Positions 1 through 64,000 of a stretch of 64,000 nt of DNA are shown one piece after another. The stretch comes from Gekko japonicus (Eukaryota). How positions within the stretch are numbered: the first letter of the stretch is position 1; each line of letters starts with the position of its first letter. The DNA is taken from NCBI RefSeq assembly GCF_001447785.1, contig NW_015163118.1, positions 1 to 64,000 of the forward strand, given 5' to 3'. The translations under genes and the position numbers were made by a program. The notes beneath the pieces are model-generated. The model saw only the letters and a program-made list of their open reading frames with translations. It was not told where the DNA came from and searched no databases.

Positions 1-143
1 TTTCCTGGAGAAGTTGGCATAACAAAACTGTCTCTGAGAGAGGGGGGGGGAAGCAAAAAACAGACCTGGATCTCGGGTTGGGAAGGATTCCTCCTTCAGT
101 TTGAATGGTTAAATAGAAGGGGATTTGGAGTCAGGCCTGGGAC

Positions 144-327
144 TATGATTGCCCGCTCCAGGTTGGGAAATTCCTGGAGATTCTGTGGTGATATCTAAGG
201 ACTGCAGAATTTGGGGAGGGCAGAGGCCTCAACTGGATATAATGCCACAAAGTCCACCCATTTTGTTGTTGAGTTCAGTTGTAATTCTGGGGGATCTCCA
301 GGTCCCACCTGGAGGCTGGCAAACCTA
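144..327. mobile_element. hAT-type MITE (TAGGGTTGCC...GGCAACCCTA family), degenerate
   Basis: Shares body and termini with the copies at 735-1160, 18147-18350 and 45125-45327. Confidence 0.6.
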
Positions 328-734
328 GGCTTAGCAGCACCCTCTTAGTAACTTGATACCACCTGACTTGCATGATTCAACTAGGCTCAGCTGCTTGCTA
401 CTGTTCAACAGCAGCAACTCTATAAAAGTCAGTGTAGTATATGATCAGAGCTTCATAGCAGGGTTTGCAAGACCCAGGTTCATACCCCTATCTTGCTGTG
501 GAAGCTCACTGTGTGATTTTGGACCACTCACATACTTTCAGCTTAATCTACCTGATAGGGTTGTTGAGTGGATAGAAAGAAGAAGAGAATAATGTAAACT
601 GCTTTAGTCCCCAGACTCCCCACTGTGGAGAAAGACCATAGTTTTCCTCAGTAGAAGCTGCAGGGGGAAAGGAGACGGAAAGCAGAAGACAAAGGGGCAG
701 ATAAAGGTAGATTGGCTGTTGGGTGGGAAGGAGA

Positions 735-1160
735 TAGGGATGCCGAATCCAGGTTGGAAAATCCCTAGATACTTGAGAGGTGGACCCTAGGGTTGGTGGG
801 GACTGAGGTGGGGAGGGACTTCAAACAGATATATTGCCATAGACTCCACCCTCCAAAGCAGTCATTTCCTCCAGGGGAACTAATGTTGCCAACCTCCTGG
901 TAGGACTAGGGATATCCTGGAATTACAACTGACCCCCAGATGACAGAGATCAGTTCCCCCAGAGAAAATGGCTGGTTTGAAGGGTGGAGTTTATGGTGTC
1001 ATACCCTGCTGGGTCACTTCCAAGCTCAAACCTCATCCTCCCAAGGCTCCACTCCCAAATCTCCAGAAATTTCCCAACATGGAGCTGACAACCCCAAGAG
1101 GAACTGATCTCTGATCTCTGTATTTGGTCAATCCGCTGTGATTCCTGGAGAGTGCCACTG
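735..1160. mobile_element. Two nested, oppositely oriented copies of the same MITE family
   Basis: The copy at 735-881 is interrupted by an inverted copy (about 885-1097) and resumes at GAGGAACTGATCTCTG. Confidence 0.55.
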
Positions 1161-2704
1161 CTGCTTGGGGGGGGGGGAGTAGGTGGGTGGCCGGGAGAGT
1201 GACAGGGCAGAAGGAGTGATGGGGTGGGGGCAGAAAGAATGTGACAGACATGGAGAGGAGAGAGAGAGTAAGAAAGGGGGCGGCAGGAAGGAGAAAGAGT
1301 TTGAGAGAAGTAGGGGGAGAGGGGAAGAAGCAGAGGTGGGGGGAATGGGATAGCTGCTCCCGCACTTGTCCTAATTGTCTTCTTGCTGCCCATGCAGGAT
1401 CATCTTCTTCTCTTCTTCTTTGTACACCAGACATTGCCTTTTCCGACATCACATCCCTGTCTTTGTGCACACAAGATGTATCCGTATGTCATTGTACATT
1501 ATGGAATCATGTTTCAGCAATCATTCACAACTGGGTTTGGCTAGATTTTCTCTTCAGGAAGCTAAAATGGATGTAAACTGTGGCCCAACCATCTTCAGGA
1601 ACTGAGAACCATCTGGTTTAGACATGCAGTCAGAAAACTGTGAGCATCTATACTACAATACTGTCATGGCTTCCCCCACATGACAAAACTGTCATGGCTT
1701 CCCCCACAGAATACTGGGAACTGTAGTCTAGTAAGTGGTCATTCTTAGAGGTCTTTCTTACAGAACTGCCTTTCATAGAGATCTCTTCAGAGGAGGAAAT
1801 GTAGACATGCCCAGTGGGTTTTGCTTTCAAAGGATTGTTTTCTACACCCATGTACGTAGGAAACAAGATATCACAGTCACACATAGTTATGCAGCTATTT
1901 CCTACATTTGATCATTCTTCACACTGTAATGTTTATACCAGAATTTTTAAAAGACAAGCATTCAGCCCATTAACTCATTAAAGTTAGTGACTAAATGGTG
2001 TCATACTGTATTAGCTTCCCTGATACATGATTCAGGCAACTAGGATCTAGTGGCTGTTAAAACTTCCTTTCTAGAAAAAAGAAAATTGTGCATGTCCTGC
2101 TGGAACCAGGCCACACTATCTGAGAGACCAGACAGAGGACATCTGCGTGTTGATCCCTACTTTCAAAGATAACCATGCCCCTGACTAAGCAGCCACCAGG
2201 CATCTCTGAAAAGTTACAAATTGACAACATTCTGAGGAATATTCTCCATTCCCAAGCATATCACTTACGCCCTCTGGCACAAAGCACCTCCTGTCTTATT
2301 AATATCTCCTACATTTCGTAGTAGGGAAGCTTAGGTGAAAAACAGAAAAGGGAAAGAAGGGGAGGGAAGAGAGATGAGCCGTGTCCTTTAGAACAGAGAA
2401 AGAATAGAGCCAAAGAGATTCATTGTCATCTTGTCAATAAAAGTCCACTATTTTTAATGCCTACATAAGATGCAAGTTATCCCAAGTGGGAGATGACCAA
2501 ACAAAAACAGCATGCCCCTATTCTGCTTCTATCTAAACTCCGGGTACAGAGAAAGTAGAGATGTCATCGGACTAAGATTTTCAAGGGACTTAAAAGATGG
2601 GGAAACATTCTTTTTGACCTTTTCAGGCATAGCTTTTCAGCCCTCCCCATCTCCTTCCATCTTGATAGCTGCTTCATCTTCTGAACTTCCTTGGATCCCT
2701 TAAT

Positions 2705-3420
2705 TGTTATGATAAAGAGATGCAGGATACCTCGATTAACACTCAGGGAGGCCCTGACCTCAAAGAAACATTCTTTTTCTGGGAACAAAAACAAACTTCT
2801 CAGACTGCAGGCTGAGAGGAGATGAATTTCCTTTATAGAGACAAATTGGCAGGATGAAGATGGCCATTTGCACACCATCCAGGAAGGGGCAAGATAGATG
2901 GCTATTTGGATATCCTGAGTTGGGCCATAAATGTTTTGGGATGTGCACCCTAATTTGATTGGCAAAAGGGATCCACATGGGGATCCAATTCTCAGTTTCA
3001 TGATAAGGTAAATTGCAACTCTCCCTGCTGGGACAAGTACAGTTCAAAGGTCTGTGCACCCTGTCAGAAGCATGTGAGCAAAGGTCCAGGGATCAGGGAG
3101 CAATGGAGCGAAGTCTGTCTTAACCCGGTTCCAACAGACTTGTGTTTCAAGGTTCCAGCAGACTTGTGTCCTTTCCATGGAAAGGAATGCCAAGGTAACA
3201 ACAGTGATTATAGAACTTAGTTAGCCACATGTTCTGTTTTATTTTCTTAGCTCTATAACACCCTGTAGTTATACAGTTTGATATAGTTTTTCAATACACT
3301 TATGCTCCAGTTAATTGAGACTGTATTTTAGTTATCCCAGATTTGGTGAAAGCCCTCACACAGGGCACTTGACTTCTCTTCCATGCTTAGACCAGAACCT
3401 CCTGACTAGGCTACAGACAG
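2705..3420 (+). mobile_element. Possible LTR-derived insertion
   Basis: Begins TGTTATGA exactly where similarity between the 2592 and 3641 duplicates breaks off; 3' end and TSD not resolved. Confidence 0.3.
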
Positions 3421-4818
3421 TTGGCTAGCCAAGGAGAAGGGGGTGAAGCAGGACACAGAGAGAGAGAGACCCTATCTGTGCCTCAAGTTGCAGGCAGAAC
3501 AAGGAGCTTGAGTGGTGATGGCTGAAGGAAAGTGAGAAGGGAGGGCTGTGGGGAGAAGAAGCCCTCTCACACACCCGCAGGTTCCTTTCCACCTCTCAAG
3601 CAAGGACAGTGGGAAGAAGGGGAGGGGGAATTATTTTACAAAAAGTTGGAAAACGTTCTTTCTGACCTTATCATACATATCTTTTGATCCCTTCCCATCT
3701 CCTTCTGTCTTACTAGCCGCTTCATCTTCTGAATCTACTTGGACCACTTAATGACCTTAGAAAAGCTCTGTAGATGAGGGGGACCCAAGTGTGCCTGCAT
3801 AAACAATTTACATTATCTGGTTTACAGTGGGTCCATCTGTTCAAAGCCTACAGTGATGACCTAAAATATCAAAAAAAGTCAACAGCCTATAATGGACTGG
3901 TGGGGGATGTATGCCTAAATCACTTTAGCCTTCTGGATATTTTTCACTGAGACAAGCCACTCTATTATTAGGAAGGGTGAGTTGACCTGCCTCAGGTGGC
4001 AAAAGCTACCAGTTGTTTTGCTTAGTATATTTTTACCACCCTAGTGGTATCATTTGGATTTTTTGTCTCTGCTTGGTAAACAAGACACATTCCTGATGCT
4101 TATACATTATTACCGACTGGTGACAGTGCATCCCCCTTCTTATTTTCCTCTCCAGAAAGTCTTTCAACCCATATTCTCTATTGCTCTGTTTATTCTGAGT
4201 TTCCTTTCAAGGTGCAACTTCATGATATGCTGGAGATCCTAGACTGGATCCCTTAATGGCATTAATTTTATTTAAAAGTAGTCAGTGGGGTGAGGTTATT
4301 TGTATCAGGATGCTAGTGTGGAGTGGATAGGTAATCCTTTTTGCCATTTTCTGGATTTCTGTCCCTTACACCAAGCTACTATTAGCTTCAATAAGGAAAT
4401 AAAACAGGTTGCCTATCATTATTCCACACCGGGGTTAATAGCAGCTCTGAGGTGATTTCTGTTCAGGAAATGACATGAGGAAAGCCATTCGTGGATTGAC
4501 TATCTCCTCATTTTATTTGTCAAAGCTTTTCACATGAACCAAGCTTCCCTTGGTGGGAAGGCCTTACCAACTCCCTCAACATTCCCCTCAGTCACCACGT
4601 CAGGTTTCAGAACACACTGCTAGCTCAGCTGAGTTGCAGTTATCAGGGGTATTGAAACAGCACACAATCCCAGCTCCAATCCCGAGCGGTTCCTCTTTTT
4701 CTGAATGCATCACTGCTTTTGAAGCACACCACTCACTGTATTGCCGCACTGCGCAGGCTGCTAGCCTGGGACGACATTTTCTCAGAATTCTTTGGAGAAG
4801 CTACTTTACATTATGGGG

Positions 4819-5000
4819 AGTGTTCCCTCTAAGCTGAGTTAGTGTGAGCTAGCTCACAGTTTTTTAGCCTCTGGCTCACACACTTTTGTCTTAGCTCAGG
4901 AAGGATGCCTCCAGAACAGACTATTTTACGCAGTAGCCAAATCGCTCGCTCACAACTTTAATGCCAGTAGCTCACAAAGTAGAATTTTTAATCACAAGAG
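4819..5000 (+). mobile_element. Truncated hAT MITE (same family as 35225-35430)
   Basis: AGTGTTCCCTCTAAGCTGAGTTAGTGTGAGCTAGCTCACAG is nearly identical to the 35225 copy; the right TIR is missing. Confidence 0.75.
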
Positions 5001-5044
5001 CCTTACTCCGTCTTATTCAGGTTCACCAGTATGTTATGAGCTGG

Positions 5045-5525
5045 TGTCAGACTCGGGCCCTGGATTTATTGTCTTTGTACTATTAACGCTTGGTTTCACT
5101 TTTGTATCCCTTGCTTGTTAGGCACATCTGGTATTGCTCTATGCCCTTATCTTTTGCCCTCGCTGACGTGACATTCCAAAGGGGGGGAGTAAGTGTGAGT
5201 GTGATTGTCTGTAGATAAGGATGTGCCGTTTGTAACTCTTCTTCACACAGCCCCCAGGAAATTCTCAGGTTTTCTCATGAGAGCCAACCTTGGGAGAGGT
5301 AAGACTTTGAGCATGGCTAGTTAGGTCGTATATCTCTCATGACCGGTAGTAACGCTGGTGTGGATGACATATGCATGGAATGTGGGACCCCATCTTTATT
5401 ATCAATTCTTTGGCTTGGCATTACCAGTTCTGACAAAGACTTTCACCTCCACAGTTAACCACATCTTTTCAATAAACTTTCAAAAGAAAGACTGTGTTAA
5501 GAGTGGTTCTACTGGGAGTCTGACA
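5045..5525 (+). mobile_element. Solo LTR
   Basis: 10-bp inverted termini TGTCAGACTC...GAGTCTGACA; 5-bp TSD GCTGG (5040-5044 and 5526-5530); AATAAA at 5471. Confidence 0.85.
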
Positions 5526-6691
5526 GCTGGTCTCTTTGTATGCATCCGGTGGTGTGATTAAAATATTCAAGACAAATGCTAATAACCATTCTCTATTCTC
5601 AAAAGACTAAAAGAAGAGAAGGGATATTTTTAAAGCTTTGGTTTATGGTCATATATATATACTGTAGTCAAAGCAGAAAGACACCTTTGGAAGTGCCGGT
5701 ACTTAAGAAGAGGCAAGAGAATCAGCAGAGAGAGGCTGCATTCCTTTTGTGACCTCTTTTTATAGCATAGCTCCCTGCACGGACATTTCTGAACAGGAAT
5801 CAAAAGCAGAGACAGAAGCATTCTTGTAAGAGAGGCTAGAACAATAGATAGGCAGCAGATTTCAAAGGTGTTTTCAGATGTTTTCAAATCAATCTCTGTG
5901 CCAGATTTCAATGAAATATGAACTCAGACAACTTGATATTAACCCCGGTCCAATAGAGATGTCAGAAGTACAGTCTTCAGTTTAGAAGCAGAAAAGCAAC
6001 AGAGGCAGGAAATCATCAGCTGGCAGACTTGGAGGTAAAAGCAATTGACATCTTTAGTACAATAGAACTGGCAGGGCAATTCAGTGTGGGAAGAAAAACA
6101 GAAACCAGTGGAGGCACAGAACTACCGGTGAGATACCTGAAAAGGGGGAACCTCAAATGATCCCATTTCTGGAGAAGAGCTTTAAGAATGGAAACAAATG
6201 GAAACAAAAAGTAGGGAATGGATGTAGGGATCCTGCTGGTGATATATAAGAGCCCAGGATGACCCTGGTTCAAATCTTAACCTTGAAGTGACTAAGAATC
6301 TTTGGGCAAATCACCATCTCTCGGACTTCACACCTCACCTGCAGTAAAGGGATAATAATACTGTTCTACTATGCAAGGCTAGTGCAAGGATTGTTGAGAT
6401 GTGATGTATTTTGGACACTCATCAAATTGGTATGTAAATGCTAAGAATTAAGACTGAGTTAGGAAAATTCAGAGAATTGTAGACTATCCTTATGATTTAT
6501 ACATTATTTTAACAATTCTGTGAAAGTCCAACTCTCATCAAGATTACAAGCCACATAGAGGTACAAAGTCATCTGTAGCAGTGAATAGTCATACAGTGGT
6601 CAGTATTTATTTTGCTGTCGATACTAGCAATAAAGCATTCTCCTACTGCTATTTAAAATTAAGAAGAACATGTAAGAATGGCAAACATTTT

Positions 6692-6949
6692 TGTTTAGGT
6701 GATTATTTTTTTGTGTGTGCACATGCATGTGTGTGTGTATGTGCTTGTGAGCCTGGAAGTCATGGTGACTTCCGATGACCCCTAGTGGGGTTAGGACATT
6801 TTAGAGAAATGGCTTTGATATTACCAGCCTTTGTGTCCTAGCCCTGATATTCCTTGGAGGTTGCCCTTCTAACTATTTGCCAGGGTCGGCCCTGCTTAGC
6901 TTCCCAGATCTGACGAGATCGGGCTTGCCTGGGCTATCCAGGTCAGGGC
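6692..6949 (-). mobile_element. 5S rRNA-derived SINE
   Basis: Minus strand GCCCGATCTCGTCAGATCTGGGAAGCTAAGCAGGG...GGAATATCAGGG resembles 5S rRNA; 17-bp TSD AGAATGGCAAACATTTT (6675-6691 and 6950-6966). Confidence 0.8.
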
Positions 6950-9253
6950 AGAATGGCAAACATTTTGAAAGTCTAGACTTCTTACCAATGAATTTTGTAC
7001 TACCAAGGGAGAAACAATAGACAATGAATGTGAAAACAGCCATGTGTATCAAATTCTGAATCATTTAGAAGCAATCAATGTTCTTGAAACCCAGTTACAG
7101 AAATCAGTGTGTTAAAAAATCATTTCACCTTCCTGGACTAAATCAAGGCAGCCAAGGAAGAGCTCAGAGTAGAAGCGAGATGAAAGGACAAACACCCAGT
7201 CAGAGCACAGTGTGAAAAACAATGTTAAACAGTAGTATCTTATCAACAACTTTTGCAAGTGGGACTCTATAATGGCATGAAATTATATTTGGGATGACAA
7301 TGATGGACTTCATTAATTTTCATCCCATATATGATATTACTACTGTATAGAGTCCCAAGTGCCAAAGCTGTTGAGCTACCAAGATATTAGAAAACTAGGC
7401 CCATTCAAAAATGCAAAGCAAGATTCTTAGAATATGAACACTCTTTCCTACGATTTTGATACTATTGGTGGCTGTAAGATTCTGTTGCACTAATGGCAGA
7501 ACCATGCTCCAGCACAAAGAGACTCGCTCTGGCACAAGCAGTCTATTCTACCGGTGGAAGGACCCTCCATATGCTGGTGAAAGGCTCCACATGTCAGAGG
7601 AAGGCTCCATGATTAGTGGATCCAGATAATTATGTTCTGTTCAGCTGCGTGGCTCCTTTCTTTCCAAACCCATACTTCTAACTGCAGACTACCAATGGCA
7701 GTCACTTTTAATCTATGCCCCTTTAAGTGCTTCCTCAGATCCAATTAGTTGCAGAAGTGTACATTTCACCAATGATCAAAACAAAAGAATTTGTTTTGGG
7801 CAAATGGAGGCAAAATGTCAACATGCATTTGGTGAGCATGTAAAACCCCATTCATTATAAAGAGTTATTGTCCTTTATTACGTTTGCTAAATTTGTAGCA
7901 AGTTTTCACAAGGCTGAATCTATGTACTTAACAGATCCGCACAGAGCTGTGTGACACCTTGATCTCGCTGTTCACCTTACTGGAGTCATTAGAATGGGAG
8001 CCAGAAGCCACTTCATCAGATGCTTGAAGTTAGCTGAAAACAACAGCGTGTTTTTTTTAATTAGAAAATGTCCTTGAAATGGCATGACAGTGCTACAAAA
8101 AAATTGATAGTTTTATATAACTTTGATTTCCTTTCTAAAAGGCAACATGAAAGTTTGAGCAAATACTTGAAAGTGATCCCCTCCTTTCACACATTAAAAA
8201 TGTGTAATTTTTAAATAAAATAATAATTTAAATAGTAATAAAAATAAAAAAAAACTGATCCAAAAGCATCAGGGGGGTGGGTTAATGTTTTACTCATCTT
8301 GAGAACTGTCTACAAGGCATCAAAATGGTCACATCCCTTTTATAGCAGAGCAGGTCTTGCTTCTGAGGGTCCCTTTTGGTGTATTCAGTGTAAAGACCCA
8401 AGAGTGACCAGTGCAGGATGGTTGTATGGCCATTATTCAGTTCAGAGTCCTGATACAAACATATTAAAATTGTTTTTCTTTTCTTTTTCACATGTTCACA
8501 TCACCAGCAAGAGAGAGGCTAAAAAGTCCTTCAGGTGGGACATGTCCATTCACTCATTCAGTCAGTCAGTCATTGAGTCAGTCATTCCATTAGAGGACAC
8601 CAGTATAAAACTGGGGGGCCCGGGGGAGTGACTTCAGGTTCAACAGAACCAATGTTGGGAAAAGTATTTTCAAAATGGTAGTGTAAGCCATGTGGGACTT
8701 AATTCAGATGGAGGCTACAGGGGGACAAGGTATAGATTCATGTCTCCCCTTGCCCTGCTATTAACCCTCAAAGAAAAATGACCAGCAAAAGAAAAGAAGC
8801 CTGTCTTTCCCCCCCCCCACCCCCCCTCCCCGCCCCCGCAGCGCCAAGGGCTGATAACAGTACAGAGTGGCCAGTTTCCATTGGCAGAACCACACAGGGG
8901 GAAGAGTTAAGCCCCTCTCCCCCCCCCCACAGCCACAATCTGAAATACCCTATGCTGCCCCCCCCCCAAAAAAAAAACACAGCATCCACTGGCAAGATCT
9001 CCCATCTTCTCATCTCATGTGACCCACAATTTTTTTCCCTAGGTTAAATCAAGTGGCATGTGTAAATGTGCCAGAGTGTTACGAAAATGTACTTAAAATA
9101 ACTTGACTGGAGACCATGGCGACAGGACACAGAAAGTGAATTTCAGGGAAGGCTCAACTGAGCTGGCTCCGAGGTGCTGCAAAACTATTGTCAGTACACC
9201 TAGTCAAAGTTACCCCAGCACAAGTTGGAAGAGCCAATATATATATTGAACCG

Positions 9254-9317
9254 TTTAGACAAAGCAGAGGGAGCAAATACAAAGAATCATTTAGACAAAG
9301 TAGAGGGAGCAAATACA
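9254..9317. repeat. 36-bp tandem duplication (about 1.8 units)
   Basis: TTTAGACAAAG(C/T)AGAGGGAGCAAATACA occurs twice. Confidence 0.8.
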
Positions 9318-9645
9318 TGTTCAGATTCCTGCCAGGCTTGAAGAGCTCCCTGCCTGCCCTGTGGATTAAGGATGACGGAGGGAAAGAATTAATTCCTTCA
9401 GTGTAATTAACAACTGGACCAGTTCTGGAGGATCTTGGGCTGGTAATGAACCATGGCACCACTTTAATTTCTTCCTTGCCCCACCGTCTTGTTATTAAAA
9501 CCAAGAATAGTTTCCATCAAATATCCCTTAAAGGGGAAAAGGATAGAGAGAGAGGAAGGGCACTGGATTTGTCTCAATGGAACATGATAAATTAGACTTT
9601 GCAGGATAAAGAGAGAAGGGGCGAAGAGGAGGGCACGGACTGTGA

Positions 9646-9773
9646 NNNNNNNNNNNNNNNNNNNNNNNNNNNNNNNNNNNNNNNNNNNNNNNNNNNNNNN
9701 NNNNNNNNNNNNNNNNNNNNNNNNNNNNNNNNNNNNNNNNNNNNNNNNNNNNNNNNNNNNNNNNNNNNNNNNN
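9646..9773. other. Assembly gap
   Basis: Run of N. Confidence 1.
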
Positions 9774-10648
9774 AATGACCTCCTTCTGCCCCATCCATCA
9801 GCCTGGGGTTGGCTTATTCTAACTAGAAGATTCTTTTCTTCTGTCTAACAGGCCCATCAGACACAATCTGCATGCCAATTACTGGAACAGACCCCCTGAT
9901 ACTGAAAAATGGAAATTAGCTGTCAAGGCAAGGCATCAGCTGAGCAGTTCCGATTGCTGGCTCTCAGTCTGTGGCTCATATCCATATGCACTCTGTTCTG
10001 TCTGCCGCTCCAACAAGGGAGCCCCCACTGGAAAAAGTAATCTAAAAAATTTTTCTCCTCTCAAACACCTACCACACTTTATTGTTATTCGTATTAGTTG
10101 CCAACATTGGGGCACAATGTGAAATTCACCAGAGGGCAAGAGCTGTTTGGAGGGGAGAGAAAGGAATTCTGATAATTGCATTTTTGGTGCTAGGCAGATC
10201 AAGCAATCCAATAAAAGGGCACTCAAAGAAAATGCTAATGTGGGACAAGTGGAACAAGCAAGCAAAATGGCTTCTGCCTTCTAATCTTGCTTGGCTTTCC
10301 CATTGACATTTACATGCCTGGTCCACCTGTCCAGGCACACATGTTGTGCACCACATGTCCATGTAAACATGTGCCTGTTTTGTTCTAACAGAAGCACTGA
10401 CCTGAGAACTCTTGGGGCTGCTCTGGTTCACAGAGTAGGCATAGCAGATGTAAGACAAAGCAGATGCATATGTCCCTATCCTAGGTTGTTTTGCATTTGA
10501 TATTAGACTGTACTATCTTGTGGAACTTTTCCTGAACATTAATTGGTTTGTTATGATGAGAGTCAGTGTAAAGTGCTAACTAAGTGTATGATCTGGCCAT
10601 AAGTGTCATGATTTGATTCCATGCATTGATACGGCAGAAGGTCTAGAA

Positions 10649-11047
10649 CAGGGGTGTCAAACTCATTTGTTATGAGGGCTGGATCTGACATAAATGAGAC
10701 CGTTTTGGGCCGATGTGTCATAAAATGTAATGCCAGGTAGTGGAGATATAAACTTTATTACTTAAAATAAAAACATGCTTAAAACATTAGCACTCTTACA
10801 ATATTTTGTTTATTTAACAGTATCTGAAAACCGACACCTCTTGCTCTGAATTATTGCATCAAAATGTCTGTGCTGTTGCAATCTTGAGTATGCTGTTCAG
10901 GTGTGTATCTGTAAGCTGCAAATTTACAATGACGCAGCAGCAGCAGAACTGGAAGAAGAAGCAGAAGACAGCCAGTTCCACTGCAGGCCTCATAGAAGCC
11001 TTCCGGGGGCCTGATCCAGCCCCCGGGCCATACGTTTGACACCCCTG
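10649..11047. mobile_element. hAT (Charlie-like) non-autonomous DNA transposon
   Basis: TIRs CAGGGGTGTCAAAC / GTTTGACACCCCTG; perfect 8-bp TSD GTCTAGAA. Confidence 0.9.
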
Positions 11048-12832
11048 GTCTAGAATAAGCACACGTTCTCATTGGGTTACTGCCTTATGGTCAAAGATTC
11101 TGGCTACGGTTCCTAGAAGAGCAGAGTCCTTATACAACCTTGACGTATGATGTCAAGTAAATACAAGCAAATGGACAGTGGCCAGATCTTCTGCTTGGAA
11201 ACATACCACAGGACTTTTCAGCAAATCATTTCAAATTAGCTACTCACAGGTCAGCCGGTAAATTGTTCTTTAAACCTTACAATTAGAAAGGACCATAGGA
11301 TCTGTGCAGTCGCACATATCCTTCCCTTTGGGGCTGATGATTGATTTTCTTTTTGCCCAATGATGGAAGTGGAAATAAATTTTGGATCTCCTGCAGACAG
11401 ACAACCAATAGTGGGGTTCTCTACTCTAGTACCAATGACCTTACAAACAATAAGGATCAGAGATGCATTAAGATGCCTTGCACTGATATTCTCTCTGGCC
11501 CATGGAGCTGGTCAGGAAGTACAGGAAGGTCTAGGCCTACTCCAGGGCTCTCCCTCAGCCATCTCCAGTAAGTGATCCTCTGACTTGTACCAGTCAAGTC
11601 CAGTCCTGCCAATTGTTGTGGAGTGTCATGGAGGAGGGATTTCTCCTTGTCAAGAATAGATGATGTGGTTGGTAGAGGGTCACAGGGGACTGACAGACTC
11701 TGCAATACCTGTCTGAGAGAGATTAGACACATTGGGTACCTTTATGACAATAAAAATGAAAAGAAAGGCCGTGCATGCAAAATAGCCTTCCAAGACTCAA
11801 CTGTTCGGAGTACAAGAGCTCCCTTAAAGATAGAAGTTCGAAGCTGATGTCCATATACACCATAGTTGGCTCCCAATAAATGAATGTTTTGAACTGTAGC
11901 TCCATAAAGGTTTGGTTTAACAAAGGATTTTCAGTTCCATTACAAAACTACAAACCCCAGCAACCTGTGGGTGAGAGTTTAAATTAAAAGTGAGAAGCCA
12001 TGGTGTCCCTCAGCCATGGGATAGCCCTGATTCCTCCCACCTTCACAACTGAAATATTGTGGTACATACTTGAAAATACATGCATATTTGGCTGCCTATC
12101 TCCCTTTCTTCAGGTGGCTGTTTATCTTTTTAAAAATAAAAATGGCCTCATGTACCTTTTATGATGGAGAGGGGATTGTGGGAAGATGGCTGCCAGTTGT
12201 GCAGGATCCAGGAAGAGCAAAAGACTTCTGGCTCAGAGCCTGTGGCCTTCTGGGACCATCTTGGTGGATACCAGACCAGAATATTTCTAGTACCATCTTA
12301 ATAATACTTTCCTGTGAGTAAGCCCCATTGAGTAGACCTGACTAGTATTCTGAGTAGAATTACGCAGGATTGGGCTCTTTATGTACCTTGATTATTTTGT
12401 TTGTTTGTTTGTTTGCTTTATAAGTTGCTTTGGGTCCCCATTGGGGATAAAAGTAAGAAACACTCTGAACTGGGGTCAGTCATTACTTTATTCATTTTAA
12501 ACAATACACTTTTTAAAAAAGTGAATAATTGCACAGAGGGTTTGGGGGAAGGAGTAACTGATGATGTCATGGGTGCCAGCCATTCAGCACCGCACCGGCC
12601 ACTTCTGGTGCAAACTTCTAAAACCAGCTAGAACACGGAATCCGAGCTGATGCTTATTACATCTGTCTTCTCCCTATGTTAGCAAAGGCCCCTCCTCCCA
12701 CATCATCTATCCCCCCTCTTCATGCTCTTCCCCACTTCATTTGCCTAAAAGGCCCTTTGCCTCACCCCTTAAAACCACCCAGACCATCTTGCTGTATTTC
12801 CATTGATTCCCCCCTCCAGAGCCACAGCAGAG

Positions 12833-12834
<2 letters not shown>

Positions 12835-12901
<67 letters not shown>
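12835..12901. repeat. (TC)n(CA)n microsatellite
   Basis: Seen directly in the sequence. Confidence 0.95.
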
Positions 12902-13622
12902 AGGGGCAGGGAGTCTTTCCTGCTTGGCCAGTGCCTAATTAATACTGTATTCACAGGGGCTGTATTATTGTGGCTGCTGACAAGCATCACATACCCTGCA
13001 TCATTGCTACATAATAACCTCATATATCATACTGGAAGAGACTGTGAGGCCCTTGCTATGAAAGTACACGCTTTATACACCCAATATCATTATCCAAAGT
13101 CCCGCATTCCCTTGCTTGATATGCAAAAAATTCCTAGGTTCCCTAGAGTACCCAGCAAAGAAAATGCCCAATAAAATGGACATTTGTTATTTCCTCAGAC
13201 TTAAGGCACAACATAATAGAATGGGGGGGGGGTGAGTGAGTTTACCCAGAGAGTTCTTTATATTGTCCTAGGTGAGCTGAAAGAAGAGAAATGCTGACAC
13301 CTGGTGGCTAAGAGAGGAAGTGTACCTGTCCTGGACAGAGAAGTACCAGGAATCTGAGAGAGGGAAACAGGAAGCAACTAATAAGAGTTTCGTTGTCCTA
13401 TAGGAAATCCGCAGAAGTTAAGCATGACTAAAATGTTATTGATTTCTGTGGGACATAGCAATGGTTAACTTTCTGAAGACTGCAATTGTTTAACTGCAGG
13501 CAGGACAAAGTGTGCATGTTTACAATACTCCTTTAAAAAGAATACTGGACCTCTTTGCCCCAGATCTGGAGCGGCTCTGTACTCAACATTTATATTGATT
13601 TTGTATCATTTTAGTTGTTGTG

Positions 13623-13929
13623 TGTAATGTATCCGCCATTACCACGTGCGCGATCGTTGGGCCATGCGGTCAAGCACAAGGCCAAAGCTTCGTTCCCACA
13701 GAACAATAGTGGAGCGGATCCTGGCCCGCACCAACCAGAGGGCTAGGTCCGCGGCCGAGAGCCAATGGGACTCTCGGCCACTGTAAATGACCTATAGGTG
13801 ACTAAGGGGTGTGTTTTGGTGGCGGGTTTCTGTGTATATATACCGGCCTGCGTGCCGGGGTTCTTCGTCTTGTTCTTCACTAAATAAAGTACTCTTGCTG
13901 AAATCACTCTTCGTTCTGAGTACTTTTCA
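13623..13929 (+). mobile_element. Young CpG-rich solo LTR
   Basis: TGTAATGTA...TACTTTTCA termini; 5-bp TSD TTGTG; CCAAT at 13762, TATATATA at 13835, AATAAA at 13883. Confidence 0.8.
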
Positions 13930-14737
13930 TTGTGGCTTCTCTTAAGGAACCCTGCACGGTGTAGATGTGCCTGGAGACAATTAATCTTGAATAGGCCCTG
14001 AAGAAAAACACTGCAATCTTTAAAGCTGCCTGCTTTGAAAACCGCTTTGCTAAAGTCTGTGGAAAACCTCTAGAGGAAATGGCTTGAAGAATCCAGCCAA
14101 AACCTCTTATTTCCCTGGTCATCCTAAAACAATGCTCATGTCCACTGATTTAAAGCAAAGGTGCAAAAGGATTTCCAGATGGCCCTAATTCAAATTACTA
14201 AGAAGGAATATAGTTACAGAGTTAAGTTCTGGTTACAGGTAGAGCAATCTATGCTACATTACAAATGGGATGGAAATGAATCAAAACTGTTGTATCTCCT
14301 CAATGGGCCATAAATTTCAAAAAAAAGGGCTTGAGTCAAGTTCCCATCAGAGCTAGGAAAAAGCTAATTCCCCTTGCTTCTGTGATGGAAGAGAGAAAAT
14401 GGGTGTCTATGTGATAATAAAACAGAATTTAGATTGTGGCAGAGAAAGAGAAAGAAGCAGACACGCTGCTGTGACTTGGCTGAAGTAGCTATAAACTGCA
14501 GGGTCTCTCTCTCCCTGGGATCTGAAGTAGGGCAGGAGATCTACTGCTCCGCAGGACTGGCTCTTTGCTTCCTTCTGTGCTGTATCAGTACATTTGCATG
14601 TGAAGTGAATATTCTCCAAAGAGAACCTGCTCAGGTAAGTACTGCTCGTGTGACTTGTCATTGTTCAAAGATCATATCTATACAGCTAACACCAGCTCAA
14701 AGTGTAGAGAGGGGGGAATCTCTTGTGTGAAAGCATT

Positions 14738-14791
14738 TCTCTCTCTCTCTCTCTCTCTCNNNNNNNNNNNNNNNNNNNNNNNNNNNNNNNT

Positions 14792-14838
<47 letters not shown>
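14738..14838. repeat. (TC)n(CA)n microsatellite spanning an assembly gap (N 14760-14790)
   Basis: Seen directly in the sequence. Confidence 0.9.
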
Positions 14839-14839
<1 letters not shown>

Positions 14840-15664
14840 ATTCCTTGCATATGGAAAACTAAGTGAAGCCCAGAGTATATCTGAAGTATACAATGTGATC
14901 GTTGCTGAAGTTAAGCAGATCTGGATCTGGTCAGGTCTTTGGTGCAGAGCCACTGAAAACTACCTGAATCCCAGGAATTGCCTGTCTGTGGGCCCCCAAG
15001 ATGACCAGAGCTCCCCTCTCTTGGCAGCCATGCTGAGGTGAGAACCCTACATATGCCTGGGAATCCAACCTACATCACCTTGAGTTGTGTAACAAAAGGC
15101 ACCAAGACTTTAGGGAGGGGAGTTTGTGTCCCAGGCGACACCTATAGCTAGCCAAACCACTACTTTGTCCTTCCCAGAGTGTCCTCTGGATTTCCAGACC
15201 AATATAAAACCTGAAAAGAATTAGCCTCTAATTACTCAAAGTAATCTGAAATACTAACCGGGCTCAGGGAATGGGTACCTTGCAAATACTGTACAGATCT
15301 GGGGATAAGGCTAGAAGTGTTTCATGTACAGAAGGACTTTGATTATAGGGGTGGTTTCAAATAAGATACGTGTCATATGCATCTTGAGGTAATACTGGCC
15401 TGTGAGAGGGCTGGATGATAGCTCCCTGCATGTCTGTATTTGCTCTAGCTATGAGCTTTGGAAGACCCACCCATTACATGTAGTCCAAACTAGATGAATG
15501 CTTCAAGCTGCCATGAGCTTGCTCCGGCAGGGAGGGCAGGGTATAAATTTGATAAGTAAATAAATAAATAAACAAATAAGTTGCACATATTCCTGTGAGT
15601 CAACGTGGCTGACAGCAACCCACAAGTAACCAGTGTAGACTGTGCAGTTCATGCAGTTGGGTTC

Positions 15665-16220
15665 TGTCATGATCCGGCCTGTGCCAGTACGGCCTAGCCA
15701 GTTTAAGAGGCCTGGGTGACAGTAGGAGGCAGCTAGGCCTACAACTCCCAGAAGGCATTGGGAGAGTCAGGAAAGATTCTAAGGGAGACCGTTTGAATCT
15801 GTTGGGAACAAAGTCTGGGGAAGACAGTTGAAGGCAGTTGCTGGCTGCTGGCTGCTGGTAGCTGGAGTCTCTGAGTGAGAAGGGGAGAAGCCTCCGTCCT
15901 TTGCCTCCCTGCGGCTGGGTCTCGTGAGAGACAGGCCGGGCTGGGAGAAGGAGGAGCCTGAGTGAGTTAGGAAAAGCCAAGTAAGGCAGTTGTGTTAGTT
16001 TATTTTCATTTGACCTTTCCCCCTGTTATCCAGTTTACGCACCTTGCCCAATTTTCCTAATAAACCCTGTTCTGTGTGATTTGGTTGGTGTCCGCCTGGG
16101 TCATTCACGCCTGTAACACTCGGTTAGCAAGGGCTTGGGAGCTACCCTGGGACCCCCGAGGGACCCGAAAGTCCAGGGTGGTGGCGGCGAAACCCAAAGA
16201 CCCCTCTGGGGGTCATGACA
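15665..16220 (+). mobile_element. Solo LTR (Gypsy/ERV-like)
   Basis: TGTCATGA...TCATGACA termini; 5-bp TSD GGTTC; AATAAA at 16059. Confidence 0.85.
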
Positions 16221-16500
16221 GGTTCCCATGACAGAGGCTGCACAGTTATCCCAAGGAAAAGGACCTCCCATTTCCTTGCACGTTTCCTACCTTTAAAAAG
16301 CATGGTAAGCTGCCTTTTGGGCAAGCCCCAAGAAGATTCCAGAGTTTACAGAAAGTGATTCTACATGCCTTTATTGCCTTACTTGCTACAGTATCCTAGC
16401 AACAGCGGCATCATTCATGAGAGATTGGAGAAGAGGGTATGTCGCATTCAGAGGCACAATCCCTGCAAATAACGACCAGCAGCGTCAAGCCCTCACATAC

Positions 16501-16506
16501 TTTATT
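16501..16506 (-). terminator. CRYGS polyadenylation signal AATAAA
   Basis: TTTATT on the plus strand about 50 nt past the stop codon; a second signal lies at 16370-16375. Confidence 0.7.
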
Positions 16507-16554
16507 TATGCATCAAGCCAGCTTTCACATCGGTTTCACACACAAGGCTGCTCA

Positions 16555-16827
16555 TTACTCAACAACACGCCGGAAGGACTGGACCACTGGAGATGTGGCC
16601 CCCCACTCGACAGGCTTACTGTACTCTCCTCTCTCCAGAAGGTACTGCCGGCCGCGGAAGTTGGGATGTTCGTAGAAGATCCAGGCTCCCTCCAGGACTT
16701 TGCAGGAATGGATTTCCCGGAAATGAAACTGATCCATGACAGAAGGGCAGTCATCCATGTATTCATGCATCTGGCCACTAAACTCACCCTTCTCAAAGAG
16801 CTGGATCTGGTGTTTGCCTCCGCTGGG
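16555..16827 (-). CDS. CRYGS: CRYGS exon 3 (C-terminal domain)
   Basis: ttgttccag|CCC AGC GGA ... GAG TAA; AATAAA on the minus strand at 16506-16501. Confidence 0.97.
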
Positions 16828-19800
16828 CTGGAACAAGGAAAGAGAGCACCGGGGGTCACTGAGGAGCTGAGCAGAGGCATGCATTTGCAACACACAGTTC
16901 AGACTCTTCGGCTTCAGTCTGCATCGTGTTGAAACGTGGATGCGAAGCATGAAAGCAACGAAGGCACCAGGGTTGTGGATGCATCTCCAAAGGCCACTAA
17001 GCACCCATGAATACACCTAAAGCCTTTTCAGTGTGGGTGTTTAGAGTATTCTTCTAGCTCCACTGGCCTTCGTCGCCTCATGATACACCAGAAACACCTG
17101 TTCTATTATTGATTGTGCAAGAGTGATGGTCGTATATGCCCCATACCTTCACCAGCATCTCAGGCTCATAGGCCCCTTGTCATACCCACCAGCTCATGCA
17201 CTATGGCCCACCAGAGCTTGGTAAATCTTCTGGTTCTTCTCCTCCAAGCAAAAGACCCTGTCTGGGATGCTGTGTTCTCCAGCATCACCCTGGCCACACA
17301 ACATCTGGAGGTTTATCAAGCCCTGGCAGGCTGCTGTACATGGCTGCTGGGGAGCATGTTAGCCAAAGCTGTGAGCCGAGCGGCTTTGTTGAAGTGAGTC
17401 CCCAGCACCACTTTAAAGTACACCAGCACAGCATGCTTTGGAGAATAAGAGCTCATGTTATTGAATGGATTCTGGCCGTGCTTTGCAATATCTCTTATAA
17501 AGGAGGGGAAGGAAGATGGCTCCTCAACAGGAGCCTGAACATGAAGCACGCCATGGTATCTGCTCAGTCGGAGCCACAAGCACGACAGACTCCCCCAGGA
17601 GAACCAAAGAAAAGATTTAAACAACTTGCTTGTTTCCAAGAGGCCTTTGGCTGCAGAGCAGCAAAGCCCCACAAAAGCCTGTGATACGGGGACAGGGGCT
17701 GTCACTGGCTGCAGTAGCATTTCACCAAAGCAGTTCACATCAGATGAACTGGCCTCAAGCCAGTGGCAGTTTATATGACAGTGAATGGGTTAGTCTTTAA
17801 GGGTCTTGTTTTGTTTGTGCTGCCATAAACTGACATGGCAATTCCTTCTCCCACCCCCCGCCTCCCAGCTGCCAGTTATTCCTATCAGATCTCAACCCTC
17901 TAAAGTGCCTAATCAAGACCTTTTGCCATGGATTGTCCAAACATGGTTGGGTTGGGTGTGCAAGGGATATAGCCGGGTGCTGAAATGCCATTGCCCCCCT
18001 CCCCGATGAGCTTCCCCCAAGAAGTGTGAGTCCTCCCAGTGGAGCAGCAACATCTGAGTGGCTATTAATTGGGTGCAGGTTCCTAATGCACAGATGTAAG
18101 AAACTTAAATGAGAATACTACCCATTATACCTCCTTACTCAACATATAGGGTTGCCAGCTCCAGGTTGGGAAAGAGCTGGAGATGTTCTGGGTGGAGGCA
18201 GTGAGGTCTGGGGAGGGGGTGGACCTCGGCAGGGTATAGAGTCCACCCTCCAAAGCAGCCATTTTCTCCAGGGGAACTGATCTTGGTCATCTGGCGGTCA
18301 ATTGTAATAGCAGGAGATCTCCAGGTGCCACCTGGAGGATGGCAACCCTACTCAACAGATAGTGCTTAGTACATGACCTTGGGGTGAAAGACATGAGGGG
18401 GTTAAAGGCATTGTGTGTAGAGGGAGGCAATCATTACCAGTACTCAACAAACATGCGTCCTGCAGCAACTTCAAGACAAACACGTTTTTATTCTACCAAT
18501 TAGCGGACTCTAATCCACAAAAGCTTATGCTAGAAGGAAGGTTATTTGTCTTCAAGGGACTGCAGGACACTTGTTTATTTTTGCTGCAACAGACTATTGT
18601 GACTAACCCTCTGGAAGTGTGAATCTGTGCTATGAGAACAGAAGTATGTATGTGTGAGTTATTCCTGGTAAATTAACACGAAATAACATTCTGGGGTCTT
18701 CTGCATGCACCAAGAAAGAAAATCGGCCAATGTATCCTGCTATTCAGACTTTGCATCATCTTGATAACAAATGTCCCAGGCCTTGTGAAAGGGGCCTGAG
18801 GAGCTGTGGCGCACTGGGAGAGCATTAGCTTTGCATGCAGAAGGTTCCTGGTTCAATTCTTGCCATCTCCAGACATCAGAATCAAGGAGAAAGTAACATG
18901 AAAGACATGGAGAGCCACCGCCAGTCACTGTAGGCGATACTGACTTTCAGAGGCCAGTGGTCTGACTCGGTATAAGGGAGCTTCGTTCACTCAACATCAG
19001 AAGAGAAAGAAATGGCAGACTTACCAACTGAATGTATTTGCATGAGCTGATGCGGTCATTAAGGCCCATCCAGCGTTGGTATTCAGGATAGTCCCCATGG
19101 GTCAGCACATACATGTTCCCTGCAAAGTTTGGTCGCTCATATATAACCCAGGCACCTCCTTCCACACGGATGGAATTGCAACGGCTCAGGTCATTGTGGA
19201 AATCCGAGCTGTCCCTGTCACACTCGTAGCGGCGCCCTTGGAAATTCTTCCCTTCGTAGAAGGTGATCTGAAACACAAGCAAAGCGTGAGAGACAGCAAT
19301 GCGGTTTCTGCTAGACACAGTGCAGCTTGGCTGAGCTAAATGCATTCTTTTCTTGCACTAGAGTGCGACAACATCCCACGCTTGCAAACACATTACACTG
19401 AAGATACATCAAGATGGGTAGCCGTGTTCGTCTGTCTGTAGCAGTAGAGAGTAAGAGTCCAGTTTCACCTCAAAGACTAACTAAGTATGTGGTAGAGTAT
19501 GAACTTTCGTGAGTCACTGCTCAGTTCTTCAGATACCTGAAGAAGTGATCAGGTGACTCACCAAAGCTCATACTCTACCACAAATTTTATTAGCCTTTAA
19601 GGTGCTACTGGGCTCTTACTCTTTTCTACATCACAATGTGTTGAGACGCTGTGCTAAGACATTGCCCCAGCAGATGGACCCCCAGACATGCTTCTTAGGC
19701 AAAAATACCAACCACGGACTGTCCACATGAGTTTCAACAAGTACAGAGAGATATGGTAGGGTGGAAGTGACAACTCGCTATTGCAGAAAGGGATGGTGGT

Positions 19801-22530
19801 GGCCTGGGTGGTATTTTCTTCTTGCATCTCTTCTGTGCCACATCAGTGACTACCTGCCCTTGTACTACGTGTTCTGGCTTTGTCTATAGCCACCTCTTCC
19901 CCACCCCTAAGACCTGTGTGATGGCAGAGCACAGTGGTGCCTTCCGATGACAGCAGCTGTGGAGGATGCTCGTACTCCCACTGACCTGTGCAGGTCGCTC
20001 GCCCTAAGCTAAAGCCCAAGAACAGGCTTTTGCCCACCATATGAGCCAGCACTAGCCAATGAAGCAGACAAAGTTTTTGCTATCAATTCTACTCCCTGCA
20101 GAGCCCAACAAGCCCCACCTCCTGACCTCACTCAGATACTAATGCTCTCCATATCAGTAGCTAGCAACTGAAGCAGCAGAAAATGTTTCCCATTCGACAA
20201 ACCTTCTTCTCTTGGAATCTGAAGCACAGCCTTCTGCCCAAAGCCCTTGCTTCTAGTAAGTCTGTAAACTCTCCATGGACGGAACATTTCTATCTATATC
20301 AAAGTCTCTAGTGGGGTGGGGGGAGTTAATGATTCTGGAGCCCTTGGGAAAAGGCCAGGGTGGGGCCCCAGAATCATTGCCAACACCACTCACCAAGGCC
20401 AAACAGGAGATAGTCCTTGCCCCATATGATCCAAGTGGGTGCACCTCCCACAACAGGAAGCCAGCTGCCCAGGCCCCAGACAAAGCAGGTGTGAGCCGGT
20501 GCCACTATGAAGTGGGCAGTCCGATCCTCAGATGAGGTGGGTGCAAGTAGCCACCATGGAGCTAGCCAGCATCCTCAACCCTGGATGGGGCAGGCACAAG
20601 CAGCCCTTACCCTGAAAGAAAGCCCTGAGCCCCGAACAGCACAGCTGTGAGTGTTAGTGGGAGCTTGCTATTCTTTCACTCCCCCTCTGCTGATTGGGTG
20701 GGGCCATGGGCAGTCAGCCCCCCACCCAGTGTGGGTCCTGGGACACCTCGGCTAAGACCATCTCTGGTGTCTAGAGGCTTTCTGCATGGAAGCTCGCTAG
20801 GTAACCTGTTCGAATCGGCAGCGAAGGGCGATGGACAGAGAAATTTAAATGTCTTGAAATGGAACCGCACTAAAAAATTAGGCACTTCCAGCCTGGACTT
20901 CTCATGACTCTCCATGTGGATTTAGATCAAATAAAATCACTCGTAACATCCAACAGGTACACACGAATCTCATGCGATCACATTACACATAGTAGTCTCA
21001 ATAGAATAGATGTGGTATCTTGGAAGCATATAGCATTTCCTCGTGACAGCACCCAGGAAATGCAAAAATCCCTGCTGCAACACAAGTGTAACTTCACAAG
21101 AAATCATCCGGACCAAACATAACAAAGGTGTGACAAATGTACATTTATTGCACTGAAAACTGATCAAGTAGAAAAGCTGTAAGAGATGAAGATCAGTGAC
21201 CAAGGCAGCTTAGAGATAACCTATGTATAAATGACATGACACCACCCTGTGAGGCTTGTAACCTATTCAAGATGTAGATGGGGGTTGCATATCTGAATAC
21301 TGCCCTCAATAAATGGGGGGGGACCAAAATACTAGCACATCAGGATGAGAGTTAGACTAGCACCTTTCTTCCTGACTGAGGTATCTTTTTATTAAAATAA
21401 CAACATAAAACGCAACACATGGAATAGCACTTCAGTTATGGTCTTAAGTAGTATCATTCCAACATGACAGTACCAAATGATCAATTATTATTATTATCTT
21501 CTAAGTCCTTCTGAGCTCATTATTACATCCAAGGACTGCAATCTCAGTGAGTCAATGCAGCCATAGAGGCCTAAGCAAAACCTCTTTCACTGGTCATTGC
21601 ATCATATGGTGAAGAATCACAAGCCACCCACCGAGATTTTAATCCTGAATCTGTTGCAGTCAATGGAATAATTGCAACTTTCTTTGTTGGTATGAAAGTA
21701 ATCATTGTGCCAATGTGGCTTTCCAAATTCCACTGCTACCCTAGTGTGTGTCCTTATGCCTTGTAAATAAATAGATATAGAGAACATTTGGAGGTATTGT
21801 CAAAATGAAGGGTCTCTTCATCTTTGCAAGCCTATTCCTCCAGGCGCAAGAATAAATCTGCAATTAAAAATTACCACACTAGCACAAGCTTCATCTCCCT
21901 TGTCGTTTAGAACAAATACACAAGCAGAAGGAAGATGGATGTACCTGTCTGAAGTCACTGTTTCCAAATACCGACCTTGACGTAACAGAATTTGGTATTT
22001 TCAAAGACATTAAACCAGAACCTTCTTACAAAAAAGGGCAGGAAAATCCATGATTTTTATTTCTCAGAGTCAGTATGTCTTCTTCAGAAGTCCATGTTTT
22101 ATTATGATTCCAGGGTACCATAATCTGGAGCAGATCCTGACCAGGTTTTAGGATTGGTACTGAGTAAACTGGCTAGGCAAGCTGCTATGAAGGACCCTGG
22201 AAGGCCTTGTGTTCCTCCCTCCCTTCCTTTGTCCTAAATAAAGTTATACTTTGTTACTTAAGAAGACCCTCGGCATATTCCTGAGTAGTTGCGGCATCTT
22301 AGGCTTGGATGGAGCCAGCTGCCTCTGACCCAAGAGAGGCAAACCCCCACACAGACACACTATCCTTCTGCTCTTGCCCCCAGTGCCCCCCAGTGCCCGG
22401 GGGGAGGGACCTGGCCACCCTACTCTTGTGCCAAGCTTGCAAACCAGTTAAGACTTTCCGCCTTTGTCTAGAGAGAAGGAAAGAAGAGAGAGGCTAGAGG
22501 TATACTTACCCTGCTTCCCGTTTTAGACAT
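16555..22530 (-). CDS. CRYGS: Gamma-S crystallin, complete spliced CDS join(22530..22510,19267..19025,16827..16555), 178 aa
   Basis: Exons of 21+243+273 nt with GT-AG boundaries give [23 protein letters not shown]...[22 protein letters not shown]...VQSFRRVVE*. Four Greek-key motifs; the N-terminal arm and length match gamma-S. Confidence 0.97.
18147..18350. mobile_element. hAT-type MITE in CRYGS intron 2
   Basis: TIRs TAGGGTTGCCA / TGGCAACCCTA; CTCAACA direct repeat on both flanks. Confidence 0.8.
19025..19267 (-). CDS. CRYGS: CRYGS exon 2 (N-terminal domain)
   Basis: tttcag|ATC ACC TTC ... CAG TTG|gtaagt; 243 nt. Confidence 0.97.
19413..19629. mobile_element. Penelope-like element-derived fold-back with minimal hammerhead motifs
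   Basis: Imperfect inverted repeat of about 85 bp centred near 19535; each arm carries CTGAAGA-stem-(G/C)AAA-G(T/C)TC-ATAC. Confidence 0.65.
22510..22530 (-). CDS. CRYGS: CRYGS exon 1, coding part (MSKTGSR)
   Basis: ATG at 22530 followed by donor AGG|GTAAGT; TATA box about 80 nt upstream. Confidence 0.93.
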
Positions 22531-22610
22531 GGTCAAGGCTAGGTGGTGTGATACCTTGGTGGAGGAGGAGATCTAGAAGCAGCTGCAAGAGCCAGGAGCG
22601 GGAAGCCTCG

Positions 22611-22814
22611 TTTTATAGTGAGCACATTTTTAGACCAGGCATTCGCTTTGTCATGAGAATGGGAATCCAAAAATTGAGTCAGGGATTCTGAGCCTATTCA
22701 TAAGTTCTAGAAAAGCAAACAGGATTAGAAAATAAAGGCAGGCTTCATTGCCCCTTTTATGTTCCAGCATGGCCTGTTGCATTATTAGCTTTTGAATGCT
22801 TTGCTGAGTCAGAA
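22611..22814 (-). promoter_or_regulatory. CRYGS proximal promoter: TATA, SOX-like, AP-1 and MARE-like sites
   Basis: TATAAAA (minus, 22617-22611); CTTTGTC SOX-like at 22646-22652; TGAGTCA at 22675-22681; TGCTGAGTCAGAA at 22802-22814 (12/13 match to the T-MARE TGCTGAGTCAGCA). MAF and SOX factors are established crystallin regulators. Confidence 0.7.
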
Positions 22815-22964
22815 CACCAAGACTGTGTTAGAAATATTCAAAGTTTTTTTTTAAGAGCATTCTGTCTCAGTGGTGTGGGGCAACGTGGTTCCCCAGCCCT
22901 ACTTTGAATATTATATAATTTTTTAAATGATGAGTTCAGCTATAGCCATTTACAGAAGAGCCTA

Positions 22965-23857
22965 AAGCACCTTGCTTATTTAATATATATGCAGAGTACA
23001 TCATGCGAAATGCTGGCCTGGATGAATCACAAGCAGGAATTAAGATTGCTGGGGAAAAGATCAACAACCTCAGATATGCAGACGATACCACTCTAATGGC
23101 AGAAAGTGAAGAGGACCTAAAGAGCCTATGTAATTGCTGAGGGTGAAAGAGGAGAACGCAAAAGTTGGCTTGAAACTCAACATCAAAAAAACTAAGATCA
23201 TGGCATCCGGCCCCATCACTCCTTAGCAAATAGAAGGGGAAGTTGTGGAAGTAGTGACAGACTTCACGTTCCTGGGATCCCAGATCACCGCAGACTGTGA
23301 CAGCAGCCATGAAATTAAAAGATGCCTGCTCCTTGGGAGGAAAGCGATGGCAAACCTAAACAGCATGATAAAAAGTAGAGACATCACCCTGCCAACAAAA
23401 GTCCGCATGGTCAAAGCAATGGTATTCCCAATAGTCATGTATGGCTGAGAGAGTTGGACTATAAGGAAGGCCGAGCACCAAAGAATAGATTCTTTTGAAC
23501 TTTGGTGCTGAAGAAGACTCTTGAGAGTCCCTTGGACTGCAAGAAGATCAAATCAGTCAATCCTAAAAGAAATCAACCCTGACTGTTCCCTGGAAGGTCA
23601 GATAATGAAACTGAAGCTCAAATACTTTGGCCACCAAATGAGAAGGGAGCACTCACTGGAGAAGACCCTGATGCTGGGAAAGATTGAAGGTCAAAGAAGA
23701 TGGGGATGGCAAAGGATGAGATGGTTAGACAGTGTCATCGATGCAACGAACATGAAATTGAGCAAACTTCAGAGGACGGCGGAAGACAGGAGGGCCTGGC
23801 ATGATCTTGTCCATGGGGTCGCAAAGAGTCGGACTGTGCGACTGAACAACAACAACT
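22965..23857 (+). mobile_element. 5'-truncated BovB (RTE) LINE
   Basis: RT motif NNLRYADDTTLMAESEEDL; BovB-like C-terminus (LRVPWTARRSNQSILKEINPDCSLEG...); (CAA)n tail; internal stops and frameshifts. Confidence 0.9.
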
Positions 23858-24803
23858 GAAGCTAGAAAAAAATCCTGGCCATTGCCTGTGTCACAAGCAG
23901 CCTGGCGAACAGAGGGGGGGAGGTGCCTTGCTTACAAAGCAATATATGAATAACAACACAAGGAGTAGTGTGGGGGGGGGGAGTAAAGCTACCTACCATT
24001 GGCTAAAAACATTCTCTGTTTTGCATATTAACACATTTCAGCTTCCCAGGTTTCCATGGAATGGGAGCTTAAACTGGGTGAGGCTCTCTGGCTGTGGTCC
24101 TGAGCTGGTCCATCGAAATTATTCCTGAAGGGCTCCATAATTTATTTGTAGACTGCACTCTACAGGTTCTTTCATGTAAACACAGCAAGAAAGCTGGGTT
24201 TGCTAACACATGCTCCCTTGCCAGGAAATCACCACCAGTTCTGGTTTTCAGATAAGGGTAACCTGTCAGTTGAACTTCTTCTAGTGTCTGCAAGCACATG
24301 CTTGTCGTATGTGTGCTTTTTGATGTTTTTAGATGTACACTTTTTTTAAAAGTAAGATATGAAGTGACCTTGATTCAGCAGTCTCAAACACGGCACCCAC
24401 CAATGAGTTTTCTAATATCTATTTGCTTCTTCAATAGAGAAAACCTCCCCCAAAGCAAAGTGTCAGTCCTGGCTTTCTTCTACCTCCTTGAAGTAGGAGG
24501 GGCCTCAGACAGCCTGGGACCTTTGTTTCTGAAACAGCTGTGTGCATCACAGGAAAATGCTTGACTCTCAGCCTCCTAACATCTTGCGACTGGTCCCTGG
24601 CATCCCATGTTGTGCCAGGACATTGTGTGGTGACACCTGCTAAGCATTTTAAAAGTGCCCACAGGTTGAATAACACTGAGGACCCTGCCTGAAATTATGG
24701 GGTTTTAATTAACTCCATATGACAACCCATGTCCTACCAACAGTATTTTACTAGAATGGCAGGTGGGAATGGGAAAATGTAACCTCCTGAAAGAAGTGCC
24801 TTA

Positions 24804-26113
24804 CAGTGGTGCTGGGGGATCAGCTGTCCCAAAGGCACCCACTGGAATGTGAAGTTCCCCAAGGGGCAGTGTTGTCCCTGATGCTTTTTAACATCAATAT
24901 GTGCCCTCTTGCCCAGATTGCCCGGAGGCATGGGCTGGGATGTCACCAATATGCGGATGACACCCAGCTCTATCTGCTGTTGGGCGGTCAGTCCGACTCC
25001 AAACTGGAAGACGTAGACTGGGCATTACAAGCCATGGCTGGTTGACTTAGGCTGAGCGGCCTGAGCCGGCTGAAACGGAACCCGATGAAGATAGAGGTCC
25101 TGGGCCTGAGTTGGGCAGTCCAAGGGTAGGGATCCCGCTCCTTACCTTCGATGGGGCCCCACTGGTGCCAGCGCCGGAGGTTCGTAGTTTGGGAGAACTC
25201 CTAGACACCTCCTTAACAATGGAGGCCCAGGTAGCAGCCACTGCCAGACTGGCCTTTTATCATCTTCGGCCGAACAGGCAGCTGGTTCCCTTCCTCGAAC
25301 ACAACAACTTGGTGATGGTCACCTCAAGACTGGACTACTGTAATGCCGACTACATGGGGCTGCCCTTGTCTCAAATCTGGAAGCTGCAGCTGGTGCAAAA
25401 TGCCATGGCTAGTCTTTTGATGGGGCGCGCTATCCGGGAGCACACCCAGCCTGTGCTAAAGGCATTGCACTGGCTGCCTATAGCATACTGGATTCATTTC
25501 AAGGTGCTGATTCTTACCTTTAAAGCCCTTTATGGCCAGGGTCCTACATACCTGAGGGATCACCTTTCCCCATATATACCCCAGAAAGCACTGTGATCAG
25601 GGGTCCATAACAGCATGGCCCTCCTGAGTCTCAAGGAGGCCAGATTGTCAATAACCAGGGCCAGGGCTTTTTCAGTGGTGGCTCCACTCTGGTGGAATGA
25701 GCTCCCAGAAGAGACCAGGGCCCTGTGGGACCTTTTGCAGTTCCACAGGGCCTGTAAAATGGAGCTCTTCCACCAGGCTTTTGGAGCCACCACCACCACC
25801 ACTAACTATTAACAACAGATGGTTCAAAGTGGGAATGCCTGGTTTCCCTGGGATTCAACCTATAGCCTGAGATAGTTGCCTAAGTTGATCTAAAAGAGCA
25901 AGAGCTGACTGCAAATAAAGAGGCCGAGTAATAACAACCGCTGTGAATTATTTGATATTGATACTAGCATTTTAATATGTTTTAATACGAATAGTCAGAA
26001 TAGTTTTATTAGTAATATGTTGTTACAGTATTTTACTGTAATTTTATGCTGTTTTGTAAGCCACCCTGAGCCAGCCCTGGCCAGGAGGGCGGGGTAGAAA
26101 TTTAATAAATAAA
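24804..26113 (+). mobile_element. 5'-truncated L2-type LINE
   Basis: EVPQGAVLSLMLFNI...HQYADDTQLY and SRLDYCN...KLQLVQNA...LHWLP motifs; 3' tail GTAAGCCACCCTGAG...AATAAATAAA. Confidence 0.88.
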
Positions 26114-26975
26114 ATCTAGTGGCCAAGTTATGTGCACTACCCTCCCCACACACATACACAATTCCTCCTATGTGGTACTAATTTATCACTCTTCAAGGGA
26201 TGAGGTCTACTCAGAATACTTGGTGGGGCTTACTCCCAGGAAAGTAATGTCAGAACTGCACTTTTTGAGGAGAGTTGCTGTTTCTTTGTAAGAAGTTGTA
26301 CAGCAGAATTAGTAAAACTAAAAAAAAGCCCAACCCCCTGGAGACAGCATTTAATAGTAAAATCCCAAAATGGATATATGTGCAGGAAATATGAGAGAGA
26401 AAATAATTCCAAAGGGCTCATAAGAGCTGAGAATTCTCAAACTCTGATCCAAGGTAATCTAGTTCAGAGTTTACTTCTTGCAGCTTCAATTTAGAAAACT
26501 TTAAGAGCTAATTTTTAAACATTTGCTGTGTGACTTCCTAACTTTGGAAAAAATAAAGTCAGACCTATATGAACTCGTTTCTGAAATTGTAACAATGTAA
26601 GAAAGACAGAAATGTAAACTATTGTTCGTATTTGTAAAAAATGCTGTCCTCATAGGCTCTCTGACTTCCCCACCTCCCCTTCAACCTAGAGAACATTTCC
26701 ACTAGATAAATCCTGCTACGTCTACCTTTAATCCTTTCCATTCCCTTGTACAAAAGTGCTCATCTTTTTCATGTATCCATGGATTCCAAAAGGCTGAAAC
26801 AGGGAAAGTAATCAAAGTCCTTTGAAACAGATAGGACTGCTTTTAGCAGAAGCTCTGCTATGTTTGGAACTGCCCACCCCTTCCTTATTAAATGTCCTTG
26901 CTGGCAACAGAAGTCACACAGTTCCTTCTGTTCCCTTAAATGGCTGCAAATGTTCAACTTGTCTTCTGTCTTACT

Positions 26976-27140
26976 AAAGGTAAAGGTAAAGGTTCCCTTG
27001 CTCGAAAGCCAGTCGAATCCGACTCTAGGGTTGCGGTGCTCATCTCCGTTTCAAAGCTGAAGAGCCAGCGCTGTCCGAAGACGTTTCCGTGGTCATGTGG
27101 CTGGCATGACTAAACACCAAGGTGCACGGAACGCTGTTAC
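26976..27140 (-). mobile_element. Sauria SINE, 3' half
   Basis: (ACCTTT)n tail; reverse complement is nearly identical to 31008-31166. Confidence 0.88.
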
Positions 27141-30100
27141 TTACATGTATTAGCTTCCTCACGATGGATATTCAGTCACATTAACAAAAAAGGCAGCACA
27201 GGACCTTTTTATAATAGCATGCTTTTAGAATTTGTCTCATTTAAAAAATTGTTACAACCCAATCTGACACTACAGGATAGGACACACCAGACTTCTAAAT
27301 ACACATCTTGTGGGAATTGACCCATAAATCAAATTATCGTGAGAACACTATTGGCGGTCAGAGTGGTTATTCTGTACTATAACCTTGAATCAACACTTTG
27401 AAAATCATGAAATGAGCTAAGCAGGAGACTTTAAAATTGTAACACTGGACTTCTATATGCCTGTCTTGAACATATCTGGGCTTTTAGGATACAGCAACAT
27501 TATGCCAACATAACTACAACAATTTAATCTATACTTGTGTTCAAAGCAGTCTTTCAGAAATAGAAAATTACTCAGTACAATGTAAGCAATGTAAATGCTT
27601 CATCACTTTAAAGACATGTGAATTTGTAAGTGGAAAATTTTAAAGATATTTCTTCCAGCACTATGAATTCAGAGTATTAATGACAGCTGACATTTGTAGC
27701 ATTAGACTAATTAGGCATGCATGCACTGAAGTCACTATGGGGGGAAAACATAACAAAAAGCACTTCTAGTTACTGAGATTCAGAAGACATCCAGCTTAAA
27801 ATGCTACTTCTGTGGAACATTTTTCCCCTTTCACAATGGATTTTAAGAACTTATTTTTGCTTCTCCTGCATGTGCAGGTATTTTAAAGCCTGCACTTGAC
27901 CAGAGGCGTGAAAATTCATGGGAACTGAGAACATCTGGATGCTGCTGAATAATATCTGAGCAGAGCACTGGCCCATCTCTCTTTTTGCCAGTACCTTAAA
28001 GCCTGAGCTTGGCCAGAGACAGGAGCCAAAAGGCTTTTAAGCCCCGTGGCCCTGAGAGAGCCAGGCCAGCCAGATCAGCACCAGACACGCTCAGAGCTCA
28101 TCATCTGTTCTAAGTTTCCTAATGGAGAGTTGGTGGGTTCTATATTCTTGTTTAGATTTGTACTGGTTAAATGTATTCATGAGTCTTCAAGGTTCCCAGG
28201 GGGAGAACAGTGGGATAAAAAATTTTAAAGCAACATCATCACTAGAAAAAGCCATATAATTTCAGAAAATAATTAATTTTATGTGGAAGAGCCACCCATG
28301 CAATGTTCATCTTTAGACAATACAGAAGTAACTTTTTTTGCTTGCATTCACACACTAGAATTCCAAGGTGTAAACATCATGAGAGGTAGGAAAACAGAGA
28401 ATGATAACCAGGAACCCATGATACTTGCTGCCAATTCCCCACATGAATCAGTGGGGGGGGAGACTTGTGGGGGGGGGGGAATCCCACATTCCCCTCTCCA
28501 GCGCCAATCTTGGTGTGGCTAATGAGCCCAGAGTCTCCCACTGCCGGGCCGGGCCCAGCTGCTGGCATCCTCCACGGCCAAGCCCAGCTGCCAGTGTTCT
28601 CCTTTGCCCCAAGCAGGCCAAAGTGGCTGTCAGCATCCTTTGGCACTGAGGTCAGGCTCAGAGTGGTGCCAGGATCTACCACCAGGCAGGAGCAACTACG
28701 TCCTCATATGGTAAGAGCACTGTCCATGTTTGTGCAGACAGCACAAATGTATTTGGGGGGATTTAGCCCCACCTCCCCAAATATATTTTACTTTTGATTT
28801 CAGGCTTTTCTGCAAACCTGGGGAGTCCCCCAAGCTTAAATACATGATCCACTGATTTAGGTATCCACAAATGGGGATCGCACGTCACTAATAGTACATA
28901 GATTTCCCATTTAGAAGGGGTAATGAGAAACACCTCAAGAAATGCTAGCTTAAATTTTATGAAGGATTTTCCACAGATAGCGGGGGAAAGCAGACCTCCT
29001 TGCCTCCCCCATACTACTACTGTCGTCTCTCTTCTTCCAGAAGCAGCATTTCAGGCTGCAGCAGAAGATGGAGAAGTCATGTTGTATGGATAGAAACCAC
29101 TTCTTTCCATGCAAGCCAATGTGAACACACTAGTTTTGTAACTGTTAAGTCTGCAGAGTTTCCATAGATAGAGCTAAAGACATGCTGCTTCATTTCCTTA
29201 GCCAATGATCCAGCATCCTTTACCAGGACCAGGTTCTTCAGAAAAAAGCAAGACAAGACAAATAAGGTATGGGCTAGATAAGTATACATTCATAAGGAAA
29301 GATTAATTTTTTGAGCCCAGAACAGTGCTCTCTTCTATATCTGCATGGTGCTTTTAAGGAGATGGAGGACTGAACATTAATGCTTAAAAAAAGAGAGAGG
29401 AGAGAAAGATGTCTACACATCACAAGAAATTCTTCCTGAAGCATAAAGAAGGTGCTGATTTTCAGATAATAATAGTCTTGTCTTAGAGCTCTGTTCAATC
29501 AACCTGCAAGAATACATGGCACAAAAATCATACCCATTTAATTAAACATTACTGCTAAACAACTGGTATAAAAATACATCTAGTGAGTTTTATACAAAAA
29601 TTTGTGTTCAGTTAATACAAGGGAAAGGTTCACTCAGCAGCTGGTACCTAGCTCTTCTTTTCATAACAAGTAACTCCTTTTCCAGGCACCTATACACATG
29701 CTGCAAATGTGAATATTGTTATCAGCCTTTCCAATAGAAGAGGTAAGAGGCAGGCCCTGACTACTTCCGGCTTTCTGAGAAAAGTTCAAGCAAGGGATGA
29801 TGCCACGACAGCTCAAATGGAAGGAGAAAGTCCATCTTCTTCTTGACAGTAACACTAGCCAAATTCATTACCACTGCCAGAAAAGCTTTTACTCATCTTG
29901 GCTCCAGTCAATTGAAGGGAAAACACCTTCAGTTTGGCATGGTGAATCACCAGAACTATAACAAAACAAAGAGAGAAGATCTGTTGAATACACTCATCAA
30001 CACTCCCCTCCCACACAGTAATAATTAGATGGCAAAATTTGAAATACGTTGCAGTAGTGTCAAAGAAAAGCATCCAACTTAGTTCACAACCACTTAGGAA

Positions 30101-30820
30101 AATGAAAGAGTCAAAATTATTTCCCAGAAATACTAATGTTTTCTAATGAACAGTACCTGCTTTGATAAAAAAGAACAGAGACTCTAGGCTGAGGCAGTTA
30201 ATTGGGAATAGAAGGTACAGCACAGATGGTATCATGGAAAGACCATGCTGAAGAAGGCACTTTGAATGAGAAACAGAAGTAACAGAGAACAAGAGTTGGT
30301 TATTTGGGGGTATAAAGAGCAAAAAAAGCAGGTGGGAGATGGAACTGGCAATCTTGCATGGAGCAGAGAACACAACTGGAAATAACGAAAACACAGAGAA
30401 GCAAGTCAGTGTGCAGCACAGAACTTTAAATAGATACGGAGCCTTGAGCAGATATGGAGAGCAAGGCAGAGCCAACTCAGAGGTTTAGGCTTATGATGGG
30501 AAATGGACACCAGAAATGTACTCATTGGGAGCAAACAGATCTTTTATTATCTGCTGCAGCTCAAAGTGACCGGACCTCTTGCAAGACACCAAAGGTGTTG
30601 GAAGCTCAAATGCAACAGCAGGATTGAACTGCTGCTCCTCTCCAGTCAAGCTAAGCTTCACACTATCTTCTCTTATGGACATATACTTGGATGCTTGCTA
30701 AACTTTGGAAGTATACCAATTAAGCAACATTTGCAAGTGTTCCAAAGTTCACAAATCCCATCCCAAATCAAGGACAACCAAAAAAATTGGGGGAAGGGGG
30801 GACTTCTGAGGCCAATCAAA

Positions 30821-31166
30821 AGCTGTGGTGGCTCAAGTGGTTAAGACGCTGAACTGCAGGCTGTGGAAGGTCGGTAGTTCAGCAGTTCAAGACCCGGGTT
30901 GCTGCATGACGGAGTGAGCTCGTGTCTCTAGTTCCAGCTCCTGCCAACCTAGCAGTTCAAAAGCAAGAAATTGCAAGTAGATAAATAGGTACCACTTCGG
31001 TGGGAAGGTAACAGCGTTCCGTGTGCCTTGGTGTTTAGTCATGCAGGCCACATGACCATGGAAACGTCTTCGGACAGCGCTGGCTCTTCAGCTTTGAAAC
31101 GGAGATGAGCACCGCAACCCTAGAGTCGGATTCGACTGGCTTTTGAGCAAGGGAACCTTTACCTTT
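30821..31166 (+). mobile_element. Near full-length Sauria SINE
   Basis: tRNA-like head GGTGGCTCAAGTGGTTAAGAC; core CCTGCCAACCTAGCAGTTC...GATAAATAGGTACC; (ACCTTT)n tail. Confidence 0.88.
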
Positions 31167-31526
31167 AACTTTTAAATACATATTTTAAAGTTGGAACAAA
31201 GGGCAGAAATGGGAAAGTCATTTACAGAACACTAAGGGGATTTGAAGAGACCATTTATAGAATAAATTAACACATATGGTTGGTTGCAAATCTTGGTAAC
31301 CAGGAAAGTATGTGATAGTAATAACCATCAACAGAGAAATCATCATCGTGTTCTGTATCTGCATGTACATAAGGGAACTGGCTAGTCACCACGGGCAACA
31401 CAGTGCTAGGTTAGATGCATCACTGGTGTATTCAATATGGCAATTATGTTCTTACTGTAAACACATATGCCATCTTTCTAAATGATGCAGTAGGAAAGAT
31501 ATGATCATTTAACTCACCTAACCATA

Positions 31527-31656
31527 CTATCCTGCTGCCTGTTTGGGACCTGCTGCAGGAAGCACCAAACTGTCAAGCTGCTGACGATTGCCTGTGTGGA
31601 CGAGCCATTCATAGAACTTGTTCTCCACCAATACCTGGAATCTCTTCCTCTGATCT
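31527..31656 (-). CDS. TBCCD1: TBCCD1 last coding exon
   Basis: tttcag|A GAT CAG AGG ... GGA TAG; DQRKRFQVLVENKFYEWLVHTGNRQQLDSLVLPAAGPKQAAG*; followed by donor TAG|GTGAGT at 31517. Confidence 0.93.
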
Positions 31657-34600
31657 CTGAAATGCATCGAAATAGTGGCACTGAAGCATGTGGAATACAA
31701 TTACAAACATCTTCATACCATTTGAGTTCAATGTAGGGTTATCATTTGCCCAGTGGGGGCAAGGGATCCCCCGATTTTGTGGGCTTCTGCCCACTGCTAG
31801 CCAGCTGGCCGGCAGGAGGGAATCCCCCCCCCCCCAAACAGCAACATTGCACGCAACCTGCCTGCATCACCCAGAAGTGATGGCGGCATGTCACTGATGT
31901 CGGGGGTGACGCTCTGGCTTTCAGGCAAAACTCTATTGTTTGATGCCGATTTTACCACAGAGTTTTGCCCCAAATGCAGAGCATTGCCAACAAGACTTCC
32001 AACTGACACAGGCACGATGTGCAAGATGTCACTGTTTTGGGGAATGGGGGGGTTGAGATCACTCCCCACTCCCAAAACACCCCCCCATCTCCCCGCCGGC
32101 ATGCAAAAGGAACCTGGCACCCTAGTCCAATGCCTAATAGGGAACTTCTCATCCAGAGTGAATACAAGACCAAGCAATGAAAGTATTTGCTCACAAATAA
32201 ACATACTTCCACTTAGTGCATGCAGCTTTCATTAAATGTGAGACAATTACCAATTCTAATTTTTTTTACTCTTTTTATGTTTGAAACCCACAGCATGTCT
32301 TGGGCCAAACCGTCCAGGTACCTTACAATGATAACAAACCTAGCATATTTGTGAAGTGCCTAAGAACTAGACACTGTGAATAAAATATCAACTAAAAGAG
32401 ACAGGCCCTGCTTTCAAGCTTACAAGTATAAGAGAAAAACAGAAGGGGAAGGGCTTTATTTTAAAGTGAAACAGCTATAAGCCAATAAAAAAACAAGCAG
32501 TGAGTAGCCTTCCCAGATAAAAGAAATTCATTCATCATTCCCAAATGCCTCCAAACAAAAGAAAAAGGCTACTCTAAATTATACAACACAGCAAACCTGA
32601 CAAACTTCTGTGGGAAAGCCACTCCAAAGAAGTTTTGATAAAGAATCCAGAACAGGAAGCATGGGTATATACTCTAAGGAAAACTGAAATTCTCTCTCAT
32701 TCATAGAAACATCACCAAAAAGAACCCTCTCTATTCCTTTCCAGGTTGCTTCTACCACCAGAGGGTTGCTCAAAGACATAAGTATTTTCTAAAAGAAGTT
32801 CTATGGAGCCTTCAATTTTAGTTCCAACTGGAATCCTCCATATACAGGGCCAGAACAGTAGAAATATATCAGAAAAAAGCAGGGTTAGAAACTCCCTTCG
32901 CTTGCAGCTTTTTGAAATCAGTTATGTCCTCTACTCAAAAATACTCTTTTGCTCGCTTAACAAACCAGCGCTCTTATTGTTGGGTTAGGACTTCAGACTT
33001 TTTAAAAAGCCAAAGTTAAGCAACTGGTGAAAAATGGAACAGAACAGAGAAGTCAAGCATCTCTTTTGTTTATAAGAATTACAAAGAAGGTGACTTTCAG
33101 AAACTTAGTTCAGCTTCTTCTCAGTCCAAATTTACCTGTCAGAAAATAATAGTTAACTCCATATTCCAATTATTTAAAAGTGCCTGAGACGGGGGGGAAA
33201 TTGAAACTGGCTAGTTAGAACAAAGATCAAAAAGAGAAATACTTTGGATGGGATGGGATGGGATATGTGCATGTTACAAGTTTATACTGAACTTTTAAAA
33301 AAATACCACTATGGTTAGAAATACTGAAAAATAAATAAATAAATGTATCTGTAAATTATACTTTTGAGTTCATGATACCAAGTTCAGCTGATAAAGTTTC
33401 ACCGCTGCATCACCATTTATTGAATTTCTACTTATCCAGAAGCATTTATACACAGGAACCTTGTTATCAAAAGAGATCTAAATCCTGGCATGAAAATGTC
33501 AACCTTATCTAAAGGCATAATTACTTCACAGTGAAAAAGAAGCCTCTAACCCTCAATTTTACTTAACACATTGAGGCCTCTACTAATTGCTACTGGGAAT
33601 CAGAAGTTCTGCTATAGAACAGTAAGATTTTAGCCCCTTTATGACTTCCTCTCAACGATGCTACTTTTCATGGTATTAGCTTCCCCAGCATTCCACTAAA
33701 TTACCATAGCCTCCATAGAGAAAAATTGTAAGTAGCATGTCAGTCCATGGACTATTCCCCACATGATTTCACTGATTTTGATTCAAAATATGGACAAGAT
33801 AGGAAAGATATAATCAATCACAGTCAATCACAGTCTCAAACACAGCTGCATTGTGGACCCAAACTGCTTCTAGCAGCGAAATCTTCTCTCCTGAAAGAAG
33901 CTGGGACTTACTTGGTCAGCCCTGCCTCCTTCACAGTCTTTTGCCAGACCTGTATCCTCTGTTCTCGTTGGCTCAGTCCGTTCTGGTATGCAGGTGGCAG
34001 CCCACCAGGTATTTCTGTTGTGTCTCCTTCCATTTCAAATGGAACAACAAAGGGGTAAAACTCTGAGGGTGAGAGGAATCTGAAGACCTTCCAGTCACAG
34101 TTATCTTTGCACACCAACATTGGATTGTCCCAGTAGTTAGGCACCGTAGCCAAGCCAGTTCTGCCCATATGGTCCTCAAGCATTGGATAGTGGGTGTGGA
34201 AGGGAGCAAAAGTTATGGCTTGATTGCCTAGTAGGATGAGTGGTCTAGTTGGAGTGAGAATGTGCAAAGTACAACTGGTGGTGGATGACAGAGACAGACG
34301 GCGGCAGACAGCAATCACTTTGACATTGTCACAGCTGTGAAGATGAACGACTGTCTGCACTGGGCCTAGGACAAAGGTGCTGTTCCTGCACTTCTCTATG
34401 CTCACAGATCTAAAACAGAGGAAAGAATAACTGACTTGAGCAGGAGGAAATGTAACTCTGAAATACGTTCCAAAGGTGGATTAGAGAAGGTGAACTTACC
34501 TCAGTGGAGACAGCAAATAAATGAAGGATTCACAGCAGCGATGAATCTTCACATGGCTATCTTCTAAAGTATCTGAGCTCTTTGCCAGTGTTTGCTTGTA

Positions 34601-37600
34601 GACTTGGCTCATCACAACCATGCGGTGCGCTGAAGGGACCATGTGAGTATTGCAGGCTATCTTGGCTCTCTTGGTTGCTCCTTCAACTACAAGAATCAAG
34701 TAAAACATTACTTTTTAAAAAGTAGCTCTGATTAATCCAATATAACAAGGGCAACTACATATGTCTCAAAATCACAGCAACCTCAGAACAAATAGTCATA
34801 GACCTTTTATTGATTAAAAACTATCCAGAAGTTCAGTCAACTCATTCAAAGTCGACTTTTGGTTTATGGCGACACGCTGGCGGACGCATCTCCCGGATCT
34901 CCCGGGGATGTGATCTGCACACCAGCGGATAGGGGGGGGGGGCGACGGGTCACCACCACCCCCTGAGCCTTGGCAAAAGGCTCCTAGCCATGGGGCTTTT
35001 GAGGGGCGACCTCTTCACCAGCGCGATGCTGGGGAATTGAGGCGCTCCTCCGCCCCGACGGTCCTGCCGCTGAGTGTCCGTATGGAACTAGAGCCGCTGA
35101 CTGGGACAAGCGTTGGAGATCGAGCGGTTGCAACGTGCTCAGAGCGAGGTCGTATGACCAACAATGAACAATACTCAAAAATCTGTCCATTTCATTGCAC
35201 AAGAAATAAGACACATGTAGTCACCAGTGTTCCCTCTAAGCTGAGTTAGTGTGAGCTAGCTCACAGATTTTTAGCCTCCGGCTCACACATTTTTGTCTCA
35301 GCTCAGGAAGGCTGGCTCCAGAGCAAACTAATTTATGCAGCAGCCAAATCGCTGGCTCACAACTTTAATGATAGTAGCTCACAAAGTAGAATTTCTGCTC
35401 ACAAGACTCCACAGCTTAGAGGGTACATTGGTAGTCACTACAGACACCATGTGACTATCTGTCCTTAATTCCGAGACAAATATTTCTAACTAGCTATTTT
35501 ATAACCTTCTATCTGCTTTACACTCTGTCTCTAATGTTAGACAAAGCTTTAACATTCCCCATTTATGAAATGAGACCAGTACAAGGTTTACATTTTGTTA
35601 TGTATTTAGTGACAAGGAGCACAACAGAAAAACAAGGATTGGACAGTCTTGTTAACTTAGTGCAGCTAACATGGAATATATACTTAGTTCTATCAACCTG
35701 ACCTAAATTATTTTGGTAATACCAGAAGGAGATATGAGCACATAATATATAGTACGAATAAAACCATGTTCTAGTAGATGAAGCATGGGAGACCCTGGCT
35801 CAGCCTTTACCTACAGAACTGGGACCTGCCAATCTTTACAATAGAGTTATTCATTCAACTACAGAAATTAGGATATATGTTACAGGACTGGAATGCTCCA
35901 TAAATGAAAGATACTATTTTTGCTGCCCAAGTTGGTAGGAAAGCAAGTCATAAATATAGTTGATCTGACCACCAGCATCTGCTCCAAGATGCTATCTGAC
36001 AGAGCAGGAGGCCTCTGGGATTTTGTAAATAAGAAAAAAAGGAAGATATTGTGTTATGTGCCATTATTAAATGACCAGATATGAAGAAAATCTAACTGTA
36101 CCTTGCTGTGCCCATGCAAGCTTGTTCCCAGACTTGAGGCAGGCTGATGTTCCAAATGGATTCCCAGTCAGGCAAGTCCTCAGCCAGGACTCCAGCTTGG
36201 GGAAAGAGAAAGCTTTGGAGATCTTTGAGAAACCACTGCTTGCATGCAATGGCTGCCAGAGTGCAAGCTGATGCAGAGGATGGACAGTCCTGTTGTTGTT
36301 CACAGACCCTTCAATCAAAAAGCTGAGCGCTCGAACAGCTTCAGAAGTTACCAGGCTATTGTGGGTGGAATGAGAGGAGGCAGAGAGCTGGTCTGGATCT
36401 AGTAAGAGTTCTAGAAGATCCTGGAGGTGATTCTGGATGAAGGCTTGATGGTAGCTGTCATTCCAGTTCTTATACCAAACAAAGAGCAGGTTGTCAAATA
36501 CCAAACAAGTTTGCACAAAGCCAAGTGACAGTCAATTCCATCCCATTCTTGCAAATTTGCTGCCCACTGCAAATATTCACCCAGTATAAAAAGAACCAGA
36601 AAGTAGTAATTTATACTGCACTTCCTTAAGGTCAAAGTCACTGCTAGAGGGGCATACACTGCCACTTTACTCAGACAGTCTATCATCCTAAAGTACATTA
36701 ACAATTCGCACATGTATAAAAGGTACAGAATGGTGATGAAGAACAAAAGCATTTAATATCTGAGCTTCAAGGGAGAAGAAAGATCCATGGGGGGAAATCC
36801 AACAGAAGACAGAAAAGACTGGATGGCAATGCAAGGTTTTACTCCACAACCAACTCATCCCACTAAGATCATTCTTGTGGATTACTTTAAAATCTATGAA
36901 TACATAAAACGTACCCTCTCTTCTTAATTTAATTTGCATTGCTTTTTACAACTTTGTAACACCTTTTTGGTAGACACTCAACAACTAGTGTTAAAAAGGA
37001 ATAAATATTTTTATTGCAAGTAGAATATATTTGTTTAAAAAATGAATTCAGGTGAAGGCTTTTGTGGCTTTTTTTAGAATACAATGCAAGTTGGTGTTGA
37101 ATGGACTCTAAGAATTCACAACATATTTAAGAGTTATATTCAATATATGCCAAGTTCTTGTCTTCAAACAAAAGCATGGAAGCTGCTTCTAAAGAAAAAT
37201 AACCTTTCAAGAAAATCAATCCAAAATACCTTAATCTGATTGGTGGATTCTCCAGTCAGGCCATAAGACTTGGATTTAAGATTTGGCCATTCTTCTCCAA
37301 CTAGAGATGTCCTTAGGGAAACTTTGTTTAGTTGCTGTATATACAGGAAAAGCAGGAATTGCAGAGTGTCCACAGATAACTAAATGAAAACACCAGGAAA
37401 AGTTTAAAACTTAAAAACAGAACATTACTTTTAAGAACGACATTATTTAGCAGAGATGGACCATTTTATGTTCAGTAGAAGATCAGTATAGGGGAGCAAA
37501 GGAGACACAGACAGACCATTACTTTTAGAAACTAGAGACAATTTCAATGGATAGACACTCCCACTTCATGCTAGATTATCATCCACATGTACCTGGAGTG

Positions 37601-38102
37601 TACTTTGTATCAGCAAGATACAAGATCAGCAAGATCAGCAGCAAGATAAGGAAATACGCTACTGTTTTCTACGCTGTGTGCATGAAGCACAAAGACCAAA
37701 GACATTGCTAGGAAGAACATAATCCAGGTCCCATTACATTAAAAATTACAAGATGACGTTCCATGCCTTGTTCCGTTGCTTCTCTGCTTCCTCCTCAGTT
37801 GCACAGCTCAGCATCACCTCAGCCCATTCCAGTCGCTCCTCTGCAGTCCGTTCAACAAGACTGTCAAACAGCTCAAAATAGAGCCAAGCCAGGTCCTTCT
37901 CTAACTGCAGCTTCCCACAGGCAATGTGTCGCCACATAGGCCAGAAAAGGTAAGGATAATAGCCCTCACTAGAATGCATCCGGACATAAGTGGACATCTT
38001 TCGTAGATAATGCAGACTCAACTTGGATGGAGGTGGGATTTGCAAAGCTCCCACTATGAAAGGTTCCATCTTCACCCACAGATTAACTGTAAATTGATCC
38101 AT
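31527..38102 (-). CDS. TBCCD1: TBCC domain-containing protein 1, spliced CDS join(38102..37767,37379..37230,36468..36102,34686..34500,34409..33912,31656..31527), 555 aa (559 aa if the upstream ATG at 38114 is used)
   Basis: Exons of 336+150+367+187+498+130 = 1668 nt with consistent phases. The protein MDQFTVNLWVKMEPFIVGALQ...KIHRCCESFIYLLSPLRSVSIEKCRNS...AGPKQAAG* is colinear with vertebrate TBCCD1 and lies between CRYGS and DNAJB11 as in human. Confidence 0.95.
31734..32124. mobile_element. hAT-type MITE in a TBCCD1 intron
   Basis: TAGGGT...ACCCTA termini; 8-bp TSD GTTCAATG / GTCCAATG. Confidence 0.75.
33912..34409 (-). CDS. TBCCD1: TBCCD1 coding exon 5 (TBCC/CARP domain)
   Basis: ttttag|A TCT GTG ... 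ACC AA|gtaagt. Confidence 0.95.
34500..34686 (-). CDS. TBCCD1: TBCCD1 coding exon 4
   Basis: cttgtag|TT GAA ... CTG AG|gtaagt; VEGATKRAKIACN...LLSPLR. Confidence 0.95.
34831..35160 (-). mobile_element. Unclassified CpG-rich retroposon-like insertion
   Basis: Sharp GC/CpG-rich block in an AT-rich intron; minus-strand 3' end GTCGCCATAAACCAAAAGTCGACTT resembles RTE/Vingi-type tails. Confidence 0.45.
35225..35430. mobile_element. Complete hAT MITE
   Basis: TIRs CAGTGTTCCCTCTAAGCTG / CAGCTTAGAGGGTACATTG; perfect 8-bp TSD GTAGTCAC. Confidence 0.9.
36102..36468 (-). CDS. TBCCD1: TBCCD1 coding exon 3
   Basis: ggtataag|AAC TGG AAT ... CAA G|gtacag; NWNDSYHQAF...LAWAQQ. Confidence 0.92.
37230..37379 (-). 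CDS. TBCCD1: TBCCD1 coding exon 2
   Basis: catttag|TTA TCT GTG ... ATT AAG|gtattt; LSVDTLQFLLFLYIQQLNK. Confidence 0.95.
37767..38102 (-). CDS. TBCCD1: TBCCD1 first coding exon (exon starts at 38138)
   Basis: Acceptor ttttctag| before 38138; MDQ...EKQRNK; donor AAG|GCATGG (GC type). Confidence 0.9.
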
Positions 38103-38159
38103 TTTAGCCATCATAAGAATCTCACATCTATGCTTTCCCTAGAAAACGAAAACAAAAAT

Positions 38160-41010
38160 TTGTATTCCACCTTTCCAGCCTTCCAAGTCCACCAAGGCAA
38201 CTTAATAACTTAAAACAAACATGATAAAAATTACATTTTAAAGCCATTAAAATCAAACGCCCCCCCAACACATGTCATTAAAACAATTAAAAACATAGTT
38301 AGAATATATACAAAACAGCAATTGAAACATTGGTTAGGAAGGATGATCATAGAGGGAATCCCAAACGAAACAAAAAATGTCTTCAACTGCTGGCCGAAAT
38401 TGGGAGCCACTATAGGTGGGCCAAGGCTGGAGTGATATGGTCCCTATGACTTACTCAACATCCTGGCTGAAGCATTCTGTAACCAATTGAAGTTTCTAAA
38501 CAGTTCTCAAGGGCAGCCCCATGTAGAGCACATTGCAGTAATTTAGGGTTCCCAAGTACCTACCTACGAACTGGCGGGGGACACATGCTTCCCTGCCAGA
38601 AGATTCTTGCTTGTAACATAGGCGCTGCACTATTCCATCACCCAGACATGACGTAGGCATGTAGCTAGGCGACGCTCTGGTAATGGGACTGGAAACTCGA
38701 TGGTACCATCGAGTTTTGAACCCCATTGCTAGAGCGTCACCCGGCTACATGCCTACGTCACGTCTGGGCGACGGAATAGTGCAGCGCCTGTGTTTTTCCC
38801 GCAGGAATGGTCCCGCGAAGAACTATACATCCCCCGCCAAATTAAGGTAAGTACTTGGGAGCCCTGCAGTAATCTAATCTAGATGTAGCCAGGGCATGCA
38901 GCACAGTGGCCAGGTCTTTTCTGCCCAGGAAAGGCTGCAGTTGGCTAAACAGTCAAAGTTGGTAAAAGGCACTCTTGGCCACAGCTGCCACCTGCTTATC
39001 CAGCAGTAGGTTGGGCCTGTTCTTTCAAGGGGAGTGCAACCCCATCCAGAACAGGTAACACCTTAAATCCCAGTCAGACCTTCCAACCATTAGGAGTAAT
39101 CCCTTGTTGGGATTAAGCTTCAGTTTATTGCCCTGCATCCACTCCAAAACTGCCTCCAGGCACCAGTTCAGTGTTTCCACAGCCTCCCTGGGATCAGCTA
39201 TAAGTGAGAGATAAAGCTGAATGTCATCCAACTTTGGTGACAGTCCAGTCCAAATCTCCAGATGACCGCACCCAGACGTTTCATGTAGATGTTAAAGAGC
39301 ACAGGGGACAAGATTTATTTGCTTTTTTGATTTATATACCACACTCCCCGTGAGTGGGCTCAGGGCGGTTTACATCAATCTTAGTATAATACCATTAAAA
39401 CAACCATCAAATAATGAATTAAAACAGCAAAAAATAATAAAAATACCATGTAAAACAGTTTGGTCAGATGTCAGTCAGATTAATTTGAGTACAACAGTGG
39501 GTGCCCCAATTTCAGTTTAGATCCAGGCCACTGGTGGGATATTGGCCAGGAGGGACGTCCACCGCCTCAACCAAAAGCCCAGTGGAAGAGCTCCATCTTG
39601 CAGGCCCTGCGGAACTGCAAAAGCACCTGCGGGGCCCTGATCTCATATGGGAGCTCATTCCACCAGGTGGGGGCCAGGGTCGAAAAAGCCTTGGCCCTGG
39701 TTGAGGCTAGTTGGATGTCCCTGGGGCTGGGGACTGCCAGAAGGTGTTGATATGTAGACCTCAGTGCCCTTTGAGTCTCATACAGATAGAACCTTGCGGG
39801 ACTCCATAGCCGAGAGGCTGAGCAGCAGTCCCCCAGAACCACCTTCTAAAACCTATCCTCCAGGAAGGATCAGAACCACCACAGAAAGGTGCCTCTCACT
39901 CCCAGCCCAGATGGGCAGTCCATGATCAATGGTATCATAAGCCATTGAGAGGTCCAGTAGAATCAACAGAGTCACACTCCCTCTGTCCCTCTTTAAGTGC
40001 AGGTCAAGCACTAAGGCAACCAAGGCTGTTTCAATCCCATAACCAGGCCTAAACCCAGGCTGGAAGAGATCTAAACTATTTGCCTCATCCAGGACAGCTT
40101 GGGGTTGATCAGCCACTGCCAATTTGATCACCTTGCTCAAGAATGGAATATTTGAGACTGGTTGATAACTACATTGAGATCTCCTGGGTTAATGGTACTC
40201 TTCTTTACAAGCAGACGCACCATAGCCTGTTTCAAGGCTGGGATGACCACCCTGTCTCTTAAGGAACAACTTCTTGAACCAGTCAGTCAGTCAGCCACAC
40301 ACACACACCCCGATTTATGTGACCAGGAAGGGTGAGGGTCATACAAGCAGGTGGTAGCCTCAAATTTCCAAGGATCCTGTCTGTTTCCTCAGAATGAAAA
40401 GTATCCCAAAGAATTGGACAAGTCGGCACCCTGGCACCATCTGACCCTGTCACTGCTAACAGAGAATCCAAGTCAAAACAGATTCAAGAGATTTTATCTG
40501 TTAAATGCTGGGCAAAACAGTCACAGAGGGCCACTGAGCAGTCCACCTTCTCTGGCAGGCCAGATCGCAACAGGCCTCTGATCGTCCAGAAGAGCTCTGC
40601 TGACTTACACTGTGCAGACACAATGGTGGTGGGGAAGTGTTATTTCTGTGCCATCACTGCCACACGGTGCACTTTAAAACAAGGTGTTGCCTGTGTCTTA
40701 TCAGATTCATCCCAAGTCTTCCTCCACTGTCGCTCTAACATCTCTCTCATCTTTTCATCAGCTGCAGGTCCTCAGTAAACCAAGGGGTATCTAGGCTCTA
40801 ACACTTGAGAGAGGGTGCCCAGGAGTGACTGCGTCAACTGCCCAGGCCATTCCCTCATTCTAGAGATCAACCAAGGCATTGAGACACCCCAACCATATCA
40901 ACAGGAAAATCCCGTACAGCCATCAGAAAGCCATTCAGATCTATCTGGCTCCAGGAGCAGATCATCTGAACTGGTCCCCCACCCTTGCAGCGTCTTGGTA
41001 TCCTTGTTGT
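38160..41010 (-). mobile_element. Decayed L2-type LINE with nested insertions (TBCCD1 intron 1)
   Basis: RT fragments FQPGFRPGYGIETAL...LLDLSMAYDTIDH, DDIQLYL...WMQGNKLKLNP and LNYCNVLYMGLP; interrupted by a MITE (38544-38866) and a younger L2 3' end (about 39314-39820). Confidence 0.8.
38544..38866. mobile_element. Palindromic hAT-type MITE
   Basis: TIRs TAGGGTTCCCAAGTAC / GTACTTGGGAGCCCTG; 8-bp TSD CAGTAATT / CAGTAATC; central perfect palindrome AAACTCGATGGTACCATCGAGTTT. Confidence 0.88.
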
Positions 41011-41429
41011 AAGTCTAATTCACATATAAAATACAGCGTAAAAAGCAGAAGTACAGAAATGGAAGGTCCCTTAGAATTGATGGTCATGCTGGTGGTCATA
41101 TTGGGCCTGTGGCCCTCCAGCTTCCTTGCACTACTATAAGTTCTGCTCACCCACTACATGCTATTCTGTCTCTTTTGACAATTTTCATATGACAAGTGCT
41201 GGAGAAATCTAGTATTCAGACCAGACTCCTAGAATTAGGCGGAATGCTATTGCAAAGTGGGGTGAAAAGCTTCCTTAATCAACAGGTAATTGGAGTACAA
41301 ATTAAATTTGGCAGAAGGGAAAGGGAGATACCACTTTTGGGGACTTTGTTTTTAAGAGGACTAAAGGAATGGATTCTCCCATCAAGGAAGATAAGACCTT
41401 ATGAGACTGTACCTTTTAAAAACAAAAAA

Positions 41430-42055
41430 GGGTCTCGCAGCACTTTAAGGACTAACAGATTTATTATGACACCAAGTCTGTGAACCAGAATCTGTCAGGC
41501 CCTTGAAACATTATCTTCAATTAGCAGACACTGAAGAAAAAATTATAAACAATGAAGTCAAAGGCCATGACATGCAGGAGGCATTTTTATTCTAGCATAA
41601 GGTTTCATGAACTAGAGCTGACCTCATGAATCCACAAAAGATTATGCTAGAATAAAAGCCTTCATCTTTAAAGTACCACAAGGTTCCTACTATGTTTGCT
41701 GCAACAGACTATCAGGGCTGCTTCTTAGAACTATCAGTGTGTTATATTCATACAAAACCCAAAAGCATATACACAAGTGAAGCAGAAGACTCTTTACAGC
41801 AGCAGTCCTTAGAAGCCTGTAAGAGTGCATATGCTGCGTTCTGCCTGTTCTCCATGAAAGTCTGCCTCTGTTTATAAATTCAGGTGGGGCAGCCGCGTTG
41901 GTCTGAAGCAGCAGAACGAAGTCTGAGTCCAGTGGCCCCTTTAAGACCAACAAAGTCTTATTCAAGGTATAAGCTTTCAGATCTGAAGCTTATATCTTGG
42001 GGGAGGGGGGGAACTGTTGAACTTAAAGGGGCCACTGGACTAAAACTTTGCTCTG
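41430..42055. mobile_element. Cluster of Penelope-like fold-back remnants
   Basis: Inverted repeats TTTTATTCTAGCATAA / TTATGCTAGAATAAAA and AGTCCAGTGGCCCCTTTAAG / CTTAAAGGGGCCACTGGACT; related to the 19413 element and to 18485-18620. Confidence 0.5.
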
Positions 42056-42720
42056 TTTATAAATGTGAGGGCGGGGCCAGCGGGGGCAAAAAACAAAACT
42101 GTTTGGCGCCAGCTTGAGGCATTCGACTCTATGTGAGAGGCGGAGTTCGCCAGCCCTACCACGGCGTCCCTATCAGGAGCACAGCCACCTGTGGACCCCA
42201 GGTCTGTGTCCCTCAGCAACAGTCCCCGCATCCCTGTTCCCGACTGGAAGAAGCCAAGATTAAGCGGAGTCACTTTGAGAAGAGGAAAAAAGAGCATCTT
42301 TCTGCATGTCCCTCCCGTTACCTGCGCGCCTCAGTCGGCGCCTCTCTGCAGACAAGCGGCTTTCGAACGTCCACGCCCTCCACTCCACCGCGCCTGCGCA
42401 CAAACGCAAGTCGGGCTCACGATTCTACAGCACATAAACCATGTTTATCTACCAAAGACCTACTCGCCTAGACCGACGCTTTTTGAACCACGAGGAAGGC
42501 ACCCGACAGTCCTCTTCTGTCAAACCTTTTTCGGTCTCTATGGTTTTTCTTGGGGAAATCACCATCGAGGGTACGCCGCGGTAGCGCCCCGTCCGGTGTG
42601 GAGGACTCTCTCAATGGAACTGCATGGGCGTAATGATCTTGTAAAATTTAGTGAAGAGAATCAAGCTTCATTTCCTGAAATATCGACTTCCTCTCGCGCG
42701 CAAGGAAAAAGAGACAGTTG
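42050..42720 (-). promoter_or_regulatory. TBCCD1 CpG-island promoter and non-coding exon 1 (donor at 42321)
   Basis: CpG-rich stretch; minus-strand donor GCAG|GTAACG at 42322/42321; NRF1-like GCGCCTGCGCA at 42390-42400. Confidence 0.7.
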
Positions 42721-43144
42721 AATGGAGCAATGTTTCCTAACCCGTGGGTCTTGACCTTCAACTGGTCGCAAAGCCTGTGATAGTGGGCCCTAGGCTTGAT
42801 TCACCCAGATTTATGGGTCCCATGCTTGTTTCACCCAGATTTGTGAATCAAGGACTCTAGGGATGCTGTGACTGGGCAGCAGCCTTACTCTCTCCCCACC
42901 ACAAACAGTGTAGACACAAAGATATTATGCTCCCTCACCCAGGCCTTATTTTTTGTGGAAAATGTGATTTTATTTGTATGGCTCCCACCTGATGGAAAAG
43001 CCTGCCTGAGGAGGTCAGGAAGTCTCCCACTCTCCTCGCTTTCCGCAAACGAGGCAAAACTGAATTATTTAAGAAGGCTTTTCTACATAGTTAACAGAGT
43101 TGCATTGTACTAAATGCTTCATAAAGGTACTTGGATAAACTGTT

Positions 43145-43390
43145 AGGGACTGTGGTCTACACTACTATGTATAGCTTGCTGAAACTGATGTACTTTTTGC
43201 ATCATTTAATGTGTCATGTTAATACTTATGGTTTGCTTCAGTTCTGTTTTTAGACTTCTTGTGGGTTCTACAACCCTAATTCCTACTGCATTGTTCATTG
43301 AATGCCCCATCCTCTTGATTGTATTGATTCCCTCTGTAACCTACCTTGAGTACAAGTTAGAAAGGCAGTTAAATAATGTAAATAAAGTAA
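43145..43390 (+). mobile_element. L2-type 3' tail fragment
   Basis: GTAACCTACCTTGAG...GAAAGGCAG...AATAAA-type tail. Confidence 0.5.
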
Positions 43391-44479
43391 AAATAAGTAA
43401 ATGTAGCCCTGTGTTGCTATTCCCATATGGGGGGAAGTTATAACCACTACATCTAGTCACTTTCTGCCAGGTAGTTGTTTTGCATTTCCAGCAAAAATAC
43501 CTTATACAAAATATAGTTTTAATTGCAGCAAAGATAATTCTGGGTAAATGGTTGCCTTCACTGTCCCCTCATTTTTAACCAGTTGCTTTCTATACTGGAT
43601 CCAATATTCAATTAAATTTAGCTTTTTAAGTGCAATAATGAAATTATGAGAAACTGGAGATATTATGGTTAGATGTTAGCTTTTTGTTGTAGTGATAACC
43701 ACCAGGGTTACTCCTATGTTTATTAATATACTGCAAGATCGCAGATCACACTGCACCGGGGCAATTAGCCACGCCTTCCCCCCCCCCCCGCGATATCTGG
43801 CCGTATGCCTGGGGCCATACTCAGGAGTACCACAACCTCTCACCCACACTAGAGCCATGGATTAGCATCAGAATGTTTTCTGTTCCCTTATACCCTTTAT
43901 ACCTAGAGTTTACAAATGCTGTTCAAGTGGATCATTAATTTGAATGGATTCAGCCTCCTGTCATGCTATTATTCATTCAGATATATGAACCAATTAGTTT
44001 TACTGAGATTACTCCCAGAGCAGTGGATAAAGGATTGCTGCCTCAGTCAATCATTTATTATGGTCATAGAAGGATTACTGCCTTTGTCACAATTACTTCA
44101 ATGCAAGTATTGCATATAAACTAAACTGTGAGTCTTCCAGTCAATCTTCACATAAGACGTGCATATTTGCCAGTCATCTTCGTACAAGGCTCCAATGGTT
44201 CCATGACATTATTCTAACTAAAGCATCACCATTGCAGACAGCTTCAATGGAACTATAAACACCCCCGATTTTCCCTGACCTTGGAAACAACCAATGGGGA
44301 AAATAAAGATTTGTACAATGAAGATTTAGAGATAGAGCGGCTCCACCGTTCAGATATTTGCGCTGGTCCTGTACGCAGTACCGTTCCAATTTAACCAAAA
44401 AGGTGAAAATCCCATGCGTTTAATTCTGATGTTCCAGTTGCAAAGTACCAGACGAGTCTTAATAATCCTTTAAACGGCT

Positions 44480-44850
44480 TGCTTACGGAGTGGACCCACC
44501 ACGAGTTTCAACAGAAAACCAAATGGTAACGTAAAACTCCTTACAGGTGGCGTTTCCCTGTGACGACTTTATAGCGCCCCGCGCGATGCTTGGACAAGGA
44601 CTAAAACCCAAGGCGCTCCTTTCCAGTGTCCCAATTTGTTGACGTAGTAGAATTCTATTGGTGAAGCGTAGCCGGCCGCGGGTGAAGTGTGCAATTATGA
44701 CTGGCCACTGCAGGGGAAGGTAGTCTGCGGTGCCGGGTTTCGGTTGGTCGGTTTCCCTCACCGGGTTCAGTCGCTTTCTCTCCTATGCCTATGGTTACGG
44801 ACGAGTGAGCACGGTGGGGGTACGGAAGCTGCTCGAAGACACCCCCCGCC
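44480..44850 (+). promoter_or_regulatory. DNAJB11 CpG-island promoter and 5' UTR with an ERSE-like element
   Basis: CpG-rich; CCAAT at 44631-44635; TGACGT at 44640-44645; minus-strand CCAAT-N9-CTACG at 44661-44643 (ERSE consensus CCAAT-N9-CCACG). Confidence 0.7.
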
Positions 44851-57849
<12,999 letters not shown>

Positions 57850-59900
57850 GACTAGGAGAAAAATGGACTTTGTTGCAAACAAATGAAATCAGTGCTGTAA
57901 ACTGCAGTCTTTTCTTCTGGTCATTGTAGAACAAACCTGAGGGGTGTTGGAGTGACTGTTAAGACCTCTGTACAAATAATGGGGGTGTATCTGGGGTCGA
58001 TCAGAAGAGATAAAAGAAACTTCCTGATTCAGGACACAACTGGTGCTGCCTACTTGGAGCTGTCAGGCTCCAGAAGTGAAATAGACGAGGCGTTTTAACA
58101 CAAGTACCAAGATGAACTTCTGGTTTTAAAATATATTTTGATGTTACTTTTTCTTGCCCCTCTGAATGACTTTTCATAATTAACTTTTGTTTCCCCTCTC
58201 CTTGCTTGAGCTCATATCACATTTATTTCAGGCAATGTCCCTTCTAGGTTCTGTGCTGGTGGCACAGGTTTTTTGACACCCACTTTTTAGTGTGTTTGTT
58301 AGAATTGCTTCCTTGGCGTTCTGTTTTTTTATTATTTAAAAAAATACCTAGTCTTTGAGAAATGACAGGAGTGACACCACAAGTTTCACTTGTCTGTCTC
58401 ATTTTTTTAGGTTTCTTTATAAACATCCATGTGATTCCAGTTGTTTATACTGCTGAAGGTTACTTTTAGTCTTTATCATCATCCAGAGGAGTGTCTAGTT
58501 CTCCCTGTACACTGCAGCAGTTTGTGGCATTGTCCATGTGAAGCTGGCATCTTTCTATGTATCCACAAAACCGGCAGCAGCACTTACATGTTTACTGTTT
58601 AGACTGTAGTGAAAGAAATATAATACACGATCCATGGTATCTTAAAAAGAAACAGTCCAGCAAGCAAAGACTACATTGTCCCTTTGGTGAAGCAAGTGAC
58701 TGTAATAATTAGGTAGAGGAAAGTTTTTACCTTTTGACCTGTGGAGTGCAAAGAGAAGATTCTTCATTTTCTAAGGGACTTGTTGCTTGGCAACATATCC
58801 TTCATAGACCTACGGTATATGCACAGAACAAAAACATATCAACCTGCCTTACCATAATCTTTGGGCTGCTATTTTTCCAATTTCCCCATTTTTTGTAAAC
58901 AAATTTTGCTCCCCCCCCCCCCGGGTTGGGGAATGAAAAACAGCTTATGGTTCAACAGATTTCATTTTTACATATTTTTTCCACTGATTAATCCAGGATT
59001 TAATCCAGGATAGTGGTCTGTTGTTCTGTTACCAGTTTTAGAGCTAATTTGGATTTGATATTACAGTTGTGTTTGTTGCAGTACACAGCCATAAAATTGA
59101 AATGTGCTAGGGGGCAGTAGCCACTCAGCTTTTCATCCAGTTGGTTCAATTTCACACTTGTGGTATTTTACTGCTGCAAGCACTAGAATATGAACAGCAT
59201 ACATTTCTGTACACAAAATGTGAATTGACCCTTGGATAGTTCCAACTGCTGAGGAACGCTGTCTTTAGTGTCTCGGTTCTGAGATTCATGTAAGAGATCA
59301 TGATATGGAAAACTAGGAAAGGTATCCAGCTTTCTTTTTCCAGCTAGATAGTCTCTTGGTTAGCATGCACAGTCTTGAAAGTACACTGCCTCCTAAAGTT
59401 GTCTGTCATGCAGTTAGCTGGTGTTGCAATACTTAGTGTGTGTGTTTCCTCCTTTGAAGGAAAGTTAACTGGAGTTCTGCTTCCTGGCTCAGCTCTCTGC
59501 ACTAAATAATGATTTGAGGTCCACACAAATGTTATTTTCTCTTTTAAAAATGAGAATGCATGCATGGCTGTAAATACTGTCTGAAGTGACAACCACTAAG
59601 GTTACTTACCAGTAGCCACATATTATTGTGATACAAACACTTTCCCATTGAGGCAGAAAGGATCTATGTGGAGACAGACTAAAGTTGAAAGGGCTTATCC
59701 CCCCAGAAATCCAGCATTTTGAAGTATTTGTTCTTCTCTTCCCCAATACTTTTTAGATGTACCTGAATATGTAAATGGAAGGTTCTCCAAGGACAGGTGC
59801 AGGAGTTTCAAGGATGACTTTCAGAACTTCTACTGCCTCACAGTTGAAATTTGTACTGTTCTATAGAAAATATTTTGGGGCATATACCAGAGAACAAGAA

Positions 59901-60391
59901 CTTGCTGAGCAGTTGGGTTAGAACAGATAAAAGGAAGTACTTCTTCATCCAAAGAGTGATTAACACATGGAATTCACTGCCACAGGAGGTGGTGGCAGCT
60001 ACAAGCATGGATGGCTTCAAGAGGGAATTCGATAAACATATGGAGCAGAGGTGGCTATTAGCCACAAGGTATAGATAGGTGATGCACTGTATTCTTGGTG
60101 CTTGGGGGGGGGGGGGGCAAAGGGGGGAAGTTTNNNNNNNNNNNNNNNNNNNNNNNNNNNNNNNNNNNNNNNNNNNNNNNNNNNNNNNNNNNNNNNNNNN
60201 NNNNNNNNNNNNNNNNNNNNNNNNNNNNNNNNNNNNNNNNNNNNNNNNNNNNNNNNNNNNNNNNNNNNNNNNNNNNNNNNNTCTTTCCCTTCTTCTTTCC
60301 TTCCCTCTTTCCTTCTCTCTTTTTATCCCCTCCTTTCCTTCTTTCCTTCTCATTGGCCTGATCCAACATTGGCTTCTCTTATGTTCTTATG
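59901..60391 (+). mobile_element. CR1 LINE 3' fragment spanning an assembly gap (N 60134-60281)
   Basis: RTDKRKYFFIQRVINTWNSLPQEVV; CTTATGTTCTTATG tail. Confidence 0.85.
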
Positions 60392-61496
60392 AGAGACCTT
60401 GACTGCTTGAGCAGGTATCAAAGGTTCTCTAGAGAGGATGTGGTAGGTTTCATTCCCAGTCCCTTTAGAAATTTAAAATGCATTGAGGTTAGATCCTAAG
60501 CAACATTCTGTTAGTGGGGCAATTAGTTCTGCTGCTGTCCTCCTCCAACTGCAGATGCCACCTGCCCACACACAGGGCGCTCTGTGGACTTCAAAAGGAA
60601 TGGGGGGGGAGGCATACTTCCAAGGCTTCACTGTGGCAGTGGTAGTTGGGAATAACTCATTGAGGTGGATCCTTAGCCTTACAATTCGTAGTTAGGCTCA
60701 AGATGTTCAGATAAGGAAAGAACCATGTTGTGCTCCCTAGTAAAAATTCCCCTTGAAGGAGAGGGGCTCAATAATGACATCTATGAAAGAAACACTGTAG
60801 CTTTCCATTTAATCAAAACAGGCCCCCTGCTGCTCCTAATCCAACTTTTATGAGTCCCTCCTGCTTGCCCGAAGTTCCTGAGATGTTGAGTTACCTTTGT
60901 TAAAATTTGTGACTTTATCATAGTGAAGGGGATATATAATGGTCTCCGTCTCTCACAGATCTGCTGAGGTGTCCTCTGTTACACCTTTTCTTTGCACATC
61001 ACTTGGAGATGATAGTGTGGTGCCCATCTCTGGATCAAGGAACCCTATGTTTCCCCAATTGTTTTAAAAATATGAATCAAAGCCGCCTCACTGCATGTTG
61101 CTGAAATGAAATAAGTGTTAAATGCTAACAGTAATAACTCCCACTGCCAGAATGGATTTTTTTAAAAAAACATTAGGAGGGGGAACACTGAAGAAGTCCC
61201 AGCAATTTGAGAACCATGAAGAAGTCCATGAATTATTAATTTTTATACAGTGCTTTGTGGCTTCTGCCCACTGTTGGTCATGGCATGCAAAGGCAAGAGT
61301 GCAGAGCCTTCTTCCAGGTAGTATATAGAAAGGTCCCTACGATGATGGTTGCCTTGCTGCTGTGCTCAAACTCACAGGAGGTGTGGGATTTTATGAACAT
61401 GGGTCTGTTTCTTCATGAAAGGATTAAACACAGATAGCAGAGTTTTGCAGCATTCCCTTCAGTTGAGTTTGGCTCATAATGTTACGGTGCTTGATG

Positions 61497-61609
61497 TTAT
61501 CTTTTCCCGCCTGTGCACAGGAAGATGCAAACAGCTAGGCCCAGTAGAGCAAAGGCACCCACAATGATGCCCAGCACCAGTGGGGTGTGTGAGCGACCGT
61601 GACGCTCTC
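61497..61609 (-). CDS. PROCR: PROCR-like last exon (transmembrane helix and short tail)
   Basis: cttgccttacag|GA GAG CGT ... AAA AGA TAA: GERHGRSHTPLVLGIIVGAFALLGLAVCIFLCTGGKR*. Closely resembles the recalled human EPCR end SRSYTSLVLGVLVGSFIIAGVAVGIFLCTGGRRC. No alpha-3 Ig exon intervenes, which points to EPCR rather than CD1. Confidence 0.88.
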
Positions 61610-62508
61610 CTGTAAGGCAAGAAGAAAAAATGTGATGAGAGCCTTTCTGCATGTTTGTGGGTGGCAGCTGTACTCACAAGTGACTTATTGTCAGAGTCAT
61701 AAATAGGATCGTAACTCATAGGATAGCATTGTGAAAAGGCTGAGGCCTTTTGGATCCAAGACAGGAGCTGTTTCTGTTTGACTTAGCAACCTGACAAGTG
61801 TTGCATTTTTAGGCCTGCTTGTAAAACAAGGCTTGTGAGCAGTGGTGCATGAAGCAGCTTCCCATGCAACAGGACCAATTTTAACCACCTCCCTTAACAG
61901 GAAATAATCTGATGAGGATCTCGCATGGTGGAGAATACTAAAAGTAACTATCTGAGCCTGTGCAACCATGTATTTTCTGCACAAAAGATAAAATACTGTA
62001 TCAAAAAACCCCACAAAAACTGGATTCTTTAGCAAAGTCATATTTGCATATATTCAGTATTATTTTGCTTAGTGCTGCTGCTAGTAAGCAGAGGAAGGGA
62101 AAGGTAGGTCTTTGGAAAGCCTATTCAGTTCCTCCATACTACATACTGGAATTACCAAGCATTCCACACCCTTGGTTTCATCATGAACTTTCGGTCATAT
62201 TTTTACAGCCTTAGAAGCTGGGTGCTTATTTTTTGTTTTAAGAATGAAAGGTGGGATTTTCACCTGCACCCATTTCTACTTTTCTGTTCTTGTGTGGTGA
62301 TTTTGTGGAGTTGCATGGAATTTACTGAGCGAGATCATGGAACTGCATGGAAATATGTACATCTCTGTTTGTTGGAGTTCATGGTTAGGAACCTTTTGGT
62401 TTTGGCTCAAGTAATGCATTGTTTGGCTATACTGTGGATAACTAAGCAGCATCCCAGCTATTATGCGAAGATTTTGCTTCCCAGATGTATAAAAGTAGTC
62501 ATACACAC

Positions 62509-62781
62509 CAGTCAAGGGTTGGTTTACATCGCTGTGCTCCTTCACAAACTTAACACATGTTTCTTGTAGGAAAAACTGCAGGGTTTTTGTGGTCTCGTTG
62601 TAGTAGTTCAGCTGGCCAGTGGCATACGAGGCCATGTGGGAGGCCTTCAAAGGCAACCATGTAGCGTTGGCAGCGTAGAATTTCAGGAAAGGACGCCCAT
62701 TCAGTGCCACCTCGTAGAAGCTGTGACTGGTGCTGTTGTGGAAGATCAGGCAGCCCTGAATGCAGTGTACATGAAAGGGAT
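62509..62781 (-). CDS. PROCR: Endothelial protein C receptor-like (PROCR/EPCR) alpha-2 domain exon; gene is 5'-partial, upstream exons not found in the window
   Basis: ttgttgtag|AT CCC TTT ... ACT G|gtgtgt, 273 nt, phase 1-1: xPFHVHCIQGCLIFHNSTSHSFYEVALNGRPFLKFYAANATWLPLKASHMASYATGQLNYYNETTKTLQFFLQETCVKFVKEHSDVNQPLT. Matches the EPCR/CD1 alpha-2 pattern (GC...FYEVAxNG..F..F...W...QLNxYNxT...FLxxTC). Confidence 0.85.
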
Positions 62782-64000
62782 CTACAACAAAGTAGGAGTG
62801 TTAGGAATATACTTCTCAGGTACAGCCTATTTTCACATATTAGTTCCCCGCACCCTTTACATCTCTAGTTAAAGCTGCACTCAGCTCTTGAGAGGAGACT
62901 TTAGGTTCATATGCTAAGCTAAGCAGGAGTTATTTAGATAACAAATTAGAACAATAAAGACTGAAATTCATAGTTTGGCTCAAAGGCACAACCATGAATG
63001 AATGTATACATTCATTAATGTGTACTGCTTGGTTTTAATTTCATCATAGGTCAAGTAGCACAGACAATGGATTTATAGTTTAGTAGTTAAGCATGTTTTA
63101 AATCAGAAGGTCCCAGGTTCAGCTTTTCGGAAATAGGGCCACCTGCCCCACCTGGAGAATTATGGAGGATTAAGGCTTTACATTTGTGGTATCACCTTCC
63201 ATTTATATATTTACAGCTTGCTTTAGGATGCAAACATTGGTTTCTTTGCTGAGAGGTGATACTCTTTTTTAAAAATCCCCCTTTATAAACATGACAGTAT
63301 TCTTGGAGGGTGACTTAGAGGAAGGTGTTCCTTATTAGAAAGCTTCTTAATGGCTTTTATTTTAGTACTTGATGCTAATTATTCATAGACATTGAAACGC
63401 ATGTAGAGAGTTTAGGTGGCTACAAGGGTAGTGAAATTTTTCGTTTCCCTGAAGCCCTATTGGGAAGTAGGGCAGCCCTGCATCTAGCATTTCCAGTTAA
63501 AAGGATTTCCCCAAGTCTCAGAGAGGCCTTTTTCTGCCTTCATCTTTGGAGAAATGCTGCTTATCAGAATAGCCAAGAGTGGACTAAATAATAGATCTAT
63601 ATAGTATATCAACTATAAAGTTACAGGTAGCCACACTGATCTAAAATAAGATCCAAATAATTAATACCGTTTATTAAGACTAACCAAAATGACAGAAAAC
63701 ATATACAAGTTTTCACTTTTTCCAGAATGCTTCATCAAGCTTGGTGTTTAAAAGGGGGAGGTTGGAATAGTTTGTCATGATCTCAAGGCCTGGTCCTGCT
63801 AGCATCCTGGTCTTGCTAGCACTGACCAGCTATGTAGCTATGAAGTGGTGGTGGTCACTCTGGCCTTTGGAGAAGAAGCAGAAGAACATGTAAGAATGAC
63901 TGTGGGCTTAGTCTTTCCCACTGCTGTTGATGTGGACAGAAAATGCTCATGGGAGAAGAATGATAAGTTGTGAATTTAAAAAAAACTGAGGGGAGGTCAG

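What the first reader, a model, noticed from the sequence alone, without database searches (positions are those of the whole stretch)
61497..62781. EPCR/PROCR-like MHC class I-family receptor tail-to-tail with DNAJB11, in the position human gives to AHSG
Seen: two phase-compatible minus-strand exons, an alpha-2 domain followed directly by a transmembrane/tail exon ending CIFLCTGGKR*, with no alpha-3 Ig exon. The ORF track shows only a fragment of this. Established: the alpha1-alpha2-TM layout is that of EPCR; human PROCR is at 20q11, and human DNAJB11 at 3q27 is followed by the AHSG/FETUB/HRG/KNG1 cluster. Inference: this is a sauropsid, possibly ancestral, location of PROCR and marks a synteny breakpoint just downstream of DNAJB11, which bears on how the CD1/PROCR lineage moved out of MHC-paralogous regions. 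The linkage may already be annotated in bird or reptile genomes.
Basis: partly seen in the sequence, partly recalled or inferred. Interest (0 to 1): 0.7.

Follow-up and report, generated by a model that had tools for sequence, protein, structure and literature searches.

The report
Ordinary gecko protein C receptor gene

Summary
Observation confirmed. The two minus-strand exons (62781-62509, 61609-61497) are exons 3 and 4 of a four-exon PROCR/EPCR gene. Signal and alpha-1 exons lie beyond the window (contig 77351-77291, 72411-72160). The spliced product equals a 232-aa protein that NCBI already names endothelial protein C receptor of Gekko japonicus. RNA shows the 62509-61609 splice in 3 of 4 runs. 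Best structure and tree matches are EPCR, not CD1. No alpha-3 exon exists. The order CRYGS-TBCCD1-DNAJB11-PROCR-PFKL-CFAP410 equals that listed for chicken chromosome 9. A 2016 review already says ProCR neighbours are shared by chicken and anole but not human, with no obvious tie to MHC-paralogous regions. So the identification and the reptile/bird location are right but known; 'ancestral' is untested for want of an outgroup; the MHC-paralogon link is unsupported. Small additions: PROCR sits at the seam of blocks that are on human 3q27 and 21q22.3 (human order recalled), and a dead copy of its alpha-2 exon lies in a DNAJB11 intron. The scan found the same arrangement before in another lizard genome (e1-9922381).

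The parts
62509..62781 (-). PROCR exon 3, alpha-2 domain (residues 105-196), phase 1 at both ends
   Evidence: both splice junctions seen in RNA
61497..61609 (-). PROCR exon 4, stalk, transmembrane helix and short tail ending FLCTGGKR, with stop codon
   Evidence: helix 204-228 in the model; splice seen in RNA
61610..62508 (-). PROCR intron 3, 899 nt, GT..AG, no alpha-3 exon
62782..64000 (-). 3' end of PROCR intron 2; exon 2 (alpha-1, contig C3408 72411-72160) and exon 1 (signal peptide, 77351-77291) lie beyond the window
46151..57849 (+). DNAJB11 from the J-domain exon to the stop codon (its first coding exon, further upstream, was not delineated); tail to tail with PROCR
49568..49886 (-). 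Degenerate copy of the PROCR alpha-2 exon with its acceptor site, inside a DNAJB11 intron; frameshifted, stop after 15 codons in the PROCR frame
   Evidence: 212 of 303 aligned bases identical, score 208.5 against a maximum of 78.5 in 300 control stretches
16558..19267 (-). Beta/gamma-crystallin exons, read as CRYGS from position (gene name recalled and by analogy with the chicken list)
33914..42700 (-). Exons read as TBCCD1 (name recalled and by analogy with the chicken list; the one exon scanned had no Pfam match; ends approximate)

Best explanation
The two exons are the alpha-2 and transmembrane/tail exons of the gecko's single, intact, expressed PROCR gene, whose product likely works as the endothelial protein C receptor. 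Shown: a four-exon gene encodes a 232-aa protein with signal peptide, alpha-1/alpha-2 platform, one membrane helix and a short tail, spliced in RNA and orthologous to mammalian EPCR. Inferred from the human receptor: the platform would hold a phospholipid in its groove and dock the calcium-loaded Gla domain of protein C (and factor VII) through Glu100, Arg101, Gln161 and Tyr165, presenting protein C for activation; lacking alpha-3 it would not need beta-2-microglobulin. Its place between DNAJB11 and PFKL is the reptile/bird arrangement, already annotated in chicken.
For: Spliced exons equal P0001 letter for letter; NCBI names it endothelial protein C receptor. Whole protein against PDB: EPCR 9e-34, best CD1 9.3e-12. 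Model pLDDT 80.7; Foldseek ranks 1-12 are EPCR chains, rmsd 1.7-1.8, E 1.2e-17 to 1e-15; the first CD1 listed is rank 17 at 1e-11. Tree of 33 alpha1-alpha2 sequences: all 19 PROCR rows on one side of a branch (93/95), all 12 CD1 rows on another (95/95), the window protein among geckos (100/99). Of 10 residues named in passages of bioRxiv 10.64898/2025.12.18.695140, 5 are identical (Q75, E86, R87, Q150, Y154), 3 conservative (L82V, V83I, F146Y). Exon 3-4 splice in 3 of 4 runs and exon 2-3 splice in 3 of 4 runs. One intact match each for the alpha-1 and alpha-2 exons in the genome (these searches score only the best candidates). Chicken chromosome 9 list CRYGS, TBCCD1, DNAJB11, PROCR, PFKL, CFAP410 (PMC13560938).
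Against: Two of the 10 residues differ non-conservatively: human R156 is Glu and R158 is Thr; R156 is Arg in 7 of 7 mammals and 0 of 13 sauropsids of alignment A1, R158 in 7 of 7 and 1 of 13. The terminal Cys of most mammalian and bird tails is absent. RNA depth is low (156, 42 and 136 reads laid) and intron 3 is covered about as deeply as the exons in X20 and X22. The PROCR branch has bootstrap 93, under the 95 mark. No binding or tissue data exist here; function is carried over from mammals.
Confidence: 0.9

Rival explanations
1. A true PROCR orthologue whose main job in reptiles and birds differs from the mammalian one, for example lipid presentation to T cells or a changed ligand preference, because the surface beside the lipid head group has changed.
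For: R156, which contacts the lipid phosphate and moves to admit the Gla loop in human EPCR, is Glu or Gln in 13 of 13 sauropsids aligned; L82, V83, Q150 and Y154 also vary among sauropsids.
Against: E86 is kept in 20 of 20 and R87 is Arg in 18 of 20 (Lys in 2) rows, and the gecko keeps Q75, Q150 and Y154; the fold is superposable on EPCR.
Confidence: 0.08
2. A CD1 or other MHC class I-like gene that lost its alpha-3 exon independently and only resembles EPCR in layout.
For: It hits CD1 chains significantly and shares Pfam MHC_I_3 with them.
Against: EPCR scores over 20 orders of magnitude better than CD1; the tree separates it from 12 of 12 CD1 rows and follows species relationships; the FLCTGG end is shared with mammalian EPCR.
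Confidence: 0.01
3. The DNAJB11-PROCR neighbourhood is an assembly join or a gecko-specific move rather than a conserved arrangement.
For: The assembly is fragmented (191,500 contigs) and has an N stretch between the two genes.
Against: Chicken has the same six-gene order; a decayed copy of the PROCR exon lies inside DNAJB11, tying the two loci; a review reports shared chicken-anole neighbours.
Confidence: 0.01

Closest known systems
Endothelial protein C receptor of Gekko japonicus (NCBI predicted protein, P0001)
   Same: Identical 232-aa sequence; listed longest contig 668,772 nt, the length of contig C3408.
   Different: Nothing; this is the annotated gene.
Chicken PROCR, chromosome 9 (PMC13560938 table; gg_PROCR header in supplement 3 of PMC4509613)
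   Same: Order CRYGS-TBCCD1-DNAJB11-PROCR-PFKL-CFAP410; minus strand in the supplement header.
   Different: Chicken gene spans about 2 kb, gecko about 16 kb; after CFAP410 chicken lists TRA2B, IGF2BP2, SENP2 while the gecko has TRPM2, an LRR gene, an EPTP gene and a ubiquitin-conjugating enzyme (read as LRRC3, TSPEAR, UBE2G2); bird tails end GGSC.
Human EPCR (PDB 1l8j, 1lqv, 9tjx)
   Same: Alpha-1/alpha-2 platform without alpha-3, 36% identity, rmsd 1.8; Cys111/115/180 match C97/C101/C169; Q75, E86, R87, Q150, Y154 kept.
   Different: R156 to Glu, R158 to Thr, no terminal Cys; human gene is on chromosome 20, between EDEM2 and MMP24 (recalled).
CD1 family (sister lineage)
   Same: Same platform fold and Pfam family; sister clade in the tree as stated in PMC5002281.
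   Different: CD1 has an alpha-3 Ig domain and binds beta-2-microglobulin (established knowledge); this gene has neither exon nor domain.

Membership tests
PROCR/EPCR | MHC-I-like alpha-1/alpha-2 platform whose best sequence and structure matches are EPCR | tested here: met
PROCR/EPCR | No alpha-3 domain; four exons (signal, alpha-1, alpha-2, transmembrane/tail) | tested here: met
PROCR/EPCR | Groups with mammalian PROCR apart from CD1 in a tree | tested here: met
   19 of 19 PROCR rows on one branch side, support 93/95
PROCR/EPCR | Direct Gla-domain contacts E86, R87, Q150, Y154 conserved | tested here: met
   4 of 4 identical; accessory R156 and R158 are not kept, as in other sauropsid orthologues
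PROCR/EPCR | Single membrane helix followed by FLCTGG and a tail of a few residues | tested here: met
   terminal Cys absent, as in the other squamate, turtle and crocodile rows
PROCR/EPCR | Spliced and expressed | tested here: met
PROCR/EPCR | Binds protein C/factor VII Gla domain and a groove phospholipid; endothelial surface expression | not testable with these tools
   needs binding assays and tissue data
CD1 | Alpha-3 Ig (C1-set) exon between alpha-2 and the membrane exon | tested here: not met
CD1 | Tree placement inside the CD1 clade | tested here: not met
   12 of 12 CD1 rows form a separate branch side, 95/95
Classical MHC class I | Alpha-3 domain and close similarity to peptide-binding class I chains | tested here: not met
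   (chicken class I at E 0.026)

The most novel reading that the evidence does not exclude
DNAJB11-PROCR-PFKL is the original amniote site of PROCR. In the gecko the gene sits exactly at the seam between a block that human keeps on 3q27 (CRYGS-TBCCD1-DNAJB11) and a block that human keeps on 21q22.3 (PFKL-CFAP410-TRPM2-LRRC3-TSPEAR-UBE2G2), and its human flanks EDEM2 and MMP24 are not neighbours in the gecko. PROCR would thus mark a break in both genomes and would have been carried to the human 20q11 site during rearrangements on the mammalian stem, which also gained Arg156/Arg158 on the ligand-binding helix.
Probability: 0.6. Interest if true: 0.25.

Novelty: already known. Interest (0 to 1): 0.12.

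Why it matters
Little as it stands: the gene is annotated and the chicken/lizard-versus-human difference in neighbours is in print. If the ancestral reading held, it would fix where PROCR sat in the first amniotes and add one well-resolved mammalian breakpoint (3q27/21q22.3/20q11), useful to people tracing CD1/PROCR origins or karyotype evolution; it would not place PROCR in an MHC-paralogous region. The Arg156/Arg158 difference is a ready test of how the receptor's ligand surface changed between reptiles and mammals.

Tried and rejected
Alpha-3 exon in intron 3: none. Second PROCR elsewhere: none with the alpha-1 or alpha-2 exon as query; Pfam MHC_I_3 found only this locus and no CD1 gene, so these genome searches are insensitive and give lower bounds. 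PROCR remnant at the human-like site: a profile of alignment A1 found nothing at E<1 in 190 kb around the EDEM2-like gene or 190 kb around the MMP24-like gene (610-616 kb of C4477 not included). Copies of exons 1, 2 or 4 near the dead alpha-2 copy: none. TRA2B, IGF2BP2 or SENP2 next to CFAP410 as in chicken: motifs not found in the first 244 kb, no SENP match on C3408 among 14 listed. SENP5 beside AHSG in the gecko: not seen in the 26 kb before the contig ends. An amphibian or fish PROCR to polarise the move: none among the named rows or the 20 of 150 representatives looked up; the rest stayed unnamed. Extended DNAJB11 gene models as clues to neighbours in platypus, frog and fish: uninformative, only the sheep model is fused to AHSG. 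One search listed no indexed holder on record as RNA; the raw-read runs it added were laid instead. Expression of the dead exon copy was not tested. A complex with the Gla domain was not predicted: a textbook pair needing modified residues. Dijkstra et al. (doi 10.1007/s00251-017-1050-2) is not held; it or its supplements may treat PROCR synteny. Searches for a paper describing the 3q27/21q22.3 seam at PROCR found only the chicken gene lists and the review sentence; subscription papers are not searched.

Full report
Observation. The minus strand carries a 273-nt exon at 62781-62509 and a 113-nt exon at 61609-61497 with canonical splice sites, both junctions phase 1, the second ending CIFLCTGGKR*. 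The first matches Pfam MHC_I_3 at 1.8e-11 and human EPCR at 2.7e-12, ahead of the best CD1 at 1.3e-6. The 899-nt intron holds no Ig-like frame. DNAJB11 is on the plus strand and stops at 57849, so the genes are tail to tail, 3,647 nt apart stop to stop.

The whole gene. The window is the start of contig C3408. Beyond it lie the alpha-1 exon (72411-72160) and the signal exon (77351-77291). The four exons splice to 232 residues identical to P0001, which NCBI names endothelial protein C receptor of Gekko japonicus. On window 60500-64000, 3 of 4 runs show the joint that removes the 899-nt intron (X20 2 reads, X21 2 reads, X11 one contig, X22 none), and loose ends at 62781 in X21 (6 reads), X22 (5 reads) and X11 equal the end of the alpha-1 exon. 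Depth is low and intron 3 is also covered.

Family. The full protein scores 9e-34 against EPCR and 9.3e-12 against the best CD1. The model (pLDDT 80.7) has an eight-strand sheet, two long helices and a membrane helix, and its 12 best Foldseek matches are EPCR chains. In a tree of 33 alpha1-alpha2 sequences that I chose (19 PROCR, 12 CD1, 2 class I; all other hits left out), PROCR rows form one side of a branch (93/95), CD1 rows another (95/95), and the window protein sits among geckos, then squamates, then sauropsids.

How it likely works. Passages of bioRxiv 10.64898/2025.12.18.695140 name ten EPCR residues at or under the Gla-domain interface. Mapped through, five are identical in the gecko (Q75, E86, R87, Q150, Y154), three conservative (L82V, V83I, F146Y) and two not (R156E, R158T). 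In alignment A1 E86 is kept in 20 of 20 rows; R156 is Arg in 7 of 7 mammals and 0 of 13 sauropsids. I infer a lipid-holding platform that docks protein C and factor VII in a calcium-dependent way and promotes protein C activation, as in mammals; this step is carried over, not shown. The terminal Cys, recalled as a palmitoylation site, is missing as in other squamates and turtles.

Neighbourhood. On C3408 the order is a crystallin gene, TBCCD1, DNAJB11, PROCR, liver-type phosphofructokinase, an LRR gene read as CFAP410, TRPM2, then genes read as LRRC3, TSPEAR and UBE2G2. Names not confirmed by a named hit (CRYGS, TBCCD1, CFAP410, LRRC3, TSPEAR, UBE2G2, EDEM2, TRPC4AP, MMP24, IPO9, LZTR1, FAM83C, AHSG, FETUB, HRG, KNG1) rest on a Pfam family where one was found plus my recall of the paralogue. 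The fetuin cluster is elsewhere: an AHSG-like and a FETUB-like gene on C7976, FETUB-, HRG- and kininogen-like exons on C16869. A sheep gene model fusing DNAJB11 to AHSG confirms the mammalian adjacency. The human flanks of PROCR (recalled: EDEM2 and MMP24) lie inside different gecko contigs: EDEM2-TRPC4AP on C15648, and IPO9-LZTR1-MMP24-EIF6-FAM83C on C4477, with no PROCR trace near either. From recalled human order, gecko PROCR therefore lies at the seam of a 3q27 block and a 21q22.3 block.

What is in print. PMC13560938 (passages) lists chicken chromosome 9 as CRYGS, TBCCD1, DNAJB11, PROCR, PFKL, CFAP410, TRA2B, IGF2BP2, SENP2. PMC12193209 (passages) lists DNAJB11, PFKL, TSPEAR, UBE2G2, SUMO3 and PTTG1IP around one chicken chromosome 9 locus. 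PMC5002281 (passages) says ProCR is on human 20, chicken 7 and anole 3, absent from Xenopus and zebrafish, with neighbours shared by chicken and anole but not human and no obvious relation to MHC-paralogous regions; its 'chromosome 7' disagrees, which give 9. PMC4509613 (passages and supplement headers) gives PROCR across amniotes: chicken and zebra finch 9, turkey 11, anole 3, opossum 1, human 20. PMC9907073 (passages and section 10) finds AHSG flanked by SENP5 and FETUB in lizards, snakes, turtles and birds but not mammals or shark. PMC12562908 (passages) cites Dijkstra et al. for an old CD1/PROCR lineage; that paper is not held and I saw nothing of it. I found no paper stating the 3q27/21q22.3 seam at PROCR, within a library that lacks most subscription papers.

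Direction of the move. Gecko and chicken agree, and mammals differ; with no outgroup carrying PROCR the polarity is open. I lean to the reptile/bird site as older (0.6) because PROCR, PFKL and CFAP410 are all absent from the human 3q27 site while the human 20q11 flanks are not joined in the gecko, and because a 3/21 association is recalled as an old mammalian feature. This is inference.

An extra feature. A decayed copy of the alpha-2 exon with its acceptor lies on the minus strand at 49886-49568, in the DNAJB11 intron between exons 48501-48596 and 50502-50633: 212 of 303 aligned bases identical, score 208.5 against at most 78.5 in 300 control stretches; it is frameshifted and has stops in all three frames. 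It reads as an old local duplication, and it ties PROCR to DNAJB11 physically.

Verdict. Real, correctly identified, already annotated and already noted in print. Novelty: already known. Interest 0.12.

Noticed in passing
window 49568-49886 (-): Decayed copy of the PROCR alpha-2 exon with its acceptor inside a DNAJB11 intron, 70% identical, frameshifted; no copies of the other three exons nearby.
   Followed up: yes
window 62279-62508 (-) and 61610-62508: The alpha-2 frame stays open for 76 more codons into intron 3 and intron 3 has RNA depth like the exons in two runs; retention would give a form without membrane anchor. Could equally be unspliced RNA.
   Followed up: no
P0001 residues 167 and 169 (exon 62781-62509): Human R156 is Glu or Gln in 13 of 13 sauropsids and Arg in 7 of 7 mammals aligned; R158 is Arg in 1 of 13 and 7 of 7.
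   Followed up: partly
G000:C3408 143-358 kb (L010-L012, L030-L037, L084-L093, L109-L110): After CFAP410 the gecko has TRPM2, LRRC3, TSPEAR, UBE2G2 (human 21q22.3 order, recalled), whereas chicken lists TRA2B, IGF2BP2, SENP2; suggests a bird-side rearrangement at this point.
   Followed up: partly
G000:C4477 460-650 kb (L066-L073, L094-L103): Genes read as IPO9 and LZTR1 lie directly upstream of MMP24-EIF6-FAM83C; in human these are recalled on three different chromosomes.
   Followed up: partly
G000:C12863 63-164 kb: A SENP-family gene lies head to head with another phosphofructokinase gene, recalling human SENP1-PFKM; chicken has SENP2 about 50 kb from PFKL, a possible old paralogous pairing.
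   Followed up: no
G000:C7976 13-54 kb and C16869 0.6-14 kb: At least two FETUB-like genes in this gecko, one after the AHSG-like gene and one before the HRG-like gene.
   Followed up: no
P0023 and P0258: Cobra PROCR and DNAJB11 models carry locus tags 15 numbers apart with the same longest-contig length, a weak hint of linkage in snakes.
   Followed up: no
L003 (contig 67238-70275): PROCR intron 2 holds LINE-like and BED-finger transposon remnants, which help explain a 16-kb gene against about 2 kb in chicken.
   Followed up: no
PMC5002281 passage: The review gives chicken ProCR as chromosome 7; two other sources give chromosome 9.
   Followed up: yes
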